Assembly: GCA_016188075.1 (NCBI GenBank)
Contig: JACPIO010000025.1
Coordinates: 3,579 to 67,578, forward strand
DNA: 64,000 bases
Reading direction: 5' to 3'
DNA from: Candidatus Wolfebacteria bacterium
GTDB lineage: Bacteria > Patescibacteriota > Minisyncoccia > UBA6257 > UBA9933
Notes under the pieces: model-generated
Database searches by the model: none
What the model was told of the DNA's origin: nothing
Seen by the model: only the letters and a program-made list of their open reading frames with translations
Translations under genes and position numbers: made by a program
Shown here: positions 1 to 64,000 of the stretch, in pieces
How the letters are laid out: every line of letters begins with the position of its first letter
Numbering within the stretch: position 1 is the stretch's first letter

Positions 1-73
1 TTTTATCAATACCCCGATTGTAAACGTGGTAAATCTCTCCTTCGGTAAATTGAATGTTTCTCATATTCTCTAT

Positions 74-96
74 CTTACGAGGCTTAACCTCGTAAA
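74..96. repeat. palindromic element copy 1 (cttacgagg-cttaa-cctcgtaaa)
   Basis: hairpin-forming inverted repeat; near-identical copies at 207-233 and 23093-23121. Confidence 0.7.
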
Positions 97-206
97 ATCA
101 AGGCTGAGTTATCCACAACCCTTTAATTGTTTACTTTTGGAAAACAAAGTAAAATCTTATTAGGAATCGAAAAAGAATAAGCAGATCAGCAATGGGTTAA
201 TTTCCC

Positions 207-233
207 AATCTTACGAGGCTTAGCCTCGTAAAG
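207..233. repeat. palindromic element copy 2 (aatcttacgaggc-tta-gcctcgtaaag)
   Basis: same sequence as 74-96 and 23093-23121; just upstream of the giant surface-protein gene. Confidence 0.7.
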
Positions 234-244
234 TTAATGATTCG

Positions 245-3200
245 ATGATTGGCAAGACAAAAAAGCATTACCAAAAATTTTTAGCCACAACGATTGCGAT
301 CGCCACGATCGTTTCGTTGGTTTTTTATTCCGTCCCGCAACCTGCGGAAGCGGCCACCTATACATTCCAGCAAACCAATTGGGCTGGGGGAGCGTCGACT
401 TCCACGGCCACGCATCCGGGGGATCAGACCAGTTGGAATAAATATGCTTCGGGCGGCGCCACCAATGGCTTGGTTGGGTATTGGCCATTAGAAGAAGGCA
501 GTGGCACAAGCACGGCTGATTTAAGCGGTAATGGAAATACAGGGACGTTAGCGGCCAGCCCTGCAACTCCCACTTGGACCACGGCTGGAAAAATCGGCAA
601 TGCGTTGAGTTTTGATGGGAGTGATGATTACGTAAACGTTCCAGATAACAGTTCATTGAAACCTACTTCAGCGATTACTTATGCCATGTGGGTCTATCCG
701 AGACTTGCCAGCACTTTCGGAGTGTTCTTTGAAAAGGGAGATTCTACTACCGCGGGATATGGGGCATTTGTTACTTCTGACAACAAGTTCTGTTTTATAG
801 TTAAGACAACCACGGGAACGTATGCGGTTGGTAATTCAACTGCCCTTTATCAAGTGAATCAATGGCAGCACGTTGCAGTTACTTACGATTCTTCGGGAGC
901 CAAAAATATATATGTTAATGGAGTCAACCAAACTTTAACCTCAAGTGCGAATTGTGCTTTAACCAATGGAAGCGGTGACATTAGCCAAAGTACCGCTGCT
1001 CTCATTTTTGGTGCGCGGACGGCTAATCAATATTTCTTCAACGGCTCAATTGACGAAGTCCGCGTCTACAACCGCGCGCTGGCTGCTACGGAGGTTGCGG
1101 AACTTTATGGGGGTATCTCCGCCATCAACTCCGGGGCGGATTTGAGGATTGCGACTTCCACGGCTTCTTCGACCACCCAGACTGATGACGGAACAACGAA
1201 TACGGGATTTAATTTGGCTGGGAATTCGAAATCAAGCACTTATGTCCAAGGCACGAGCACTGCGGCCAATGTTCAGCTTTCGACAACAACGATTGGGTGG
1301 TATACGACAACGTTGGATTCGACCGGAGATGTTGGCTATACACCAGTTTTGGCAATAGGTTCAGACGGTTTTGCGAGGATTGCTTATGGCGATGCCACAA
1401 ATACAACGCTTAAATTTATTCAATGCACAAATGCCAGCTGTTCTACTATGAATGTTTCAACCATAGATAGCGGTGTTTCTTTGGGTGTTATCAATCACCA
1501 GATAGCCCTTGTTTTAGGTAATGATGGATTTGGCAGAATTGTTTATGGTTCTCCAACTATAAAGTTTGCTCAGTGCGGCAATGCCAGTTGCTCGACTGCT
1601 ACAACAACGGTAATTCATACTGCGCCTGCCAACGATTGGGCTTCATTCGCGATTGCTTTAGGGTCAGATGGTTTTGCGAGATTCACCTTTTCTGATCCTG
1701 GCGGTCAAAATAACCCTCTTATATTTTATCAGTGCACAAATGACAGTTGTTCAACCAAGGCAAGCAGTACCATTGCTAATTCCGTTGGGCGTGATTCTGC
1801 TATTGCGATGGCGTCCGATGGCTTTGCAAGGATACTTAATAGTTATTGGTATCAATGTAATAATGCGAATTGTTCTAGTGTAACCACAAGTACCATTCCT
1901 TCTACTGCTCTATATTCTTCGCCTCTTTATCACGCATTGGTTTTGGGATCAGATGATTTTGGGAGAGTTACATTTTATAATGCTGGTGATGGAAACAGTT
2001 ATTTTTTCCAATGCACTAATGCCAGCTGTTCGACAACAACCAGCGCAAAAAGAATTGATTTAGCGTATCCGCAAAATAGTAGCTATCTGTCTTTTGCTTT
2101 GGACTCCGCCGGATTTGGTAGAATTAGTTATTATGCCACAAGCACCACTAGAGTGCTTAAATTCGCTCAATGCGCCGATGCCAGCTGTTCTTCGTATGCT
2201 TCCACGACTGTTGATTCAAGTTCGGCGGAGACTGGTTTGTACACCTCAATTAAACTCGGCACTGGCGCGAATCTGGATTTAGCTCGGATTGCTTACTACG
2301 ATAAGACCAACGGCAATCTCAAATACGCCTATCAAGCCTTGAATTATCCTTCGACTGGCACCTTTACCTCGGGCCCTATCAATGTCGGGAATTCAGCGGG
2401 TCTTTGGGGAAATTTATCTTGGAGCGCCACAACAACTGCCCAGACTTCTGTAACTATCAAAGCCAGATCAGCTACTAATTCTTCGATGACCGGAGCCACG
2501 GATTGGGCTTCTTGCTCCAATATCACGAATGGCGCCGCTTTATCAACCGGCGGCTGTGTTACCAATGGCAACAACCATCAATACATCCAGTATCAAGCGA
2601 CTTTATCCACCACTGACGCCACTCAAACCCCTTCTCTAAATGATATCACAATCAATTATCAATTTTATGGAACTTCCGGCGTCTTAACTTCTTCAGCTTA
2701 CGACTCCAATGACGCCGCTAACCTTATTGGCACTTTGGCTTGGGACGAAGATACGACTTCACCATCAAATACCACCAGCACCTTGTCTTTGCGCACTGCT
2801 TCTTCGTCATCTAATTTAGCCTTAATGTCCTGGACTGATTTTACTGTCAACACCTCTGGTTGTTCCAAGGCTTCTGGCACTGTAACCTGCGGTTCATCTG
2901 CCATTCCCAGCTCAATGAAAACCGGAGCAGATGACCAATGGTTTCAGTACAAAATAACTCTGGCCTCTTCCAATACCGGCAACACTCCCACCATCGCCGA
3001 AGTCCGGGTTCAATACGTTGTTAATGCCCCGCCTCAATTCAATCCTTCCTATGGCACTGGCGGCGTTTCTGTTGCCCAAAATTCTTCTTCAACTGACAGT
3101 AACTGGGGTAAAGTCCAGATTACCTATCAGGTTTTGGATCCTGACACCACTTCCGGCACTGCCACGCCCAACAATGTTTCTTCTTCCTTTGAATACAATA

Positions 3201-6200
3201 TCGGCGGCAGTTGGACAGCTGTTTCCCCGACCAATTTAGCCGCAGGCGATACAAACAATAAAACCGTAAGTCCAGACACCTATACTCAATATACCGCCAC
3301 TTGGGACGCTAAAACCCAAATTCCCAATACCTATTATGCTACAGCTCAAGTAAGACAAACCGTGAATGACCACGAAGCTGCTAATAATACCGCGATTGCC
3401 ACGAGTTCCGCTTTTATCCTGGACACTAAAAATCCCTCCTCCACAATGACTCTAAACGGCGCCTCTTCCACTTTTACTTATACTCTAACAGATGATTCGA
3501 ATATCAGCTTTACGCTCTCGAACAACAGCAACCTGTCAGCTGACGGGTTGAACGCTTCGTCGGGAATTTTGCAAACTCTTTCTGTCACCTCAACTTCAGC
3601 CACTGTAAACTGGACTCTGGCCACTTCAAGCTATCCCACGGTTTATTTGAATGTGCGAGATATCTATGGCAACAATGTAACTGGCACCGCAGTGGCTCCC
3701 ACTCTTCCTTCTTCAATGGACATCAAAGACGTTTCCAATGTTACGACTAATTCATATTCCAACTTTATCTCCTGGGGAGTCTACAGCTCTGGAGCCAACG
3801 CCACTTTTTCCAATTATCGGGTGTTTCGGTCAACAAATGGCGGAAGCACTTATTCTCTTTTGACCACGATCACTGACGTGAACACCAATTATTACAGGGA
3901 CGCCTCTTTATCCTCTTCCACCACTTATTACTACAAAACCACGATTACGGATACGGACAACGACGTCTCCAGTTTTTCCTCGTCGGTCAATCACCAGCCC
4001 GTTGGTTCTGGCGGCACTGACCTTACTCCTCCAGCCATCACCAATGTTACGGTAACCTCAACTCAAGCCACCTGGGCCAGAATCACCTGGACCACGGATG
4101 AGTTGGCCACTCCGGAAATCAATTATTCGGCTTCTTCCACTGCTTACAATTTGACCGCGTCTACCACATCTTATTTAACTTCTCACGATATTACTCTTTC
4201 GGGTTTAACTCCCAATACGGTTTATTATTTCCGAGTGAGATCAACGGATATTGAAGGAAACCGAGGCACGAATGACAATGGGGGCTCCGGCTTTACCTTT
4301 ACCACCACAGGCGGCCCCATTATCTCGGATGTGACCACGGAATCTGTGACTGACAATTCCGCCACCATTATCTGGAATACCAATGTGGCGGCAAACTCCG
4401 CAGTTGTTTACGCTCAAAACATAACTGCTCTAAGAACCGGCGCTGGCATCTCGGAAGTTTCAAGCTCCAGCCCTGTGACCGGACCTCCGTATCAGCACCG
4501 AATCACGATTACTGGTTTAACTTCCAGAACCACCTATTACTACTATCCCAAAGTAACCGCTTCTTCGGATACCACGACCGACTCCAATTCCGGCAACTAT
4601 TATTCTTTCCGCACGGCTTACGACACCAAACCACCGGTGATCACCAATGTCACAACCACTGTTGTTACCAAAAACTCGGCTGTGATTACCTGGGTAACTG
4701 ACGAGTTATCTTCGAGTCAAGCTGACTATGGTTTAGCTGCCGGCTCCTATACCAATGCCACGACCATTGATTCCTTATTATCCATTACCCATTCCGCAAC
4801 TATTATTGGTCTTGCCCGAACCACCACTTATTATTTCCGAGTGAGATCAATTGACGCGGCTAACAATGAAGCCATCTCTCCGGAAGCTAATTTCCGCACC
4901 ACTGAAGCTGACACCATTATTATCTCAACAGGAGGCGCTGGCGGCGCTCCGCCTCCACCGCCCAGAGACACCACCCCGCCCAAGATCTCGGATATTCAAG
5001 CCGTAGATATTTCGGCTTTCGGAGCCACGGTGAAATTCGAAACAAACGAGTCGGCTCTCGCCATTATGGATTACGGCGAAACCAATATCTACGGCTTCGC
5101 GGCCGCGAGTCGCGACTTTCTGACCGGTCACGCCATTAAGCTCTCCGGCTTAAAACTCGGCACCGATTATCACTTTAAGATAAAGGCGATTGACAAAGAT
5201 AATAATTCGGCGACATCAGAAGATAATACTTTTCGGACGAAATTTTTCGCTGAATCCGTGGCCGAATTAAAAACAGTGGAGAACGCGTATCAGTTTCAGC
5301 AGGAAGTCGAAGAATCAATTGAATCAATCTTGCCGAGCATCATCCCGCCCTTTATCGAGAAGCCGAGAGTGGTTGACATTGCCGAAAATTCGGCGACCGT
5401 GCTTTGGAAAACTAATGTAAAAGCTTTCTCGGTCGTTGCTTACGCGCCGGAAGATGAATACGAAAAAGATCCGGTGAAACCCTACACCGCCGAGGCGGCT
5501 AATATCGAACGCAAAGTTCAAGAACATGAAGTGAAGCTCGCTGGTCTCAAGTCCAACACCCTTTATCACTATCAGGCTAAAGCTTTTAGTCTGCCTCAAG
5601 CTCTAAGCAAAACACCGGATTCGACTTTCCTTACGAAAACAGCCAAGACCCAGCCGCGAGTAGCTGATGTTGATAAAGACGCGATTCGAATCGTCTGGCG
5701 AACAGACGAGACGGCCAGTTCCATTGTGGAATACAAAAATTTGCGGACCGGGGAAATTAATCGGAAGATTAACGAAGAGAAAGTGAGCGATCACGACGCG
5801 CGGATTGAAAATTTATCTCCGGATACCACGTATCAAATCAGCGTTTCCGGCTATAATGTTAAAGATAATTTAATTGAAGGCGGCGAGCCCATTACTGTTA
5901 AAACCTCGAAGGACGTAACGCCGCCGGTGATCTCCTCGATTAAAATTGACAACGCCTTAGTGCCGGGCCGCACCGATCGCGTGCAAACCGTGGTCGGTTG
6001 GAAGACCAACGAGCCGGCGACATCCGTTGTTTTCTACGAAGAAGGAACCTCCGGGAAAAAGGGAACTGCCTTGGCGAATAAAATTGAAATTCCCAATCAG
6101 TTAGTGACGGACCACAATGTTATTTTAACCGAACTCCGGCCCGGAATACTTTACCGCGTTCAGTTGACATCCGTGGACGAAGCCGGCAATAAAATAACCT

Positions 6201-6304
6201 CGCCGGTCAGAACAATCATCACTCCCCAGCAAGCGCAATCAATTGTTGACGTTATTGTCAAAAATTTCGAAGACACCTTTAAATTTTTGAAAGAGATTAG
6301 GTAG
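245..6304 (+). CDS. giant secreted/cell-surface protein (2019 aa): N-terminal TM/signal, LamG/concanavalin-like domain, ~6 tandem ~50-aa Cys repeats (F-x-QCTNASCST), multiple FN3-like modules, Pro-rich linker
   Basis: single uninterrupted ORF; hydrophobic N-terminus; LamG-like block (FDGSDDYVNVPD...WQHVAVTYD...DEVRVYNRAL); repeated TWTTDE...YYFRVRS FN3-like signatures. Confidence 0.8.
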   Translation: MIGKTKKHYQKFLATTIAIATIVSLVFYSVPQPAEAATYTFQQTNWAGGASTSTATHPGDQTSWNKYASGGATNGLVGYWPLEEGSGTSTADLSGNGNTGTLAASPATPTWTTAGKIGNALSFDGSDDYVNVPDNSSLKPTSAITYAMWVYPRLASTFGVFFEKGDSTTAGYGAFVTSDNKFCFIVKTTTGTYAVGNSTALYQVNQWQHVAVTYDSSGAKNIYVNGVNQTLTSSANCALTNGSGDISQSTAALIFGARTANQYFFNGSIDEVRVYNRALAATEVAELYGGISAINSGADLRIATSTASSTTQTDDGTTNTGFNLAGNSKSSTYVQGTSTAANVQLSTTTIGWYTTTLDSTGDVGYTPVLAIGSDGFARIAYGDATNTTLKFIQCTNASCSTMNVSTIDSGVSLGVINHQIALVLGNDGFGRIVYGSPTIKFAQCGNASCSTATTTVIHTAPANDWASFAIALGSDGFARFTFSDPGGQNNPLIFYQCTNDSCSTKASSTIANSVGRDSAIAMASDGFARILNSYWYQCNNANCSSVTTSTIPSTALYSSPLYHALVLGSDDFGRVTFYNAGDGNSYFFQCTNASCSTTTSAKRIDLAYPQNSSYLSFALDSAGFGRISYYATSTTRVLKFAQCADASCSSYASTTVDSSSAETGLYTSIKLGTGANLDLARIAYYDKTNGNLKYAYQALNYPSTGTFTSGPINVGNSAGLWGNLSWSATTTAQTSVTIKARSATNSSMTGATDWASCSNITNGAALSTGGCVTNGNNHQYIQYQATLSTTDATQTPSLNDITINYQFYGTSGVLTSSAYDSNDAANLIGTLAWDEDTTSPSNTTSTLSLRTASSSSNLALMSWTDFTVNTSGCSKASGTVTCGSSAIPSSMKTGADDQWFQYKITLASSNTGNTPTIAEVRVQYVVNAPPQFNPSYGTGGVSVAQNSSSTDSNWGKVQITYQVLDPDTTSGTATPNNVSSSFEYNIGGSWTAVSPTNLAAGDTNNKTVSPDTYTQYTATWDAKTQIPNTYYATAQVRQTVNDHEAANNTAIATSSAFILDTKNPSSTMTLNGASSTFTYTLTDDSNISFTLSNNSNLSADGLNASSGILQTLSVTSTSATVNWTLATSSYPTVYLNVRDIYGNNVTGTAVAPTLPSSMDIKDVSNVTTNSYSNFISWGVYSSGANATFSNYRVFRSTNGGSTYSLLTTITDVNTNYYRDASLSSSTTYYYKTTITDTDNDVSSFSSSVNHQPVGSGGTDLTPPAITNVTVTSTQATWARITWTTDELATPEINYSASSTAYNLTASTTSYLTSHDITLSGLTPNTVYYFRVRSTDIEGNRGTNDNGGSGFTFTTTGGPIISDVTTESVTDNSATIIWNTNVAANSAVVYAQNITALRTGAGISEVSSSSPVTGPPYQHRITITGLTSRTTYYYYPKVTASSDTTTDSNSGNYYSFRTAYDTKPPVITNVTTTVVTKNSAVITWVTDELSSSQADYGLAAGSYTNATTIDSLLSITHSATIIGLARTTTYYFRVRSIDAANNEAISPEANFRTTEADTIIISTGGAGGAPPPPPRDTTPPKISDIQAVDISAFGATVKFETNESALAIMDYGETNIYGFAAASRDFLTGHAIKLSGLKLGTDYHFKIKAIDKDNNSATSEDNTFRTKFFAESVAELKTVENAYQFQQEVEESIESILPSIIPPFIEKPRVVDIAENSATVLWKTNVKAFSVVAYAPEDEYEKDPVKPYTAEAANIERKVQEHEVKLAGLKSNTLYHYQAKAFSLPQALSKTPDSTFLTKTAKTQPRVADVDKDAIRIVWRTDETASSIVEYKNLRTGEINRKINEEKVSDHDARIENLSPDTTYQISVSGYNVKDNLIEGGEPITVKTSKDVTPPVISSIKIDNALVPGRTDRVQTVVGWKTNEPATSVVFYEEGTSGKKGTALANKIEIPNQLVTDHNVILTELRPGILYRVQLTSVDEAGNKITSPVRTIITPQQAQSIVDVIVKNFEDTFKFLKEIR

Positions 6305-6323
6305 GGGACGGATACCTGCCTTA

Positions 6324-6351
6324 TTGACAAACCCGTTGGGCTGATTATAAT
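6324..6351 (+). promoter_or_regulatory. sigma70-like promoter (TTGACA-16-TATAAT) for the TA operon
   Basis: ttgaca at 6324-6329, tataat at 6346-6351, about 25 nt upstream of ATG 6375. Confidence 0.55.
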
Positions 6352-6374
6352 AATATTATAATAGCAAAAAAGAT

Positions 6375-6608
6375 ATGACGCAAAAAGTTTTAAAGGTAGG
6401 GTCTTCCGCCGCCGTCACGATTCCCAAAAAATCGCTTAAAGAACTCGGTTTGAAAATTGGCGATTGGGTGTCTGTTGTTGTTGGCGCAAGGTCGGTGGTT
6501 ATTAGGCCGCACAGCAACTTTTCAAAAAGCGAAAATAAAATAGCGGAGTTAACGCTTAATTTTGTGAACCGTTATCGCAAAGATTTGGAAAATTTGTCCA
6601 AAAAGTAA
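6375..6608 (+). CDS. AbrB/MazE/SpoVT-type antitoxin
   Basis: 77 aa; swapped-hairpin motif VGSSAAVTIPKKSLKELGLKIGDWVSV; immediately upstream of the Doc gene with a 1-nt gap. Confidence 0.7.
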   Translation: MTQKVLKVGSSAAVTIPKKSLKELGLKIGDWVSVVVGARSVVIRPHSNFSKSENKIAELTLNFVNRYRKDLENLSKK

Positions 6609-6609
6609 A

Positions 6610-6993
6610 GTGGAATATCTAACCAGAAAAGACGTTTTATTGATTCATTCGATAATAATTGATGAAACGGGCGGGAGTCATGGCGTGAGAGATCATCACG
6701 CCATTTTAGTATTAGAAGATTTGCCGCGTCAGGCGGTTTTTGGGAAAGAGTTATATCCGACGATATATTTAAAAGCAGCGCTTTACGCGAGGAATATCAT
6801 CATGAGCCACCCGTTCATTGATGGGAATAAAAGGACCGGAGCGACCGCCGCATCGGTATTTTTAGAGAATAACGGCCATAAAATAACCGCTCAAAAAGGA
6901 GAGATTGAAAAATTCACCTTGAGAATCGTAAAGCAAAAACTGGATTTGGAAGAAATCGCTGATTGGTTTAAAAAACATTCGCGCAAGATTTAA
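6610..6993 (+). CDS. doc: Doc (death-on-curing) / Fic-family toxin
   Basis: 127 aa; Fic/Doc motif HPFIDGNKRTG. Confidence 0.8.
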   Translation: MEYLTRKDVLLIHSIIIDETGGSHGVRDHHAILVLEDLPRQAVFGKELYPTIYLKAALYARNIIMSHPFIDGNKRTGATAASVFLENNGHKITAQKGEIEKFTLRIVKQKLDLEEIADWFKKHSRKI

Positions 6994-7021
6994 TGAAAGC
7001 GGAATTAGATTGTTTGGCGTG

Positions 7022-7050
7022 AAAAATCGCCGCATTATGCGGCGATTTTT
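7022..7050 (+). terminator. intrinsic terminator after doc
   Basis: perfect 10-bp stem atcgccgcat/atgcggcgat followed by TTTTT. Confidence 0.75.
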
Positions 7051-7243
7051 GATTTGGGGATAAATTGTGCATAATTTTGCAGGTACATTAAAAATTTGGC
7101 TTAAATACTTGTTTTGTGATTTATGTTTCATGATATATGAAATAGTTGACTTTGTGGGGTTGGATGCCGCATTATTAATGCTAAGTGGGGAATTGTGGAT
7201 AACTCTGGGGATAAGTAGGCAAAGCGGGGGATAAGTCGAGGTC

Positions 7244-7444
7244 GCCACATCTCCCTTCTCACTAAATTTCAGTCGCCAATAAATAAAACTTGTTTCGCTC
7301 AATTTTCCTACAAAAATTCGGTTCCCGTTCCTCCTTCGTTTCTCTCAGGATTTTCCGACCAAATTTTTGTGATTAGGAAAATTTTCACTAAACTTCGTTA
7401 ATTTATTATGGCGACTTCAAAAAGCGTTCGAAGGGAGATGTGGC
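7244..7444. mobile_element. ~200-bp MITE-like element with 15-bp terminal inverted repeats (gccacatctcccttc / gaagggagatgtggc) and nested sub-terminal IRs
   Basis: perfect 15-bp TIRs at 7244-7258 and 7430-7444; non-coding; related TIRs at 15141-15252. Confidence 0.5.
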
Positions 7445-7496
7445 TCCCGGTAAAGGGTATTATTTAAAGTAAATTTCTGGCGAAAGTATTTCGATT

Positions 7497-7536
7497 TCTA
7501 AATTCATAATTCTTAATTCATTATTCATAATTCATG
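7497..7536. repeat. 8-bp periodic array (ttcataattc units) abutting the mraZ start
   Basis: same family as the arrays at 19166-19206 and 51442-51473. Confidence 0.6.
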
Positions 7537-7971
7537 AACGCCTTTATCGGTGAATACTCGCACAATTTAGATCAGAAGGGCCGAATGGCGATTCCGGCGA
7601 AATTTAGAGAGAAGATGGTGGGCGGCGCGATTGTAACGCGCGGATTAGACCACTGCCTTTTTGTTTTTACCAATAAAGAATGGGAAGCGTTGGCGCAAAA
7701 GTTGGTAAGTTTGCCTTTGGCGCAATCAAATTCTCGGGCGTTTGTCCGTTTGATGCTCGCCGGAGCAATGGATGTGGAATTGGATAAGCAAGGCAGAATT
7801 TTAATTCCGGACTATCTAAGGGATTACGCTTGTTTGAAAAAACAGGTGGTGGTGGCTGGAATTTATAATCGTTTTGAAATTTGGGACAGCGAGGCGTGGA
7901 AGCAGTATAAAAATAAAACCGAAAGTCAGTCGGATGAGATAGCGGAGAAACTTTCGGAGTTAGGGATTTAG
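7534..7971 (+). CDS. mraZ: transcriptional regulator MraZ
   Basis: 145 aa; N-terminal IGEYSHNLDQKGRMAIP and second DKQGRILIP repeat typical of MraZ. Confidence 0.85.
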   Translation: MNAFIGEYSHNLDQKGRMAIPAKFREKMVGGAIVTRGLDHCLFVFTNKEWEALAQKLVSLPLAQSNSRAFVRLMLAGAMDVELDKQGRILIPDYLRDYACLKKQVVVAGIYNRFEIWDSEAWKQYKNKTESQSDEIAEKLSELGI

Positions 7972-7982
7972 CTTATTAGCTT
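7971..7982. repeat. left 12-bp inverted repeat (gcttattagctt) of the IVS-protein cassette
   Basis: perfect reverse complement of 8365-8376. Confidence 0.6.
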
Positions 7983-8005
7983 CATTAGCTTTTCAGGGAT
8001 TAGTC

Positions 8006-8371
8006 ATGATGGTCCATTCATACAAAGATTTAATAGTTTGGCAGAGGTCAGTTGAGCTAGTGGTCGCTGTTTATGAACTAACAGAAAAATTTCCAAAAGA
8101 AGAGATTTATGGATTGGTTTCACAAATGAGGAGAGCGGCGGTTTCAATTCCGTCGAACATCGCGGAAGGAAGATTAAGAGGAACAAGAAAAGATTTCTCG
8201 CAGTATTTAAGAATCGCGTACAGTTCGGGGGCTGAGTTGGAAACGCAAGTAGTAATAGCCAAAGCGCTTCCCAAGATGAAAAATCTCAATTATTTAAAAG
8301 TTGATTCATTATTGGAAGAAACAATGAAAATGCTGAACGTAATGATAAGGGGGTTAAATCCTAAAAGCTAA
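8006..8371 (+). CDS. four-helix-bundle protein, 23S rRNA intervening-sequence protein family
   Basis: 121 aa; motif FPKEE...QMRRAAVSIPSNIAEG...FLRIAYSSGAELETQ; inserted between mraZ and rsmH; flanked by 12-bp inverted repeats. Confidence 0.8.
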   Translation: MMVHSYKDLIVWQRSVELVVAVYELTEKFPKEEIYGLVSQMRRAAVSIPSNIAEGRLRGTRKDFSQYLRIAYSSGAELETQVVIAKALPKMKNLNYLKVDSLLEETMKMLNVMIRGLNPKS

Positions 8372-8376
8372 TAAGC
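8365..8376. repeat. right 12-bp inverted repeat (aagctaataagc) of the IVS-protein cassette
   Basis: perfect reverse complement of 7971-7982. Confidence 0.6.
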
Positions 8377-8394
8377 TATAGAAGCTAAAGGGCT

Positions 8395-9405
8395 ATGCAC
8401 CAACCGGTTCTTTTAAAAGAAACAATAGCTTTACTGGATCCGAAGCCCGGAGAATTCATTATTGATGGAACAATTGGTTCGGGCGGCCACGCAGCTAAAA
8501 TTTTTGAGAAAATTTTACCTCAAGGTAAATTGATTGGTATAGATTTAGATAAAGATAATCTTAAAAAAACAGAATCAAAAATTTTAGCTGAAATCAAAAA
8601 TGAAAAAGACCCGCCGGGGAGCGCAGCAGTAAAGATTAAAAATAATTTAATTCTGATTCAGGGAAATTACGCGGACTTACCGGAAATTCTTCAAAGCGCG
8701 GAACTACGCGGACTAAACGCAGACAAACGCGGAAAAAGAAAAGTTGATGGGTTATTACTCGATTTGGGGATGTCGTCGGAGCAGATAGAGCGGTCGGGAA
8801 GGGGGTTCAGTTTTTTGAGAAACGAGAAGTTAGACATGAGATATAACCATGAAGCAGGAAGCATGAATCATGAAGCATGGGCGACGGCAGGGGAAGTAAT
8901 AAATCGATTAAGTGAGAAGGAGTTGGCGGAGATTTTTTGGAAATACGGGGAGGAAAGATATTCGCGGCGGATCGCTAAGGGAATAGTAGAAAGTAGAAAG
9001 AGAATGGCGATTAAAACAACATTTGATCTGGTTCGCATCATAAGAAAATCAGCGCCAAAAAGTTATGAGAAGGGGCGTATACATCCGGCCACCAGAATTT
9101 TTCAGGCGCTTCGAATATATATAAACGACGAGTTGGGAAACTTAGAAAGATTGTTGAAAAATGCGCCTAATATTTTAAAAAGTGGCGGCCGGGCAGTAAT
9201 AATTTCTTTTCATTCGCTCGAGGATCGGTTAGTGAAAAATTATTTTAGAGAGATGAAAAAAGAAGGAAAAGCGGAGATTTTGACAAAAAAACCCATTATG
9301 GCTACGAGAGAAGAGGTGAAATTGAATCCTCGGTCTCGCTCCGCCAAACTTAGGGCAATAAAATTTAATTATTCTACGAAATTCGTAGACGATCGGCGAC
9401 CATGA
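8395..9405 (+). CDS. rsmH: 16S rRNA m4C1402 methyltransferase RsmH (MraW), with a low-complexity in-frame insert
   Basis: MHQPVLLKE...DGTIGSGGHA SAM-binding motif; ~25 aa longer than typical; insert SAELRGLNADKRGKRK is encoded by the ACGCGGA array at 8665-8738. Confidence 0.85.
   Translation: MHQPVLLKETIALLDPKPGEFIIDGTIGSGGHAAKIFEKILPQGKLIGIDLDKDNLKKTESKILAEIKNEKDPPGSAAVKIKNNLILIQGNYADLPEILQSAELRGLNADKRGKRKVDGLLLDLGMSSEQIERSGRGFSFLRNEKLDMRYNHEAGSMNHEAWATAGEVINRLSEKELAEIFWKYGEERYSRRIAKGIVESRKRMAIKTTFDLVRIIRKSAPKSYEKGRIHPATRIFQALRIYINDELGNLERLLKNAPNILKSGGRAVIISFHSLEDRLVKNYFREMKKEGKAEILTKKPIMATREEVKLNPRSRSAKLRAIKFNYSTKFVDDRRP
8665..8738. repeat. ACGCGGA-type periodic array inside rsmH coding sequence
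   Basis: units attacgcggactta, agcgcggaact, acgcggactaa, acgcagacaa, acgcggaaaa. Confidence 0.6.
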
Positions 9406-9692
9406 CTATCGTTCAACCCAATAAAAATAATTTAACAAAATTGAATCTAACCATCGGCGGTATGGCGCTTGTTTTGGTTTCCATTATTTTCGGAGGAGTA
9501 TTCGCTTATAACGACGTTGTTGATTTCCGGCACGAATTGAGTCGTGTGAAGACGGAGCTCGGCCGCGTCGAAGTGCAAAACGCGGAATTAAAAAATAGTT
9601 TTTATAAAATCGTGGATGCCGGAAAACTGGAAAAGCTGGCTCTAAGCGGCGGGCTGATTTTGGATAAGAATCCCCAGTATTTCGGGCGCTAA
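9402..9692 (+). CDS. FtsL-like cell-division protein (TM + coiled coil)
   Basis: 96 aa; single TM then coiled coil; positioned between rsmH and ftsI as in dcw clusters. Confidence 0.5.
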   Translation: MTIVQPNKNNLTKLNLTIGGMALVLVSIIFGGVFAYNDVVDFRHELSRVKTELGRVEVQNAELKNSFYKIVDAGKLEKLALSGGLILDKNPQYFGR

Positions 9693-9709
9693 AAAACGAA
9701 TAAAAAATT

Positions 9710-11395
9710 ATGACAGGGAATTGGAGAGTGGCGAGTTTAATTATCATCTTTAGCCTTATCTATTCTTTTTTAATTTTTAATATTTACAATCTCCAGTTCG
9801 AAAAGAGAGTTTACTATTTGAGTTTGGCGGAAGCGCGGGATGAAGCCGGCGGAGTCTTGAAAGCCGAGCGGGGAAATATTTATTTTACCGATAAAAACGG
9901 CACTGCCATTCAGGCGGTTTTGAACAAAGAATATCCGATAATTTACGCCGTCCCCGCTGAAGTTCAGAGAAACGCCGATCAACGCGGATTCGGAACGCGG
10001 ATTTACGCGGAGCAATTAGAAACGATATTGGGTATCTCTGCTTCCGAATTAGAAAAAAAATTAGTTAAACCGAATGACGAATATGAACTTCTTGTCGAGA
10101 AAGCAACCGCCGAGCAGGTGGCGGCGATGAAGAGGTTGGATATTAAGGGTATCTATGTCAAAAATGAATTGCTTCGATTTTATCCCTTTGGCGATTTGGC
10201 GGCGCATCTTTTGGGTTTTGTTTCGCCGGCGAGCGACAAAGAAGACTCGCCTTCCGGGGAGGCGGAGTTTGGTCGGTACGGAGTCGAACTTTATTTTAAT
10301 AAGTTTTTAGCCGGACAGAACGGAACGCTTAAGGACGATAAACTGATTGAATCCGAAAAAGGAAAAGATTTGTTTTTGACGATTGATCGGAGTATCCAAT
10401 CCGAAGCCGAAGAAATTCTGAAAAATTTGGTTCAAGAAAAAGAAGCGGAGGCAGGGACGGTCATCGTCGAAGAGCCGAAAACCGGGAAAATTTTGGCCAT
10501 GGCTAATTTTCCCAATTTTGATCCAAATAATTATTCCGGATTTGGGGTGGGTAAATTTTTAAATCCGGCCACGGAGGCGGTTTACGAACCGGGTTCGATT
10601 TTTAAGATATTCACGATGGCCGCCGGCATTGACAGCGGGAAAATTACGCCGGAGACGGAATACACGGATACCGGCAGCGTTACTTTTAACGGGAAAACAA
10701 TAAAAAACTGGGATTTGAAAGCGCACGGCAGGCAAACCATGACCGGCGTGATTGAGCAATCCATAAACACCGGCGCGGTTTTTGCCGAAAGAAAAACCGG
10801 TCATGATATTTTTTATACTTACTTGAATAAATTCGGGTTAAGCGAGCCGACTAAAATTCAGTTGCCCGGAGAAGTGTCGGGCAATCTTAAGAATCTAAAA
10901 AACGGCCGCGACATTGATTTTGCAACGGCCTCTTTTGGCCAGGGAGTTGCCGTTACGCCGATTGAATTGGTGAACGCCGCCTCCGTCGTAGCCAATGGAG
11001 GGCTTCTTATGAGACCTTACATCTTGAAAAATGAAGAGCCGAAAGTAGTGCGCCGAGTTTTAAAAGAAGAGACCAGTCGAGCTGTTCGAGAAATGATGAC
11101 TTCGGCAGTTGTAAAAAACAAATTGGCGGCCATTCCCAATTATAACGTGGCTGGGAAAACCGGAACCGCTTTTGTGCCGGATTTCAAACGCGGCGGATAT
11201 ACCGATGAAGTTATAAACACCTACATTGGTTTTGCTCCGGCTTCGGATCCCCGTTTTATAATTTCCGTAAAGTTGGAAAAGCCGGCCGGTAGTCCTTTGG
11301 CTGGCCAGACCGTGGTGCCGGCTTTCCGGGCGCTCGCCGAATTTATTTTGAATTACTACAATATACCGCCGGATAAATTAGACCAACATCAATGA
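9710..11395 (+). CDS. ftsI: peptidoglycan transpeptidase FtsI / PBP
   Basis: 561 aa; SxxK (GSIFKIF), SxN (SINTGAV) and KTG(T) motifs. Confidence 0.85.
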   Translation: MTGNWRVASLIIIFSLIYSFLIFNIYNLQFEKRVYYLSLAEARDEAGGVLKAERGNIYFTDKNGTAIQAVLNKEYPIIYAVPAEVQRNADQRGFGTRIYAEQLETILGISASELEKKLVKPNDEYELLVEKATAEQVAAMKRLDIKGIYVKNELLRFYPFGDLAAHLLGFVSPASDKEDSPSGEAEFGRYGVELYFNKFLAGQNGTLKDDKLIESEKGKDLFLTIDRSIQSEAEEILKNLVQEKEAEAGTVIVEEPKTGKILAMANFPNFDPNNYSGFGVGKFLNPATEAVYEPGSIFKIFTMAAGIDSGKITPETEYTDTGSVTFNGKTIKNWDLKAHGRQTMTGVIEQSINTGAVFAERKTGHDIFYTYLNKFGLSEPTKIQLPGEVSGNLKNLKNGRDIDFATASFGQGVAVTPIELVNAASVVANGGLLMRPYILKNEEPKVVRRVLKEETSRAVREMMTSAVVKNKLAAIPNYNVAGKTGTAFVPDFKRGGYTDEVINTYIGFAPASDPRFIISVKLEKPAGSPLAGQTVVPAFRALAEFILNYYNIPPDKLDQHQ

Positions 11396-12637
11396 ACTGG
11401 TTTTTGAATAAATTGGCAAGGATTACGGTTTGGCGTTTTGAGCCGAAGATTATTGCTGTTACCGGAAGTGTCGGCAAAACCGCGACCGTGGAGAAGATCG
11501 AAGCGGTTTTGAAGCACCCGGTTTTTTTGTCAGAGAGAGATAATCGCGGTGCCACTCGCGCTCTTGGGCGATTGGCGCGATGAAGATTTAGGGCTCTTAA
11601 CTTTTAACGACTTGCCCGTCTCCCAAAAAATTAAAAAAATATTTTTTTGGACTAAGGTGATTTTAACGCCAATCATTAAATTGTTTTTTCGGCTTCGAAA
11701 AAAACATCAAGAGATTTTGATTCTCGAATACGGACTTCAGAAAAACTTGAAGATAAGAGATTTTTTGGAAATGGCCAAACCCGATATCGGAGTAGTGACG
11801 GCTGTTGGCGATATTCCGGCGCATGTCGAATTTTGGAGCGGCCCTTGGGCAGTCGCCCGAGAAAAGTCAAAAGTGGTTGAATGCCTCGACTCCGATGGTT
11901 TTGCCGTGTTGAATTTTGATGACGAGGCGGTTTTGGAGATGAAAAAGCGAACAAGGGCTAGAATCATTACTTTTGGTTTTGGCCCAGGGGCGGATGTAAG
12001 AATTATGAATTTTGAAAATCAATTCGAGAATCCCGAGTCCTACGGAATCAATTTTAAGATTGGCTACGGCGGGAGCGTGGTGCCGGTCAAGCTTCGTAAT
12101 GTTTTCGGCAAGGCCGAAGCGTATGCCGCCTCCGCGGCAGTTTGCATTGGTTTGATTTTTGATTTGAACTTGGTTGAAATTGCCGAAGCCTTGCAAAGTT
12201 CGCATTCCCTTTATTCCGGCAAGAGGATTTTAAAAGGAGTCAAAGAAACGGTGATTATTGAAGATTTGAGCGATGTTTCGCCTTTGTCAATGGATGAAGC
12301 CATTCATGTTTTGGGAGAATTTAGAGACCGAAGGAAAATCGCGGTTTTGGGAGATATGCTTGATTTGGGTAAGTGGAGCATTGAAGCTCACGAAGCCATC
12401 GGCCGGCTCACGTCCACGACCGTTGATCTTTTGTTTACGGTCGGGCCCCGGGGAAAATTAATAGCCGAGGGAGCCCGAGAAGGGGGTCTATTCAAAAATA
12501 AAATTTTAAGCTACGATACTTCGGTCGAGGCTGGAAGAAAACTTCAAGATTTATTAAAGAAAGGGGACGCGGTTTTGATAACCGGAGCCAGAGAGTTGAG
12601 AATGGGAGAGGTGGTGGAAGAAGTAAAAAGTAATTAG
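11392..12637 (+). CDS. murF: Mur ligase, MurF-like, interrupted by a frameshift at a T7 homopolymer (11522-11528)
   Basis: ORF 11392-11583 carries the P-loop TGSVGKTAT; reading continues in another frame from about 11511 (…EIIAVPLALL… then Mur middle/C-terminal domains, LGDMLDLG); the two frames overlap across the T7 run. Confidence 0.65.
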
Positions 12638-12660
12638 TAATTGGTAATTAGGATTAATTA
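12631..12660. repeat. 8-bp periodic AT-rich array (taattagtaattggtaattaggattaatta)
   Basis: related arrays at 59908-59970 and, reverse-complemented, at 23831-23855. Confidence 0.5.
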
Positions 12661-12712
12661 CTATGGCGCTTTCGTCTAGTGGTCAAGTCCCGATGTAGTC
12701 AAAAATTTATGC

Positions 12713-12785
12713 GCCGCCATCGTCTAGTGGCCTAGGACACTAGGTTCTCATCCTAGAAACCGGGGTTCGATTCCCCGTGGCGGTA
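12713..12785 (+). tRNA. tRNA-Glu (anticodon CUC)
   Basis: cloverleaf: acceptor gccgcca/tggcggt, D-arm tcgtctagtggcctaggac, anticodon loop ttCTCat, T-arm cgggg-ttcgatt-ccccg; matches bacterial tRNA-Glu. Confidence 0.85.
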
Positions 12786-12845
12786 CATAAATTTTTGATA
12801 CTACATCGAGGATCCTCGATACGACATCAAAATTAAAATTTTGGT

Positions 12846-12905
12846 CGTATCGGGAGACATCACGTTCTCAACGTGGGGACCCGGGTTCAAATCCCGGTGA
12901 GAGCA
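12846..12905 (+). other. 5'-truncated tRNA-like sequence (D-arm onward, anticodon loop ttCTCaa, good T-arm and 3' acceptor tgagagc-a) lacking a matching 5' acceptor strand
   Basis: well-formed anticodon and T arms but nothing adjacent pairs with the 3' acceptor; a separate tRNA 5'-fragment-like sequence (gcgctttcgtctagtggtcaag) lies at 12665-12690. Confidence 0.4.
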
Positions 12906-13002
12906 CAAATTTTTATTACAGTTGATTTCCGTTTTTTATTTTGCTACTTTTAGGCAGGCGGTTTTGGCCGGATTTTTTAGTTTTTAATTTTGTGTTTCCA
13001 AT

Positions 13003-13170
13003 AGCGTCGCTTGCTCGCCGAGCCCCCATCCCGTGCGGCAACTCGTGGACCCAGCCGGAGCTCGGTCTCGCCGAAGGCGAGTCCGGCTGGGGAGCGGTAG
13101 GGACGGCGAGCCGCTGGAGCGAGCCGAGCCCGGTGCCGTCAGGGATGCGGGGCTCGGCGCCAGGCCCACT
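13003..13170 (+). ncRNA. GC-rich, highly structured ~170-nt element upstream of atpB (candidate small RNA or cis-regulatory leader)
   Basis: GC island in an AT-leaning region; long-range closing helix cgccgagcccccatccc / gggatgcggggctcggcg plus internal hairpins; ORFs here overlap on both strands and read as nonsense. Confidence 0.45.
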
Positions 13171-13191
13171 TAGTCAAACATTACATTAGCT

Positions 13192-13935
13192 ATGTCCGAA
13201 ATTTCCATTAAAGCCGAAGAAATTTTTCAAATCAGCGGTTGGCCAGTAACTAACGCGGTGCTTTTATCGGCGCTTGCCGTTTTGGTTATTCTCGGCGCCT
13301 CCCTTCTTTTGCGGGGGAAGCTGTCGCTTTTACCCGGAAAGTTTCAGCTGATTTTCGAATTTTTGATTGAAGAAATTTTAAAGCTAATGGATGCGGTTTT
13401 GGGTTCGCGCCGGCTTTCCTTAAAATATCTGCCGTTTGTTGCCACGATCTTTTTATTTATTTTGACATCCAACTGGCTTGGACTTTTGCCGGTGATCGGG
13501 CCAGTTGGAATTAAGACCGCGCATTCGAATCCCGGCCTTGTGCCGCTTTTCCGATCGCCGGCGAGCGATTTGAATTTTACCATTGCTTTGGCTGTGATCT
13601 CGGTTTTGTCCGTGAACTTTTTGGCGATCACTGCCTTGGGTTTTAAAAAACATTTTTCCAAATTTTTTACTTTTAGGGATCCCATTCTCTCTTTCACCGG
13701 CCTACTTGAATTTATTTCCGAGTTTGTTAAGATTATATCGTTCTCTTTTCGATTATTCGGAAATGTTTTTGCCGGGGAGGTGCTCCTCGTCATTGTCGGA
13801 TTTTTAGTGCCTTATTTCCTGCCCCTGCCTTTTATTTTTCTGGAAATCTTTGTCGGGTTTATCCAGGCGTTCATTTTTTCGATGTTGACACTGGTTTTCA
13901 TTGGAATGGCGACCAACGAAGAACCGGCTCACTAA
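13192..13935 (+). CDS. atpB: F0F1 ATP synthase subunit a
   Basis: 247 aa polytopic membrane protein at the head of the atp operon. Confidence 0.85.
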   Translation: MSEISIKAEEIFQISGWPVTNAVLLSALAVLVILGASLLLRGKLSLLPGKFQLIFEFLIEEILKLMDAVLGSRRLSLKYLPFVATIFLFILTSNWLGLLPVIGPVGIKTAHSNPGLVPLFRSPASDLNFTIALAVISVLSVNFLAITALGFKKHFSKFFTFRDPILSFTGLLEFISEFVKIISFSFRLFGNVFAGEVLLVIVGFLVPYFLPLPFIFLEIFVGFIQAFIFSMLTLVFIGMATNEEPAH

Positions 13936-13965
13936 AGGTCAAAATAGTAAAATTAAATAATATAA

Positions 13966-14205
<240 letters not shown>

Positions 14206-14222
14206 GGAGTAATCGTTAATAT

Positions 14223-14729
14223 ATGAAGGGAATTTTGGATCAGTTGGGGGTCAATTGGCGGCTCCTTTTAACGCAAGGAGTCAATTTTTTTATTTTGCTC
14301 GCGGTTCTTACTTTTTTGGCGTATCGGCCTCTTATTCGAATAATGGAAGAGCGCCGAAAAAAAATTGAGCTTGGATTAAAAGCCGGGGAAGAAGGGGAAA
14401 AACGGTTAAAACACATCGAAGAATTGAAAGCCGAAAAACTGGCCCAAGCCGAAAGATCCAGCTTGAGCCTTATTTCCCGGGCCGAAGAAAAAGCCAAAAA
14501 AGAAGCCGGGGTGATTGTCAAAAATTCCGAAGCCAAAGCCAAGACGATTCTGGAAGAGGCTGTGGATTTAGCCCAAAGAAAAAAAATGGAAGAATTGGAA
14601 AATTTGACTGCCGAGGCCAAAAATATTATAAAGTCGGCCATCGTGAAAACTGTCCAGCTTGATCCGCGTTTGATTGACGAAGCGCTAATTAGTCGGGCAG
14701 TGGAGACGATTAAAAAAGAACGAGTATGA
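14223..14729 (+). CDS. atpF: F0F1 ATP synthase subunit b
   Basis: 168 aa; N-terminal TM then charged coiled coil. Confidence 0.8.
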   Translation: MKGILDQLGVNWRLLLTQGVNFFILLAVLTFLAYRPLIRIMEERRKKIELGLKAGEEGEKRLKHIEELKAEKLAQAERSSLSLISRAEEKAKKEAGVIVKNSEAKAKTILEEAVDLAQRKKMEELENLTAEAKNIIKSAIVKTVQLDPRLIDEALISRAVETIKKERV

Positions 14730-15118
14730 AATACCGCTCCGATTTTTACGCAAAAGCCCTTTTTGCGGCAACGGAAAAAAATCCGGAAGAAACGGAAAAT
14801 ATCATTCGGCGATTTTTCCGTCTACTTAAGAAAACCGGAGATATCAGTCAGTCTCGAAAAATTTTAGAATCGGTGGAAAAATTGGCAGTTAAAAAATCGG
14901 GTGACCGATGGGTAAAAATTGAATACAGCCGGTCAATGGATAAAAGGATGGAATCGAACATCAATAATTATTTTGGCAGCGGTTATCACGTTGAAAATGT
15001 TATCAATCCTTTGCTTATCGCCGGAGTTCGGATCACGATTGATGACGAAGAAGAATTGGATATTTCGCTTGCGAAAAAATTAAGGAAAATGTTTTCCACC
15101 GCTATCCACGAGTATTAA
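14726..15118 (+). CDS. atpH: F0F1 ATP synthase subunit delta (short form)
   Basis: 130 aa; C-terminal OSCP-like motif INPLLIAGVRITIDD; operon position. Confidence 0.65.
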   Translation: MKYRSDFYAKALFAATEKNPEETENIIRRFFRLLKKTGDISQSRKILESVEKLAVKKSGDRWVKIEYSRSMDKRMESNINNYFGSGYHVENVINPLLIAGVRITIDDEEELDISLAKKLRKMFSTAIHEY

Positions 15119-15140
15119 CGAGTGGCTATAGCGGTGAGAA

Positions 15141-15252
15141 CCCAGCACATATCTCACCCTAAGACGTGGTTATACCACCTAAGGAAGGCGATAGCCGACT
15201 TCGTCTACCAGAAGAGGTAATACCCCAAGCAGTGATCGAGATATGTGCTGGG
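15141..15252. mobile_element. ~110-bp element with perfect 15-bp terminal inverted repeats (cccagcacatatctc / gagatatgtgctggg) between atpH and atpA
   Basis: TIRs at 15141-15155 and 15238-15252; TIR sequence related to the 7244-7444 element (shared cacat(a)tctc core). Confidence 0.5.
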
Positions 15253-15315
15253 TGCTCAAATTTATAATTAAATTTATTTAAGGTAAAAAAATATAGAAAT
15301 TTAAATAAATTTGGC

Positions 15316-16851
15316 ATGGCTTTCGAAATTGTCGAAAAACTGAAAAGGGAAATTGAATCTTTTCGGGATGAATCAAAGTGGGAAAGAGTTGGAGAAGTGA
15401 CCGAGGCAGGCGATGGCATTGTTAAGATTTCCGGCCTTCGGAATGCTTTAAGTCAGGAAATCCTTTTGATTGAAACAGCGAAGGGCGAGGCAATCGCCTT
15501 GGCCGTGAACCTCGAGGAAAATTTTATCGGCGCCATTATTTTGGGAGAAGGAGAATCGGTTAAAGTTGGTGATCGGGTTCGCCAGACTGGCCGAGTACTT
15601 TCAATTAAAGCAGGAGATGAACTGATTGGAAGAGTCGTTAATCCTTTGGGCGAACCGCTTGACGGCAAGGGCGTAATTTTTAGAGATAGTCAAAAAGTCA
15701 AAGAATATCCGCTGGAAAAAACCGCGCCGAACGTTCTTCAAAGAGAACCGGTAAAAACGCCGCTCCATACCGGTGTTAAATCTATTGACGCGATGATTCC
15801 GATCGGCCGGGGTCAGCGCGAGCTTTTAATCGGCGATCGGCAAACCGGAAAAACCGCTCTGGCCATTGATACGATTTTAAATCAAAAACAGGATTCGGCC
15901 CGGCATCAGGTAATCTGTATTTACGTGGCCATCGGACAGAAAAATTCCAAAATCGCGAAAATCCTGAAATTACTGGAAGAGTCAGAAGCTTTGAGATATT
16001 CCATCGTTGTTTCGGCCCCGGCTTCTTCTCCGGCCAGCCTCCAGTATCTCGCGCCTTTCGCCGGCTGCGCCATCGGAGAATATTTTATGGATCAGGGGAA
16101 AGACGCTTTGGTTATCTATGACGATCTTGTGAAACACGCCGATGCCTATCGCGAGTTATCTTTGCTTTTGCGCCGGCCGCCGGGACGCGAGGCTTATCCC
16201 GGTGATATTTTTTATCTTCATTCGCGCTTGCTCGAACGCGCCGCCAAGCTGAATAAAGATTACGGCGGCGGCTCGCTCACGGCTATTCCCATAATCGAAA
16301 CCAAACTCGGCGATGTTTCAGCCTATATTCCCACAAACGTTATCTCTATTACTGACGGCCAGATTTATTTGGAATCAAGTCTTTTTTACCAAGGTATTCG
16401 TCCGGCGGTGAACGTCGGTTTATCGGTTTCTCGAGTGGGTTCTTCGGCTCAGACCAAAGCAATGAAAAAAGTGGCGAGCCGTTTGCGGCTCGAACTCGCC
16501 CAATTTCGGGAACTCGCGGCTTTTGTGCAATTTGCTTCGGATTTGGACGAAGCGACTCGTCAAAAAATTCGGCGCGGCGAACTTTTGACGGAAATTTTAA
16601 AGCAAGGCGACGGCGAACCGATTCCTTTCGAAAAACAAGTCGCGATACTTTACGCGGCCCTTAACGGTTTTTTAGACGACGTTGAATTGCAGAAAATGAA
16701 AGAATTTGAAAATAAATTCATTGATTATTTGGAAAAACGTCACGATGAAGATATTTTGGAGTCAATCCGCGAAAGCGGAGAACTCTTGAAAGAAGTCGAA
16801 GACAATCTAAAATCAGCCATATTGGCGTTCAAGAACGCATTTACCCTATAA
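15316..16851 (+). CDS. atpA: F0F1 ATP synthase subunit alpha
   Basis: 511 aa; Walker A GDRQTGKT. Confidence 0.9.
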
Positions 16852-16852
16852 A

Positions 16853-17764
16853 ATGGAATCTCTGCAGTCGTTAAAATCCCGTCTTCGGGCGGTAAAAAAT
16901 ATCGGGCAGATTACGAAAGCAATGGAAGTGGTCTCTGCCACCAAAATGCGGAGAGCGCAGGAGGCGGCGCTAAATTCCCGGCCGTATGCCTTTGAGGCCC
17001 TGCGTCTTTTGGATAAAGTGAGTCGAGTTTTTAAGAATGGGGCAATCGTCCCGCTTGGTGAGAGCCGTCCCGTTAAGGCAACGCTTGTTATCGTTGTTTC
17101 TTCGGATCGCGGATTGGCCGGCTCCTTTAATACGCAGATTTTCCGAATAATAGATAATTTTACGGCAGCGGATTTTTTTATAACTGTCGGTAAAAAAGCC
17201 GACCGATTTTGTTCCGGAAGGGGATTTAAAGTGATCGAGAGATTTTCCGGTTGGGGCGATTATGCCGAACCGCGTGAATGCGATCCGTTGGCTTCCGCGG
17301 TCATTGACGGTTTTTTGCGAAAGAAATGGGACAGGGCGATCGCGATATCAACGCATTTTCGCACAACCCTGAAGCAGGAAGTTTTGGTTCGCCAGATTTT
17401 ACCGGTTGATTTCGAAAAAATCCGGGAAACCGCGAGGGAGCTAGTTCCGGAAAGCGGTCGCTGGGCGGAGTTGAGAAAAAATATGGCTGACGACGCTAAC
17501 CATGACAATGACTATATTTTTGAACCGTCGCCATCCGAAGCGTTAAGCGCGCTTGTGCCGCATTTGGTTAGAATGCAAATTTATCATTTAATTTTAGAAG
17601 CTAACGCTTCGGAGCATTCGGCCCGGATGGTGGCGATGAAAAGCGCTTCGGATAACGCCGAAGAACTTTCCGGGGAAATCACTCTTGATTACAACAAGGC
17701 GCGGCAAGCGGGCATCACCAAAGAAATAATCGAAATAGTCGGAACGCAGACTGCGATGACATAA
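16853..17764 (+). CDS. atpG: F0F1 ATP synthase subunit gamma
   Basis: 303 aa; operon position; conserved C-terminal helix. Confidence 0.85.
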   Translation: MESLQSLKSRLRAVKNIGQITKAMEVVSATKMRRAQEAALNSRPYAFEALRLLDKVSRVFKNGAIVPLGESRPVKATLVIVVSSDRGLAGSFNTQIFRIIDNFTAADFFITVGKKADRFCSGRGFKVIERFSGWGDYAEPRECDPLASAVIDGFLRKKWDRAIAISTHFRTTLKQEVLVRQILPVDFEKIRETARELVPESGRWAELRKNMADDANHDNDYIFEPSPSEALSALVPHLVRMQIYHLILEANASEHSARMVAMKSASDNAEELSGEITLDYNKARQAGITKEIIEIVGTQTAMT

Positions 17765-17787
17765 ATTAACCAACAACCAACAACTAA

Positions 17788-19206
<1,419 letters not shown>

Positions 19207-19214
19207 CGTGAAAT

Positions 19215-19454
19215 ATGAATCTAAAAATTATTTCTCTAAAGGGAGCGCAATTTGAAGGCGAGGTGGTCGGTTTCAATGTTAAAACCGCGGCTGGGGAAAT
19301 TACGATTTTGGATCATCATCGGCCGATTATTTCCTCCCTGATTTTGGGCGCGGCGGTCATCATCGGGAAAGACGAGAATCGTCAAGCAATGCCCATTAAG
19401 TCCGGTTTTTTAGAGATGGACAAAAAAAATAATTTAACCGTCCTTATTGATTGA
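19215..19454 (+). CDS. atpC: F0F1 ATP synthase subunit epsilon (N-terminal beta-sandwich domain only)
   Basis: 79 aa; operon position. Confidence 0.7.
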   Translation: MNLKIISLKGAQFEGEVVGFNVKTAAGEITILDHHRPIISSLILGAAVIIGKDENRQAMPIKSGFLEMDKKNNLTVLID

Positions 19455-19532
19455 AGCAATAAAACCCCACGCCTCATTAGTTTATAATGCCTGTATGTTC
19501 TATGCGCGTCTTCTTCAAAGTTGAAAAGATTG

Positions 19533-19555
19533 GGTGGTAGCTTTAAAGCTACCAC
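19533..19555. repeat. palindrome ggtggtagctttaaagctaccac (second copy at 43817-43834)
   Basis: the 18-bp core ggtagctttaaagctacc recurs at a distant locus. Confidence 0.6.
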
Positions 19556-19644
19556 TGAAATTAAGAGCCGACGCTTTAAATCAACAAAAGAGAAGAATTT
19601 CCAAAAGTCTCCATGTCGATTGTCAATAAAGTGTTATATTTTAA

Positions 19645-20097
19645 ATGGAGAGGATGATTGCGAAGATAATAAGCAGAGATCACTACCGAGCTGATGCTTG
19701 CGTTGTTTGGTGTTTTGACGATCGGTTTGCTGGCTTGCTTGAGGATTTTATAAAAGCGAAAAACTTTAGGCGTGTGGATTTGATAAAAGTCGCGGGCGGA
19801 GCAAAAGATCTTGTTGGTTTTTCGGATACTATCACATGTGATAGTAAGCAGAGTTATCTTTTAGATCAGATTGCGAAGTCTATAAAATTACATCAAACGC
19901 CTTTAGTGATTTTAATGGTGCATGCGGATTGCGGGGCGTATGGGAAAAAATTCGAGACCGTTCTCGAAGAACAGGAATTTTATAGAGGAGAGTTAAATAA
20001 AGCAGAGGCGGTGGTTAGAAAATTTTTGGCGGAAAATCATTTAGAGGCGCGAATCGAAAAATATTTCGCGGATTTTGAAGGATTAAATAAAGTTTAA
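19645..20097 (+). CDS. hypothetical protein with beta-carbonic-anhydrase-like CxDxR / HxxC motifs
   Basis: 150 aa; CFDDR ... HADCG. Confidence 0.35.
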   Translation: MERMIAKIISRDHYRADACVVWCFDDRFAGLLEDFIKAKNFRRVDLIKVAGGAKDLVGFSDTITCDSKQSYLLDQIAKSIKLHQTPLVILMVHADCGAYGKKFETVLEEQEFYRGELNKAEAVVRKFLAENHLEARIEKYFADFEGLNKV

Positions 20098-20100
20098 TCT

Positions 20101-20445
20101 ATGATTCCCAGAAACGTTATCAAAGATTTAAAACTGCTCGCTTCATTCGGCGCCGCCATTTTCGCCTTATTTTTAGGATTCGTTTTCGTTTACATTCATT
20201 TCGCCGACTTTAATGGTTTGGTGATCATTCATTTCGATTCACGCGAAGGCATTGATTTTCTGGGGAGCGTGAAAGACGTGTTCGGCATTTTGGCTTCGGC
20301 TTTTATTATGATTGTTGTCAATCTTTTTTTATCCAATTTTCTTTACTACCGCGAGCGGTTTTTGGCCTATGTTTTTGCTTTTGTTAGCTTGGCGCTCGCT
20401 ATCTTGATTTTAATCGCGATATCGGTTATTGTGTCAATTAATTGA
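20101..20445 (+). CDS. hypothetical membrane protein
   Basis: 114 aa; 3-4 predicted TM helices. Confidence 0.5.
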   Translation: MIPRNVIKDLKLLASFGAAIFALFLGFVFVYIHFADFNGLVIIHFDSREGIDFLGSVKDVFGILASAFIMIVVNLFLSNFLYYRERFLAYVFAFVSLALAILILIAISVIVSIN

Positions 20446-20525
20446 TAAGCAGTTAGAATCTAGAATTTAGTATTTAGGGGGCGGGGATTAGATTCCTAAC
20501 TCCTAAATACTAACTCCTAACTACT

Positions 20526-20843
20526 ATGGGTTTTGCAATCATTCAAACTGGCGGGAAGCAATATAAAGTATCTCCGGGGCAAAAAATTAGAATAGAAAAA
20601 GTTGAACCTAACGAAGAGGGGAATTTTGTCTTTGATAAAGTTCTTTTGGTTGCGGAGCAAGACGGAGAGGTTAAAATCGGCACGCCGTATGTTTCGGGCG
20701 CGAAGGTCGAGGGAAAAGTTTTAAAACAGGGGAGAGATAAAAAGAAAATTATTTTCCGCTATCATTCGAAAACGCGCTATCGAAAAAAGAAAGGGCATAG
20801 GCAGCCGTTTACGGAAGTCCTGGTTGACAAAATTAAGGGTTAA
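20526..20843 (+). CDS. rplU: 50S ribosomal protein L21
   Basis: MGFAIIQTGGKQYKVSPGQKIRIEK. Confidence 0.9.
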   Translation: MGFAIIQTGGKQYKVSPGQKIRIEKVEPNEEGNFVFDKVLLVAEQDGEVKIGTPYVSGAKVEGKVLKQGRDKKKIIFRYHSKTRYRKKKGHRQPFTEVLVDKIKG

Positions 20844-20924
20844 AAGTAGAATTCCGGAAATAAGTTCGGAGGGTTTATTGGTTATCGAAGATCGAGAAAA
20901 GAATAGAATAATCTATCTTTTTCT

Positions 20925-21580
20925 TGCTCCTTGAGTAAGTTGTAAAGAGTGTGCCGCAAACATGCACCATAGGGGATCGCGCTGGCACGTCAGTCGCGAG
21001 AGGTTCGAATCCTCATGCATGGGGTTTGCTGTCTCGGTGTGGTGATCGTGGAAGGAGCCCATGCGTAAGGCGCTTTCGAAGGGGAAAGGTCTTTTTCCCT
21101 CGCTAGAGCCGGATTGGGTCTTTAAACCACGAAGTCTCACATCGTCCGTTCCCTCCGCTGTCCCAGGAAACTGGGGAGATTAGAGGGGTAATAAGACAGT
21201 AGGCCTGCGGCACGCTACTAAAATATCCGGCGCAATCAATGTGCCGAGAGAAGTCCGCGCCGAGGTGGGTCGGCCGCTCGCGATGCCAGCAGGAAGTAGT
21301 AGCGGCAGTCGCTGCGGTTGCGGCGCCCGATCGAGAGCTTCGCGCTCTCCGAGGCGTCGATACGGTCCCGCGCGCGGGCACGCAGGAGTGGACCACCTTG
21401 CCTTCCAAAAAGGTGAGGTGCCTGCAGGGGACTAGATACCCCCACCGGCCAACGACGACGGCCGTACCGCCACAAGGGCGGGTCGGGCTGGCGTCCGGGC
21501 TTCTTCCGGCGCCTCCCATGCGTCTCACAGCACACCAAGGCCTGATGGTAGTTCACCCATCAGGCCCACCTTTTTTAACA
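20925..21580 (+). ncRNA. ~650-nt GC-rich highly structured RNA of unknown class, ending in tandem intrinsic terminators
   Basis: sharp GC island; overlapping Arg/Ala-rich nonsense ORFs on both strands; T-loop-like GGTTCGAATCC at 21002-21012 followed by helix atgcatggg/cccatgcgt and TTTCGAAGGGG (permuted-tmRNA-like layout but no G3:U70); terminators at 21538-21576 and 21589-21612. Confidence 0.45.
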
Positions 21581-21781
21581 GTTGATTTGCCCCTCACGGG
21601 CGTTTTTTATTTTCGTTTAGATTTCGAGGTTGATTTTTCGATATCGTACCCCCACACCAAATGTGGATAATAATTTGGCGTTGGGCAGACTGGATTCAAA
21701 CTTTCTCAATTTAATGGGTTTATCAGGCAAATTTTAAATTTCTACTAAACCAATCCACATTTGGTGTGGGGGTAAAAGATT

Positions 21782-22375
21782 TTAAGAGCGGCGTTCGAGG
21801 GATTGGCTTAAGGTTTCCGGATCGGCGAACTCGATTTCGCCGCCGGTTGGTATCCCGCGGCCCAAGCGGCTGATTTTTTTCGCAAAACCCTGTAATTCTT
21901 TCACGACAATCGAGGCATTCAAGTCTCCGTAGGTCGTTGGATTAAAAGCCAAAATTATTTCTTCGACTTGGCCCTCTTTTTTAATCAAATGTTTTAAGTG
22001 ATTCAAGCGCAGTTTTTTGCCGCTGTCCAAATCTCCGCTTTTCGACAAATCTCCCAAAATCAAATAGAGGCCATTGAATTTTTTCGTCTTTTCTATCGAA
22101 ATTAAATTAGTTTCCTTCTCGACAATCATAATTAAGTTTTTATTCCGTTTGGGATCCCGGCAAATATCGCATATATTATCTTTGTTCTGATGCACAAAAA
22201 AGCACTGGGAGCAGGTTTTTAGATAGCGCAAATCCGAAACTGCCTGAGTGATTTCTTCTATTCTATTTCGGCCTTCGCCAATAAGTTTAAAAGCCAGTCG
22301 CGTTGCTTGGCGCACTCCGATTCCCGGCAGAGCCGAGAAAATCTCAATAAATTTTTTGATGGGCTGCGTTAGCAT
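21782..22375 (-). CDS. recR: recombination protein RecR
   Basis: 197 aa; C4 zinc finger CSQCFFV...CDIC; Toprim domain. Confidence 0.85.
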   Translation of the reverse strand: MLTQPIKKFIEIFSALPGIGVRQATRLAFKLIGEGRNRIEEITQAVSDLRYLKTCSQCFFVHQNKDNICDICRDPKRNKNLIMIVEKETNLISIEKTKKFNGLYLILGDLSKSGDLDSGKKLRLNHLKHLIKKEGQVEEIILAFNPTTYGDLNASIVVKELQGFAKKISRLGRGIPTGGEIEFADPETLSQSLERRS

Positions 22376-22415
22376 TTTGTTGTATTATATCCCAAATCTG
22401 ATAAAATTGAAATTG

Positions 22416-22676
22416 ATGCGCCTTGCGATTGTTCTATTTTTAGCTTTAGTTTTAGCCGCGGTCTCTACGCAGGGTTATTTTATTTTAAGAGAGAGGAATC
22501 AGCTTAAGGCCGAAGTTCCCAATTTGAATAGCCGGCTGTCGTCGCTTAATAAGGAGAATGAAAATTTGAAAGCAGACATAGAATATTTTTCCCGTCCGGA
22601 AAATTTAGAGAAGGAATTGCGGGCGAAATTTAATTATAAAAAGCCGGACGAGAAATTGATGATCGTGGTGCCATAA
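22416..22676 (+). CDS. FtsB/DivIC-like septum formation initiator
   Basis: N-terminal TM then coiled coil; ATG at 22416 inside longer ORF 22248. Confidence 0.55.
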   Translation: MRLAIVLFLALVLAAVSTQGYFILRERNQLKAEVPNLNSRLSSLNKENENLKADIEYFSRPENLEKELRAKFNYKKPDEKLMIVVP

Positions 22677-22691
22677 GGTGGTAGTATATTT

Positions 22692-22762
22692 GCGGGCGTA
22701 GTATAGTGGCAATACGCGACCTTCCCAAGGTTGAAGCGGGAGTTCGATTCTCCTCGCCCGCT
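22692..22762 (+). tRNA. tRNA-Gly (anticodon CCC)
   Basis: acceptor gcgggcg/cgcccgc, anticodon loop ttCCCaa, T-arm gggag-ttcgatt-ctcct. Confidence 0.8.
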
Positions 22763-22771
22763 CAAATTATC

Positions 22772-23965
22772 ATGAAATTTTTAAATTCGTTGGAGAAAAA
22801 AAGTCTTGCTGGCGAGATTTGTCTTTTGCGGATGGATTTGGATATTGAAAACACGGACTTACGCGGACTTAACGCTGACTCACACAGACAATTGCCATTC
22901 AGATTAGAAGCGGCTTTGCCGACAATTAAATTTTTGCTCGAAAGAAAAACCAAGGTGGTAATCTTGTCTCATCGCGGTAGGCCGCGGTCTGGGATATACG
23001 CGGATAGACGCAGAAAAGAATTCTCCCTGAAGCCGTTTGTGAAGATTTTAGCGTCCTTATTGAAACGCCCCATCTATTTTATCGATTTTAAAAATCTTAC
23101 GAGGCTTAGCCTCGTAAGATTGAAAAATGTTGTTAGAGACTCCGCCCCGGGCGCTATTTTTCTTTTGGAAAATTTAAGATTTTTGAAGGGTGAAATGGAA
23201 AACGACAAAAAATTCGCGAAACAATTGGCGTCGCTGGGAAGTTTTTACGTAAACGATGCTTTCGGCGTCAGTCATCGGGCGAACGCTTCAGTCGAAGCCA
23301 TTACTCATTTTTTGCCTTCATACGCCGGTTTGCACATGGAAAAAGAATTAGAAAAACTGAATGGGTTGACGAAAAAAGCGAAACGGCCATTCGTGATTAT
23401 TCTCGGCGGTTCGAAAACTCACGATAAACTGCCGCTTATAAAAAATTTATGGAATAAAGCGGATTATTTTCTTTTGGGCGGCGGGGTTGCCAATACTTTT
23501 TTCGCGGCTCAAGGATTGCTGATCGGAGATTCCTTGCGTGGAGACAGCGCGGAACTGCGCGGAATACTGCGCGGAATTACGCGGAAAGAATTATCACGAA
23601 AAGTTATCTTGCCAGTTGATGTTGCGATTAAGGATAGAAAAATTTTGGATATCGGACCGAAAACAGTTAAAAGATTCGGCGAAATTATAAAGAAAGCGAA
23701 AACGATTATTTGGAACGGGCCAATGGGATTGATTGAGGATCCGCGATTTGCCAAGGGTTCGGCGGAGGTGGCACGATTTATTTCTCAAAGCCGCGCTTTC
23801 TCTGTTGTTGGTGGAGGAGAAACTACCTCTCTAATTACCAATTACCAATTACCAATTACCAAAAGAAATATTTTTCTTTCTACCGGCGGCGGCGCGATGC
23901 TCGAATATCTGGCGGGCAAGAAATTACCGGGCATAGAGGTGTTGAAAAAGTCTACTGTCGACTGA
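22772..23965 (+). CDS. pgk: phosphoglycerate kinase carrying in-frame repeat-derived segments
   Basis: ILSHRGRP, FYVNDAFGVSHRANAS, GGGVANTF and STGGGAMLEY motifs; ATG at 22772 (the track ORF from 22706 overlaps tRNA-Gly); 10-aa insert NLTRLSLVRL from the 29-bp palindrome. Confidence 0.85.
   Translation: MKFLNSLEKKSLAGEICLLRMDLDIENTDLRGLNADSHRQLPFRLEAALPTIKFLLERKTKVVILSHRGRPRSGIYADRRRKEFSLKPFVKILASLLKRPIYFIDFKNLTRLSLVRLKNVVRDSAPGAIFLLENLRFLKGEMENDKKFAKQLASLGSFYVNDAFGVSHRANASVEAITHFLPSYAGLHMEKELEKLNGLTKKAKRPFVIILGGSKTHDKLPLIKNLWNKADYFLLGGGVANTFFAAQGLLIGDSLRGDSAELRGILRGITRKELSRKVILPVDVAIKDRKILDIGPKTVKRFGEIIKKAKTIIWNGPMGLIEDPRFAKGSAEVARFISQSRAFSVVGGGETTSLITNYQLPITKRNIFLSTGGGAMLEYLAGKKLPGIEVLKKSTVD
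22851..22885. repeat. ACGCGGA-type array inside pgk (encodes TDLRGLNADSH)
   Basis: units acacggactt, acgcggactta, acgctgactc. Confidence 0.5.
23093..23121. repeat. palindromic element copy 3 (aatcttacgaggc-tta-gcctcgtaagatt) in-frame inside pgk
   Basis: 13-bp arms; about 10 extra residues relative to E. coli Pgk at this position. Confidence 0.75.
23545..23590. repeat. ACGCGGA-type array inside pgk (encodes SAELRGILRGITRKE)
   Basis: gcgcggaact, gcgcggaatact, gcgcggaattac, gcggaaag. Confidence 0.6.
23831..23855. repeat. ccaattac x3 tandem repeat inside pgk (encodes ITNYQLPIT)
   Basis: reverse complement of the taattggtaatt family at 12631-12660. Confidence 0.5.
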
Positions 23966-24036
23966 CTACAGATTACAGCAAACACAACTTGCCGAAACTT
24001 GCCGTAGACCGTAGTCTGTAGACTGTAGTCAATTTT

Positions 24037-24921
24037 ATGAAATCCATCGTCGTTTTTTATCACAAAAATTGTCTTGATGGTTTTACCGCTGCGTGGGCGG
24101 CTTGGAGAAAATTTGGCAAGAACGCCGTTTATATCGGCATCGAAGCCAAAAGCGAGCCGGTAAAAAATCTTCGAAATAAAGAGATTTACTTTTTGGATGC
24201 TTGTTTTGAAGAAAAGCCGCTTCGCCGGATGGTGAAAAATAATAAAAAGGTTGTGGTTATTGATCATCATTTAAGCCGAAAAGATTTTGTCCATATCGCA
24301 ACCGAAGCAGTGTTTGATCTTAAGCGTTCTGGTTCGGCTTTGGCCTGGAATTATTTTCATTCCGAGAGGCTAATGCCGAAACTGGTTTCTTACGTGGAAG
24401 ATAACGATCTTTGGCGGTTTAGGTTGCCTTACGCAAGAGAGTTAAATAATTCTTTAGAAACCTATCCAATGACTTTTGAGGGATGGAGCAAGCTAGCCGC
24501 CGACTTTCAGTTTTCTGGCAAAAGAAAAAAATATATTGAGGAAGGGAGGGCGATTATCAAATATAAAAAGAAAATAGCCCAGGAGCTGGCGAAAGCAGGA
24601 GATGAAGTTTTTTTCGAGAATCATCGTGCTATCGCCGTTAACTCGTCGATTTTGAAGTCGGAGATCGGAGAATTTGTTTTACAAAATAAGATGGCGCCAC
24701 TTTTCATCCTTTGGCATTACGAGGCGAAACCAAAACCAAAAATTTATTTTAGTTTGCGCTCAAACGGAAAAATTAACGTTGCGGAGTTGGCTAAAAAATT
24801 CGGCGGCGGCGGGCACAGGGCTGCCGGCGGTTTTAACTTTGAACTTAAAAAAAATTTTCCCGGAATTTGTTTCGGGGAAAAATTGCCGTGGCAAAGAAAG
24901 AGTGGTAGAACGGAAAAATGA
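24037..24921 (+). CDS. DHH/DHHA1 phosphoesterase (NrnA-like oligoribonuclease/pAp phosphatase)
   Basis: DHH motif VIDHH; DHHA1 GGGGH. Confidence 0.75.
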   Translation: MKSIVVFYHKNCLDGFTAAWAAWRKFGKNAVYIGIEAKSEPVKNLRNKEIYFLDACFEEKPLRRMVKNNKKVVVIDHHLSRKDFVHIATEAVFDLKRSGSALAWNYFHSERLMPKLVSYVEDNDLWRFRLPYARELNNSLETYPMTFEGWSKLAADFQFSGKRKKYIEEGRAIIKYKKKIAQELAKAGDEVFFENHRAIAVNSSILKSEIGEFVLQNKMAPLFILWHYEAKPKPKIYFSLRSNGKINVAELAKKFGGGGHRAAGGFNFELKKNFPGICFGEKLPWQRKSGRTEK

Positions 24922-25469
24922 TGAAGATGAATAGTCTAAACTTTAAAGATTTGGATTTGGCTTTTGTGGATACCGAGACTACCGGCAGAGGATTGGAACA
25001 CGAGCTTATTGAAATCGCGGTGATTCGGGCAAGCGGATATAATTTTTCGATTTTAGACGAATGGGAAGCAAAAATTCAACCCAAAAAAATCGAGTTGGCC
25101 GAGGAAGGAGCTTTAAAGGTCAATCATTACAGTGGAGAAGCTTGGAAAGACGCTATCCCGTTAGAGGAGGCGATGAAAAAGTTTTTGGAAAAAACAGAAA
25201 AGACGATTCTCACGGCGCACAATTTAAATTTTGATTGGTACTATATTATGAAGGCGCTAGAAGAATGCGGTCTAAAAGCGACTTTTTGGTTTAAGGGATT
25301 GGACACTATTTCTTTGGCGTGGATGAAGTTAAGGCAGGATCCGCGAATTAAATTTTTGAGCGTTAAAGAACTTTGTCGGTATTTTGACATTAACCAGGAA
25401 AAACCGCATTCGGCATTGGATGACGCCCGAGTGACTTATCAGATGTTTAAAAAAATTTTGGAGATTTAG
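24918..25469 (+). CDS. DEDDh 3'-5' exonuclease (DnaQ/epsilon-like)
   Basis: Exo I FVDTETTG, Exo II HNLNFDWYY, Exo III HSALDDARVT. Confidence 0.8.
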   Translation: MMKMNSLNFKDLDLAFVDTETTGRGLEHELIEIAVIRASGYNFSILDEWEAKIQPKKIELAEEGALKVNHYSGEAWKDAIPLEEAMKKFLEKTEKTILTAHNLNFDWYYIMKALEECGLKATFWFKGLDTISLAWMKLRQDPRIKFLSVKELCRYFDINQEKPHSALDDARVTYQMFKKILEI

Positions 25470-25482
25470 CGAAGAATGGGAT

Positions 25483-25899
25483 ATGTCTAAAATTATTGTT
25501 TATATTGATGGCGGGGCAAGGGATAATCCCGGGCCAGCGGCGATTGGCGTAACGATAGGAGAAAGAGAATATTCTAAATATCTTGGTAGAGCGACCAATA
25601 ACGAGGCCGAATACGCGGCCGCGATTTTTGCCTTAAAGAAAATAAAGCAGCTTATTGGAAAGGAAAAGGCGAAAGATGCCGAGGTTCACATAAGATCCGA
25701 TAGCGAACTTTTAGTGAATCAGTTGAATGGCCAGTTTAAAATCAAAGAAAAAGATTTAATTCCGCTTTTTATTGAAATTTGGAACTTGAAACAGGATTTT
25801 GGAAAGATTGAGTTTGTTCAAATGATGAGAAGCGAAAATAAACGCGCTGATCAATTGGTTAACCAAGAGTTGAATAGCCAGAGAGGTTTATTTGGTTAG
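25483..25899 (+). CDS. rnhA: ribonuclease HI
   Basis: DGGARDNPGP ... TNNEAEYAA ... SDSELLVNQ ... NKRADQLV. Confidence 0.85.
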   Translation: MSKIIVYIDGGARDNPGPAAIGVTIGEREYSKYLGRATNNEAEYAAAIFALKKIKQLIGKEKAKDAEVHIRSDSELLVNQLNGQFKIKEKDLIPLFIEIWNLKQDFGKIEFVQMMRSENKRADQLVNQELNSQRGLFG

Positions 25900-25905
25900 G
25901 CCAAA

Positions 25906-26394
25906 ATGGATATTTTTTCTCACGCCCTTTTAGGAGCAGCGGTTGTCAATAACAAAGAACTGCTTTTGCCGGCGTTTTTATTCGGTGCCGGGCCGGATTT
26001 AATTAGCGGTATTCCGGTATGGACAGCCACGATTTATAGATTACGAAAAGAAAAGAAATCCTGGAGAGAAATTAGAAGATTTTTTTGTGATCCCCACAAC
26101 TGGCAGAGCGCGCCGGCCTGGACGCATACGTTTTATATCTATTTGCACAGCCTGCTTTTCGCTATTTTACTTTCTTGGTTTATTTATTATTTTTACCCGC
26201 CGTGGCTGATTTTAATGCGGGCTTGGTTTCTGCATATAATTCTGGATATTCCGACACACAAGGACTGGTTTGCTCACAAGCCGTTTTATCCGTTTAGCAA
26301 TCGAAATTTTGGTTTATTTAATTGGTTCGAAACGCCGCTTCTTTATCTGGGCGTTTTGATTTCGGCTGTAATTTTCGGGTTAGTGTATTTTTAG
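25906..26394 (+). CDS. hypothetical membrane protein
   Basis: 162 aa; several TM helices. Confidence 0.5.
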   Translation: MDIFSHALLGAAVVNNKELLLPAFLFGAGPDLISGIPVWTATIYRLRKEKKSWREIRRFFCDPHNWQSAPAWTHTFYIYLHSLLFAILLSWFIYYFYPPWLILMRAWFLHIILDIPTHKDWFAHKPFYPFSNRNFGLFNWFETPLLYLGVLISAVIFGLVYF

Positions 26395-26491
26395 CTTTTA
26401 TCATTGACTTTTTAATTTTTTTCTTATACCCTGTATTTAATCGGCAAGTCAGGCGATTACTGTCGTGCCTCACTATCGTTCGGCGCAAAAA

Positions 26492-26572
26492 AATACGAAT
26501 TTAACACGAAAAATACGAATGCCACGAATAAATTGATTCGTATCATTCGTGTAATTTCGTAGATTCGTATTA
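26492..26572. repeat. palindromic TACGAA/TTCGTA periodic array inserted in the P3 stem-loop of RNase P RNA
   Basis: lies between P3 strands gtcgtgcctc (26463-26472) and gaggcacga (26593-26601), making P3 about 135 nt. Confidence 0.6.
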
Positions 26573-26816
26573 TGTAAGTGGCGAGCGGCAGCGAGGCACG
26601 ATGGAGGAAAGTCCGGACACTCTCCCGATGAAAATCGGGATAAACAAGTAGCGGCTAACAGCCGTCGTCCAGCTTAGCGGGATAGAGGTGCGAGCAGTGA
26701 CGTCCCGAGACGAAAGTCGAGGGAGAGCCCGATCCCAAGCTTGACGGCTTAACTCTGCGATAGGGATAAGAAAGCAGAGGTGAAACGGCTAAATCCTTAC
26801 TGGGTGCAAGGTTGTG

Positions 26817-26844
26817 CCGAGCACATAACGCTTTATGTGCTCGG
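26817..26844. repeat. palindrome ccgagcacataacgc-tttatgtgctcgg inside rnpB (second copy at 56353-56380)
   Basis: near-identical 28-bp hairpin upstream of rpmA. Confidence 0.6.
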
Positions 26845-27009
26845 AATACCGCTAGAGCCTAAGAGTAATCGACGGCCCAGATAAATTATCGCCACCCCCC
26901 ACCACTTTTGAAAAAAAGTGGTGGGGGGACAGAATCCGGCTTATGACTTGCCGATTTTTTGTTTGTTAAACTAATTAGTGATTTTCGCCCATTGCGCTAT
27001 AATTTAAAA

Positions 27010-27840
27010 ATGGGTAGGAGGAATATCACAATTAAAGCTAACCAGCTTCGGGATTTGTATTTACGAAAAGAGTTCACGGCTGCCCAAATTGCAAACGTCC
27101 TTCAATGTACTGACGTTACTGTATTAAACAAACTTCATTATTATGGAATCAAAGTTAACCGGCCAGGTAGAAGAAATTTTAAATATAAAAAATTCCCATT
27201 TGACGGTAACTTATTAGAAAAATCCTACATGATGGGATTTCGTATGGGAGATTTAAATGTTTATCGACCAAAAAATAAGTTATCACGGATCTTTGTTGTT
27301 CGATGCCATACTACTTCTAAAGATCAATTAGGTGTTTTCCAAAAAATTTTCTTTAGGTATGGACATTCAACCGTTTCGGTTTCCCCTGATAATTCTTACC
27401 ACGTAAATTGCTATTTAGACCATTCCTTCATTTTTCTACTGGATAAAAGTAAAATTCCACAATGGATTGGGGAGGCTCCAAATCTCGGTTGGTCGTTTAT
27501 GGCGGGATACTGCGACGCCGAGGGTTCTTTTGGAATAGATCAAGGACGAGGAAGATTTAAAATTGATAGCTACGATTATTTTATTTTGAGGTGGATTAAA
27601 AAATTTTTAGATAAGAACCAAATAAAAAGTAAATTTAGATGTATATATAAACAAGGTAGTTTGCGTAAAGATGGGACGTTGTGGAATAATAATTTGTGGC
27701 GACTCAATATAAATACTGCATTATCGTTGGAGACATTCGTAAGATCTATTTTGCCTTTCTCGTTGCATAAAAAAAGAGTTAAAGATGCTAATAAAGTTTT
27801 AAGAAATATTAAAGTAAGAAGAGAAAATGGAACAATTTGA
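27010..27840 (+). CDS. LAGLIDADG-family homing-endonuclease-like protein with N-terminal HTH; AT-rich
   Basis: FMAGYCDAEGSFG (LAGxxDxEG) plus degenerate first motif MMGFRMGDLNV; ATG 27010 preceded by tataat (track ORF starts at TTG 26959); overlaps the lepA start. Confidence 0.5.
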   Translation: MGRRNITIKANQLRDLYLRKEFTAAQIANVLQCTDVTVLNKLHYYGIKVNRPGRRNFKYKKFPFDGNLLEKSYMMGFRMGDLNVYRPKNKLSRIFVVRCHTTSKDQLGVFQKIFFRYGHSTVSVSPDNSYHVNCYLDHSFIFLLDKSKIPQWIGEAPNLGWSFMAGYCDAEGSFGIDQGRGRFKIDSYDYFILRWIKKFLDKNQIKSKFRCIYKQGSLRKDGTLWNNNLWRLNINTALSLETFVRSILPFSLHKKRVKDANKVLRNIKVRRENGTI

Positions 27841-36583: not shown

Positions 36584-38293
36584 ATGCATCTAACCAAGGA
36601 AAATCTTAAAAAAATAATTTCCGAATCGGGCTTGGTAAGCGATGAGGATCTGCGGGTTGCCGAAAACGAGTCTTTTCGGTCGGGACAGACCTTAACAGAT
36701 GTTTTAATAGGCCGGGGCGCGCTCTCCGAACAGCTTTTGGTTGAATCTCTTTCGGATTTTTTTAAGGTTCCGATTGTTCAGCTCGAAAAACGTCGTATCG
36801 ATCGGGCCGTTCTGGAGCTCGTTCCCGAATCTTACGCGAAAAGCAAAGAGGTTGTCCTTTTTGAAATTGATGAAAATTTGAGAGAAGGCTCTTTGGCGAT
36901 GGCCGATCCCAATAATTTCGAAGTCATAAATCATCTCTCTTTAATGCTCGACCTCCGCCGGTTCAACGTTTATTTGACTACGGCATCCAGTCTTAAATTC
37001 GCCCTGAAATTTTACAAGCAGGAAATCAGCGAAGAATTTTCCAAAATCATTGAAGAGAATATTCAGGCTACGAGGGGTTTCGGCGGCACGGCGAGCGTCG
37101 GTAAATTAGCGGAATCGATTCCGATTATCAAAATTTTAGACAGCGTGATCGAGCATGCTGCCTCGCTGGGCGCCTCGGACATCCACTTTGAACCTTTCGA
37201 AGACAAACTTCTCGTGCGGTATCGTCTGGACGGCATTCTCGAGGAAATACTTTCTCTTTCCAAAGAGATAGCTCCGATACTGGTTGCCCGCATCAAAGTA
37301 ATCGCCAATCTTCAAATTGACGTTCATAACGCGCCGCAGGACGGCAGATTTCGTCACTCGCTGGAGAATCAGTTTATTGATATTCGCGTCTCGGTTGTTC
37401 CGACCTTCCACGGAGAAAAGGCGGAAATGCGGTTGCTCAAGGGATCGCTTCGGCCTCTTTCTTTGTCGGAGCTGGGATTATCCCACTCTGATTTGGAGAA
37501 ATTGACCCAAGCCATCAAAAAGCCGCATGGCTTAATTTTGGTTACCGGTCCCACTGGTTCCGGAAAAACCACGACTTTGTACGCCATTTTAGAAATTTTA
37601 AACACTCCTCGAGTTAACATTACCACCATTGAAGATCCGGTGGAGTACGAAATTCCTCGAGTGAATCAGATTCAGGTGAACGTGAAAACCGGTCTTACTT
37701 TCGCAAGCGGTCTGCGGACGATTGTCAGGCAAAATCCGGATATCGTGATGATTGGCGAAATCCGCGATCCGGAAAGCGCCGATATCGCCATTAACGCCGC
37801 CCTAACCGGCCACCTTCTGCTCTCGACGCTTCACACCAATGATGCTCCGGGCGCCGTGAGTCGACTCATAGATCTTAATGTCCAGCCGTTCCTTTTAGCC
37901 TCAACTCTCAATATGGTAATTGCCCAACGGCTCGTGAGGAGGCTGTGCAAGATTTGCGTTTCCAGTCGAACTCTTGATCCAAAAGACCAAAATACTTTGG
38001 AAAAGCAAGTGAAAGAACTGGGTTTAAATAGCGAAATTATTCCTAAGATGGTTTATGCCGCCAAGGGCTGTTCAGCATGTAGCTTCGCCGGCTATCAAGG
38101 TCAGGTCGGGATATTTGAAATTTTTAATCTAAGCGATGCCATAAGGGATCTTATAATGGAAAATGCCTCGACTCAAGCAATTAGGAAAAAAGCCCGAGAA
38201 GAAGGGATGCGAACGCTTTTTGAAAACGGAATGGAAAAGGTGACAGCTGGTTTTACTTCGCTAGAGGAAGTACTGCGGGTGGCAAGCGAATAG
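36584..38293 (+). CDS. pilB: type IV pilus assembly ATPase PilB/GspE
   Basis: Walker A GPTGSGKTTT; GspE N-domain; Asp/His boxes; ATG 36584 (track TTG start 36557 lies inside the cassette's right IR). Confidence 0.85.
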   Translation: MHLTKENLKKIISESGLVSDEDLRVAENESFRSGQTLTDVLIGRGALSEQLLVESLSDFFKVPIVQLEKRRIDRAVLELVPESYAKSKEVVLFEIDENLREGSLAMADPNNFEVINHLSLMLDLRRFNVYLTTASSLKFALKFYKQEISEEFSKIIEENIQATRGFGGTASVGKLAESIPIIKILDSVIEHAASLGASDIHFEPFEDKLLVRYRLDGILEEILSLSKEIAPILVARIKVIANLQIDVHNAPQDGRFRHSLENQFIDIRVSVVPTFHGEKAEMRLLKGSLRPLSLSELGLSHSDLEKLTQAIKKPHGLILVTGPTGSGKTTTLYAILEILNTPRVNITTIEDPVEYEIPRVNQIQVNVKTGLTFASGLRTIVRQNPDIVMIGEIRDPESADIAINAALTGHLLLSTLHTNDAPGAVSRLIDLNVQPFLLASTLNMVIAQRLVRRLCKICVSSRTLDPKDQNTLEKQVKELGLNSEIIPKMVYAAKGCSACSFAGYQGQVGIFEIFNLSDAIRDLIMENASTQAIRKKAREEGMRTLFENGMEKVTAGFTSLEEVLRVASE

Positions 38294-38968
38294 TTAGAAG
38301 TCGCTGCCGCTGCCCAAAATAGTGAGCTTGGTTCCTGCTTCGTAGAGAAGGCTATTATTGCCGCCGTCTTTCGCGGCTTTGGCGCCAATCGACAAACTTT
38401 CTAATTTGGAGTTTAGCTCAAATGTGCTGTCGCCTTTATCACAGGCGAAGCGATAAACTAAGGCAGTGCTCGAAACGTTGGCGGCGGTGCTTACTCCGGC
38501 AGTGATGTCATTGGTCGGATCAACCGGCATATCCGAAATGGGCGAGCCGCCAACCAAACTGCCTGATAGGTTGGTTTTAATCCAGCCATTGCCGTCAGTC
38601 AAGGTATAGTTGGCAGCCGTGGCTTGAGAAGAAGTGGTGAAAACGCCGCCGTCTAATATGATGTCGGTAATAGGGACGCTATCTGGGGTGCTATAAAATA
38701 GTCTGTTGCCGCCGGTCCCGTTTCGACAGTAGTTGTTGCTATTGCCGTCGAAAGCGATGGTCGAGGTGGTTTTCGTTACGTAGAGGGCCAAGGCAGTTTT
38801 TAAAGTTGCCAAATCAGCTACTCGTTGGGTGTCCCTCGCCTCTCGCAGGGTCTCGGCCGGATTCAGAACAAAAATAGCCACTGCCGCCAAAACAGAAATA
38901 ATGGCAATGACTATCAAAAGCTCGAGAAGCGTAAACCCTTTCTTTTTTGATTGCGTATTTTCTTGCAT
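38294..38968 (-). CDS. pilA: type IV major pilin (PilA-like)
   Basis: KKGFTLLELLIVIAIISVLAAVAI prepilin leader and methylation site. Confidence 0.8.
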   Translation of the reverse strand: MQENTQSKKKGFTLLELLIVIAIISVLAAVAIFVLNPAETLREARDTQRVADLATLKTALALYVTKTTSTIAFDGNSNNYCRNGTGGNRLFYSTPDSVPITDIILDGGVFTTSSQATAANYTLTDGNGWIKTNLSGSLVGGSPISDMPVDPTNDITAGVSTAANVSSTALVYRFACDKGDSTFELNSKLESLSIGAKAAKDGGNNSLLYEAGTKLTILGSGSDF

Positions 38969-39053
38969 GTTTTTTTATGATAAAACCCGACCTTTAGTAA
39001 TTTAATTATAAACAAACCACCTTTAAGGATAAAGAAAGAATCTGTGGATAACT

Positions 39054-39443
39054 TTACTTTAAATAACCGCTGATTCGTTTGATTAACTCTTCCAATTTAA
39101 CATCTGTTTTCACGAGATAAGCGTCCACTTTCATGGCTTTTATTTTCTCGATATCCATTGCTTGGCCCAGATTGGAAAGGACGATAACCGGTATTTTTTC
39201 CCAATCCCTGGTTTTTCTCAAAGTTTCGAGGATTTCAAAGCCGGAGACGTGGGGAAGCATTAAGTCCAGCAGAACCAAAGATGGTTTGGGCTCGGCGTTA
39301 TCTTTTATAAACTCCAGCGCTTCCTTGCCGTCCAAGAGGGGTTTAATGGTCACTCCTTCTTTTTGGGCTTTAATTTGGAGCGCCCTCGATAAAAGAACAT
39401 CATCTTCTATAAGGAGGATGTATTTTTTATTTGCCGAGCTCAT
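39054..39443 (-). CDS. single-domain CheY-like response regulator (PilG/PilH-like)
   Basis: 129 aa REC domain: ILLIEDD, VLLDLMLP, KP. Confidence 0.75.
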   Translation of the reverse strand: MSSANKKYILLIEDDVLLSRALQIKAQKEGVTIKPLLDGKEALEFIKDNAEPKPSLVLLDLMLPHVSGFEILETLRKTRDWEKIPVIVLSNLGQAMDIEKIKAMKVDAYLVKTDVKLEELIKRISGYLK

Positions 39444-39828
39444 TTTTAATCATTTCCACCAGCTTATTGATACTCGTAGTGGCTTTGAGGATATAAAAGC
39501 TGGCGCCCATATCTTTTACGGTTCGATCGTATTCTTCGCTTAGGTTGGTAAAAACAATGATTTTTTGCTTTTTCCCGCCGGGGTCGCTTTTCACCGCCCG
39601 CAAGAAATCAAAACCGCTCTTCTTGGGCAGGAGTAAATCGAGCAAGACAAGATCGTATTTTGTTTTTTTAATTTTTTCCAGGGCGTCTTCGCCGTTGGGC
39701 GACTGGTCCGCTGGAATATTATTTTGGCGCAATTTAAAGCTGATGGCTTCAAGCGTTCCTCTGTCGTCTTCAACCACCAAAACCTTTTTGTTTTCAGTTT
39801 TTATTAGATGGACAGGCGTTTTTTTCAT
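39427..39828 (-). CDS. single-domain CheY-like response regulator
   Basis: 133 aa REC domain: VLVVEDD, LVLLDLLLP. Confidence 0.75.
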   Translation of the reverse strand: MKKTPVHLIKTENKKVLVVEDDRGTLEAISFKLRQNNIPADQSPNGEDALEKIKKTKYDLVLLDLLLPKKSGFDFLRAVKSDPGGKKQKIIVFTNLSEEYDRTVKDMGASFYILKATTSINKLVEMIKNELGK

Positions 39829-40925
39829 GATTTTTTTGGAATGCTAAAAAAGAACGTCGACCCTTTATTTTCTCGTGATTCAAAATTAATGCGCCCGCCC
39901 CCCAGTTCTACCAGTTTTTTCGCCAAAGACAAGCCCAATCCGTCGCCGTCCGGAGATTTCACGATGGCGTTATCGGCTCGGAAGAATTTTTCGAAAATGC
40001 GATTTTGCTGATGGCTGGGAACTCCGATTCCGTTGTCGGTTACGGAGTAGGTTATTTCCTGGGGTTTAGATTCAATTTTTATTTCAATGCTTCCGCGCTC
40101 GTGGGAATAACGTATCGCATTCGTAAGAAGGTTGGTAATAGTCAGGCGGAGCATCGAGGCGTCAGTCGCTATTTCTTCTTTGGGCGCCGATTTAATCTCT
40201 ATTTTTACTTTTTTCTCGGAGATAGACGGTTCTAATTCATTTAATATGTCGTCAGTAAGTTTTTTCAAGTCCACGATATCATTCTGCATTTTTATCTGAC
40301 CGGCTTCAACGCGGGTGAGGGCTAAAACGAGATCAATGGTATTTATTAATCTAAGAGTCGCTTTGTAAACTTGATTGAGGAATGATTTTTGATCATTATT
40401 CAAAACCCCGGCGTCTCCGGATGAGAGTATTTCCGTATACCATCGGATCGAAGTAAGCGGCGTCCGAAGCTGATGCGCGGCGATTGACAAAAAATGAGAT
40501 TTCGCTTCATCTAAGCTTTTTTCCCGCGTAACATCGCGAAAAACGACCACGGCGCCAATGATTCGACCTTCATCTATAAAAGGAGTGGTCACTGACGCAA
40601 TCGGAAATTTTTTTCCGGATGTCGATTGATAGTAAAAATTATCTTCGAGATTGATTGTGACCGGCTTCTGATCTTGGTACACTTTTAAGAGCGGTCCTTC
40701 GTTTTCCGCCAGGTAGTCGTCTCCGCGGAATATCCGAATAGCGGTTCTTAAATCGCGGCCCAGGACATCGGCCGGGGCCACGCCGAGCAGTTCTCCGGCT
40801 TTGGGGTTCAAAAGCACAATTTTGTAGGATTTATCAACGAGTAAAAGTCCTTCTCCAATCGAAGAAATAATGGCCCCCAGCTGTTCTCGTTTGAGAAAAG
40901 AGTGTTCTTTGTCTGTATTGTCCAT
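39825..40925 (-). CDS. PAS-domain sensor histidine kinase
   Basis: H-box HQLRTPLTSI; HATPase G-boxes DNGIGV and GLGLSLAKKLVELGGG. Confidence 0.8.
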   Translation of the reverse strand: MDNTDKEHSFLKREQLGAIISSIGEGLLLVDKSYKIVLLNPKAGELLGVAPADVLGRDLRTAIRIFRGDDYLAENEGPLLKVYQDQKPVTINLEDNFYYQSTSGKKFPIASVTTPFIDEGRIIGAVVVFRDVTREKSLDEAKSHFLSIAAHQLRTPLTSIRWYTEILSSGDAGVLNNDQKSFLNQVYKATLRLINTIDLVLALTRVEAGQIKMQNDIVDLKKLTDDILNELEPSISEKKVKIEIKSAPKEEIATDASMLRLTITNLLTNAIRYSHERGSIEIKIESKPQEITYSVTDNGIGVPSHQQNRIFEKFFRADNAIVKSPDGDGLGLSLAKKLVELGGGRINFESRENKGSTFFFSIPKKS

Positions 40926-40957
40926 AGAGCGTTTTTCGTGTAGTATTATTTAAAAAG

Positions 40958-41010
40958 ATTCCGCGACTTTCCGCGTTAAGTCCGCGAGATTCCGCGATTA
41001 ATGCGAGAGC
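40958..41010. repeat. TCCGCG-type periodic array in the kinase / pilC intergenic region
   Basis: attccgcgact, ttccgcgttaag, tccgcgagat, tccgcgattaa. Confidence 0.55.
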
Positions 41011-41063
41011 ATTAATATAAGTATAATAGTGATTGGGCGCAAGTACAACTTTTGATTCTTTAA

Positions 41064-42302
41064 ATGGATACTTACCGGTATAAGGCGATAAATAAAGATG
41101 GGAATTCGCTGGAAGGAGAGGTGAGGGGAAATTCCCGAGAATCGGTCCTCGAGGACTTGAAGAAAGATGGTTTTTTGGTCGTTAAGCTGGAGAATAAAAA
41201 CAAGCGGAGTCAGTTTCCTTTTGCGGACAGACTGCGAATGTCGCTCTCTGCGGGGGGCGGAGTCGGCACACTCGACAAAATTCTTCTTGTTCGACATCTT
41301 TCCGTTGCTCTTAAAGCGGGTATCGGACTTCAAAAAGCGATGACTATAGTCTTGGATGACGTAAAAAAACCAGCAATGAAGAAAATGCTCCATGGCGCCA
41401 AAGAGGCGATCGAGAGGGGAGAAGCCCTGTCGTCTTTTTTTGAAAATTATCCTCGTTATTTTTCTCCGGTTTTCATCGGACTCCTTAAAGCCGGGGAGAC
41501 TTCGGGGACTCTCGAGGCCGCTTTGGAGAATCTCTACGATCAGCTTTTTCGCGATTATGATTTGTTAAAAAAGGTAAGGATGGCAATGGCGTACCCGGCG
41601 ATTCTCTTGGTCGGCAGCGCGGGGATTATTGTTCTGATGCTGGTTTTTGTGCTCCCCAGAATCGCCAAGGCTTTCCATGGGTTTGTCAAAGACCTGCCTT
41701 TCTTAACCAGATTTTTTATCGGCGCGAGCGCTTACGTCGGCGCCAGACCCTTTTCCACATTGGCAGTTTTAATTTTGATTATCGGTTTCGCTCTTTACGT
41801 CATTCGTTCTTCGCGAGGCAGGATTTTTATTTACGGAATTCTCCAAAGGCTTCCCGTGTCTTCGGAGTTGATAAAGAAATTGGCTCTGGCGCGATTCTCG
41901 AGAACTTTTAAAAATCTTTTGTCGAGCGGCGTCTCGGCCATAGAGGCCATTCGGATATCTTCTGGAACAGTGGCTAACCCGACCTACAAGCTATCGTTAA
42001 AATCAATCGGGGAGAGACTTGTGAAAGGGGGTGGCTTGGCGGATTCTTTTAGATCGCGTCCGGATCTCTACCCTTCAATGTTTTCCAGTCTTATTTCGAT
42101 TGGCGAAGAAACCGGTACGCTCGAAAAATCGCTTTCCACTCTAAGCGTTTTCTACGACGAAGAGGTGGATCGCCTCCTAAAGAATTTAGTATCGCTCGTG
42201 GAGCCGATTCTGATTTTTATAATGGGTATTGTGGTGGCTTTAATCGCTTTGTCCGTGCTTTTGCCGATCTTCCGGCTTATCCGGACTTTTCAGCAGTTTT
42301 GA
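41064..42302 (+). CDS. pilC: type IV pilus inner-membrane platform protein PilC/GspF
   Basis: 412 aa; duplicated GspF domains; three TM segments. Confidence 0.8.
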   Translation: MDTYRYKAINKDGNSLEGEVRGNSRESVLEDLKKDGFLVVKLENKNKRSQFPFADRLRMSLSAGGGVGTLDKILLVRHLSVALKAGIGLQKAMTIVLDDVKKPAMKKMLHGAKEAIERGEALSSFFENYPRYFSPVFIGLLKAGETSGTLEAALENLYDQLFRDYDLLKKVRMAMAYPAILLVGSAGIIVLMLVFVLPRIAKAFHGFVKDLPFLTRFFIGASAYVGARPFSTLAVLILIIGFALYVIRSSRGRIFIYGILQRLPVSSELIKKLALARFSRTFKNLLSSGVSAIEAIRISSGTVANPTYKLSLKSIGERLVKGGGLADSFRSRPDLYPSMFSSLISIGEETGTLEKSLSTLSVFYDEEVDRLLKNLVSLVEPILIFIMGIVVALIALSVLLPIFRLIRTFQQF

Positions 42303-42308
42303 TTTTTT

Positions 42309-42782
42309 CTAACGGGTGGTTACTCGGCCGTTAGGCGCCACGATAATGGATGAAGTTTGATTTAGATTTAGCGTTTGGAGGGTGATGGTTGTGGTGGTGC
42401 CAGCCGCAAGGTTGCCGGCCCGCTTTATAAATATGGTGTCCGTGGCATTGCCGGCTTGGGGTATCTGGAAAATTACTGATTCCGGAAGGTAGGCGCGGTC
42501 AGTCGTGGTGCCCAGAGAATAACTTGTTCCCCAAAAGACATCGTAAAAAGGGGATGAGCTTTGGCTGTTGTCAAAATGAATTCCCCAACTTGAGCCCTGT
42601 TCTCCGGTCATAGCTTTGTTTTGGGCGGCGCGGAGAGAATCCACGATCTTTATTCTTTCTTCTTCAAGGTCAGTCTGGGTTTTTTGTCCAAAAAGAAAAA
42701 TTGACCCGGCGACAGCCGCGGTTGTCATAATGGCGATGACAAGCAAAATTTCAATCAGCGAATAAGCCTTCGTTGCCTTCAT
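42309..42782 (-). CDS. pseudopilin (prepilin-type N-terminus)
   Basis: KAYSLIEILLVIAIMTTAAVAG. Confidence 0.65.
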   Translation of the reverse strand: MKATKAYSLIEILLVIAIMTTAAVAGSIFLFGQKTQTDLEEERIKIVDSLRAAQNKAMTGEQGSSWGIHFDNSQSSSPFYDVFWGTSYSLGTTTDRAYLPESVIFQIPQAGNATDTIFIKRAGNLAAGTTTTITLQTLNLNQTSSIIVAPNGRVTTR

Positions 42783-42833
42783 TGGGTTTATTGCATTTTA
42801 CCATATAAACTCGTTAAAACGAAAAACCGCCTT

Positions 42834-43622
42834 TTAGGCGGTCTTTCGTTCTGTTTCTGGAAATTCTACTGGAACCAAGGGTTGCGGTTTTACCATCTGC
42901 GTTACTCTTGGGACATTTCGTTTCTTTCTCCTCATTCCGTAGAAAGCCGCGATTGCGAGAATTATTCCGATGCCCACTGCCACTTGCGCCCAGATTCTTT
43001 TTCCTCCAATGGTGGAAGCGGTTTGGGCCAGCTCTTTTGAGTCTTCTTTCACTGCTGGAGTTTCCTCTATTGCTGAACTTTCGGCAACCAACGGATTCTC
43101 GCTTTCTACTTCTGCCATTGCTATTTCTTCTTGGATTGGTGCTATCGGTGCTCGCGAAACACTTGCCGGCGCTTTTGCCAATACGCTGCCCAAAGTATTT
43201 ATTTCAGCTGCCATTTGTGGCAACGAGGCGTTGATCGCAAGCAGCCTGCTTTTCATATTCGAAAGACCGGTAGCCAGAACTTCTTTGTTTTGAGCCAACC
43301 AGACAGGATTTTGAGCGTTTAATTCCGCCTGAAGAAGAGCGAGTTTCAACGTCTTGAGGCTTAGCTCTAACGTGAGCAAATCCTCCACGGTCATGGGAGC
43401 TCGCGGCGCTTCCGGCGCTTGAACTGCTTGAGGCGCGGTCACTTGGGCCTGTTGGGCTTTGAGCTGATTTACAACCTCTTTTAGCTGATTCAGTTTATCC
43501 TGAAGCGCTTGCGCCACTATTGGATCGATGTCAGACTCGGTTTGAGCTTGAACAGAATTTGTTCCCCAGCCGATCAAAACGATTCCCAGAAATACGGCTA
43601 AAATTAAGCTTGCTTTTTTCAT
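42834..43622 (-). CDS. secreted coiled-coil protein with C-terminal membrane anchor
   Basis: signal peptide MKKASLILAVFLGIV...; Gln/Ala-rich coiled coil; C-terminal TM + RRKKR; start taken at ATG 43622. Confidence 0.45.
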   Translation of the reverse strand: MKKASLILAVFLGIVLIGWGTNSVQAQTESDIDPIVAQALQDKLNQLKEVVNQLKAQQAQVTAPQAVQAPEAPRAPMTVEDLLTLELSLKTLKLALLQAELNAQNPVWLAQNKEVLATGLSNMKSRLLAINASLPQMAAEINTLGSVLAKAPASVSRAPIAPIQEEIAMAEVESENPLVAESSAIEETPAVKEDSKELAQTASTIGGKRIWAQVAVGIGIILAIAAFYGMRRKKRNVPRVTQMVKPQPLVPVEFPETERKTA

Positions 43623-43729
43623 TGCAGTTTTAATTAAAAAATTCGAACCTTTAAGCGATGCTATCAAAAACAAAGAGCAAAGCGTTGTCAAACTGCTAAA
43701 GGTAATTATATATTGGAAATAAATTTAAC

Positions 43730-43769
43730 GCAAGCCCCGTCACTCAATTAATTGAGTGACGGGGCTTGC
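43730..43769. repeat. perfect 18-bp-stem palindrome gcaagccccgtcactcaa-ttaa-ttgagtgacggggcttgc (likely terminator)
   Basis: exact inverted repeat; followed at 43817-43834 by the ggtagctttaaagctacc palindrome also seen at 19533. Confidence 0.6.
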
Positions 43770-43912
43770 GAAGCAATCTGCCTCGCGGTTTGCTGCGGGG
43801 CAGTTAATTTTGACATGGTAGCTTTAAAGCTACCGCTGGTCAGGGCGGGGAGGCAGGTGAAGCAGCTGATTTGGGACGAGGCGGTTGGTTTGAACCAACC
43901 GCTAATCGGAAA

Positions 43913-44566
43913 TTAAACCAAGGCAAAATTGATTAACTCACGCAAATAATTCTTAATTGAATCATCCGTGATGTCGAAAGGTTGAATTTTGCTATTTTTA
44001 AAAATTTGTTCTTCAAGCTGTTTTAAATCTCGCGATCGGATTTCAAACCATGTAGAGGCTATTGATTTATCTTTGCGGTCTTTGTATCGCTCTCTGCCTT
44101 CTTTGAGCCTCTCTTCTACTGATAAGATACTAAAAGGCCCGACACGTTGATCCGCGTAGCAGCAAATCTTTTTTTCAAAACTTTTTTCCGAGAGATTCTG
44201 GGTTGTTTTGGAAAATCCAATGGCACTAAGATAGGATATTGTTTTTTTCGAAACTCCTATTTCTTTCGCGATAAGAAGAGTGGCGCGGTGTTCCTCTTTC
44301 CCGTACTTTTTCTCAAATTCTTGTTTGACCGCGTTCCAATATTTTAAACCTTGGGGTTCAAGAAATTGCGGGAAATAATTAAGATCAAACTTGATAATAT
44401 TGCCCATATCGTGAATAAGGCAGGCTGACACGACCTCGGCTATATTTAATTTCTCTTCCCGTGATTTACAAATTTGTTGAGCTACGGCGGCAACCTTCAT
44501 TTGGTGCTCCCGCAAGCTAAGCATTATTTTATAGTGTTCGTATATCTCTAAGCTTTTTTTGGTCAT
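43913..44566 (-). CDS. HD-domain phosphohydrolase
   Basis: H...HD motif LIHDMGNI. Confidence 0.6.
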   Translation of the reverse strand: MTKKSLEIYEHYKIMLSLREHQMKVAAVAQQICKSREEKLNIAEVVSACLIHDMGNIIKFDLNYFPQFLEPQGLKYWNAVKQEFEKKYGKEEHRATLLIAKEIGVSKKTISYLSAIGFSKTTQNLSEKSFEKKICCYADQRVGPFSILSVEERLKEGRERYKDRKDKSIASTWFEIRSRDLKQLEEQIFKNSKIQPFDITDDSIKNYLRELINFALV

Positions 44567-44664
44567 GTATTTTTACTAAAGTCATTCTCACGGCCGTGAG
44601 TATTACTTTAGTGTTGCTGGTGCAGTTAACTGCACCGCTTCGGATTTAAGATTGACCGGAGACC

Positions 44665-45276
44665 TTATTTAGTGTTTATGTCCAATCGATTAAATTCCTC
44701 AATCAAAGATTCTGGCGACTGAAACCTAATTGTCTGCATACCCAGTCGTGAAGCGGAAGCTAAATTTTTTGGAGAATCATCCACGAACAAACATTCTTCC
44801 GGTTTAGATTTTAATTTCTCCAGTATGAGTTCATAGGCCTTCTTGTCTGGTTTGCATACGGCAACCTCGAAAGAATACAGGACTGAATCGAATAATTTAT
44901 GGTAATCAAACTCTCTTTCACAATGATCAATCCATTCTTTCGCATGAACCGAAAGCAGGCCGAGTTGATACCCATTCTTCTTTAGTTTCTCGATGATTTT
45001 ACGAACGCCTTTAATTTCCCTGAAATTGCTGCGGACAATTTCTTTGAGCTCGTTAATATTTATATTCCACCGGTATTTCCGCACTGCTGCCTTCCAGTAG
45101 TCCTCCTCGGCAATTTTTCCTTCAAAGAGACTTTGCATCTCAGGAATTTCTAAGTCGAGAGCTTCAACGTTTATGCCGAGCTTTTTTGATAATATCTCAT
45201 GAGTTCCCAACAGTCCGCGTAGATATACTTCAGATAAATCAAAAATAATTGTCTTTATCATAGAAAGTTTAGTCAC
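44665..45276 (-). CDS. HAD-superfamily hydrolase
   Basis: motif I IIFDLSEV; motif IV LFVDDSPKNLASA. Confidence 0.6.
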   Translation of the reverse strand: MTKLSMIKTIIFDLSEVYLRGLLGTHEILSKKLGINVEALDLEIPEMQSLFEGKIAEEDYWKAAVRKYRWNININELKEIVRSNFREIKGVRKIIEKLKKNGYQLGLLSVHAKEWIDHCEREFDYHKLFDSVLYSFEVAVCKPDKKAYELILEKLKSKPEECLFVDDSPKNLASASRLGMQTIRFQSPESLIEEFNRLDINTK

Positions 45277-45523
45277 AATTTTTTAGACACGTTGCCCCGC
45301 TTGCCCTGAACGTAGTTGAAGGGTTTCGATCAGAGTTATTTTTCGGTCATCAGCGGCGTTTTATATTCGTATGAACGTTTGTCAACTTCGATCGGGTCAT
45401 AAACGCGAATTCCTTCTGGAGAGTAAAAAATGTATTCCTTTAAATGTATTATAATTTATCGTAGTCTTTCGTGGTACTGCGTTGACTGGTGTCGCCGGAG
45501 AAGATTATCGGCGATGTTCTTGG

Positions 45524-48349
45524 TTAGAATTCCTGCAAAAGTTTTAGAAGTTTCTCTTTTATCGCGTTTAAGGCTTGAGAAATAGCCGCGAGGTTCCTGG
45601 CGCGAACATCAAAGGAGGAAGTACTAGTGGAAAAATTAAAGATGCTTGTCCCGAAAAGACTGCGGTCATCGCCGTATGAGAATGTCACTACCAAGCGGTG
45701 CGGATTGTCGTTTGGACTTAACGCTTGTCCGGTGTAGGTGAAATTCGTTGACGGCGCTGGCCAGGCCGACCATGCCACGTCACCCGTTGTCCTCTTATAA
45801 AGCGTCATGCTGTATGACGGACTGGTCACGCTTGGATCTCCCGAAACAGTGATTGAGAACGGGGAAGAAACCGTTGAACCATCCGCTGGACTAGCGATGA
45901 CTGGAGGGGCATACAGCTTGAACGATTTGGTTTGGCTCGGACTGCTTTCAACACCACTCGTATCAACGGCCGTCACATAAAATTTGTATTCTCCTTGCAA
46001 AGCATCCGGAGCAAGGCCGGTAAGAGTAGTCCACCACTGCCATCCATTCACATCCCGATGATAAAGATTGGATTCACCGCTTGCCGGAAGCGGAAGAATT
46101 GACGGATTAACCGGCGTTTGCGCGCTATAAGTGTATTTCACAAATGAAGCGTCGGTCGGTCTTTTTCGATACACGTTAAAGGATTGAGTTGTTGATTGGA
46201 GGGTGTAATTAAAAACCACCTCATACCACATCTCGGGAGGTTGTGATTGGCTGCCGGCAGTGGTCACCGCCTGGATATTTGTCGGTGCTGGCGGTCCTGC
46301 TGGTAAAGTTGCCGTTGATACGGGAGCGGATTGCGCCGAAACATTCCCGGCCGCATCGTACGCGGCAACCGTGTAGCTATATGAGATTCCGGCCGAGAGT
46401 CCGGCGTCGGAGTATGAAGTCCCGTTAACTACGGTGGTAATTTGAGTAGCGCTCCGATAAATCCGGTAGCCAGTAACGCCCACATTATCTGTCGAAGCGA
46501 CCCAAGAGAGATTGATAATTTGCGAGGAAGAAACGGCTGTGGTAAGCCCGGTGGGCACCGAGGGTGCTTGGGTATCCGTAGATGGATTTGTAGCTGACCC
46601 AGTTACAGTCTCCGCCCAATTATACAAAACTTCACTACGACTCAACGCATAATTATAAATTCTCAAATTATCAAAATCGGTGTCCACCGCCGTGTCCCCG
46701 ATAATAATATCCACCGCAGGTGTTTTAGCTTGAGCCGAATCCGTATTGCGATATATGGATACTCCATCCAAATAGTATTCGGAGCCGCTTGGATCTTTTG
46801 TGTACACAACATGATGCCATTGGTTATGAGCAAGCTGGTTAGAATTTGTAACACCTACATAATATCCGGTACTGCGGTTTACGTAAGATGCTTGGATCGG
46901 CCCAAAATTGTACTCATTCCATAGTTGTCTCCAGATCCAAAAATTTACATTCCCACTAGGATAATAGTCGCGGGAACCTTTAGAAATTAAATCCTGTCTA
47001 AAGCTTTGATTGGAACGTTGGCGAAACCAAAATTCAATCGTAAAATTATCAGGCAAATCAAACATGCTATTGTAAGGAATTTTTGCAGAATCAGTTCCGG
47101 TTGGAATATATAAATACCCGCCGAATTTACCGCCGCTTGATTTAAAGAGGGCATTGCTCACTGTTATCGCGTTCGGACTCCCCGCGATTTCATTACTGCC
47201 GCTGCCGTCAAACTTCCAATAACCAATCGGCGCAGCGCTCGGCGCGGTTACCGGAACAATAATACTGAAAACGTTATTGCTCTCATCAAAATTGTTAGAG
47301 TATGCATTATTATAAACACGAATTTTGTAATCGTTTCCAGAAGCAATGGTAGCAGGAACTATCCAGTTAACACTCCCATTATTAGAAACATTGGATGCTA
47401 TCGAAATGTTATAACTTCCTGATTTGTAAAGATCGATGCTTGCGGTTGAAACGCTCGTGCCCGTTGATGTCCATGTTATAGTGTATGTATTCCCCGCGGT
47501 CCACTGTTCCCCGCCATTCGGAGAAGTAATCGCAAAAACCGGAGGCGCGACAGTGATGGTAGTCGTCGCAGTACTGCTCGCGGTGGTCGTAGTGGTTGAT
47601 GTCGATACAACGGGTGTTGTCGGAGTAGTAACGGTTCCGGCTCCGGATGCGGGAACAGTGGAAGTCGCGGAAACGGCTGGTACTGTCGGAATTATTCCTG
47701 AAAGAGTGGTTGTTGCGGTGGCTGGCGTCGTGGTTGCCATTGATGACATTGGGGTGGCTGAAACTTCTATTTTTTTCCCGCCAGGGGCGAGGCTCGCCCC
47801 AATGGGCGGCTGAATACCCGGAGCCATTAAGAGTCCGGGAGGAATAACTCCGGAAGCTCTGCCAAGTTCTTGGAATTTGGCGATGCTTTTTGGTCCGATG
47901 ATGCCTACTGATTCAATACCGTGTTTTTCCTGCCACTTTTTTACGGCGGTTTCGGTTTTAGGACCAAAAACACCCGTGATCAAAGCATCCGGATAAATTT
48001 CTTTATCTTTAGCAAGAAATGCTTGGAGTTTACGGACATCATCGCCAGAGGAGCCGCGCGATAAGTATCGGGTAAATTCAGGTAGAGCGGTTTCGGTTTT
48101 GGTGGTTGTTATCTCTGGTGTTGTCGTCACGGTTGGCGTCTCTATTTCTGGAGGCGTTGCGGCTTCCGGCGATCTACCAAGTTCTATCTGCAGTGTAGTC
48201 ACTTGTTGCTGGAGCGACTGAATTAGTTTCAAGAGATCCTGAATTTGTTTTTGAAGATCAGCGATGGAAGCTGGTTGGCTAAAAACTTGGGCGAAAACTA
48301 AAGAAGGAAGGAAGATTATGAAAAATAATAAGACAAGGAGTTTTTTCAT
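45524..48349 (-). CDS. giant secreted protein (941 aa): signal peptide, peptidoglycan-binding domain, Thr-rich linker, FN3-like modules, LamG/concanavalin-like domain
   Basis: PG_binding-like DDVRKLQAFLAKDK...GVFGPKTETAVKKWQEKHG; LamG block shares signatures with the N-terminus of the 245-6304 protein. Confidence 0.7.
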   Translation of the reverse strand: MKKLLVLLFFIIFLPSLVFAQVFSQPASIADLQKQIQDLLKLIQSLQQQVTTLQIELGRSPEAATPPEIETPTVTTTPEITTTKTETALPEFTRYLSRGSSGDDVRKLQAFLAKDKEIYPDALITGVFGPKTETAVKKWQEKHGIESVGIIGPKSIAKFQELGRASGVIPPGLLMAPGIQPPIGASLAPGGKKIEVSATPMSSMATTTPATATTTLSGIIPTVPAVSATSTVPASGAGTVTTPTTPVVSTSTTTTTASSTATTTITVAPPVFAITSPNGGEQWTAGNTYTITWTSTGTSVSTASIDLYKSGSYNISIASNVSNNGSVNWIVPATIASGNDYKIRVYNNAYSNNFDESNNVFSIIVPVTAPSAAPIGYWKFDGSGSNEIAGSPNAITVSNALFKSSGGKFGGYLYIPTGTDSAKIPYNSMFDLPDNFTIEFWFRQRSNQSFRQDLISKGSRDYYPSGNVNFWIWRQLWNEYNFGPIQASYVNRSTGYYVGVTNSNQLAHNQWHHVVYTKDPSGSEYYLDGVSIYRNTDSAQAKTPAVDIIIGDTAVDTDFDNLRIYNYALSRSEVLYNWAETVTGSATNPSTDTQAPSVPTGLTTAVSSSQIINLSWVASTDNVGVTGYRIYRSATQITTVVNGTSYSDAGLSAGISYSYTVAAYDAAGNVSAQSAPVSTATLPAGPPAPTNIQAVTTAGSQSQPPEMWYEVVFNYTLQSTTQSFNVYRKRPTDASFVKYTYSAQTPVNPSILPLPASGESNLYHRDVNGWQWWTTLTGLAPDALQGEYKFYVTAVDTSGVESSPSQTKSFKLYAPPVIASPADGSTVSSPFSITVSGDPSVTSPSYSMTLYKRTTGDVAWSAWPAPSTNFTYTGQALSPNDNPHRLVVTFSYGDDRSLFGTSIFNFSTSTSSFDVRARNLAAISQALNAIKEKLLKLLQEF

Positions 48350-48474
48350 GTTTTAATCCAAGCGCCAGCAATTCCTCGCCGCTTGCGGCGCAGACGGGTT
48401 CACTATTTTTTTATCTTCTTACATAATAGCACTGTCAAGGATGGCAAAACAAGAAACAGTTATCCACAAAGGAG

Positions 48475-48981
48475 TTATGCGAAGTTTTTATGGGCTGATT
48501 CTAATTCTTGTAAAGCGGCTGTTTTGTCTCTGAAACCTTTAATCTCCACAGTCTTGTTCTTTTGAGCTCCTAATTCTCGGAAAAATTCTTCAAAAATGGT
48601 TTTGTAGTCAAAAGGCAGATCATCCAACTTCTCATATTTTTGAGATGCGGGATCGGCAATCGGCGCTGCTAAAATTTTATTATCCTTTTCGCCTCGATCA
48701 AGAAGTTCAATCATACCAATGGCGCGGCATTCGACAATGGTTCCTAAGGCGACAGAGCGCGAGCCCAATACAAACGCGTCGAGGTGGTCTCCGTCTCCAC
48801 CGCGCGTTTCCGGTATATACCCGTAATCAAACGGAAAATTGAATCCGTTCGTAAAAATCCAATCCAGCTTTATCGCATCCAGGTCTTCGTCGTATTCGTA
48901 CTTTACCTCGCTGCCTTTGGGAATTTCAACCACCGCATTGAATTTTTCCGGCGCTCCAAATGGTATATTTTTATAGCTCAT
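48475..48981 (-). CDS. ppa: inorganic pyrophosphatase
   Basis: GGDGDHLDAFVL and KYEYDEDLD motifs. Confidence 0.85.
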   Translation of the reverse strand: MSYKNIPFGAPEKFNAVVEIPKGSEVKYEYDEDLDAIKLDWIFTNGFNFPFDYGYIPETRGGDGDHLDAFVLGSRSVALGTIVECRAIGMIELLDRGEKDNKILAAPIADPASQKYEKLDDLPFDYKTIFEEFFRELGAQKNKTVEIKGFRDKTAALQELESAHKNFA

Positions 48982-49319
48982 TTTAATTTATCGCCAATCT
49001 TAACGGATTTTTTCGCTGGGGTGACCAAAACCCAGCCAATGCCGTCGGTATTCGGGAAACCCAAAGTAAGCACTTCAGAAAGGAATTTGCCAATTCGTTT
49101 TGCCGGGAAATTTACAACGCATATCACAAGCATTCCTAAAAGCTCCTCTTTGGTATGCGGCCCGACGGCTTGAACGCTTGAGGTCTTAATTCCGATCTCT
49201 GGACCAAAATCAATTTTCAGTTTAAATGAGGGATTCCGCGCCTCGGGGAAATCCAAAACCTCGGCTATTTTCCCTAACCGGATATCCACTTTTTCAAAAT
49301 CTTCAAAAGTGATGGTCAT
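48978..49319 (-). CDS. CsaA/Trbp111-like tRNA-binding domain protein
   Basis: FEKVDIRLGKIAEV ... (EMAP/tRNA-binding OB fold); track ORF extends to 49394. Confidence 0.6.
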   Translation of the reverse strand: MTITFEDFEKVDIRLGKIAEVLDFPEARNPSFKLKIDFGPEIGIKTSSVQAVGPHTKEELLGMLVICVVNFPAKRIGKFLSEVLTLGFPNTDGIGWVLVTPAKKSVKIGDKLK

Positions 49320-49350
49320 AGATTTTTGAGGGGGGATGGGGGAGTCGAAT

Positions 49351-49878
49351 TTAAATAGGAAGCCATTTCGCTTCCCAAAGAATCTCTTCCGCAACAGCCT
49401 TTATTGATTTATTTTCAGTATCTACGACAAAATCCTCAATTCGATCCCGTTCCAATTGTTTTTCAAGTTCGACGGCTCGTTCCAAGTGCCAGTTTAACGA
49501 AATTCCTGTTTCCCGATTTTTGAGCCGTTCGTGAAGGATCGCAACCGGAGTTTTAAGTCGTACGATTTGAATATCAGCTTCTGGTATCGCGGCGGCTATG
49601 CTGTCTCGATCGCTCCGTTCTTCGATTACGCTCGGAATTATCACGTGGGTAACACCGACTTCTTTATAATTTTGCCACACCGAAGCGAGATTTTTGTATC
49701 CCAAAGCCATGTGATGTGGATCGTCCGCGGGCCGAGGAAAAGAACTTCTCAAATTATCAAGATCAATAACCGCATTCGGAATCGATTGTTCCGAGAGAAT
49801 TTCAGATATTGCGTTCGCGGCACTAGTCTTCCCAGCGCCGACCGCACCGCTTATAACGAGTACACTTAACTTTCTCAT
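49351..49878 (-). CDS. P-loop kinase-like protein (zeta-toxin / AAA_33-like)
   Basis: Walker A ISGAVGAGKTSA; Walker-B-like VIDLDNL. Confidence 0.5.
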   Translation of the reverse strand: MRKLSVLVISGAVGAGKTSAANAISEILSEQSIPNAVIDLDNLRSSFPRPADDPHHMALGYKNLASVWQNYKEVGVTHVIIPSVIEERSDRDSIAAAIPEADIQIVRLKTPVAILHERLKNRETGISLNWHLERAVELEKQLERDRIEDFVVDTENKSIKAVAEEILWEAKWLPI

Positions 49879-49988
49879 AATAGGAGTTAAATTCCTATGG
49901 TTGTCCAGTTCGGTTTAGCTAGTGATAGGATGCATCAACAATTATAAGCCTTCTTTCTGGGTCAAAATAGGGGAGTAACTAACCCGTC

Positions 49989-50834
49989 TCAGTCAATGAT
50001 ATATTTATTGATTAAAGTTTCCAAGCTAATCCAGTTTGTTATTTCAGACTGAAGTTTTTTTATAAAATTATCGCAATCAATACCTCCTATTAGATGGTTA
50101 TTCTTTATAAATTTACAAATCCAAAAGAATCGACCCTCATGAGAGGTGTCTATTTGCATCCATCGAAACATTATACCTAATGTTTTATCGTTGCTCTTAA
50201 AAAATGAATTTGTGGCGTTTATAATTACACTTTCTATGCTGGAATTTTCTACCCATATCTCTGAAATTTTTATGAAAAGTAGCGATGGTTCGCCGCCTGG
50301 AACCTGCGTTTTCGCTTGGTTCAATGTATCTAGCAAAGTAGCTTCACTCAATTTAGTACTATCTATTTTATGTTTTACTTCACAATTTACCTCTATCTCG
50401 TCCTTAATTTTTATATCGAAATCTGAACCTTTTAGACCATGAGGTTTTACAAAATCAAATGCAATGCGCCTGCCGTATAAATGCTTCGCCGCTTCAAGTT
50501 CGGCGTAGCGTGAAGTTAAATTCCCTTGCTTTATATCACGTATAATTCTTGATATGCCAGTTACGTTTTGTAAATTATATACTCTCTCGGCTAATTTAAA
50601 GATTAACTCTTGCCATTGATATCCATGGTCATAAGATTTTAAATATCCCCTAGCTTCTTCTGTTTTTGTTGGTTTATTTGGATGTTGATAATGGATTGCT
50701 TGATTTGTCCACTCAAGACCGAAAAAAAATATTAGTATTTCTCGAGCCAGTGCCAACTTGTGGAACTCACAACTATGTTGCGGATATTTTGATTTTAGAA
50801 TATTGCAAATATATTCAATCTTGTTTTCTGTCAT
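49989..50834 (-). CDS. hypothetical protein, strongly AT-rich, with possible PD-(D/E)XK signature (DFDIKIKDEIEVNCEVK)
   Basis: 281 aa; about 30% GC versus about 48% for neighbours; adjacent to tRNA-Gln. Confidence 0.4.
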   Translation of the reverse strand: MTENKIEYICNILKSKYPQHSCEFHKLALAREILIFFFGLEWTNQAIHYQHPNKPTKTEEARGYLKSYDHGYQWQELIFKLAERVYNLQNVTGISRIIRDIKQGNLTSRYAELEAAKHLYGRRIAFDFVKPHGLKGSDFDIKIKDEIEVNCEVKHKIDSTKLSEATLLDTLNQAKTQVPGGEPSLLFIKISEIWVENSSIESVIINATNSFFKSNDKTLGIMFRWMQIDTSHEGRFFWICKFIKNNHLIGGIDCDNFIKKLQSEITNWISLETLINKYIID

Positions 50835-50877
50835 AACATTCTTCCAGGCGAATGAAATACATTCGCAGCGCCTTAGC

Positions 50878-50951
50878 TGGCTGCGGGGCTAGGAATCGGA
50901 CCTAGATTCCATGGTTCAGAGCCATGTTGCCTACCATTAGCAGACCCCGCA
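50878..50951 (-). tRNA. tRNA-Gln (anticodon CUG), CCA encoded
   Basis: minus-strand reading: tgcgggg-tc-tgc-taatggtag-gca-a-catgg-ctCTGaa-ccatg-gaat-ctagg-tccgatt-cctag-ccccgca-g-cca; the T-loop deviates slightly (TCCGATT). Confidence 0.7.
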
Positions 50952-50998
50952 AATAATATAACCAATAACTAACAACATACAACCTACAACAAGTTAAA

Positions 50999-52144
50999 TC
51001 ACATTTCAACGGGTTTCCCGCCTTCAATCTGAATTTTTTTCAATTTCAACACCGACGCGCGAGTCGGTGCTCCGACTCCTTCGGGACGTCGGAGTTTTCC
51101 GTTAATTAATTCCGCCTCCAAAATTTTTATTCTTTGAGGTCCACCCTTCGACGGGCTCAGGGTAAATACTCCTGGTTCGGGATTTAAAGCCCGAATTTTC
51201 CGCTCTATTTGAATCGCGATTTCTCCGCCCTCGCTCCGCGCGTTTTCTAAATCCGCTGGTTCAATAAAAGCATCTTCAGTTTTGAATTTTTTGGTATAGG
51301 TGGCTCGCGATTCGTCTTGGGGTGTGAGGTTCAATCTCCCAAATATTGACTCTAATTCATGAGGAGATTGAACCTCCCGAAATTGATTCAAAAATTCCAC
51401 CAGTAAATCGCCGCCCAATTCCGCCAATTTCCGCATTAGCGATTCATAATTCATAATTCCTAATTCATAATTCTCAAGCGCTTTTTGCGCGAGAACTGGT
51501 CCGTGATCCACTTTTTCATCCATTAAAAAAAGCGTTACGCCGGTTTCTTTTTCGCCGTTCAAAATCGCGGACTGAATAGGGGAGGGGCCGCGGTATTTTG
51601 GCAAGAGCGACGGATGAATTCCGATTGAGCCGAGCCGCGGAATCTCCAAAATTTCTTTGGGAAGAATTTTCGCGTAAGCGGCAACTACAAAGAAATCATA
51701 TTCCCGATATAATAAATTTGCCGTGGGTCCGGAATGGTTCGGGTTCGGGATTGACACCCGAGACCCCGGGGCTCGATTCCCCGCGGATCCACGGTCTTCT
51801 GATTTATCCACAAGGGGGCTTGACAACTGGTCATCGTTTAATATACTAATGTTAGGTGTCAATCCCGGATTTCTCGAATCATTCGAGGTTTCGGCAAAAG
51901 CCCCGTTTAAAGCGGGGTTTTTGGTTTTTAAATTTTCTGGTTGCCAAACCGGGATATCGTATTTTTGAGCAATAATTTTGGTAGGGGGTGATGTCAGTAT
52001 CTTTTTTCTTCCCACTGGCCGGTCGGGATTGCAAACAACCACTCCCGGCGCGAAACCGGCTTTAATCAATCTCTCCAAAATAATGGCGGCGAACTCAGGA
52101 GTACCGAAGAATACGAAATTTGGATTACGAAAATACGAAATCAT
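50999..52144 (-). CDS. fmt: methionyl-tRNA formyltransferase carrying two in-frame inserts
   Basis: FGTPEFA, HPSLLPKYRG, C-terminal domain; 381 aa versus about 315; about 65-aa GC-rich insert between the VWQP and VVAAYAKIL blocks (DNA 51721-51925); ENYELGIMNYES encoded by the 8-bp array. Confidence 0.85.
   Translation of the reverse strand: MISYFRNPNFVFFGTPEFAAIILERLIKAGFAPGVVVCNPDRPVGRKKILTSPPTKIIAQKYDIPVWQPENLKTKNPALNGAFAETSNDSRNPGLTPNISILNDDQLSSPLVDKSEDRGSAGNRAPGSRVSIPNPNHSGPTANLLYREYDFFVVAAYAKILPKEILEIPRLGSIGIHPSLLPKYRGPSPIQSAILNGEKETGVTLFLMDEKVDHGPVLAQKALENYELGIMNYESLMRKLAELGGDLLVEFLNQFREVQSPHELESIFGRLNLTPQDESRATYTKKFKTEDAFIEPADLENARSEGGEIAIQIERKIRALNPEPGVFTLSPSKGGPQRIKILEAELINGKLRRPEGVGAPTRASVLKLKKIQIEGGKPVEM
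51442..51473. repeat. 8-bp periodic array (attcataattcataattcctaattcataattc) in-frame in fmt
   Basis: same family as 19166-19206. Confidence 0.6.
51721..51925. mobile_element. ~200-bp GC-rich MITE-like element inserted in-frame in fmt, containing a plus-strand tRNA-like fold and 12-bp inverted repeats
   Basis: IR gggattgacacc (51747-51758) / ggtgtcaatccc (51855-51866); tRNA-like at 51725-51791 (acceptor gggtccg/cggatcc, anticodon arm tcggg-attgaca-cccga, T-arm cgggg-ctcgatt-ccccg, no D-arm); hairpin + T-run ccccgtttaaagcggggttttt at 51901-51922. Confidence 0.55.
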
Positions 52145-52160
52145 ACGAAAAATACGAAAT
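52110..52160. repeat. TACGAA periodic array at one end of the GxxExxY unit (overlaps the fmt N-terminus)
   Basis: atacgaaat, ttacgaaaa, tacgaaatca, tacgaaaaa, tacgaaatt. Confidence 0.6.
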
Positions 52161-52570
52161 TATTTTATATTGACTACTCTTTTAAATTTTACTCCTGATT
52201 TTGTAAATCTAGCTAGTATTCCTAATTTTAAATTCGTTGATTTTAAATAATTATAAATTTGCTCTATGTCTTTTTTACTAAAAACATTTCCTTGTTTAAT
52301 TTCTAAAACTATCTTTCCTTCAATTAAAAAATCTAAATAAATTGTTGTAATAAAATTATTTCTATAATTTATTCTAATTGGTAGTTCTTTTTCGTAATTA
52401 ATATTGGATTTTTTAAAGGCAATTTCTATGGCTTTTTGATATTGATTTTCTTTATAGCCAAAACCCAATTCTAAAAATACATCAAAAAGAACACCAATTA
52501 TCTGATAACTAAGTTCAGGATATAGTAAATCGGGGTTGTAAACTTTATTGTTTTTCGTACTTTCGTACAT
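52160..52570 (-). CDS. free-standing GxxExxY / PD-(D/E)XK nuclease-like protein
   Basis: LSYQIIGVLFDVFLELGFGYKENQYQKAIEIAF ... DFLIEGKIVLEIK; inserted between def and fmt. Confidence 0.7.
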   Translation of the reverse strand: MYESTKNNKVYNPDLLYPELSYQIIGVLFDVFLELGFGYKENQYQKAIEIAFKKSNINYEKELPIRINYRNNFITTIYLDFLIEGKIVLEIKQGNVFSKKDIEQIYNYLKSTNLKLGILARFTKSGVKFKRVVNIK

Positions 52571-53099
52571 TTTCGTACTTTCGTAAGTTCTTACATTTAT
52601 CGATGTACAAAATTCCATTTAGGTGGTCTACTTCATGTTGAAAAACTTTAGCCAAAAGTCCCCAGGCTTTGATTTTGATTTTTTTAGCGTTTTTATCCTG
52701 GCCGACAAGAGTAATTTTTTCCGGGCGTTCCACGTCGCCGTAATATCCTCCGGGCACGCTTAAGCAACCTTCTTCCATTAAGGTTTTTTTATCGGAGGTT
52801 TTTATTATTTTCGGATTAAAAATAGCGTAAAACTTCTGGTCTTCCGAGGTCACTGAATTAGCGCTTCGTCGCGAGGTGGCCCTTACTTGCGCCACAAATA
52901 CTCGCATATCAAGGCCGATTTGATTGGCAGCTAATCCGATCCCATCCGCCTCAATCATTTTCTCTTTCATTTCTTTTACCATCGCATTAATTTCTTTCTT
53001 GCTATATTTAGTAAAATCAAAATTCGCCGTCTGCCTGCGCAAAAATTTTTCTTCTGCCTTGTTATCTCTTGTTAAAATTTTTAAATTTTGATTTGGCAT
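52545..53099 (-). CDS. def: peptide deformylase
   Basis: GIGLAANQIG, EGCLSVPG, HEVDHLNG; start taken at MPNQ (53099); the track ORF extends to 53177 through a repeat-rich region. Confidence 0.85.
   Translation of the reverse strand: MPNQNLKILTRDNKAEEKFLRRQTANFDFTKYSKKEINAMVKEMKEKMIEADGIGLAANQIGLDMRVFVAQVRATSRRSANSVTSEDQKFYAIFNPKIIKTSDKKTLMEEGCLSVPGGYYGDVERPEKITLVGQDKNAKKIKIKAWGLLAKVFQHEVDHLNGILYIDKCKNLRKYENVRKYEKQ
52553..52590. repeat. TTCGTA periodic array at the other end of the GxxExxY unit (inverted orientation)
   Basis: ttcgtactttcgtacattttcgtactttcgtaag. Confidence 0.6.
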
Positions 53100-53436
53100 T
53101 TTTTCGTACTTTCGCCCGCCTCGCCGACTCGACCTCCGTAGCCACTTCGGCGAAGGAAGCAGCCTTCGGCGTAGCACGGGTATATTTTCGCACTTTCGTA
53201 AGTAGTGTCATGAAGTACGCTCCTTTATTGCTCACATTTTTTCTGTCGGAAACATCTCGCGCCAATTCCAATAGTTTTTGCTGGTCTTTTTCTTTGGCTA
53301 ATTTGATATAGAGCGATTTATGTTTTTCGTCGTTCAAAAGTTGGCTAATCAAAAGTCCGGTTAATTGATATTTCCGATAAACCCGACTCTTCTTGGCGCG
53401 CTCTTTAAGGGTTTCGATGTAACCTGTTTTTTCCAT
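53062..53436 (-). CDS. hypothetical basic protein
   Basis: 124 aa; overlaps the def start; contains a GC-rich segment flanked by TTCGTA units. Confidence 0.35.
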   Translation of the reverse strand: MEKTGYIETLKERAKKSRVYRKYQLTGLLISQLLNDEKHKSLYIKLAKEKDQQKLLELARDVSDRKNVSNKGAYFMTLLTKVRKYTRATPKAASFAEVATEVESARRAKVRKNAKSKFKNFNKR

Positions 53437-53521
53437 TTCAATTTAATTTATTTCCGATTTGACTTATTTTCTAAAGAAATTTAGCATAAAAGAGACGTCT
53501 GGGCAATTAGGGAGAATTTTT

Positions 53522-54106
53522 ATGAATCCTGAAAAAATCGTAAATTTTTTCTTCGAGGTGGCGAGTTTGCGGCGACTCACCCGTTCTCATCGCCAATTTA
53601 TCGGCGAAGTCAGCGATAACATTTCCGACCATAGTTTCCGAACGGCAATCATCGGTATGATTTTAGCCGAATTGGAAAAAGCGGATGTGAATAAGGTGAT
53701 AAAGATGTGTTTGTTCCACGATTTGGCCGAGGCGCGAACCGGCGATGTTCACGCAACAAATAAATTTTACGTTGACGTTAAAGAAGCAGAAGCGGAAAAA
53801 GATCAGCTGGAAGGATTGCCGATATTTGAAGAAATTTTTTCTCTGCTGGAAGAATATAAAAGAAAGGAAACCAAGGAATCAATCGTGGCAAAAGACGCCG
53901 ATTTAATAGACCAAATGCTATTACAGCAAGAATATTTTTATAAAGACCCAGACGGTGAAAATCATAAATTATGGCAGGATTTTTCAGCTAAAGGATTAAA
54001 AACCCAATCAGCAAAAGATCTCGCGGAAAAAATCAGAAACACTAATCCTCTTGAATGGCATTACGAGGTGTACGAAAAAAAATCAGGGAAGAAATTGGAG
54101 CGATAA
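53522..54106 (+). CDS. HD-domain hydrolase (YfbR-like 5'-deoxynucleotidase family)
   Basis: HSFRTAIIGMILA ... CLFHDLAEARTGDV. Confidence 0.65.
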   Translation: MNPEKIVNFFFEVASLRRLTRSHRQFIGEVSDNISDHSFRTAIIGMILAELEKADVNKVIKMCLFHDLAEARTGDVHATNKFYVDVKEAEAEKDQLEGLPIFEEIFSLLEEYKRKETKESIVAKDADLIDQMLLQQEYFYKDPDGENHKLWQDFSAKGLKTQSAKDLAEKIRNTNPLEWHYEVYEKKSGKKLER

Positions 54107-54118
54107 GGCGTTGATCAA

Positions 54119-54295
54119 TGAAGAAGCGGCTTTTTGTCGCGATCAATCTGCCTCAAGATACGAAAGAAGAAATTGAAAAGATTCTTCCAATATATCGAGG
54201 TTCAACCTCGATAGGTTCAACCTCGATATATTGCAACCTCGATATATTGCAGTATCAAGTCATCGCAAGCTCGACATTTGGCAATAAATAAAATA
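54119..54295 (+). pseudogene. possible 5' remnant of a 2'-5' RNA ligase (ThpR/LigT-like) gene, disrupted by tandem repeats
   Basis: MKKRLFVAINLPQDTKEEIEKILP then three tandem caacctcgatat-type units (54192-54252) and a stop. Confidence 0.3.
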
Positions 54296-54323
54296 TATTA
54301 AGCAGATATTCTTCGTCATTGCA

Positions 54324-55559
54324 ATGGAAAAATTTACCAAGAAAAAAATTATCCTGATTGGATTTTCGATCGTCTTAGTTGTCGGGTTCGTCGTCGGTTC
54401 TTTTTATTTCGGCTACGAAACCGGCAGAAAAAAACCTTATCGGATTGAGGTTCAGGGAGTGTCTAATTTGGAAAAAGGAAAAGCCCAGGATGTGGATTTC
54501 GGACTTTTTTGGGAAGTCTGGAAAAGATTGAAAGAAAAATACGTTGACCCTGCGAAGACCGGCAGTAATCAGGATTTGGTTTATGGCGCCATCTCCGGGC
54601 TTTTGGGATCGCTTAAGGATCCCAATACGGTTTTTTTCCCGCCGTCGGACGCGAAAAAATTCGGCGAAGATATCAGCGGCCAGTTTTCCGGTATTGGCGC
54701 CGAGATAGGAATGCGGAACGACCAGCTGGTTATTATCGCGCCCCTTAAAGACACGCCAGCCGAACGGGCCGGCCTGCGCTCCGGCGACAAAATTTTGAAA
54801 ATCGACGAAACTCAGACCGGGGGCATAACCGTTGACGAAGCGGTAAAATTGATAAGAGGCAAGGAAAGCACGGTTGTCGCTTTGACGATTTTGCGCAACG
54901 GCTGGGATAAGTCCAAAGAAATAAAAATAACCAGAGGAGTGATTCAGGTGCCGACTCTGGATTTTGAAATGAAAACCGACGGCATTGCCTATATCCATTT
55001 ATATAATTTCTACGAAAAATCCGTTCCGCTTTTTTACGAGGCTGTTTTTAAGATGGCCAAAGAGAATCCGCGGGGCTTGATTCTTGATTTGCGCGATAAT
55101 CCCGGCGGCTATCTTCAGGCGGCGGTTGATTTGGCCGGCTGGTTTTTGGAATCCGGAGAGGTGGTCGTGAAAGAAGAATTCCGTTCTGATCCGGAACAAG
55201 TTTTTAAGGCCCAACGTTCCGGAATTTTCAAAAATCTGCCGATGGTTATTTTGGTCAATCAAGGGTCGGCTTCGGCTTCGGAAATTTTAGCCGGCGCCCT
55301 TCACGACAATCGCGCCATAAAACTTATCGGTAAAAAAACTTTCGGCAAAGGGACGGTGCAGGAACTCGAAGAGCTGCCGGATAATTCTTTGCTTAAAATA
55401 ACCATTGCTCACTGGCGGCTTCCCGGCGGCCAGCTTATCGAAAAAAATGGCATTGCGCCGGATTATGAAGTTGATTTGAGTGACGAAGATGTAAAGAATA
55501 AAAAGGATCCGCAATTGGAGAAAGCGATGGAAATTTTGAAATCAGAGATTTCAAAATAA
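54324..55559 (+). CDS. ctpA: C-terminal processing (S41) peptidase with PDZ domain
   Basis: PDZ GLRSGDKILKID; S41 motifs LILDLRDNPGG and GSASASEILAGAL. Confidence 0.85.
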   Translation: MEKFTKKKIILIGFSIVLVVGFVVGSFYFGYETGRKKPYRIEVQGVSNLEKGKAQDVDFGLFWEVWKRLKEKYVDPAKTGSNQDLVYGAISGLLGSLKDPNTVFFPPSDAKKFGEDISGQFSGIGAEIGMRNDQLVIIAPLKDTPAERAGLRSGDKILKIDETQTGGITVDEAVKLIRGKESTVVALTILRNGWDKSKEIKITRGVIQVPTLDFEMKTDGIAYIHLYNFYEKSVPLFYEAVFKMAKENPRGLILDLRDNPGGYLQAAVDLAGWFLESGEVVVKEEFRSDPEQVFKAQRSGIFKNLPMVILVNQGSASASEILAGALHDNRAIKLIGKKTFGKGTVQELEELPDNSLLKITIAHWRLPGGQLIEKNGIAPDYEVDLSDEDVKNKKDPQLEKAMEILKSEISK

Positions 55560-55564
55560 ATCTT

Positions 55565-56011
55565 ATGAGGTTGATTCTCCGCGAAGACATAAAAGGGTTG
55601 GGTAGAAAATTTGACGTCAAAGAAGTGAAAGACGGTTACGCCAGGAATTTTTTGATCCCGCGAGGCTTGGTCGAGTTTGCCACTGATTCCAAAATTGAGG
55701 CAATGCGAGCTAAGATATTGGAACAGGAGAAAGAAGAAGAAAAATTAAAAGAAAAGCTTGGCGAGTGGGTCAAGGCGCTCGCGGCTCAAGAACTGGAGTT
55801 TTATGTTAAAACCGGCAGAAAGGGAGAAATTTTTGGTTCGGTAACAAAAGAAGATATCGAGGCACGAATTCGCGCGGATTTCGACTCCGAGAATTTAAAA
55901 ATTCATTTGGAGAAGCCGATTAAAACCATCGGCGATCACGTTGTTCAAATCGAGCTGGGCAAGGGAATTAAAACAAAAATTACAATCCGTCTTTCCGAAG
56001 AAAAATCTTGA
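55565..56011 (+). CDS. rplI: 50S ribosomal protein L9
   Basis: MRLILREDIKGLGRKFDVKEVKDGYARNFLIP. Confidence 0.9.
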   Translation: MRLILREDIKGLGRKFDVKEVKDGYARNFLIPRGLVEFATDSKIEAMRAKILEQEKEEEKLKEKLGEWVKALAAQELEFYVKTGRKGEIFGSVTKEDIEARIRADFDSENLKIHLEKPIKTIGDHVVQIELGKGIKTKITIRLSEEKS

Positions 56012-56018
56012 GGTTTTT

Positions 56019-56291
56019 TTAGAGGACGGAAATAGAAGTGGCGTGACGGTGGTTGCCGTCGAATCGAATCTTTTTCTTGCTGGAAAATTTTACCACTCCT
56101 TGTTTTAAGGCGTAGAGAGTGTCGTCTCGGCCGCGCCCCACGTTTAATCCTTGAAGATATTTTGTTCCTCTTTGGCGGATTAAAACCTCGCCGGCCAAAA
56201 CTTTTTGTCCTTCCTGTCTTTTTACTCCCAGTCGTTTTGAAGCCGACTCTCTGCCTAATTTAGTTGAACCACCGGATTTAGTATGGGCCAT
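56019..56291 (-). CDS. rpmA: 50S ribosomal protein L27
   Basis: [24 protein letters not shown]. Confidence 0.9.
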
Positions 56292-56352
56292 GCCAATTAT
56301 ATCTAAATTTTCGAGCCATCGGGCGAAGAAAATTTAGTATTAGAATTGAGCA

Positions 56353-56380
56353 CCGAGCACATAATGCGTTATGTGCTCGG
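56353..56380. repeat. palindrome ccgagcacataatgc-gttatgtgctcgg (copy of the element inside rnpB)
   Basis: near-identical to 26817-26844; followed by a T-run. Confidence 0.6.
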
Positions 56381-56429
56381 TAGTTTTTCGCTATTTATTT
56401 TATTACTATATTAATGTAAGCTTAAAACT

Positions 56430-57143
56430 ATGTCAACTCCAAAGTTAATTTTCGACATTGAAACAATCGGCGCGGATTTTGATTCTTTGGATAAAACAAC
56501 CCAAGACGTTTTAACGAGGTGGATTAAAAAGGAATCGGAAGACGGGGCGGATTACGAAGAGTCGCTAAAAAATTTAAAGGAAGGTTTGGGATTTTCTCCT
56601 TTAACCGGGGAAATTATTGTTATCGGCACTTTGGATTATGAAAAGAATCAGGGCGGAATTTATTTCCAGGCGCCCGGAAAAGAAATCGAAGATTTTACCG
56701 AGGATGGGATCAAATTTAAACAGATGACGGAAAAAGAAATGCTCTCGCGGTTTTGGCAGATAGCTAATCAATACGGCGAGTTTGTTTCTTTTAACGGCAG
56801 GGGTTTTGATGGGCCGTTTTTGATGATCCGATCAGCGGTGCACGGCATTGCGCCCACGAAAAATTTATCGGAATCAAGATATTTGTATCAGCAAAGGACT
56901 TGCGTTCATATTGATTTGATTGACCAGCTTACGTTTTACGGCAATATGCGAAAAAAGGGAGGATTGCATCTTTGGTCTAATTTATTCGGAATCGAGAGTC
57001 CGAAAGCCGAAGGCGTGAGCGGGGATGATGTCTCTCAACTATTCAAATCCGGAAAATTTTTGGAAATCGCGAAGTATAACGCGAGAGATCTCAAAGCCAC
57101 GAAGGAATTGTATGAAAAATGGAAAACCTATTTAAATTTCTAA
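56430..57143 (+). CDS. RNase-H-fold 3'-5' exonuclease (PolB-exonuclease-domain-like)
   Basis: LIFDIETIG ... FNGRGFDGPFL ... YNARDLKATKELY. Confidence 0.6.
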   Translation: MSTPKLIFDIETIGADFDSLDKTTQDVLTRWIKKESEDGADYEESLKNLKEGLGFSPLTGEIIVIGTLDYEKNQGGIYFQAPGKEIEDFTEDGIKFKQMTEKEMLSRFWQIANQYGEFVSFNGRGFDGPFLMIRSAVHGIAPTKNLSESRYLYQQRTCVHIDLIDQLTFYGNMRKKGGLHLWSNLFGIESPKAEGVSGDDVSQLFKSGKFLEIAKYNARDLKATKELYEKWKTYLNF

Positions 57144-57498
57144 TTTCTAATTAACCTAATTGACCTAAAAAATGACCAATTTGCAAAATCCCAAGAAATA
57201 CGATTTAGAAGAAAGAACTGCTAAATTTTATGGAGAATATTAAAGCTTGGCTATCAGAACATCGCAGGGACATCATTCTCTTTCTTTTGGTATTTTTAAT
57301 TAGTTCTTTAAGTTTCGGCTTGGGTTATTTGGTTAACCGCGAATTTAACCACGCCCCGATTGTGATAACCCAATGCGAATCTACGAATTGATGCGAATCC
57401 CTTGTGTTTCTTATAACGATTTGTTATTTTGAAATCAGCGAGGAAATGCGCTCGCGGCGTTTTTCCCTTGACTTGGGAATAAGGAGAAAGGAGGCAGT

Positions 57499-57867
57499 AT
57501 GTCGGTTCCGATCGCGACCCGACGGAAGTGGTCGAAGCAAATTAGAAAGGTGTTCCCGGGGTATGTGCCTCAATGGAATGATGGACGTTTCCTCTCGGTA
57601 ACGGCTTCATTGAGTCCGGAGGGGCTCGAAGAAAGGAGCGGATTGATGGGACGTGTTCGGGGCGACGAGTGGCGGGATGACGTGCCGTCGAAGAATTTCC
57701 GCGGGAAGCCGGTGAAGGCTCAATCGGCTCCCAAGGCGAAGACGGAATCAACCCCGCCACGGCAGGCCGAAGAACAGGCCGTCGCGGAGGTCGCGGAGGT
57801 TCTGGTCTCCGAGATCAGCCGCGGCGATCCGCGGCTACGTCCCCTCGCCAGTCTTCTCAAGCGTTGA
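57499..57867 (+). CDS. hypothetical basic protein on a GC-rich island
   Basis: strong RBS aggagaaaggagg 6 nt upstream; about 60% GC versus 45-50% locally; no recognisable domain. Confidence 0.4.
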   Translation: MSVPIATRRKWSKQIRKVFPGYVPQWNDGRFLSVTASLSPEGLEERSGLMGRVRGDEWRDDVPSKNFRGKPVKAQSAPKAKTESTPPRQAEEQAVAEVAEVLVSEISRGDPRLRPLASLLKR

Positions 57868-58065
57868 GTCGCATCCCGGGCGCCAAGGAGGTGATAAACC
57901 GCGCGCCCGCATTTTACCGGCCCTCGGCAAGAAGTCTTTGTCGAGGGTCGCTTCATTAACAAGAGATTTATTTTAAAACTTATCCACTTTTGGTTTTTGA
58001 CAAAGTAAATATATTCCTTTTTAATTAATGATAATAAAAAGTCGAGTAATTTTTTTAAAAAACCT

Positions 58066-58887
58066 ATGATTAAATATTTATTTTATTTTTTCGTTTTTCT
58101 TCTGGTCGCTTCCGGGGTAAAGGCGCAGGTGTCGCCAACTCCGAGGCAGGATGTTCGTAAAGAAGTGCGGGATATTAGACAAGATACCCGCAAAGAGGCG
58201 CAAGATTTGAGGCAAAATACCAGACAAGAAGTAAAAGATGTTCGGCAAAATATGAGACAGGAAACGGGTCAGATGAAACGAGAGGCTGTAGAGGCAGTGA
58301 GGGTTAAGAGGCAGGAAACCCAGCAGCTTATCCAGGTAAAAAGAGAAGAGTTTCGTAAAAAGGTAGATGAGAAAAAAGTAGAGCTGCGTCAAAAGGTGGA
58401 AGTAAAGAGGCAGGAGTTGAAAGATCGTCTGGTTAAAATTAAGGATGAAAAAAAGAAGCAAGCTGTCTTAAGAATCGATCAGGGACTAGACGCCTTAAAC
58501 GAGAAACAGCTTAATCACTTTTCTCAAGTTTTAGAAAAGCTTGAGACCGTGCTTACCAATATCAGTTCTCGAGCGGATAAGGCCGAGGCGAACGGGATTA
58601 ATGTGGCGCCGGTTCGACTCGCGCTCGAACAAGCTCGCAATCAAATTTCGCTTAGCCGTTCCGCCATCGAGGCGCAAAGCGGTAAAACTTACGCTATGGC
58701 CGTGACCACCGAGGAAAATTTAAAAACAGACGTTAAAAGAGCGCGCCAGGCCCTTCACGATGATCTGAATAAAGTGAAAGTTGCCGTAAAAACGGCTCAT
58801 GAGGCAGTAAGAAAGGCGGCTGTCACCTTGGCTCAAATTCCCCGGGTCGATACTCTGGAAGTGGAAGAGTCTAGTCCAAATCAATAA
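58066..58887 (+). CDS. secreted repetitive coiled-coil protein
   Basis: signal peptide; degenerate repeats (D/E)VR(K/Q)(E/N)xRQE. Confidence 0.5.
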   Translation: MIKYLFYFFVFLLVASGVKAQVSPTPRQDVRKEVRDIRQDTRKEAQDLRQNTRQEVKDVRQNMRQETGQMKREAVEAVRVKRQETQQLIQVKREEFRKKVDEKKVELRQKVEVKRQELKDRLVKIKDEKKKQAVLRIDQGLDALNEKQLNHFSQVLEKLETVLTNISSRADKAEANGINVAPVRLALEQARNQISLSRSAIEAQSGKTYAMAVTTEENLKTDVKRARQALHDDLNKVKVAVKTAHEAVRKAAVTLAQIPRVDTLEVEESSPNQ

Positions 58888-58905
58888 ACAGATTATTGAA
58901 AAAAC

Positions 58906-59163
58906 ATGAATAAAGTTATAATTATCATTATCGCGCTGGTTTTGCTCTTGGGCGCTGGAGTTTGGTTTTGGCGGTCACAGGCGCCTTCGTCTGCTCCATT
59001 GGGGACTTCTACCCCTGCCGGAACTTCGGGAGAGGAATCAAGAGCGTTAGCTCCATTGCCCGAAGATACGACCGCTAACATCCAAAAAGATTTGGACGAT
59101 GTTCGTCTTTTGGATGTTGATCAAGAGTTTAAAGATATCGATAAAGATTTAGAAAGCCTTTAG
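58906..59163 (+). CDS. small membrane-anchored protein
   Basis: 85 aa; N-terminal TM. Confidence 0.4.
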   Translation: MNKVIIIIIALVLLLGAGVWFWRSQAPSSAPLGTSTPAGTSGEESRALAPLPEDTTANIQKDLDDVRLLDVDQEFKDIDKDLESL

Positions 59164-59172
59164 GGTTTAACC

Positions 59173-59910
59173 GTGGGAAGTATGGAAGGTGAAGAGATGG
59201 TCGCTGCCAAAAAAGATTATCTTTTGCCGGCCAGTATTGTGGTGGCCGCCCTTTTAGTTGCCGGCGCCTGGGTTTATACCGCCGGATTAAAAAATGTAAA
59301 TCCGAACGGCGCCGTAAATCAACCCATTGCCCAGCCGACGCCCGAAAATGATTCCGGAATAAACATTTTGCCAATATCCGCGAATGATCACCTTCTGGGT
59401 AATCCGAACGCGCCGGTTAAAATTGTCGAATTTTCCGATTTGGAATGCCCGTTTTGCAAAAGTTTTCATCCAACTATGAAGCAAATCTTGGCCGATTACG
59501 GCGGCAAAGTGGCTTGGGTTTACCGGCATTTCCCTTTGGACCAGCTTCATCCGAAAGCGAGAAAAGAAGCTGAAGCGTCCGAATGCGCCAATGAGCTTGG
59601 CGGCAATGAAAAATTCTGGGCTTATATTGACCGGGTATTTGAAGTGACGCCGTCCAATAATGGTCTTGATCTGGCCCAGTTGCCGAAAATCGCCGAAGAC
59701 ATCGGCTTAAATAAAGTTCAGTTTCAAGCTTGTTTAGAAAGCGGAAAGTATAAAAACGCGGTCCAGGCAAACGTGGATGACGCGGTGTCCGCTGGCGGCC
59801 GCGGCACTCCGTATAGTGTGGTTCTTACTCCGAACAACAAAAAAATTCCGTTAAACGGCGCTCTGCCTTTGGCTCAAGTGAGATTAATAATTGATGAGGC
59901 GTTGCGATAA
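59173..59910 (+). CDS. DsbA-family thiol:disulfide oxidoreductase (membrane-anchored)
   Basis: CPFC active site; thioredoxin fold; N-terminal TM. Confidence 0.75.
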   Translation: MGSMEGEEMVAAKKDYLLPASIVVAALLVAGAWVYTAGLKNVNPNGAVNQPIAQPTPENDSGINILPISANDHLLGNPNAPVKIVEFSDLECPFCKSFHPTMKQILADYGGKVAWVYRHFPLDQLHPKARKEAEASECANELGGNEKFWAYIDRVFEVTPSNNGLDLAQLPKIAEDIGLNKVQFQACLESGKYKNAVQANVDDAVSAGGRGTPYSVVLTPNNKKIPLNGALPLAQVRLIIDEALR

Positions 59911-59970
59911 TTCGTAATTAGTAACTGGTAATTAGTAATTGGAATTAGTTTTTCTAATTATAATTTTTTT
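59908..59970. repeat. 8-bp periodic AT-rich array (taattcgtaattagtaactggtaattagtaattggaattag...)
   Basis: same family as 12631-12660. Confidence 0.5.
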
Positions 59971-60988
59971 GGTTTTGGCGGCCGGTCTAACCGGAATTTT
60001 TTGGTTAATCAAAAAGAGATTAGGCGAATCCAAAGGAGATGACCAATCTTTTGTACTGCTTCAGAATCAAATGAATGAAATCACGCGGACGCTGGATTTA
60101 AAACTCGGGGAGTCAACGCGGTTTTTAGAACGGCAGTTCGGCGAGAGCGCGAGGATTATCAAGGAAATCACGCAAGAATTGACCAAAGTCGGCGAAGGTC
60201 AAAAACAAGTGGTGGATGTGGCCCGACAGCTTGAAAATCTTCAGGATATTTTGAAAAATCCCAAACAAAGAGGCGTTTTGGGCGAGTATTATTTGAAAAC
60301 GGTTTTGGAAAATGTTCTGCCGCCCGGGACTTTTAAACTGCAGTATGAGTTTCAGAATGGCGAAGCGGTGGACGCGGCGATTTTCGTAAAAGATAAAATT
60401 ATTCCAATTGATTCCAAATTCAGTTTGGAAAATTACAATCGGATTCTTGAAGCCAAGGAAGAGGCCGAGCGGGCTCGTTACGAGTCCGCTTTTCGCGATG
60501 ATTTAAAAATCCGCATTGATGAAACTTCTAAATATATTCGGCCGTCAGAGGGCACGATGGAGTTCGCGTTTATGTTTATTCCGTCCGAGGCGGTGTATTA
60601 CGATTTATTGATAAATAAAATCGGCGCCGTGAAATCGAACACCCGAGATCTTATTCAATACGCCGCCGGCGAAAAAAAAGTGATGATAGTTTCGCCCACG
60701 ACTTTTCTGGCGTATCTCCAAACCGTGCTTCAGGGATTAAAAGCGCTTCAAATTGAAGAATCAGCCAAAGAAATCAGAAAAAGAGTTGATGAGTTGGGAC
60801 GGCATATCGGGAGCTACGAAAATTATATGAAGAAATTGGGAACGCATTTGGGCACCACGGTTAATATGTACAACTCGGCCTATAAAGAACTGGCGAAAAT
60901 TGATAAGGATGTTTTGAAAATCAGCGGCCGGGCTGCCGAGATTGAGCCAATGACTTTGGAGCGGCCGCAAGAGGAAATAGAGGAATAA
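59939..60988 (+). CDS. rmuC: DNA recombination protein RmuC-like
   Basis: N-terminal TM, long coiled coil, C-terminal RmuC-like nuclease region; TTG start. Confidence 0.55.
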   Translation: MELVFLIIIFLVLAAGLTGIFWLIKKRLGESKGDDQSFVLLQNQMNEITRTLDLKLGESTRFLERQFGESARIIKEITQELTKVGEGQKQVVDVARQLENLQDILKNPKQRGVLGEYYLKTVLENVLPPGTFKLQYEFQNGEAVDAAIFVKDKIIPIDSKFSLENYNRILEAKEEAERARYESAFRDDLKIRIDETSKYIRPSEGTMEFAFMFIPSEAVYYDLLINKIGAVKSNTRDLIQYAAGEKKVMIVSPTTFLAYLQTVLQGLKALQIEESAKEIRKRVDELGRHIGSYENYMKKLGTHLGTTVNMYNSAYKELAKIDKDVLKISGRAAEIEPMTLERPQEEIEE

Positions 60989-61011
60989 GAGGGGTTGACA
61001 GGTTTCTTTTT

Positions 61012-61042
61012 CCGTGCTAATAAATAAGCACGGCTGATTTTT
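61012..61042 (+). terminator. intrinsic terminator after rmuC
   Basis: ccgtgct-aataaat-aagcacgg followed by T-run. Confidence 0.6.
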
Positions 61043-61140
61043 AGCCGGGTGCACTTTGACTCTTCAGAGTCAACCCTGAGGAAGCTCGAATGGGTTGAAT
61101 TTTAGTCTCCGGATTACCGGAGATCAGGGGAGGGGGAAGC

Positions 61141-61335
61141 ATGGAGAAGTGGCTGGAGTGGATCTGGTTTTTCCTGGATCCGCTGGTCGCGACCGTGACG
61201 ATCTTTGGCCTTTTGATTGCGGTTATCCTTGGCTTCGGGTTTTTCCTTCTGCGGAAAAAGCCCGAAACCCTAAATCGGCTTCTCGGCATCGAGAAGCCAA
61301 AAGGAGGAGACGATGAGGTTTCTAGTGGCAGATGA
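61141..61335 (+). CDS. small membrane protein
   Basis: 64 aa; two TM helices; SD ggggaggggg upstream. Confidence 0.4.
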   Translation: MEKWLEWIWFFLDPLVATVTIFGLLIAVILGFGFFLLRKKPETLNRLLGIEKPKGGDDEVSSGR

Positions 61336-61669
61336 AGACGGAGGGATTCGCGAGACCGTCGAGGCGGGATTAAAGAAAATGGATCACGAGGCGGAAACAG
61401 TCAGTAATGGATTTCACGCCTCGACGCTGATCCAAAGCTTCGTTTTTAACATCGTTATCCTTGACACGAAACTGCTCGGCGTCAGCTGGTATGAGCTCGC
61501 CTACGATGCAAAGGATCTGAAAAATCCCCCCTCTGTGATTGTAATGGAGAGAGAGGGAGAGATACCGATTCACTGGCGGCAATTTGTTGATGGTTTTCTT
61601 CCTAAACCATTCGGCGTTCCCGAACTGGCGGCAGCGATCGCAGCGGTAACGAAGAACGCCGTCGCCTAA
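61313..61669 (+). CDS. stand-alone receiver (REC) domain protein
   Basis: LVADED acidic pair, ILDTKL phospho-acceptor Asp, KP motif; terminator hairpin cccccacacc...ggtgtggggg follows. Confidence 0.55.
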   Translation: MRFLVADEDGGIRETVEAGLKKMDHEAETVSNGFHASTLIQSFVFNIVILDTKLLGVSWYELAYDAKDLKNPPSVIVMEREGEIPIHWRQFVDGFLPKPFGVPELAAAIAAVTKNAVA

Positions 61670-61794
61670 CCCTCCTTTTTTGCCCCCACACCAAACGAGA
61701 AGACACGCTTTCTCGTTATGGTGTGGGGGCTTGACAAATTTTTCAAGCTTCGTATAGAATAGGCTGTCGATAAAGAAAGGTCAAAGTTAAAGTA

Positions 61795-61880
61795 TCGATG
61801 CGAATATACGAATTATACTAATGATACGAATTTTATTCGTATAATTCGTACATTTGTATATTGGTATCGATACGCGCGAA
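61795..61880. promoter_or_regulatory. palindromic TACGAA/TTCGTA array upstream of groES (candidate operator; no CIRCE present)
   Basis: perfect IR tacgaattatac (61807-61818) / gtataattcgta (61839-61850) plus flanking gtatcgat repeats. Confidence 0.45.
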
Positions 61881-61885
61881 GCGAT

Positions 61886-62176
61886 ATGAATTTTAAACCG
61901 CTTTCTAATCATATTTTTCTCGAGCCGGTGGAGGAGGAAAAAACCACTAAATCCGGCATTGTGCTTCCGGAGACCGCCGAGAAAGAAAAACCCATTAAGG
62001 GCAGGGTCATCGCGGTTGGTCCGGGAAAGTTGAACGAAAAAGGCGAACGCATGCAGATGTCCGTCAAGGTCGGCGATATGGTTTTATTCAAAAAATACGG
62101 ACCCGACGAAATCGAAATTGAAGCAAAGAAATATTTAGTCGGAGACGAAGAAGATATACTTGCGATAATCGAGTAA
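61886..62176 (+). CDS. groES: co-chaperonin GroES
   Basis: 96 aa; GIVLPE, mobile loop, KVGD. Confidence 0.9.
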   Translation: MNFKPLSNHIFLEPVEEEKTTKSGIVLPETAEKEKPIKGRVIAVGPGKLNEKGERMQMSVKVGDMVLFKKYGPDEIEIEAKKYLVGDEEDILAIIE

Positions 62177-62180
62177 TCGC

Positions 62181-62260
62181 TCATACGAAAATACGAAAAC
62201 ATACGAAATTTCGAAAAATAAATTTTAATTTCGTACATTCGTAAAATTTCGTACTTTCGT
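62181..62260. repeat. palindromic TACGAA array in the groES-groEL spacer
   Basis: tacgaaaatacgaaaacatacgaaatttcgaaaa ... tttcgtacattcgtaaaatttcgtactttcgtaag. Confidence 0.6.
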
Positions 62261-62280
62261 AAGAGTGAGCGACAGCGAAC

Positions 62281-63948
62281 ATGGCTAAGCAAATTATTTT
62301 TAACGAGGAAGCGCGAACGGCGCTCAAAAAAGGAATAGATAAATTGGCGGACGCGGTGCGGATGACTTTGGGTCCGAGAGGTCGGGCGGTCGTGATCGAA
62401 AAAGGCTACGGCGCGCCGCAGGTGACTTTTGACGGCGTCACCGTTGCCAAAGAAATCGAACTCGAAGGCAAATACGAAAATCTCGGAGCGGATTTTATCA
62501 AGCAAGCCGCCGAGAAAACCAATGATAACGTGGGCGACGGAACAACCACGGCCGTAGTTTTGGCGCACGCGATGATGGACGAAGGAGAGCGTTTGATCCG
62601 GGAAAAAGGCTTTAACGTCATCCAGCTGGCCGAGGAGCTGAAAAAGGCGAGCGATGTCATTGTGAAGAGTTTGGAAGCCCAGCGAGAGCTTATTAATGAA
62701 GTGAAGAAAATCAAAGAAGTGGCCACGCTCTCGGCTAAAGACGAGGCGATCGGAGAGCTGATTGCGAGTGTGATGGAAAAAGTGGACAAAGAAGGCGTGG
62801 TTACGGTTGAGGATTCAAACACCATTGGCAATTCTTACGAAATCGTGGAAGGATTGCAGTTTGATCGAGGCTACATTTCTCCGTATATGATGACCAATGC
62901 CGAGCGGATGGAGTCGGCGCTGGACGAGCCGTATATACTAGTTACCGACAAAAAAATTTCCGCTATCAACGAACTTTTGCCGCTTTTGGAAAAATTGGTT
63001 CAGGCCGGCAAAAAGGAATTGATGATTTTGGGCGAAGACGTTGAAGGCGAAGCCTTGGCCACATTAGTCGTCAATAAATTGCGGGGGATTTTTAATGTCT
63101 TGGCGGTCAAAGCGCCGGGGTTCGGCGATCGGAAAAAAGAAATGCTTGAGGATATTGCCATCGTGACCGGCGCGAAATTTATCTCCGAAGATTTGGGGAA
63201 AAAACTGGAAAATGTCGATTTGGGTGATTTGGGTCAGGCGCATCGGGTGGTGGCGAACAAAGACGCGACCACGATCGTTGGGGGAAAGGGGGATAAGCAG
63301 AAAATCGAGTCCCGCGTCCTGCAAATTCGGGCTCAAATAAAAGAAACCGATTCGGAATTCGATAAAGAAAAATTACAGGAGCGATTGGGAAAATTATCCG
63401 GCGGAGTGGCGGTTATCAAGGTCGGCGCGCCGACCGAGTCAGCTCAAAAAGAGTTGAAACAGCGGGTTGAGGATGCGGTGGCCGCGACTCGCGCCGCGAT
63501 GGAAGAAGGAATTGTGCCCGGTGGCGGCATCGCGCTTTTCAATGTCATTTCCGGAATTGACGCGCGTGAAAATTCTTCGAGCGATTCTCCGGTAAAGATT
63601 GCCACTCTCTCAATTTTGCGAAGAGCGTTGGGCGCGCCGCTTTCCGCCATTGTTTTAAACAGCGGCGAATCATCGAGCGCCGTCAGCAAAGATTTAACGG
63701 CCAAGAAAGAAGAACTCAAGGATATCTGGCTCGGTTTTAACGCGGTGACGAATAAAATCGTCAATCTCAAAGAAGCGGGCATTGTCGATCCTTTGAAAGT
63801 GGTAAGAAGCGCTTTTGTGAACGCGATTTCGGTGGCTGCCAATTATTTGACAGTCGGCGCGGCTATCACAGATTTGCCGGAGAAAAAAGAAAAGATGGGC
63901 GGCGGTATGCCGGGCATGGGCGGAATGGGAGGAGGAATGGACTACTAA
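62281..63948 (+). CDS. groEL: chaperonin GroEL
   Basis: 555 aa; AKQIIFNEEAR..., GDGTTTA, C-terminal GGM repeats. Confidence 0.95.
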   Translation: MAKQIIFNEEARTALKKGIDKLADAVRMTLGPRGRAVVIEKGYGAPQVTFDGVTVAKEIELEGKYENLGADFIKQAAEKTNDNVGDGTTTAVVLAHAMMDEGERLIREKGFNVIQLAEELKKASDVIVKSLEAQRELINEVKKIKEVATLSAKDEAIGELIASVMEKVDKEGVVTVEDSNTIGNSYEIVEGLQFDRGYISPYMMTNAERMESALDEPYILVTDKKISAINELLPLLEKLVQAGKKELMILGEDVEGEALATLVVNKLRGIFNVLAVKAPGFGDRKKEMLEDIAIVTGAKFISEDLGKKLENVDLGDLGQAHRVVANKDATTIVGGKGDKQKIESRVLQIRAQIKETDSEFDKEKLQERLGKLSGGVAVIKVGAPTESAQKELKQRVEDAVAATRAAMEEGIVPGGGIALFNVISGIDARENSSSDSPVKIATLSILRRALGAPLSAIVLNSGESSSAVSKDLTAKKEELKDIWLGFNAVTNKIVNLKEAGIVDPLKVVRSAFVNAISVAANYLTVGAAITDLPEKKEKMGGGMPGMGGMGGGMDY

Positions 63949-64000
63949 AGTTAGATTTCCCGCCTCTGGCGGAAAGAAGCAAGATTTAAGTCAAAAAACT

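What the first reader, a model, noticed from the sequence alone, without database searches (positions are those of the whole stretch)
52110..52618. Free-standing GxxExxY nuclease gene splitting the def-fmt pair, flanked by inverted TACGAA/TTCGTA arrays
def and fmt are normally adjacent or co-transcribed. Here a 137-aa GxxExxY-family ORF (minus strand, 52160-52570) sits between them. Its motifs are GVLFDVFLELGFGYKENQYQKAIEIAF and DFLIEGKIVLEIK. Its two ends carry periodic arrays of the same 8-9-bp unit in opposite orientation: TTCGTA-type at 52553-52590 and TACGAA-type at 52110-52160. The arrays spill into the coding N-termini of the GxxExxY ORF (YESTKMYESTK) and of fmt (MISYFRNPNF). The layout, a nuclease bracketed by inverted repeat arrays, matches the unit inside lepA. 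Two copies of a nuclease family, both bracketed by inverted short-repeat arrays, point to an uncharacterised selfish or mobile element family in this genome.
Basis: partly seen in the sequence, partly recalled or inferred. Interest (0 to 1): 0.75.

Follow-up and report, generated by a model that had tools for sequence, protein, structure and literature searches.

The report
Nuclease gene cassette bracketed by hexamer-array inverted repeats
A small nuclease gene bracketed by mirror-image arrays of a six-letter DNA word sits between two essential genes of a Wolfebacteria genome, and it belongs to a widespread, apparently undescribed family of selfish cassettes that also lodge inside proteins and structural RNAs.

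Summary
A 136-aa GxxExxY (PF13366/TIGR04256) PD-(D/E)XK nuclease gene (52160-52570, minus strand) lies between def and fmt. It is flanked by two about 35-nt inverted arms, each made of four TACGAA(A) units spaced 8/10/8.

The arms carry the last def codons, the nuclease start codon and the fmt start codon. The fifth TACGAA at 52112 is native fmt coding sequence.

About 80 related loci show the same 4+4 layout: Patescibacteria, two DPANN archaea, Omnitrophota, Planctomycetota and Elusimicrobiota. The nuclease is always co-directional with its neighbours, inside operons.

Close def relatives have an empty def|fmt junction. One relative carries the cassette at the neighbouring junction. The nuclease tree conflicts with the def and fmt trees, and the nuclease is 12-20 GC points poorer than its hosts. 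Protein (dN/dS about 0.1) and arms (87% identity) are under purifying selection. No target-site duplication was found.

ORF-less copies sit in the groES-groEL spacer, inside the RNase P RNA P3 loop and in frame in lepA. A second nuclease copy, with ACGCRGA units, is nested in frame in LepA. Four-helix-bundle (23S IVS protein) genes use the same layout.

Best reading: a selfish, homing-like nuclease-in-palindrome cassette. The mobility mechanism is inferred, not shown.

The parts
52553..52590 (-). Upstream arm (5' inverted repeat). On the coding strand it reads TACGAAag TACGAAaATG TACGAAag TACGAAaa, four units spaced 8/10/8. It contains the nuclease ATG (52570-52568) and is read by def as its last 14 codons (LRKYENVRKYEKQ*).
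   Evidence: It is 87% identical across 9 loci, against 53% identity at third codon positions of the nuclease.
52160..52570 (-). GxxExxY PD-(D/E)XK nuclease gene, 136 aa, GC 0.23.
52120..52159 (-). Downstream arm (3' inverted repeat). On the coding strand it reads TTCGTAttt TTCGTATGAT TTCGTAtt TTCGTAa, four units. The central ATG (52144-52142) is the fmt start codon, 15 nt after the nuclease stop.
   Evidence: The in-frame ATG is kept in L005, L006 and L007.
52112..52118 (-). Fifth unit-like TTCGTA. It is native fmt codons (N-F-V), not part of the element.
   Evidence: Empty-site relatives L096 and L100 read ATGaaaTTCGTAtttttcgg.
52545..53099 (-). def (peptide deformylase). Its native C-terminal tail is replaced by arm-encoded residues.
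50999..52144 (-). fmt (methionyl-tRNA formyltransferase). Its start codon and first 9 codons (MISYFRNPN) lie in or directly after the downstream arm; native fmt coding resumes at F-V-F-F-G.
53096..53203 (-). Lone TACGAA arm just upstream of the def start (TACGAAagTGCGAAaatataC[67-nt GC-rich insert]GAAAGTACGAAaaaATG). The orthologous junction carries a full cassette in L013.
62179..62268 (.). ORF-less 4+4 TACGAA/TTCGTA palindrome with a GC clamp (GCTCA...TGAGC), filling the groES-groEL spacer.
   Evidence: Hairpin of -31.8 kcal/mol, z -6.1.
61792..61873 (.). ORF-less TACGAAT/ATTCGTA palindrome upstream of groES.
   Evidence: Hairpin z -6.9.
26494..26575 (.). ORF-less TACGAA/TTCGTA palindrome inside the RNase P RNA gene, within a 125-nt insertion in the P3 loop.
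28022..28481 (+). Second cassette: a GxxExxY domain nested in frame in LepA. It is flanked by ACGCRGA units (28022-28065) and TCYGCGT-type units (28444-28481).
28838..28918 (+). ORF-less 4+4 ACGCGGA/TCCGCGT-type palindrome in frame in lepA (24 extra residues). A second one lies at 29207-29263 (21 extra residues).
7968..8387 (+). Sister cassette between mraZ and rsmH: a four-helix-bundle gene (TIGR02436 / PF05635 23S_rRNA_IVP, 8006-8371) flanked by TAGCTT x3 and AAGCTA x3.
   Evidence: Same layout in L020, L025 and L097.

Best explanation
**What it is.** The feature is a compact selfish cassette. It consists of a promoterless 136-aa PD-(D/E)XK (GxxExxY) nuclease gene between two inverted arms of about 35-40 nt. 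Each arm is built from four copies of a hexamer (here TACGAA) plus a short outer GC clamp.

**How it sits in the host (shown).** It lies co-directionally inside the X-def-fmt operon, exactly at the def|fmt junction. Its arms now provide the end of def, the start of the nuclease and the start of fmt.

**How it is expressed (inferred).** The nuclease is likely transcribed with the operon and translated by coupling to def, and fmt by coupling to the nuclease. This follows from the overlapping stop and start codons.

**How it spreads (inferred).** The nuclease recognises its own hexamer arrays, as duplex or as an extruded hairpin or cruciform. It breaks DNA at array-bearing or vacant sites. Host recombination and repair then copies the cassette in, as in homing, without a target-site duplication.

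**Why it is tolerated (inferred).** Because the two arms pair, an insertion folds back on itself. That would explain why copies are found at operon junctions, in loops of structured RNAs and, when in frame, in surface loops of proteins.

**ORF-less palindromes.** These are either miniature derivatives of the cassette or its landing sites. The data do not decide between the two.
For: **Family and fold.**
- PF13366 and TIGR04256 matches well above cutoffs.
- Invariant E/D/ExK.
- Confident model with the PD-(D/E)XK core closest to Cas4, restriction enzymes and Hjc.

**Nuclease-arm association.**
- Arm-to-arm inverted alignment score has a median of 42, against 16 in direct orientation and 26.5 for arms of other loci.
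- Strict arrays occur at 63% and 66% of nuclease flanks, against 2.9% expected from the background of the same loci.
- A 4+4 unit layout is seen in 38 loci, and all 8 units are identical in 18 of them.
- The same layout is found in Omnitrophota, Planctomycetota and Elusimicrobiota and in two DPANN archaea.

**Signs of mobility.**
- The def|fmt junction is empty in many closer def relatives.
- The cassette is at X|def instead in L013, and at corA|cysS in L008.
- The PBP|Mur-ligase junction is empty in the window but filled in L073, L079 and L088.
- L006 has the most distant def and fmt (45-52% and 36-48%) yet one of the closest nucleases (83%).
- Nuclease GC is 0.21-0.37 against 0.35-0.53 for the host genes in all six genomes.
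- LepA occurs with and without the nested nuclease within Wolfebacteria.

**Function maintained.**
- dN/dS is 0.06-0.13, with dS from 0.8 to saturation.
- Arms are 87% identical, against 53% at third codon positions.

**Operon embedding.**
- 74 of 77 loci have co-directional ORFs on both sides; none has only opposite-strand neighbours.
- The median distance from the nuclease stop to the next start is 39 nt.

**Two unit families in one genome.** Each family (TACGAA and ACGCRGA) has one nuclease copy plus ORF-less copies.

**Pairing.** The arms pair in both the MFE and centroid folds (z -3.6). The solo palindromes fold as hairpins with z -5 to -6.9.
Against: - No cleavage, binding or movement has been observed. 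The link between the nuclease and the arrays is associative.
- There is no target-site duplication (3.49 against 3.54 in shuffles).
- There are no near-identical copies that would show recent transposition. The two nucleases in the window share 30% identity, and the solo copies differ in their spacers.
- The cassette has stayed in the def|fmt slot in at least six genomes whose def proteins are only 47-64% identical. With strong purifying selection, this also fits a retained host function.
- Four-helix-bundle genes with no nuclease use the same architecture. The arms therefore may not depend on the nuclease.
- Unit type follows the nuclease tree only at short range: mean identity is 54.9% for same-unit pairs and 53.2% for different-unit pairs.
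- No empty def|fmt site carried a TACGAA solo array that could have served as a landing pad.
Confidence: 0.55

Rival explanations
1. **IVS-like RNA-level element.** The arms matter as RNA. In the operon transcript they form a roughly 35-bp stem that is cut by RNase III, as in 23S rRNA intervening sequences. This separates the def, nuclease and fmt messages and hides the nuclease start codon. The ORF is a passenger with a function unrelated to the arms, and spread occurs by ordinary recombination or transformation.
For: - The arms pair across 410 nt in the MFE and centroid folds.
- Co-orientation with host transcription is total, 74 to 0.
- An ORF-less copy sits in the P3 loop of RNase P RNA, as IVSs sit in rRNA helices.
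- The sister cassette carries the 23S_rRNA_IVP family. That family is reported in CPR rRNA insertions and IVSs (PMC11270868).
- The start codons of the nuclease and of fmt lie inside the arms.
Against: - There is no excess of G.U-compatible over A.C mismatches between the arms (87 against 70, p = 0.2).
- Spacers are only weakly complementary (58% against 43%), while the hexamers are kept identical within an arm. A stem alone does not need that.
- In-frame copies in LepA and other proteins are translated through rather than removed.
- None of nine loci checked (six lacking a flanking ORF on one side, plus three others) gave any Rfam match, rRNA included.
- It does not explain the patchy distribution or the incongruent nuclease tree.
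Confidence: 0.2
2. **Domesticated host gene.** The nuclease serves the cell, for example in repair, recombination or defence. The arrays are its cis-regulatory sites or substrates. The patchy distribution reflects ordinary gene loss and occasional transfer.
For: - Purifying selection is strong on the protein and on the arms.
- The cassette has stayed long in the same slot.
- Intact LepA::GxxExxY fusions occur in 94 of the 120 best-scoring LepA clusters. This ranking favours insert-bearing hits, because the query itself carries the insert.
- The family is very large: 17,481 clusters at 50% identity with E <= 0.001.
Against: - There is no match to defence-system, phage or other functional families.
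- Insertion sites are unrelated: def|fmt, corA|cysS, rpsG|fusA, and inside GatB, RecG, AsnB, transketolase and glycosyltransferases.
- The composition is foreign.
- The nuclease tree is incongruent with the host genes.
- Close relatives do without it.
Confidence: 0.15
3. **Trans-mobilised palindromes.** The arrays are independent palindromic repeats (REP/MITE-like) moved by an enzyme encoded elsewhere. Small ORFs such as GxxExxY and four-helix-bundle genes are merely captured in their loops.
For: - Two unrelated ORF families occupy the same architecture.
- ORF-less copies outnumber ORF-bearing ones in the window.
- The loops of solo copies are only 3-20 nt and show no ORF remnant.
Against: - Many different unit sequences coexist in one genome (TACGAA, ACGCGGA, TAGCTT, AATTACC). 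One trans-acting enzyme could hardly serve all of them.
- Essentially every GxxExxY gene examined is bracketed. Chance capture would not produce that.
- The arms are conserved with the ORF over saturating synonymous divergence.
Confidence: 0.08

Closest known systems
REPIN-RAYT systems (REP-associated tyrosine transposase flanked by inverted REP sequences)
   Same: - A single small enzyme gene is bracketed by inverted copies of a short repeat.
- ORF-less palindromic doublets of the same repeat are scattered through the genome.
- Several enzyme/repeat families can coexist in one genome.
- The enzyme gene is largely resident and under purifying selection.
   Different: - The enzyme here is a PD-(D/E)XK nuclease, not an HUH/Y1 (IS200/IS605-type) transposase.
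- Each arm is an array of four hexamers rather than one GC-rich hairpin.
- The cassettes lie inside operons, overlapping start and stop codons, and also inside coding sequences and an RNA gene.
23S rRNA intervening sequences (IVS) with or without an ORF (PF05635 23S_rRNA_IVP)
   Same: - A small ORF, or none, is enclosed by inverted repeats that form a long stem.
- Insertion is tolerated in loops of essential transcripts.
- Distribution is sporadic and points to horizontal transfer.
- The sister cassette at 7968-8387 carries the IVS protein family itself, and a solo array sits in the RNase P RNA P3 loop.
   Different: - This cassette lies between protein-coding genes, not in rRNA.
- Its ORF is a nuclease.
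- Its arms are hexamer arrays.
- RNase III processing was not tested.
- No rRNA-borne GxxExxY copy was seen in the loci sampled.
Free-standing and intein/intron-borne homing endonuclease genes, including the PD-(D/E)XK homing endonuclease I-Ssp6803I (from my own knowledge)
   Same: - A small nuclease gene is inserted between or within conserved essential genes.
- Presence and absence alternate at one site.
- The phylogeny is incongruent with the host.
- There is no target-site duplication.
- The nested in-frame position in LepA resembles the position of an intein.
   Different: - Homing endonuclease genes have no terminal inverted repeats and no ORF-less palindromic relatives.
- Nested copies here have no Hint/splicing domain and appear to remain in the mature protein.
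- Target cleavage was not demonstrated.
- Similarity to I-Ssp6803I was not tested.
Rickettsia palindromic elements (RPE) and Correia/MITE-type elements (from my own knowledge)
   Same: - Short palindromic elements inserted in frame into protein-coding genes and into RNA genes or intergenic spacers.
- They are co-transcribed with the host genes.
- The hairpins are potential RNase III substrates.
   Different: - Those families have no associated enzyme gene.
- Their repeats are not arrays of hexamer units.
- Correia elements make a TA duplication, whereas none is seen here.

Membership tests
GxxExxY / PDDEXK_3 (TIGR04256, PF13366) | Profile HMM score above the curated cutoffs. | tested here: met
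   PF13366 scores 97.1 bits (cutoff 22). TIGR04256 scores 96 bits (cutoff 35). The lepA copy scores 120 bits.
GxxExxY / PDDEXK_3 (TIGR04256, PF13366) | PD-(D/E)XK catalytic residues (E of GxxExxY, D, ExK) and the restriction-endonuclease-like fold. | tested here: met
Homing endonuclease gene (functional class) | Presence/absence polymorphism at the same site among related genomes. | tested here: met
   def|fmt is empty in L090, L095, L096, L098 and others, and filled in the window, L005-L007, L012 and L014. LepA occurs with and without the insert within Wolfebacteria.
Homing endonuclease gene (functional class) | Element phylogeny incongruent with the host genes. | tested here: met
   L006 has def 47% and fmt 43% identity to the window but nuclease 83%. 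Only six genomes were compared.
Homing endonuclease gene (functional class) | Site-specific double-strand cleavage of the vacant allele. | not testable with these tools
   This needs the purified protein and substrates.
Classical TIR transposon / MITE | Terminal inverted repeats. | tested here: met
   About 35-40 nt with 84% Watson-Crick pairing over 77 loci. Complementarity extends into the 4-nt outer flank: 69% against 36% in shuffled pairings.
Classical TIR transposon / MITE | Target-site duplication. | tested here: not met
   The longest direct match between outer flanks is 3.49 nt, against 3.54 +/- 0.14 in shuffled pairings.
Classical TIR transposon / MITE | A transposase of a known family (DDE, HUH, serine or tyrosine recombinase). 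| tested here: not met
   The only family above threshold is PDDEXK_3, besides a sub-cutoff HSDR_N_2 hit at E 0.005. No PHROG family matched, and the only PADLOC hit was a marginal, unnamed model (E 0.002, 14.9 bits).
REPIN-RAYT | A RAYT (Y1/HUH) gene flanked by inverted REPs. | tested here: not met
   The enzyme is a PD-(D/E)XK nuclease. Only the layout is shared.
23S rRNA IVS | Located in an rRNA helix and excised by RNase III. | tested here: not met
   The cassette lies between def and fmt. The window has no rRNA. None of nine related loci scanned had an rRNA match. RNase III cleavage is not testable here.

The most novel reading that the evidence does not exclude
GxxExxY nucleases and their cognate hexamer arrays may form a previously unrecognised, cross-phylum class of prokaryotic mobile element: 'nuclease-in-palindrome' cassettes.

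- They would move by array-directed, homing-like break repair without a target-site duplication.
- They would colonise operon junctions and loops of structured RNAs.
- As non-splicing, in-frame nested domains, they would also colonise surface loops of many essential proteins (LepA, GatB, RecG, AsnB, transketolase, glycosyltransferases).
- Together with the four-helix-bundle cassettes, they would be the missing autonomous relatives of rRNA intervening sequences and RPE-like coding palindromes.
Probability: 0.35. Interest if true: 0.88.

Novelty: new variant of a known kind. Interest (0 to 1): 0.76.

Why it matters
- **A function for a large family.** If correct, it assigns a role to a protein family of unknown function with 17,481 clusters at 50% identity. 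Steczkiewicz et al. 2012 list its function as 'Unknown' (PMC3424549).
- **A possible source of known oddities.** It would identify an enzyme-bearing relative of ORF-less palindromic insertions such as rRNA IVSs and coding palindromes, whose mode of spread has long been unclear.
- **Protein evolution.** It shows that very small genomes tolerate nuclease domains nested in frame in essential proteins without any intein.
- **Annotation.** Arm-encoded N- and C-terminal extensions, displaced start codons, split genes, RNase P RNA falling below the Rfam gathering score, and inflated marker proteins such as LepA and Fmt in phylogenomic alignments all follow from these insertions.
- **Tools.** The nucleases are candidates for new sequence- or structure-specific enzymes.

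Tried and rejected
**Tests that were negative or neutral.**
- G.U against A.C mismatch test for sense-RNA pairing: neutral, 87 against 70, p = 0.2.
- Target-site duplication: none, and none at the def|fmt site by eye.
- Sequence search of the PDB: no relative.
- Phage genomes: no tblastn match to the nuclease.
- PADLOC and PHROGs: nothing meaningful for the nuclease.
- Promoter and terminator scan around the cassette: no more sites than in shuffles. The arms do not look like sigma-70 promoters or intrinsic terminators.
- Rfam scan of the window and of nine loci, six of which lacked a flanking ORF on one side: no rRNA context.
- Literature searches for GxxExxY, PF13366, TIGR04256 and palindromic or in-frame elements in CPR: no description of this architecture.

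**Ideas considered and set aside.**
- Chance or low complexity, rejected on the statistics.
- A DNA-uptake-sequence role, rejected because many different units coexist in one genome.
- RNA splicing of the lepA insert. It is not needed, because the three inserts are all in frame and full-length fusions are common.
- A TACGAA solo array as a pre-existing landing pad at def|fmt: not seen in any empty site.
Full report
**1.
- The minus-strand ORF 52160..52618 contains the quoted motifs.
- It matches PF13366 PDDEXK_3 (E 1.1e-27) and TIGR04256 GxxExxY (E 1.8e-27), both well above their curated cutoffs.
- Relatives start at the ATG at 52570-52568, giving 136 aa.
- def (PF01327) is upstream and fmt (PF00551, PF02911) is downstream, on the same strand.
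- TTTCGTA lies at 52553, 52561, 52571 and 52579 on the + strand. Its complement lies at 52112, 52126, 52134, 52144 and 52153. The two arrays are inverted repeats of one another.
- The heptamer gives 38 hits in the window against 15.2 +/- 4.1 in shuffles.
- Arrays of at least three identical hexamers spaced 7-13 nt number 17 in the window, against 0-1 in shuffles.
- The protein is named as from Candidatus Wolfebacteria (Patescibacteria) by NCBI.

**2. Anatomy, read in the direction of the genes.**
- The upstream arm is TACGAAag-TACGAAaATG-TACGAAag-TACGAAaa. The nuclease ATG lies at its centre.
- def reads through this arm and stops 23 nt after that ATG.
- The downstream arm is TTCGTAttt-TTCGTATGAT-TTCGTAtt-TTCGTAa. 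Its central ATG, 15 nt after the nuclease stop, is the fmt start codon. It is in frame in the window, L005, L006 and L007.
- The fifth TTCGTA (52112) is native fmt sequence, because vacant junctions read ATG AAA TTC GTA TTT TTC GG.
- The nuclease has 0.23 GC, against 0.39 for def and 0.46 for fmt.

**3. The architecture is general, not local.** A profile-guided scan of species-representative genomes gave 80 loci. Nearly all are Patescibacteria, and two are DPANN archaea.
- The flanks of the nuclease are inverted complements of each other. The median alignment score is 42, against 16 in direct orientation and 26.5 for arms taken from other loci.
- Strict arrays occur at 63% and 66% of flanks, against 2.9% expected from the background of the same loci.
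- The typical form is gc-TACGAA-a-TACGAA-tttg-TACGAA-ta-TACGAA ... TTCGTA-ta-TTCGTA-caaa-TTCGTA-t-TTCGTA-gc.
- The hexamer differs between loci: TACGAA in 44, TACAAA in 12, TACTAA in 10 and TACGGA in 2. Within a locus it is usually the same in all eight units: 8 of 8 in 18 of 38 loci.
- Complementarity extends into a short outer clamp (69% against 36%) but only weakly into the spacers (58% against 43%).
- GxxExxY genes of Planctomycetota, Omnitrophota and Elusimicrobiota are bracketed in the same way, by ACGCAGAT or CACGGAT units.
- In 74 of 77 loci both neighbours are co-directional, and never only opposite. The next gene starts a median 39 nt after the nuclease stop.

**4. Evidence that it is an insertion that moves.**
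- A metagenome scan with def found many closer def relatives (55-73% identity) in which def and fmt abut or overlap. L098 has an ATGA overlap. L095, L096, L101 and L103 have gaps of 6-12 nt.
- The same nuclease subfamily (63-83% identity) fills the def|fmt junction in L005, L006, L007, L012 and L014.
- It sits at corA|cysS in L008, and at the neighbouring X|def junction in L013, whose def|fmt junction is empty.
- At X|def the window has a lone TACGAA arm.
- The PBP|Mur-ligase junction is filled in L073, L079 and L088 and is an ATGA overlap in the window.
- L006 is the outgroup for def (45-52%) and fmt (36-48%), yet its nuclease is among the closest to the window's (83%).
- The nuclease is 12-20 GC points poorer than its neighbours in all six genomes.
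- There is no target-site duplication.
- Other fillers of the def|fmt junction include ORF-less palindromes of other units, and a four-helix-bundle ORF flanked by AGTATT/AATACT arrays (L097).

**5. Evidence that it is functional.**
- The catalytic residues E41, D80, E90 and K92 are invariant.
- dN/dS is 0.06-0.13, while dS runs from 0.8 to saturation.
- The upstream arm is 87% identical across nine loci whose third codon positions are 53% identical.

**6. ORF-less and nested relatives in the window.**
- TACGAA/TTCGTA palindromes with the same 4+4 layout fill the groES-groEL spacer (62179-62268) and precede groES (61792-61873).
- Another lies inside the RNase P RNA gene. The Rfam model aligns over 26441-26958 with 125 nt in place of the 4-nt P3 loop.
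- The second nuclease copy (30% identical) is nested in frame in LepA, between ACGCRGA and TCYGCGT arrays.
- Compared with a Wolfebacteria LepA that lacks it, about 155 residues replace a 6-residue hairpin turn, and the sequence just after is 85% identical.
- Two further in-frame ORF-less palindromes of the same unit add 24 and 21 residues to LepA.
- Full-length LepA::GxxExxY fusions make up 94 of the 120 best-scoring LepA clusters, and 26 lack the insert. The ranking favours insert-bearing hits because the query itself carries the insert.
- An exhaustive profile search finds 17,481 family clusters at E <= 0.001. It also finds nested copies inside GatB, RecG, asparagine synthase, a transketolase-type protein, glycosyltransferases and an alpha/beta hydrolase.
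- Between mraZ and rsmH the window carries a four-helix-bundle gene (TIGR02436/PF05635) flanked by TAGCTT x3 and AAGCTA x3. The same design is seen in L020, L025 and L097.

**7. Mechanism.**
- *Shown:* the architecture, its generality, the patchy and incongruent distribution, and the constraint on both protein and arms.
- *Inferred:* the nuclease acts on its own arrays to promote copying of the cassette by break repair. The self-pairing arms make insertions harmless.
- *RNA-level reading:* the folds pair the arms, but the G.U against A.C test is neutral. An RNase III, IVS-like role is neither supported nor excluded.
- *Against a pure stem function:* the hexamers are kept identical while the spacers are not complementary.
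- *Against the nuclease as sole driver:* four-helix-bundle cassettes have the same architecture, and unit type correlates only loosely with the nuclease tree.

**8. Comparison with what is known.**
- The layout is closest to REPIN-RAYT systems, but the enzyme is different.
- The behaviour resembles free-standing or nested homing endonuclease genes, but those lack inverted repeats.
- The tolerance logic matches rRNA IVSs and Rickettsia palindromic elements, but those have no cognate enzyme.
- PF13366 is listed with unknown function in the PD-(D/E)XK survey (PMC3424549).
- CPR rRNA insertions are reported to carry 23S_rRNA_IVP ORFs but not this family (PMC11270868).
- I found no description of the array-bracketed cassette in the searchable literature. 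That library is incomplete, so prior description elsewhere cannot be excluded.

**9. Verdict.** I rate it a new variant of a known kind, the enzyme-plus-palindrome selfish element. Interest is 0.76.

Noticed in passing
window 26441-26958 (+): The RNase P RNA gene scores 76 bits, below the Rfam gathering score of 100. Its P3 loop holds a 125-nt insertion that contains the TACGAA/TTCGTA palindrome at 26494-26575.
   Followed up: yes
window 51690-51905 (inside fmt, minus strand): fmt carries an in-frame insert of about 70 aa that is absent from fmt in L005, L007, L012 and L014. It is bounded by the inverted repeat gggattgacaccc/ggtgtcaatccc. On the opposite (+) strand it has a near-consensus promoter-like site (TTGACA-16-TATACT, 51820-51847), a strong terminator-like hairpin (51895-51923) and a weak tmRNA-like fragment (51725-51794, 25 bits). 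It may be a small antisense RNA gene or another element type.
   Followed up: partly
window 7968-8387 (+): A four-helix-bundle gene (23S rRNA IVS protein family) lies between mraZ and rsmH. It is flanked by inverted TAGCTT/AAGCTA arrays, so it has the same cassette design with a different cargo. The same design is seen in L020, L025 and L097.
   Followed up: partly
window 53115-53185: A 67-nt GC-rich segment interrupts the third unit of the lone TACGAA arm upstream of def. It is translated as part of the upstream ORF's tail and looks like a nested small insertion.
   Followed up: no
window ~52855-52900 (def): def has a 13-residue insert (RATSRRSANSVTS) that is absent from the def genes of L005, L006 and L007.
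   Followed up: no
window 8706-8733, 9982-10011, 22998-23014, 23548-23586, 40960-40996: One-armed arrays of ACGCGGA/TCCGCG units. Several lie in frame inside genes: rsmH, the PBP transpeptidase, and ORF 22706-23965. One lies in the spacer before 41064.
   Followed up: partly
window 12630-12649, 19175-19201, 20441-20539, 23833-23862, 51447-51473, 54185-54236, 57140-57161: Further array or palindrome families (GTAATT, GAATTA, AATTACC, TAATTC, CTAATT; a 38-nt and a 24-nt palindrome) with no partner ORF in the window.
   Followed up: no
window 26959-27840 (+): A 293-aa ORF directly upstream of lepA has a borderline LAGLIDADG_3 match (22.2 bits, cutoff 22.5). It may be a free-standing homing endonuclease gene.
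   Followed up: partly
L170 3001-3800: A lepA::GxxExxY copy with 4+4 GCGGA/TCCGC arms has an in-frame TAA directly after the downstream arm. LepA is therefore called as two genes. This could be a split gene, a pseudogene or a sequencing error.
   Followed up: partly
L010 ~1400-1500: An extra upstream arm followed by a 10-codon stub (MYEITKNRFYT*) precedes the intact cassette. It looks like the scar of an earlier copy or a partial duplication.
   Followed up: no
proteins P0442, P0474, P0477, P0484, P0493, P0443, P0453, P0490; P0366, P0368 and others: GxxExxY domains are nested in frame in GatB, RecG, asparagine synthase, a transketolase-type protein, glycosyltransferases and an alpha/beta hydrolase. 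In addition, many proteins of about 265 aa have two tandem GxxExxY domains.
   Followed up: partly
window 6610-6993 (+): A Doc-family toxin (TIGR01550) ORF.
   Followed up: no

What the first reader, a model, noticed from the sequence alone, without database searches (positions are those of the whole stretch)
51721..51925. GC-rich element with a tRNA-like fold inserted in-frame in fmt
fmt (minus strand) carries an approximately 65-aa insert between its VWQP and VVAAYAKIL blocks. The underlying approximately 200 bp is GC-rich in an AT-leaning gene. It has 12-bp inverted repeats (gggattgacacc at 51747-51758; ggtgtcaatccc at 51855-51866). On the plus strand, antisense to fmt, it contains a tRNA-like sequence at 51725-51791. 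That sequence has a 7-bp acceptor stem including a G:U pair, a 5-bp anticodon stem with a 7-nt loop, and a 5-bp T-stem with a CTCGATT loop, but no D-arm. A hairpin followed by a T-run (ccccgtttaaagcggggttttt, 51901-51922) follows on the same strand. The fmt reading frame stays open through it. This looks like a tRNA-derived SINE/MITE-like element, or an antisense small RNA gene, embedded in an essential gene.
Basis: partly seen in the sequence, partly recalled or inferred. Interest (0 to 1): 0.7.

Follow-up and report, generated by a model that had tools for sequence, protein, structure and literature searches.

The report
tRNA-mimic RNA cassette inside fmt
A roughly 228-bp cassette sits backwards inside the essential fmt gene and encodes a tRNA-Ala look-alike plus a small RNA that base-pairs with it. 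It is translated through as a floppy protein loop, recurs across candidate-phyla-radiation bacteria both between genes and inside other genes, and matches no described RNA family.

Summary
On the plus strand the insert is a complete small transcription unit:
- a -10 box;
- a tRNA-Ala-derived cloverleaf (the TLD, tRNA-like domain; 51720-51796) with G3:U70, A73 and U-1;
- a near-consensus sigma-70 promoter (51820-51847);
- a roughly 70-nt RNA whose 5' end is complementary to the D and anticodon-like arms of the TLD;
- an intrinsic terminator (51895-51923).

More than 45 copies of the same cassette turned up in Patescibacteria. Most are intergenic, some at syntenic sites or in tandem arrays. Others lie antisense and in-frame in fmt, mnmA, mini-inteins and a Wzy_C membrane protein.

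Covariation supports the cloverleaf. Each TLD pairs best with its own downstream RNA (-38.6 versus -19.2 kcal/mol). G.U asymmetry shows the pairing acts at the RNA level on the cassette strand.

Copies inside ORFs have no stop codon in the host frame; 23 of 25 intergenic copies have 1-10. AlphaFold predicts the Fmt insert to be disordered.

Rfam, ARAGORN and the literature searches describe nothing like it. The function is inferred: a self-contained, portable pair of a tRNA mimic and its cognate antisense RNA, carried in fmt as a tolerated passenger. How it moves is unknown.

The parts
50999..52144 (-). Host gene fmt (methionyl-tRNA formyltransferase, 381 aa). The cassette is residues about 72-147.
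   Evidence: ORF. Pfam Formyl_trans_N and Formyl_trans_C. 7543 homologues. Alignment.
51704..51931 (+). Whole cassette, about 228 bp (76 codons of fmt in antisense). The left end is the P1 -10 box, which encodes 'LY'. The right end is the terminator T-tract, which encodes 'LKTKNP'.
   Evidence: Sequence shared between copies in unrelated hosts starts and stops here. AlphaFold pLDDT is below 50 for residues 74-147. The host frame has no stop codon.
51706..51711 (+). P1 -10 box, TATAAT. The window copy has no TG extension and no good -35. The transcript would start about 51718-51720, at the foot of the long stem.
   Evidence: A TGnTAnAAT-like box lies 7-9 nt upstream of the stem in the other copies inspected. 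It was not called by the consensus scan in the window.
51720..51796 (+). tRNA-Ala-like domain (TLD). It comprises the leader/trailer plus acceptor helix (51720-31 / 51784-95; G3:U70 at 51727:51788, A73 at 51791, U-1 at 51724), the mini D hairpin (51732-40), the anticodon-like arm (51741-66, loop AUUGACA 51750-56) and the T arm (51767-83).
   Evidence: Fold (-42.2 kcal/mol, z -2.3). Covariation on 38 copies. Covariance model R1 scores 88.6 bits here, against at most 33 bits for the window's true tRNAs.
51804..51812 (+). TTATCCACA, identical to the DnaA-box consensus, 7 nt upstream of the P2 -35. It is conserved in the subfamily of copies that sit inside ORFs. Its role is unknown.
   Evidence: 5 of 7 fmt copies; L031, L080, L091, L095. 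The metagenome hits were selected for this motif.
51820..51847 (+). P2 promoter, TTGACA-16 nt-TATACT (11 of 12 matches).
   Evidence: Over 41 cassettes the mean is 10.4 of 12 matches; TTGACN occurs in 36 of 41, a TG-extended -10 in 33 of 41, and the spacer is 16-17 nt in 40 of 41.
51854..51925 (+). Predicted small RNA of about 70 nt. Its 5' segment (51855-51885) is complementary to TLD 51732-51758. It has a weak middle hairpin and an A-rich stretch.
   Evidence: Complementarity starts 5-9 nt after the -10 box in 28 of the 30 copies where an exact 9-mer match could be placed. Cognate duplex in the window is -44.4 kcal/mol. The first 16 nt are mostly unpaired in the RNA alone.
51895..51923 (+). 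Intrinsic terminator: a CCCCG/CGGGG core within a 13-pair stem, then a T-run.
   Evidence: A hairpin plus T-run was found in 40 of 41 copies, with different stem sequences.

Best explanation
The insert is one copy of a portable RNA cassette of about 200-230 bp, widespread in Patescibacteria (the candidate phyla radiation, CPR).

**Layout, read on the strand opposite to fmt.** The cassette contains:
1. a -10-type promoter (P1);
2. a tRNA-Ala(GGC)-derived cloverleaf, the TLD, which keeps the acceptor/T-arm minihelix, G3:U70, A73 and U-1 but has a minimal D hairpin and a non-decoding, sequence-variable 'anticodon' arm;
3. a strong consensus promoter (P2);
4. a roughly 70-nt RNA ended by an intrinsic terminator.

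**Proposed mechanism.** The single-stranded 5' end of the P2 RNA is complementary to the loop of the variable arm, which carries a YUNR U-turn motif. The complementarity continues along the 5' side of that arm and the D hairpin, about 27 pairs in all, up to the foot of the acceptor stem. My model is that the TLD is made from P1 and trimmed like a tRNA (RNase P at U-1/G1). The P2 RNA nucleates on the loop, zips up and unfolds the TLD, leaving a long duplex. That duplex would plausibly be an RNase III substrate. Each cassette is therefore a closed, orthogonal pair of a tRNA mimic and its own anti-RNA.

**Why it can sit inside genes.** Both promoters are stopped by the cassette's own terminator, so the unit is transcriptionally insulated. 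It can then persist inside genes in the antisense orientation. In fmt it is a tolerated passenger, read through as a disordered loop of about 74 residues between the strand ending in VWQP and the helix before FFVVAAY.

**Shown:** the anatomy, the conservation, the covariation of both the cloverleaf and the intermolecular helix, cognate specificity, the RNA-strand bias, the multi-locus and multi-host distribution, and the open host frame.

**Inferred:** transcription, processing, alanylation, the consequence of pairing, the benefit or selfishness of the cassette, and how it spreads.
For: **Anatomy in the window.**

**Same layout elsewhere.** It is present in 7 fmt homologues with compensatory changes. 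About 27 more copies came from 107 genome hits to the T-arm/acceptor pattern; the other hits were mostly true tRNA-Ala(GGC) genes. Further copies came from metagenomes and from a repeat-plus-promoter scan.

**Cloverleaf covariation on 38 copies.**
- 91.6% of cells are paired, against 79.5% in shuffles.
- 160 cells changed on both sides, against 53.
- Sliding the partners gives at most 54% paired.
- The leader/trailer helix has 5-15 compensatory sequences per pair.
- U-1, A73 and G3:U70 are invariant.

**G3:U70.** It is also kept in three TLD types with different acceptor sequences (L014, L114 and L119).

**Cognate pairing.** Duplex energy is -38.6 +/- 5.9 kcal/mol for cognate pairs, against -19.2 +/- 5.5 for non-cognate pairs. 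The cognate RNA is the best partner in 32 of 36. The duplex is more stable on the cassette strand than on its complement in 33 of 36. For the whole cassette the values are -90.8 versus -75.7 kcal/mol.

**P2 and terminator statistics.**

**More than one copy per genome.** L091 and L095 come from one MAG, as do L016 and L097, and L028 and L105. Tandem arrays occur in L114 (3 copies), L119 (3) and L014 (3).

**Syntenic intergenic sites.** Next to the HU gene, and among gatA, gatC and ligA.

**Host genes confirmed by Pfam.** Fmt, MnmA, Intein_splicing and Wzy_C.

**Stop codons in the host frame.** None in 13 ORF-embedded copies; 1-10 in 23 of 25 intergenic copies.

**Fmt insert.** Predicted disordered, pLDDT below 50 for residues 74-147.
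Against: - **No expression data.** Promoters and the terminator are inferred from sequence conservation only.
- **Weak P1 in the window.** It is a bare TATAAT with no -35 or TG, and was not called.
- **Variant T loop in the window.** It has C where 36 of 38 copies have U54.
- **The extended helix is awkward for a tRNA-like 3' end.** The covarying leader/trailer helix and the paired U-1:A73 are unusual for a substrate that must expose a free 3' NCCA. Alanylation is therefore not assured.
- **One lineage lacks G3:U70.** The fmt copies L002 and L005 have a fully Watson-Crick stem, so alanine identity is not universal.
- **Steric limit.** By my estimate the full 27-pair duplex cannot coexist with an intact acceptor/T-arm fold, because only an 8-nt linker connects them. 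The two states must alternate, and which one is functional is unknown.
- **No target beyond the partner, and no associated protein**.
- **No insertion signature**. 'Portable' rests on distribution, not on an observed transposition event.
- **Ascertainment.** The genome search required the tRNA-Ala T arm and 3' acceptor strand, so invariance of those columns is partly built in.
Confidence: 0.6

Rival explanations
1. Housekeeping tRNA-mimic. The TLD is a genuine alanine-accepting RNA with a cellular job, for example tag-less ribosome rescue like a tmRNA without its mRNA part, or an Ala donor for cell-wall or lipid aminoacylation. The P2 RNA is its dedicated regulator. The copies inside ORFs are then accidents of a useful gene family.
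For: G3:U70, A73 and U-1 are invariant, and G3:U70 is retained in four different acceptor sequences. The T arm and acceptor match tRNA-Ala(GGC). Rfam's tmRNA model aligns the two ends. Syntenic intergenic positions are conserved between species.
Against: There is no tag reading frame; candidate frames are inconsistent between relatives (my reading of the sequences). The leader/trailer helix buries the 3' end. Type-2 fmt copies lack G:U. Several divergent paralogues per genome, each with its own private partner RNA, is not what a single housekeeping function predicts.
Confidence: 0.2
2. RNA-only addiction (toxin-antitoxin-like) or copy-control module. A stable tRNA mimic is harmful, for example by titrating AlaRS, EF-Tu or RNase P. 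A labile, strongly transcribed anti-RNA neutralises it. This would explain persistence as selfish DNA. It is a specific version of the best explanation.
For: The system is closed and has two RNAs with orthogonal specificities among paralogues. P2 is very strong and P1 weaker. The cassette is multi-copy, patchy and tolerated inside essential genes. No protein partner was found.
Against: There is no evidence of toxicity. L009 keeps the P2 half and has lost the TLD half, the opposite of what loss of an antitoxin would allow, although loss of a toxin is harmless. Long-term synteny can also mean usefulness.
Confidence: 0.15
3. Domesticated antisense regulator of fmt. The plus-strand RNAs act on fmt mRNA or on its transcription by head-on collision.
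For: Both cassette RNAs are perfectly complementary to fmt mRNA. The cassette is retained at the same fmt site in at least 7 lineages.
Against: The same cassette is mostly intergenic, and also sits in mnmA, inteins and Wzy_C. The conserved partner of the small RNA is the TLD, not the host. Most fmt homologues do without it.
Confidence: 0.08
4. DNA-level element. The inverted repeat flanks an invertible promoter (a phase-variation switch), or it is a cruciform or recombination site.
For: An inverted repeat of 13-27 bp brackets a roughly 96-bp segment holding a strong promoter.
Against: Mismatches in the repeat are overwhelmingly G.T on the cassette strand; the duplex is better on that strand in 33 of 36. 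That is an RNA signature, not a DNA one. No recombinase recurred among neighbouring genes. Inversion would break the host frame. No flipped orientation was seen in about 45 copies.
Confidence: 0.04
5. Functional protein insertion. The extra roughly 70 residues are a selected Fmt domain, and the nucleotide features are incidental.
For: The frame is open in all ORF-embedded copies, and the translations are similar.
Against: The insert is predicted disordered. The same nucleotide element carries stop codons in that frame when intergenic. It appears in unrelated proteins. Amino-acid conservation tracks the T arm, acceptor, promoter and terminator. Covarying stem changes alter the peptide freely.
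Confidence: 0.03

Closest known systems
Rickettsia palindromic elements (RPEs): selfish DNA inserted in-frame in protein-coding genes (Ogata et al. 2000, 2002, as summarised in PMC10969869)
   Same: A short repeated element (about 150-230 bp) that forms hairpins. It is found both between genes and in-frame inside unrelated, often essential genes, is translated as an extra peptide at tolerated sites, and occurs more than once per genome in reduced genomes.
   Different: RPEs are not reported to carry promoters, a terminator, a tRNA-like fold or a pair of complementary RNA products. There is no sequence relationship. RPEs occur in Rickettsia; this cassette is in Patescibacteria. This cassette is always antisense to its host gene.
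c4 antisense RNA of phages P1/P7 and CI RNA of P4 (Rfam C4, RF01695); from my own knowledge (Citron & Schuster 1990; Hartmann et al. 1995; Forti et al. 1995)
   Same: A small structured RNA with a tRNA-like acceptor helix, matured by RNase P. Its loops pair with complementary sequences encoded a short distance downstream on the same strand.
   Different: Those RNAs control downstream protein genes (ant, or P4 replication genes) within phage immunity regions. Here the only target is a terminator-ended 70-nt RNA with its own promoter. Rfam found no C4 match, and no copy was found in viral contigs.
IS10 RNA-OUT/RNA-IN and other loop-to-5'-end antisense pairs with YUNR U-turn loops (Franch et al. 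1999); from my own knowledge
   Same: The free 5' end of one RNA nucleates on the loop of a stem-loop in the other. Pairing then runs down one side of the stem for about 30-35 bp. A YUNR motif lies in the recognition loop (UUGA, UUAA, UUAG or UUGG in most copies).
   Different: Classical pairs are transcribed from opposite strands of the same DNA and regulate an mRNA. Here both RNAs come from the same strand of an inverted repeat, neither is an mRNA, and the stem-loop is the anticodon arm of a tRNA mimic.
tRNA-Ala and the tRNA-like domain of tmRNA
   Same: An acceptor/T-arm minihelix with G3:U70 and A73. The window copy matches the pattern that hits CPR tRNA-Ala(GGC) genes. Rfam's tmRNA model aligns both ends, and one copy (L114) reaches the tmRNA gathering score.
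   Different: There is no decoding anticodon arm: the stem is 8-9 bp with a bulge and the loop is 7-9 nt. There are no pseudoknots and no tag reading frame. The helix is extended by leader/trailer pairing. ARAGORN is negative, and the window copy scores 25 bits against a gathering score of 47.
tRNA-precursor-derived sRNA sponges (3'ETS-leuZ, Lalaouna et al. 2015) and bacterial Y RNAs with tRNA-like modules (YrlA, Chen et al. 2014); from my own knowledge
   Same: Non-decoding RNAs that are tRNA-related, are processed by the tRNA machinery, and act by binding another RNA or protein.
   Different: The sponge is a spacer fragment of a real tRNA operon that binds trans-encoded stress sRNAs. YrlA is linked to the Ro60 (rsr) gene, and its anticodon side continues into a Ro-binding stem. 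Neither has a co-encoded cognate partner RNA or occurs inside ORFs. Rfam gave no YrlA hit.

Membership tests
Canonical tRNA gene | Cloverleaf with a full D arm and a 5-bp anticodon stem with 7-nt loop; detected by ARAGORN or the Rfam tRNA model at gathering score | tested here: not met
   ARAGORN finds 3 tRNAs in the window, none at 51720-51796. Rfam at gathering score finds none here. The D arm is a 3-bp hairpin and the anticodon-like stem is 9 bp with a bulge. A few relatives (L034, L119, L090) do pass as tRNA.
tmRNA | tRNA-like domain with G3:U70 and a T arm | tested here: met
tmRNA | mRNA-like domain with resume codon, tag reading frame and stop, plus pseudoknots between the two halves of the tRNA-like domain; Rfam gathering score 47 | tested here: not met
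   Only 13 nt lie between the halves, and the score is 25 bits. ARAGORN reports no tmRNA. No consistent short reading frame was seen in the downstream RNA across copies (sequences).
RPE-like in-frame selfish DNA | The same element in-frame in several unrelated protein-coding genes as well as in intergenic DNA | tested here: met
   Found in fmt, mnmA, mini-inteins and Wzy_C, and at many intergenic sites. ORF-embedded copies have no stop in the host frame; 23 of 25 intergenic copies have 1-10.
RPE-like in-frame selfish DNA | Many copies within one genome | tested here: inconclusive
   Two or three copies were seen in six assemblies or contigs. Only one is in this 64-kb window. Whole genomes could not be scanned.
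MITE | Terminal inverted repeats and a target-site duplication | tested here: not met
   The ends of 18 copies were compared. The left end is a -10 box and the right end a T-tract, with no TIR and no duplication. The inverted repeat is internal.
SINE (tRNA-derived retroposon) | Retroposition by a partner reverse transcriptase, a 3' tail, and flanking direct repeats | tested here: not met
   No tail and no direct repeats. No reverse transcriptase recurred among neighbours. Mobility through RNA cannot be excluded with these tools.
C4/CI phage antisense RNA (Rfam RF01695) | Match to the covariance model; phage or prophage immunity context with a downstream target gene | tested here: not met
   No C4 hit at E-value up to 10. 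There are no phage neighbours and no viral contig copy. The small RNA ends at a terminator.
Loop-to-5'-end antisense RNA pair | Extended complementarity between the 5' end of one RNA and the loop plus one stem side of the other, specific to the cognate pair | tested here: met
   Cognate -38.6 versus non-cognate -19.2 kcal/mol, with the cognate best in 32 of 36. The 5' 16 nt of the small RNA are mostly unpaired.
Loop-to-5'-end antisense RNA pair | Both RNAs are actually made and interact in the cell | not testable with these tools
   No transcriptome data are available. Support is limited to conservation of promoters and terminator.
Invertible promoter switch | Strand-symmetric inverted repeats, a nearby recombinase, and both orientations in populations | tested here: not met
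   G.U strand asymmetry in 33 of 36. No recombinase recurred among neighbours. About 45 copies all have one orientation.
Type I toxin-antitoxin | A small hydrophobic toxin reading frame in the target RNA | tested here: not met
   The window's small RNA has no AUG. The only frames across P2 are 9-13 codons and not conserved (sequences).

The most novel reading that the evidence does not exclude
Patescibacteria carry a previously undescribed class of RNA gene. It is a family of alanine-identity tRNA mimics, each encoded with its own private anti-RNA in an insulated cassette of about 220 bp. The cassette multiplies in the genome and can live antisense inside essential genes, where the same DNA encodes two RNAs on one strand and a translated protein loop on the other. 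If the mimic is charged and the anti-RNA gates it, this would be a new RNA-only regulatory or addiction principle built on the tRNA machinery.
Probability: 0.35. Interest if true: 0.9.

Novelty: categorically new. Interest (0 to 1): 0.8.

Why it matters
If this is right, three things follow.

1. **A new RNA family.** It adds a widespread, structured RNA family to a huge bacterial radiation whose non-coding RNAs are almost unexplored. It also warns annotators: some copies score as tRNA or tmRNA, while others inflate essential proteins by about 75 residues.

2. **An extreme case of dual coding.** One strand specifies two structured RNAs, two promoters and a terminator. The other strand is translated within fmt, mnmA, inteins and a membrane protein. 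This gives a natural test of how much foreign sequence core enzymes tolerate, and of how RNA and protein constraints are reconciled.

3. **A directly testable closed system.** A tRNA mimic that keeps alanine identity and is paired with a dedicated anti-RNA can be tested with AlaRS charging, RNase P cleavage and duplex formation with compensatory mutants. Such tests could reveal a new way of using, or parasitising, the tRNA machinery in organisms with minimal regulatory repertoires.

The part that sits in fmt is probably neutral for fmt itself.

Tried and rejected
1. **A real or two-piece tmRNA.** Rejected. There is no mRNA-like domain or consistent tag frame, the order of the pieces fits neither the standard nor the permuted gene, and ARAGORN is negative.

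2. **The 'promoter' as a coding or RNA motif.** Rejected. Variation follows the TTGACN / TGnTAnnnT pattern with a fixed 16-17 nt spacer, while the spacer sequence is free.

3. **A small toxin reading frame.** None is conserved.

4. **Terminal repeats or a target duplication.** None found.

5. **A phage origin.** The 9 viral-contig hits are tmRNA 3' ends or phage tRNA-Ala genes (8 confirmed by ARAGORN; L131 uncalled). None is a cassette.

6. **A conserved neighbouring protein (nuclease, reverse transcriptase or recombinase).** Only lineage-specific synteny was found: the HU gene, or gatA/gatC/ligA.

7. **Literature.** Searches for tmRNA or tRNA-like RNAs in CPR found no description. The paper on group I introns in Patescibacteria tRNA genes concerns a different thing.

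8. **A neighbour-joining tree of 120 Fmt proteins with the insert masked.** Insert-bearing alleles are scattered among insert-less ones. The tree is star-like and cannot separate repeated gain from repeated loss. Insert-less relatives with 'LLNYQ' or 'IYQ' at the site hint at loss.

9. **A full pseudoknot of the cloverleaf plus the 27-pair helix.** Rejected on geometry, by my own estimate: an 8-nt linker cannot span it. The two folds must alternate.

10. **An intron removed from fmt mRNA.** Unlikely. Every ORF-embedded copy keeps the frame open, whereas 23 of 25 intergenic copies do not.
Full report
**1. What is in the window**

The window comes from a Candidatus Wolfebacteria contig. The fmt product is identical to the protein annotated HYV91_03690.

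fmt is the 381-aa ORF at 50999-52144 on the minus strand. It matches Pfam Formyl_trans_N and Formyl_trans_C. Aligned with 17 homologues, it has about 66-74 extra residues between VWQP and FFVVAAY. An AlphaFold2 model built on that alignment folds the rest of the protein. Residues 74-147 have pLDDT below 50 and no secondary structure. Those residues are window 51704-51925.

Four corrections apply:
- The inverted repeat is 13 nt, and it extends with G.U pairs to about 27 pairs.
- The 'acceptor' helix runs on into the flanks, giving 12 bp.
- There is a 3-bp mini D hairpin.
- Only the tRNA-like half is GC-rich.

It lies immediately upstream of the right arm of the repeat.

**2. The insert is a transcription unit on the plus strand**

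From left to right it contains:
- TATAAT (51706-11);
- the tRNA-like domain, or TLD (51720-96);
- TTATCCACA (51804-12);
- promoter P2 (51820-47);
- a segment complementary to the TLD, starting at 51855;
- a weak hairpin;
- the terminator (51895-51923).

ARAGORN and Rfam at gathering score see nothing here. In E-value mode Rfam aligns only the two ends of the tmRNA model, at 25 bits against a gathering score of 47. The 210-nt plus strand folds at -90.8 kcal/mol (z -5.2), with the long helix formed. The TLD alone folds as a cloverleaf at -42.2 kcal/mol.

**3. The same insert in other fmt genes**

Seven homologues at 48-61% identity carry an insert at the same site. I fetched their DNA.

All keep the -10 box, the long stem, the T-like hairpin, TTGAC-N16/17-TAnnnT, the complementary segment and a terminator. 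The stems differ by compensatory changes. Examples are CCGUGG/CCACGG versus CCAUGG/CCAUGG, and GUCGUG/CACGAC.

Two copies (L002 and L005) have an entirely different stem, GCGAGCCGGC/GCCGGCUCGC. One (L009) has lost the TLD half by an in-frame deletion but keeps P2, the small RNA and the terminator.

**4. The cassette is not specific to fmt**

I scanned one genome per species for the T-arm plus 3' acceptor pattern. This gave 107 hits, nearly all in Patescibacteria. Most are tRNA-Ala(GGC) genes, whose T arm and 3' acceptor strand match the search pattern taken from the insert.

Thirty hits are not tRNAs. About 27 of them have the full cassette layout. A metagenome scan and a 'promoter followed by the complement of upstream sequence' scan added more, including TLDs with other acceptor sequences and TLDs with a full D arm.

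- **Intergenic copies.** Most copies are intergenic, several at sites conserved between species: next to the HU gene in five, and among gatA/gatC/ligA in four.
- **Several per genome.** L091 and L095 come from one Brennerbacteria MAG, L016 and L097 from one assembly, and L028 and L105 from another. Tandem arrays occur in L114, L119 and L014.
- **This window.** A covariance model built from 38 TLDs finds exactly one copy in the window (88.6 bits, against at most 33 bits for true tRNAs). It separates cassette TLDs that match the search pattern (65-92 bits) from tRNA-Ala genes (30-48 bits). Divergent TLDs such as L002, L005 and two L014 copies fall between or below.

**5. Copies inside genes**

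One subfamily, which has TTATCCACA upstream of P2, lies inside ORFs. It is always antisense and always in the same frame. The translations look like ...KNPxxxGAFxE..ND....LSS.VDN..RGPAGNRTPE......NHSGPTAxLYQ.

The hosts are:
- Fmt;
- MnmA, in two species at the same site after ATGHY;
- mini-inteins of giant surface proteins, in three species, at the position where homing endonucleases usually sit;
- a Wzy_C membrane protein.

Thirteen ORF-embedded copies have no stop codon in that frame. Twenty-three of 25 intergenic copies have 1 to 10. The open frame is therefore a filter imposed by the host gene, not a general property of the element. It also means the insert is translated rather than spliced out.

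Comparing the ends across hosts puts the left boundary at the -10 box, whose reverse complement encodes Leu-Tyr. The right boundary is the terminator T-tract, which encodes Leu-Lys-Thr-Lys-Asn-Pro. There are no terminal repeats and no target duplication.

**6. Structure tests**

On 38 aligned TLDs the cloverleaf forms in 91.6% of cells, against 79.5% after shuffling. It has 160 cells changed on both sides, against 53. It collapses to at most 54% when partners are slid by one to three columns.

- The leader/trailer helix beyond the acceptor stem has 5-15 compensatory sequences per pair.
- The variable arm has compensatory changes at all nine pairs.
- U-1, G3:U70 and A73 never vary.
- U70 was imposed by the search pattern, but G3 was not.
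- G3:U70 recurs in three unrelated acceptor sequences found without that pattern.

**7. The pairing between the two RNAs**

For 36 cassettes I computed the duplex between TLD nucleotides 8-35 and the first 60 nt downstream of P2.
- Cognate pairs give -38.6 +/- 5.9 kcal/mol; non-cognate pairs give -19.2 +/- 5.5.
- The cognate partner is the best of 36 in 32 cases.
- The same duplex computed for the complementary strands is weaker in 33 of 36. The mismatches are therefore G.U on the cassette strand.

This argues for an RNA interaction and against a DNA-level repeat.

The complementary segment starts 5-9 nt after the -10 box, where transcription should start. In the small RNA alone that segment is mostly unpaired. 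The loop it meets usually reads UUGA, UUAA, UUAG or UUGG, a YUNR U-turn motif. Paralogues within one genome have different arms and matching partners, so the pairs are orthogonal.

**8. Promoter and terminator statistics**

These figures come from 41 cassettes:
- P2 matches the consensus at a mean of 10.4 of 12 positions.
- TTGACN occurs in 36 of 41.
- A TG-extended -10 box occurs in 33 of 41.
- The spacer is 16-17 nt in 40 of 41.
- The distance from the -10 box to the end of the T-run averages 77 nt, so the RNA is about 70 nt.
- The terminator hairpin averages -9.8 kcal/mol, with different stem sequences.

P1 is a TGnTAnAAT-type box 7-9 nt upstream of the long stem. In the window it is a bare TATAAT.

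**9. How it most likely works**

*Shown.* The cassette is a self-contained unit whose two predicted products are selected to fold (the TLD) and to pair with each other.

*Inferred.*
- The TLD is transcribed from P1. The invariant U-1 before G1 suggests 5' maturation by RNase P.
- It may be 3'-trimmed, given CCA and alanylated, because the alanine identity set is kept. However, the covarying leader/trailer helix argues that a closed helix also matters.
- The abundant P2 RNA nucleates on the YUNR loop and zips through the 5' side of the variable arm and the D hairpin. This destroys the tRNA-like fold and creates a duplex of about 27 bp.
- By my estimate an 8-nt linker cannot span that duplex. 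The folded TLD and the full duplex are therefore alternative states.

Both promoters are stopped by the cassette's own terminator. Only the antisense orientation avoids terminating the host mRNA. Together these explain why the cassette can sit inside genes and why it is always antisense there.

For fmt itself I see no evidence of benefit. The loop is predicted disordered, and most relatives lack it.

**10. History in fmt**

Insert-bearing alleles are scattered in a poorly resolved tree. L009 shows decay in progress. Insert-less relatives have LLNYQ or IYQ where the cassette's left end would be. I read this as an old insertion with repeated loss. Repeated gain at one site cannot be excluded.

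**11. Comparison with what is known**

- Rickettsia palindromic elements behave alike as in-frame selfish DNA (PMC10969869). They are not reported to carry RNA genes.
- The P1/P7 c4 and P4 CI RNAs are RNase-P-processed antisense RNAs whose targets lie just downstream. They control phage genes and do not match.
- IS10 RNA-OUT/RNA-IN share the loop-to-5'-end pairing geometry.
- tmRNA and tRNA-Ala share the acceptor/T-arm minihelix.

None of these families passes a membership test. Rfam 15 has no family for the cassette, and the literature searches found no description. I therefore rate it as a new kind of element. Each of its working parts uses a known principle, and its function is unproven.

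Noticed in passing
window 52160-52618 (-), with 52100-52160 and 52545-52620: A PD-(D/E)XK (PDDEXK_3) gene lies in a very AT-rich island (GC about 0.2) wedged between def and fmt. It is flanked by runs of TACGAAA-type repeats that also encode the odd ends of def (…RKYENVRKYEKQ) and fmt (MISYFRNPN…). A 25-nt match to the repeat is at 62184-62208. It looks like another inserted unit.
   Followed up: partly
window 51442-51473; also 7502-7533 and 19168-19205: A roughly 31-nt AT-rich repeat (AATTATGAATTAGGAATTATGAAT...) encodes 'NYELGIMNYE' in-frame in Fmt. The same peptide appears sporadically in other Fmt homologues and in the intein-bearing giant protein of L123. It may be a second, much smaller in-frame repeat family.
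   Followed up: partly
window 51327-51339 / 51363-51375: A perfect 13-bp inverted repeat (AGGTTCAATCTCC / GGAGATTGAACCT) underlies another sporadic Fmt insert (REVQSPHELESIFGRLNL). Among the aligned homologues only P0006 shares it.
   Followed up: no
window 51058-51105: A GC-rich hairpin (CTCCGAC...GTCGGAG) encodes a further sporadic insert (KLRRPEGVGAPTRASV). It is present in only 3 of the 18 aligned Fmt proteins. There is no second copy in the window.
   Followed up: partly
window 51804-51812 and the same position in L001, L002, L004, L006, L080, L091, L095: TTATCCACA, the exact DnaA-box consensus, is conserved 5-14 nt upstream of the P2 -35 in the ORF-embedded subfamily. Intergenic relatives have near matches (TTATCAACA). 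It could be a regulatory site or only a subfamily marker.
   Followed up: partly
window 12842-12897 (+): A partial tRNA match (Rfam tRNA, 31.8 bits, model positions 8-63) lies 56 nt downstream of tRNA-Glu (12713-12785). ARAGORN does not call it. It may be a truncated or unusual tRNA.
   Followed up: no
L098 5048-5125 (Woesebacteria contig NZCP01000003.1): A TLD-like sequence (65.6 bits with model R1) has no P2 or small RNA after it. It overlaps the 3' end of a 527-aa open frame that I read by eye as a serine-recombinase-like protein (not tested against Pfam). It could be an integration site in a TLD gene, as happens with tRNA genes.
   Followed up: no
L034 3680-3750; L119 5680-5752; L114 3857-3927: Some cassette TLDs pass annotation thresholds as tRNA (59 and 41 bits; ARAGORN calls L034 tRNA-Glu(UUC) although it has an alanine acceptor stem) or as tmRNA (47.7 bits). 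Public CPR annotations therefore probably contain mislabelled copies.
   Followed up: partly
L084 about 796-1000 (-): A cassette copy has no stop in the host frame. It lies at the 5' end of a 584-codon open frame that begins with a zinc-ribbon motif resembling IS1 InsA. Pfam finds nothing. It is unclear whether the cassette is inside the gene or in its leader.
   Followed up: partly

What the first reader, a model, noticed from the sequence alone, without database searches (positions are those of the whole stretch)
61795..62260. Palindromic TACGAA arrays upstream of groES and in the groES-groEL spacer; no CIRCE operator
The canonical HrcA operator (TTAGCACTC-N9-GAGTGCTAA) is absent. Instead the groES upstream region carries a perfect 12-bp inverted repeat tacgaattatac-N20-gtataattcgta within a larger TACGAA array. 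The 104-bp groES-groEL spacer is almost entirely a palindromic TACGAA/TTCGTA array. These may be the repeat family landing in permissive spacers, or may have been co-opted as operator or RNA-structure elements for chaperonin control.
Basis: partly seen in the sequence, partly recalled or inferred. Interest (0 to 1): 0.5.

Follow-up and report, generated by a model that had tools for sequence, protein, structure and literature searches.

The report
Dispersed palindromic repeat hairpins in groESL
The TACGAA arrays before groES and between groES and groEL are real, but they are two copies of a hairpin-forming repeat family that litters this tiny-genome bacterium (and many relatives) at gene junctions, inside RNase P RNA and even inside proteins, and nothing indicates that they act as a heat-shock switch.

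Summary
In detail: groES (61886-62176) and groEL (62281-63948) are flanked by two TACGAA/TTCGTA palindromes, 61792-61873 in the 5' leader and 62177-62268 filling the 104-nt spacer. Clustering is far above chance, and no CIRCE is present.

They are not groESL-specific. The 64-kb window (Candidatus Wolfebacteria) holds at least 28 short-unit arrays. The same arm type sits at the tip of RNase P RNA helix P3 and flanks a GxxExxY (PD-(D/E)XK) gene inserted between def and fmt. Other unit types flank a 23S-rRNA-IVS-protein gene and lie in frame in lepA.

A stereotyped arm of four TACGAA units occurs in many Patescibacteria lineages, mostly between co-directional genes.

Among 74 relatives' groESL loci, the spacer is either 1-47 nt or a 69-155-nt palindromic array built from unrelated units. 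One relative carries an IVS-protein cassette there. Thirty-one relatives keep a CIRCE, and the leader palindrome coexists with it. The window keeps only a decayed CIRCE relic (61766-61792).

Best reading: ORF-less, IVS/MITE-like selfish palindromes transcribed within the groESL mRNA. They are possibly RNase III substrates; they do not look like an operator. The family itself appears undescribed.

The parts
61731..61760 (+). Predicted sigma-70-type groESL promoter (TTGACA-N18-TAGAAT)
   Evidence: 11 of 12 matches. TTGACA is invariant in aligned relatives and present at a comparable position in most of the 74 relatives.
61766..61792 (+). Decayed CIRCE remnant. The central AAAGGTCAA is kept and both 9-nt arms are lost.
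   Evidence: It aligns column for column with the intact CIRCE of L145, L159, L203 and L188. By eye, 15 of 18 arm positions are mismatched. No CIRCE with up to 3 mismatches exists in the window.
61792..61873 (.). Leader palindrome: period-9 ATAC(G/T)AAT units, containing the perfect 12-bp inverted repeat 61807-61818/61839-61850. It lies in the groES 5' UTR and ends 12 nt before the ATG.
   Evidence: I2, I3; single hairpin, -42 kcal/mol, z -4.6. Orthologous copies in L203, L145, L159 and L188 sit between CIRCE and the ATG.
61886..62176 (+). groES
   Evidence: Cpn10. 100% identical to P0001, Candidatus Wolfebacteria.
62177..62268 (.). Intercistronic palindrome: TCGCTCA-[TACGAA x3 + TTCGAA]-loop-[TTCGTA x4, spacing 8-10-8]-TGAGCGA. 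It starts at the first base after the groES stop codon and ends 12 nt before the groEL ATG.
   Evidence: I1; -38.3 kcal/mol, z -5.0. The same element is at the same site in L015/L132. Its arms align in register with the def-fmt cassette and rnpB copies.
62281..63948 (+). groEL
   Evidence: Its homologues are called Cpn60_TCP1 in the relatives' loci.
26494..26569 (.). Same-family palindrome (TACGAA/CACGAA x4, then TTCGTA/TTCGTG x4) forming the distal part of helix P3 of RNase P RNA (gene about 26440-26955)
   Evidence: RF00010, 64.5 bits, E 3e-19; 26460-26604 folds as one hairpin, -70 kcal/mol, z -10; P1 strands 26440-26451/26944-26955.
52112..52585 (.). Cargo-bearing copy: TACGAA x5 (52112-52158), then an AT-rich GxxExxY/PDDEXK_3 ORF on the minus strand (52160-52618), then TTCGTA x4 (52554-52585). 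It is inserted between def and fmt.
   Evidence: PF13366, 1e-27; TIGR04256; I8.
7968..8395 (.). Cassette of the same architecture with a different unit (TTAGCTT). It carries a 23S-rRNA-IVS-protein (four-helix-bundle) ORF, 8006-8371, between mraZ and rsmH.
   Evidence: I5; PF05635, 1e-35.
28029..28480 (+). Cassette with unit ACGC(A/G)GA(T) carrying a complete GxxExxY domain, inserted in frame in lepA
   Evidence: (I2).
28835..28918 (+). ORF-less palindromic array (ACGCGGAT units) in frame in lepA
   Evidence: (I3).
29184..29265 (+). Second ORF-less palindromic array in frame in lepA
   Evidence: (I1/I23).

Best explanation
The two TACGAA arrays are ORF-less copies of a dispersed family of palindromic 'short-unit array' elements. 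Each arm is 3-5 copies of a 6-8-nt unit at 7-11-nt spacing. The two arms are inverted around a short loop or around a small cargo gene (GxxExxY/PD-(D/E)XK nuclease, or 23S-rRNA-IVS four-helix-bundle protein).

Shown: the family exists in this genome and in many Patescibacteria. Copies sit almost exclusively where an 80-100-nt hairpin is tolerated: a few nt after a stop codon and a few nt before the next start, at the tip of an RNA helix, or in frame in protein loops. The groES leader and the groES-groEL junction are recurrent landing or exchange sites in this clade, occupied by unrelated unit types, by a cargo-bearing cassette, or by nothing.

Inferred: the elements behave as selfish or neutral IVS/MITE-like DNA, spread by insertion and by homologous exchange of alleles between lineages. 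In the groESL transcript they fold into a 5'-UTR hairpin and an intercistronic hairpin. By analogy with 23S rRNA intervening sequences and Neisseria Correia elements, these are plausible RNase III substrates or decay barriers. Any effect on groES:groEL expression would then be a by-product and not a heat-shock control device.

Heat-shock control in the clade is ancestrally HrcA/CIRCE. In this genome the CIRCE has decayed, independently of the arrays.
For: 1) Genome-wide family. TACGAA clusters lie at 26494-26569, 52112-52158/52554-52585, 61807-61850 and 62184-62261. At least 28 short-unit arrays lie in 64 kb. The arms of the spacer, def-fmt and rnpB copies align in register.

2) Cargo link. 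All 13 distinct IVP/PDDEXK_3 ORFs found in the window and fetched loci are flanked by inverted arrays. So are three further GxxExxY genes, from Planctomycetota, Omnitrophota and Elusimicrobiota. One relative (L150/L153) has an IVP cassette in the very groES-groEL spacer.

3) Not conserved as sequence. The 65 unique spacers are bimodal: 27 are at most 47 nt, 37 are 69-155 nt, and the long ones use many unrelated units.

4) Independent of CIRCE. 31 of 74 relatives have a CIRCE. The CIRCE-to-ATG distance is bimodal, 8-32 nt against 78-107 nt, so the leader arrays sit between an intact CIRCE and the ATG. Long spacers occur in 17 of 30 loci with CIRCE and 23 of 39 without.

5) Discordant evolution. 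L138 and L139 have 99-100% identical flanks but different spacers. L139 and L152 have identical spacers with 33% divergence at four-fold sites.

6) No strand bias in folding: 15 against 20, p = 0.26. No Rfam family matches.

7) Stereotyped, widespread element. The arm is C-TACGAA-n-TACGAA-(4-5 nt, non-complementary)-TACGAA-nn-TACGAA. It is found in 43 of 120 loci, 33 of them labelled as candidate phyla radiation (CPR) lineages. 20 of 23 paired copies lie between co-directional genes, a median of about 6 nt after the stop and about 11 nt before the ATG.

8) Literature. Coxiella IVS is a selfish element carrying an S23p ORF and is excised by RNase III (PMC4990558). 23S_rRNA_IVP ORFs occur in CPR rRNA insertions (PMC11270868). 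RNase III cleaves Correia elements, and RPEs insert in frame (PMC10969869).
Against: - The spacer copy is about 89-92% identical between the window and L132 (stems about 96-100%), although groEL four-fold sites differ at 60% and groES at 36%. This implies either constraint on this copy or recent element-specific transfer.
- More than half of relatives keep some hairpin at this junction, which could reflect selection for structure.
- No transposase, target-site duplication or empty/filled pair within one population was seen, so mobility is inferred, not shown.
- RNase III processing is untested.
- Conservation of the hexamers, but not the linkers, across many lineages suggests recognition by an unidentified factor whose role could include regulation.
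Confidence: 0.72

Rival explanations
1. Co-opted RNA element. The leader and intercistronic hairpins are now functional parts of the groESL mRNA. They would set mRNA stability or processing, the groES:groEL ratio, or temperature-dependent translation, whatever their origin.
For: - Both regions form very stable hairpins.
- The stems of the spacer copy are far more conserved between the window and L132 than synonymous sites, while the loop has diverged.
- 37 of 65 unique spacers in relatives are hairpin arrays at the same junction.
- The basal stem TCGCUCA/UGAGCGA contains the only purine-rich stretch (GAGUGAG) upstream of groEL.
- Correia and ERIC elements are precedents for effects on mRNA (PMC10969869).
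Against: - Sense and antisense folding energies show no bias.
- Neither start codon is inside a hairpin.
- The basal stem is G+C-rich, unlike known RNA thermometers (own knowledge).
- 27 of 65 spacers are at most 47 nt, so the hairpin is dispensable.
- The same element type sits at many unrelated gene junctions and inside RNase P RNA.
- Near-identical genomes carry different spacers.
Confidence: 0.2
2. DNA operator. The TACGAA hexamer arrays are binding sites for a repressor or activator that has replaced HrcA/CIRCE in controlling groESL.
For: - CIRCE is decayed in this genome.
- The hexamers are conserved while the linkers are not, and the spacing is close to a helical repeat. This is typical of protein recognition.
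Against: - The orthologous leader palindrome coexists with an intact CIRCE in L145, L159, L188 and L203.
- The arrays start about 30 nt downstream of the -10 element and one is intercistronic.
- Identical arm types lie in rnpB, around a GxxExxY gene, and at dozens of unrelated junctions in other genomes.
- Close relatives have other units or none.
Confidence: 0.05
3. The arrays arose in place by replication slippage or palindrome amplification of simple sequence, without any mobile or shared element. That is, they are local low-complexity DNA.
For: - Many tandem heptamer arrays occur in the window.
- Unit sequences differ between lineages at the same site, as expected for concerted evolution in place.
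Against: - The same four-unit 7/8-10-8 architecture with the same hexamer recurs at several sites in this genome and in at least 33 CPR-labelled loci.
- Cargo subfamily correlates with unit type across phyla.
- Identical spacers lie in diverged backgrounds.
Confidence: 0.03

Closest known systems
23S rRNA intervening sequences (IVS) with the S23p / 23S_rRNA_IVP ORF (Leptospira and Coxiella; insertions in CPR rRNA genes)
   Same: - The element is bounded by inverted repeats that form a long stem.
- It has an optional small ORF of the PF05635 family. Such a cassette is in the window at 7968-8395 and in the groES-groEL spacer of L153.
- ORF-less and ORF-bearing forms occupy the same sites.
- It inserts into highly transcribed genes at helix tips (here RNase P RNA P3).
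- It is considered selfish and is excised by RNase III in Coxiella (PMC4990558, PMC11270868).
   Different: - Here the host sites are an mRNA leader, an intercistronic spacer, RNase P RNA and protein-coding sequence, not 23S rRNA.
- The stems are built from arrays of short repeated units.
- A second cargo family (GxxExxY nuclease) is used.
- Processing is untested.
MITE-like palindromes that are co-transcribed with genes (Neisseria Correia elements, enterobacterial ERIC)
   Same: - Dispersed, roughly 100-nt imperfect palindromes at gene junctions.
- Transcribed into mRNA hairpins.
- Known to be cut by RNase III (Correia) or to alter decay (ERIC) (PMC10969869).
   Different: - No target-site duplication was seen.
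- No transposase partner is known.
- The arms are unit arrays instead of unique terminal inverted repeats.
- The family is spread across many class-level lineages.
Rickettsia palindromic elements (RPE)
   Same: Palindromic repeats in a reduced genome that also insert in frame into conserved protein genes and are translated (PMC10969869). Here lepA, rsmH and fmt carry in-frame arrays.
   Different: - No sequence relationship was tested or is expected.
- The elements here can carry a whole folded nuclease domain (GxxExxY in LepA).
- The two groESL copies are non-coding.
REP/BIME elements mobilised by RAYT transposases
   Same: - Short extragenic palindromes at operon junctions.
- The ends read CTAC...GTAG in 12 of 14 perfect copies, reminiscent of the conserved GTAG of REPs (own knowledge).
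- No target-site duplication.
   Different: - No RAYT gene was seen or tested.
- The architecture of four hexamers with a fixed internal loop is different.
Cyanobacterial STRR heptamer repeats inside RNase P RNA (Vioque 1997, recalled from memory; not retrieved)
   Same: Short repeated units tolerated as an extension of an RNase P RNA helix.
   Different: The helix is P12 in cyanobacteria and P3 here. STRR are tandem repeats, not palindromic four-plus-four arrays.
CIRCE/HrcA operator
   Same: Position between the groESL promoter and the groES start. The central AGGTC is retained.
   Different: Both 9-nt arms are lost in the window, and the TACGAA arrays bear no resemblance to CIRCE.

Membership tests
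CIRCE (HrcA operator) | 9-bp inverted repeat TTAGCACTC-N9-GAGTGCTAA | tested here: not met
   No match with up to 3 mismatches in the window. The best match upstream of groES has 8 mismatches. The homologous segment 61766-61792 keeps only the centre.
CIRCE (HrcA operator) | Located between the promoter and the start of groES or dnaK operons | tested here: inconclusive
   The relic is at the right place, and 31 of 74 relatives have a CIRCE there. The TACGAA arrays lie downstream of it.
CIRCE (HrcA operator) | hrcA gene present in the genome | not testable with these tools
   Only 64 kb of the genome is available. A crude motif scan for HrcA, DnaK, sigma factors and RNase III in the window found nothing.
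23S rRNA IVS-type element | Element bounded by inverted repeats that form an extended stem | tested here: met
23S rRNA IVS-type element | Optional internal ORF of the 23S_rRNA_IVP (PF05635) family | tested here: met
   Met for the family: window 8006-8371, the L153 groES-groEL spacer, and 8 IVP ORFs all flanked by arrays. The two groESL copies in the window are ORF-less.
23S rRNA IVS-type element | Inserted in helices of 23S rRNA | tested here: not met
   The sites here are an mRNA leader and spacer, rnpB P3 and coding sequence. No rRNA gene is in the window.
23S rRNA IVS-type element | Excised from the transcript by RNase III | not testable with these tools
   This needs RNA-end mapping or an in-vitro cleavage assay.
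MITE | Terminal inverted repeats and many dispersed copies | tested here: met
MITE | Target-site duplication flanking the element | tested here: not met
   The flanks of 14 perfect copies are inverted (..TC/GA..), not direct repeats. No duplication is seen at the groES-groEL site when filled and short spacers are compared.
MITE | A cognate autonomous element sharing the same ends and encoding a transposase | tested here: inconclusive
   The def-fmt cassette shares its arms with the spacer copy. Its ORF is a GxxExxY PD-(D/E)XK protein of unknown function (PMC3424549), not a known transposase.
REP/BIME-RAYT | Conserved GTAG/CTAC tetranucleotide at the foot of the palindrome | tested here: inconclusive
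   12 of 14 perfect copies read C-TACGAA...TTCGTA-G. The window's spacer copy reads A-TACGAA...TTCGTA-A.
REP/BIME-RAYT | RAYT (Y1 HUH transposase) gene in the genome | not tested
   No search was made, and only 64 kb is available.
RNA thermometer (ROSE / fourU type) | A weak hairpin that sequesters the Shine-Dalgarno sequence and/or AUG | tested here: not met
   Both AUGs lie 12 nt outside the hairpins. The basal stem of the spacer hairpin is G+C-rich.
Any Rfam family | Score at or above the gathering threshold | tested here: not met
   Only tRNAs pass in the window. The E-value scan of 61700-62300 gives only generic hairpin (miRNA-precursor) hits far below threshold.

The most novel reading that the evidence does not exclude
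The groESL arrays may be the visible tip of an undescribed, phylum-spanning class of genetic element.

The element is a cassette bounded by inverted arrays of 6-8-nt units. One type, four TACGAA units with a fixed 7/8-10-8 spacing and a conserved internal loop, is shared by dozens of Patescibacteria lineages. The cassettes carry GxxExxY (PD-(D/E)XK) or 23S-IVS four-helix-bundle genes.

In this reading the cargo protein recognises its own arrays, since unit type tracks cargo subfamily across four phyla. It would drive homing or exchange into hairpin-tolerant sites. ORF-less derivatives would colonise operon junctions, structured RNAs and, in frame, essential proteins such as LepA.

This would give both uncharacterised protein families a biological role, and would explain rRNA intervening sequences as one special case.
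Probability: 0.35. Interest if true: 0.75.

Novelty: new variant of a known kind. Interest (0 to 1): 0.5.

Why it matters
For the question asked, the result is deflationary. This organism's groESL has lost its CIRCE, and the TACGAA arrays do not appear to be its replacement. They should not be annotated as operators.

The family behind them matters more, for four reasons.

1. It accounts for much of the non-coding DNA at gene junctions in the parts of these minimal genomes examined here.

2. It inflates conserved proteins (LepA is 789 aa against about 590). It also breaks covariance-model detection of RNase P RNA (64.5 bits against a gathering score of 100). Both affect annotation of Patescibacteria genomes assembled from metagenomes.

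3. It links two large protein families of unknown function, GxxExxY/PDDEXK_3 and 23S_rRNA_IVP, to one common and recognisable DNA architecture. It also extends the 'intervening sequence' concept from rRNA to mRNAs, RNase P RNA and coding sequence.

4. The strict conservation of four hexamers, with free linkers, across many class-level lineages implies an unknown recognition factor that can now be looked for.

Tried and rejected
- Exact look-up of the window's GroES found nothing on record. The identity of the source came instead from the homology search.

- Rfam at gathering and at E-value thresholds gave no family for either hairpin.

- Strand-specific RNA selection was tested by comparing sense and antisense minimum free energies of 37 long spacers. 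There was no bias, so I dropped the argument that G-U pairs prove an RNA function.

- Purifying selection on spacers was tested against four-fold-site divergence. The result is mixed. Some pairs look constrained. Others show allele replacement or recombination mosaics, so conservation cannot be read simply as function.

- A target-site duplication was looked for in 14 perfect copies. None was found.

- The canonical four-unit arm was searched in 2.9 million viral contigs, with 0 hits. There is therefore no evidence for a phage vector.

- A motif scan of the window for HrcA, DnaK, GrpE, sigma factors and RNase III found nothing. This is a weak test on only 64 kb.

- I considered whether an orphan arm could itself be a promoter, or whether the central AGGTCAAA could be a CtsR half-site. 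Both were judged by eye only and rejected as unsupported.

- Nine literature searches (GxxExxY, PDDEXK_3, PF05635/IVS protein, palindromic + CPR, four-helix bundle + IVS, STRR + RNase P, RPE, TACGAA/TTCGTA, IVS + RNase III) found no description of these arrays. The library is incomplete, so this does not prove novelty.

- About half of the 120 pattern-scan loci are chance or simple tandem repeats in unrelated taxa (Streptomyces, Thiothrix and others). They were not counted as family members.
Full report
**1. What is at the coordinates**

groES is 61886..62176 and groEL is 62281..63948. GroES is 100% identical to a Candidatus Wolfebacteria protein.

A near-consensus promoter lies at 61731-61760: TTGACA-N18-TAGAAT, 11 of 12 matches. 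Its TTGACA is invariant in aligned relatives.

Downstream, 61792-61873 is an imperfect palindrome of period-9 ATAC(G/T)AAT units. As RNA it folds into one hairpin of -42 kcal/mol, z -4.6. The hairpin ends 12 nt before the groES ATG.

The 104-nt spacer is one palindrome, 62177-62268. It reads TCGCTCA, then three TACGAA and one TTCGAA, a loop, four TTCGTA at 8-10-8 spacing, then TGAGCGA. Its fold is -38.3 kcal/mol, z -5.0.

TACGAA occurs 68 times in the window against 37 +/- 7 expected. Up to 7 hits fall in 100 nt, against at most 3 in 200 simulations.

No CIRCE with up to 3 mismatches exists in the window.

**2. The arrays are not specific to groESL**

The other TACGAA clusters are informative.

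- *RNase P RNA.* 26494-26569 is a four-plus-four palindrome (TACGAA/CACGAA) lying inside the RNase P RNA gene. A perfect 12-bp P1 helix is formed by 26440-26451 and 26944-26955. The segment 26460-26604 folds into one long hairpin (-70 kcal/mol, z -10) directly before the conserved GGAGGAAAGUCCGG, which is the P3 position. Because of this insert the gene scores only 64.5 bits against the Rfam gathering score of 100.

- *def-fmt cassette.* 52112-52158 (five TACGAA) and 52554-52585 (four TTCGTA, 8-10-8) flank an AT-rich GxxExxY/PDDEXK_3 ORF inserted between def and fmt.

The arms of these copies align in register with the groES-groEL spacer arms.

Cassettes of the same architecture with other units are also present.

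- TTAGCTT arrays surround a 23S-rRNA-IVS-protein ORF between mraZ and rsmH, at 7968-8395.
- ACGC(A/G)GA(T) arrays surround a complete GxxExxY domain that is in frame inside lepA.
- Two further ORF-less palindromic arrays are in frame in lepA.

LepA is 789 aa here. Its 120 closest homologues are 404-602 aa, with the full-length ones about 540-602 aa, and they lack all three inserts.

In all I listed 28 short-unit arrays in the 64 kb, mostly at gene junctions or in frame in ORFs.

**3. The same element elsewhere**

In 43 of them the match is part of a stereotyped four-unit arm: C-TACGAA-n-TACGAA-(4-6 nt)-TACGAA-nn-TACGAA. The outermost unit lies outside the search pattern, so its presence is independent evidence. 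Of the 43 loci, 33 are labelled as Patescibacteria lineages, 3 as Bacteroidota, and 7 are unclassified or doubtfully binned.

The arm is usually followed, after an 8-44-nt loop, by its mirror image (47 of 53 paired cases).

In 14 perfect copies the structure is as follows.
- The central 4-5-nt linkers are not complementary (19%) and are often unequal in length.
- The 2-nt linkers are mostly complementary (68%).
- The ends read C...G in 12 of 14.

The structure is therefore two roughly 14-bp helices separated by a fixed internal loop.

Of the 23 paired copies with callable neighbours, 20 lie between co-directional genes. They start a median of about 6 nt after the stop codon and end about 11 nt before the next ATG.

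None of 2.9 million viral contigs carries the four-unit arm. No Rfam family matches. I found no paper describing these arrays.

**4. Link to cargo genes**

All 13 distinct IVP or PDDEXK_3 ORFs found in the window and fetched loci have inverted short-unit arrays on both sides.

Three further GxxExxY genes, from Planctomycetota, Omnitrophota and Elusimicrobiota, are also flanked by arrays. Their unit is ACGCAGAT/CACGGAT, the same type as around the LepA insert.

GxxExxY proteins with that unit type are 44-51% identical to each other and 29-39% identical to the rest. The copies flanked by TACGAA/CGAAT-type units form a second, looser group. One exception is L049 (n = 10). ORF and arrays therefore appear to travel together.

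Both protein families are functionally uncharacterised (PMC3424549, PMC11270868).

**5. groESL in relatives**

I compared 74 unique groESL loci with GroES 77-90% identical to the window's.

*Spacer.* It is bimodal.
- 27 unique spacers are 1-47 nt, mostly 1-10 nt.
- 37 are 69-155 nt. Nearly all of these are palindromic arrays, built from many unrelated units (TACGAA, ACGAAT, ACTAAT, TTCTAAA, TAGCTTT, GCAAAG and others).
- One spacer of 440 nt (L150/L153) is an array-flanked IVP ORF with an internal stop.
- L015/L132 carry the same TACGAA element as the window at the same site.

*CIRCE.* 31 of 74 loci have one (at most 4 mismatches; several are perfect) right after the -10 element. The distance from CIRCE to the ATG is either 8-32 nt or 78-107 nt. 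The longer class has a palindromic array inserted between CIRCE and the ATG.

The window's leader palindrome is orthologous to such arrays in L145, L159, L188 and L203, which keep an intact CIRCE. In the window and in L132 the CIRCE-homologous segment (61766-61792) retains only the central AAAGGTCAA.

Array presence is independent of CIRCE status: long spacers occur in 17 of 30 loci with CIRCE and 23 of 39 without.

The arrays are therefore not a substitute operator.

**6. Function or parasite?**

*For function.* Between the window and L132, groEL four-fold sites differ at 60% and groES at 36%. Yet the spacer element is about 89-92% identical, with nearly identical stems and a diverged loop.

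*Against simple constraint.*
- L138 and L139 have 99-100% identical flanks but different spacers, and the few flank differences cluster at the gene ends.
- L139 and L152 share an identical 117-nt spacer within genes that differ at 33% of four-fold sites.
- L137 and L164 form a recombination mosaic.
- Sense and antisense folding energies of 37 long spacers do not differ: 15 against 20, p = 0.26.
- Neither start codon is sequestered.

The pattern fits elements that are exchanged or re-inserted at a tolerant site better than a conserved regulatory RNA. A by-product effect on mRNA processing remains plausible.

**7. Mechanism, with what is shown and what is inferred**

*Shown.*
- The family exists.
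- ORF-less and cargo-bearing forms share the same arms in one genome.
- Copies are placed at hairpin-tolerant sites.
- Occupancy of the two groESL sites is recurrent and variable.
- The arrays coexist with CIRCE.

*Inferred.*
- The elements are selfish or neutral, IVS/MITE-like.
- They are transcribed within the groESL mRNA.
- They are likely RNase III substrates or decay barriers. This is by analogy with the Coxiella IVS, which carries an S23p ORF and is excised by RNase III (PMC4990558), and with Correia elements (PMC10969869).
- The in-frame copies are translated, as in Rickettsia RPEs (PMC10969869).

*Unknown.*
- The insertion mechanism. No target-site duplication was found.
- The factor that keeps the hexamers constant.

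**8. Verdict**

The 'repeat family in permissive spacers' reading is supported. The 'operator or regulatory co-option' reading is not supported, though it is not excluded for the spacer copy.

As a groESL control element the finding is ordinary. As a family it is a new variant of IVS/MITE-type palindromic elements, and I found no description of it.

Noticed in passing
window 27827-30196 (inserts at 28029-28480, 28835-28918, 29184-29265): LepA/EF4 is 789 aa. It carries three in-frame inserts that are absent from its 120 closest homologues (404-602 aa).
- The first insert is a complete GxxExxY/PD-(D/E)XK domain (aa 86-200) flanked by translated arrays.
- Another LepA fragment (P0121) has a GxxExxY domain at the same site, 65% identical.
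   Followed up: yes
window 26440-26955: RNase P RNA (class A) falls below the Rfam gathering score (64.5 against 100 bits). Its P3 helix is extended by a TACGAA/CACGAA palindrome. Standard annotation would miss the gene.
   Followed up: yes
window 7968-8395: A 23S-rRNA-IVS-protein (four-helix bundle, PF05635) ORF flanked by inverted TTAGCTT arrays. It fills the mraZ-rsmH junction exactly, outside any rRNA gene.
   Followed up: partly
window 8706-8730, 8848-8879 (rsmH); 51442-51473 (fmt); 22850-22880, 23535-23586, 23833-23862 (ORF 22706..23965); 52545-52585 (def C-terminus): Tandem 7-11-nt unit arrays lie in frame inside conserved genes. They encode peptides such as NYELGIMNYE and LRKYENVRKYEKQ. 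The fmt N-terminal domain also has an insert of roughly 70 aa relative to the Pfam model.
   Followed up: partly
window 61766-61792; loci L130, L145, L159, L168, L178, L182, L208 and others: Many relatives have a canonical CIRCE with a conserved central AGGTCG. Some have an AT-rich variant, TTAGCAAT-N10-ATTGCTAA (L131, L195, L204). The window and its nearest relatives keep only the centre.
   Followed up: yes
L150 / L153 3292-3731: The groES-groEL spacer is 440 nt. It is an array-flanked 23S_rRNA_IVP ORF interrupted by a stop codon, that is, a decaying cargo-bearing cassette at the same junction.
   Followed up: yes
L137/L164, L138/L139, L139/L152 (groESL loci): There are recombination mosaics at groESL between related lineages. 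Some pairs share identical tracts that end inside groES. Others have different spacers in otherwise 99-100% identical DNA.
   Followed up: partly
window 61682-61730 and 21647-21774: A second hairpin family shares the arms (G/T)(C/A)CCCCACACCAAA / TTTGGTGTGGGGG. The first copy follows the response-regulator gene and looks like its terminator, but no T-run terminator was called.
   Followed up: no
window 54185-54251: Tandem and palindromic 15-16-nt repeats (AGGTTCAACCTCGATATATTG) lie in an intergenic region. They are unrelated to the hexamer arrays.
   Followed up: no
window 12842-12897: A weak tRNA-like Rfam hit (31.8 bits, just above the gathering score) lies next to tRNA-Glu. ARAGORN does not call it.
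   Followed up: no
L015, L173/L174, L207 (downstream of groEL): The same gene junction (upstream gene ending ..VKV(K/S)F*, downstream gene starting MANLYQ..) is occupied by an IVP cassette in one lineage and by GxxExxY cassettes in two others. This suggests shared insertion hot spots.
   Followed up: no
window 61874-61885 and 62269-62280; relatives' loci: Neither groES nor groEL has a clear Shine-Dalgarno sequence. Instead a motif (A)AGCGA(T/AC) directly precedes the ATG of both genes and is shared by several relatives.
   Followed up: no
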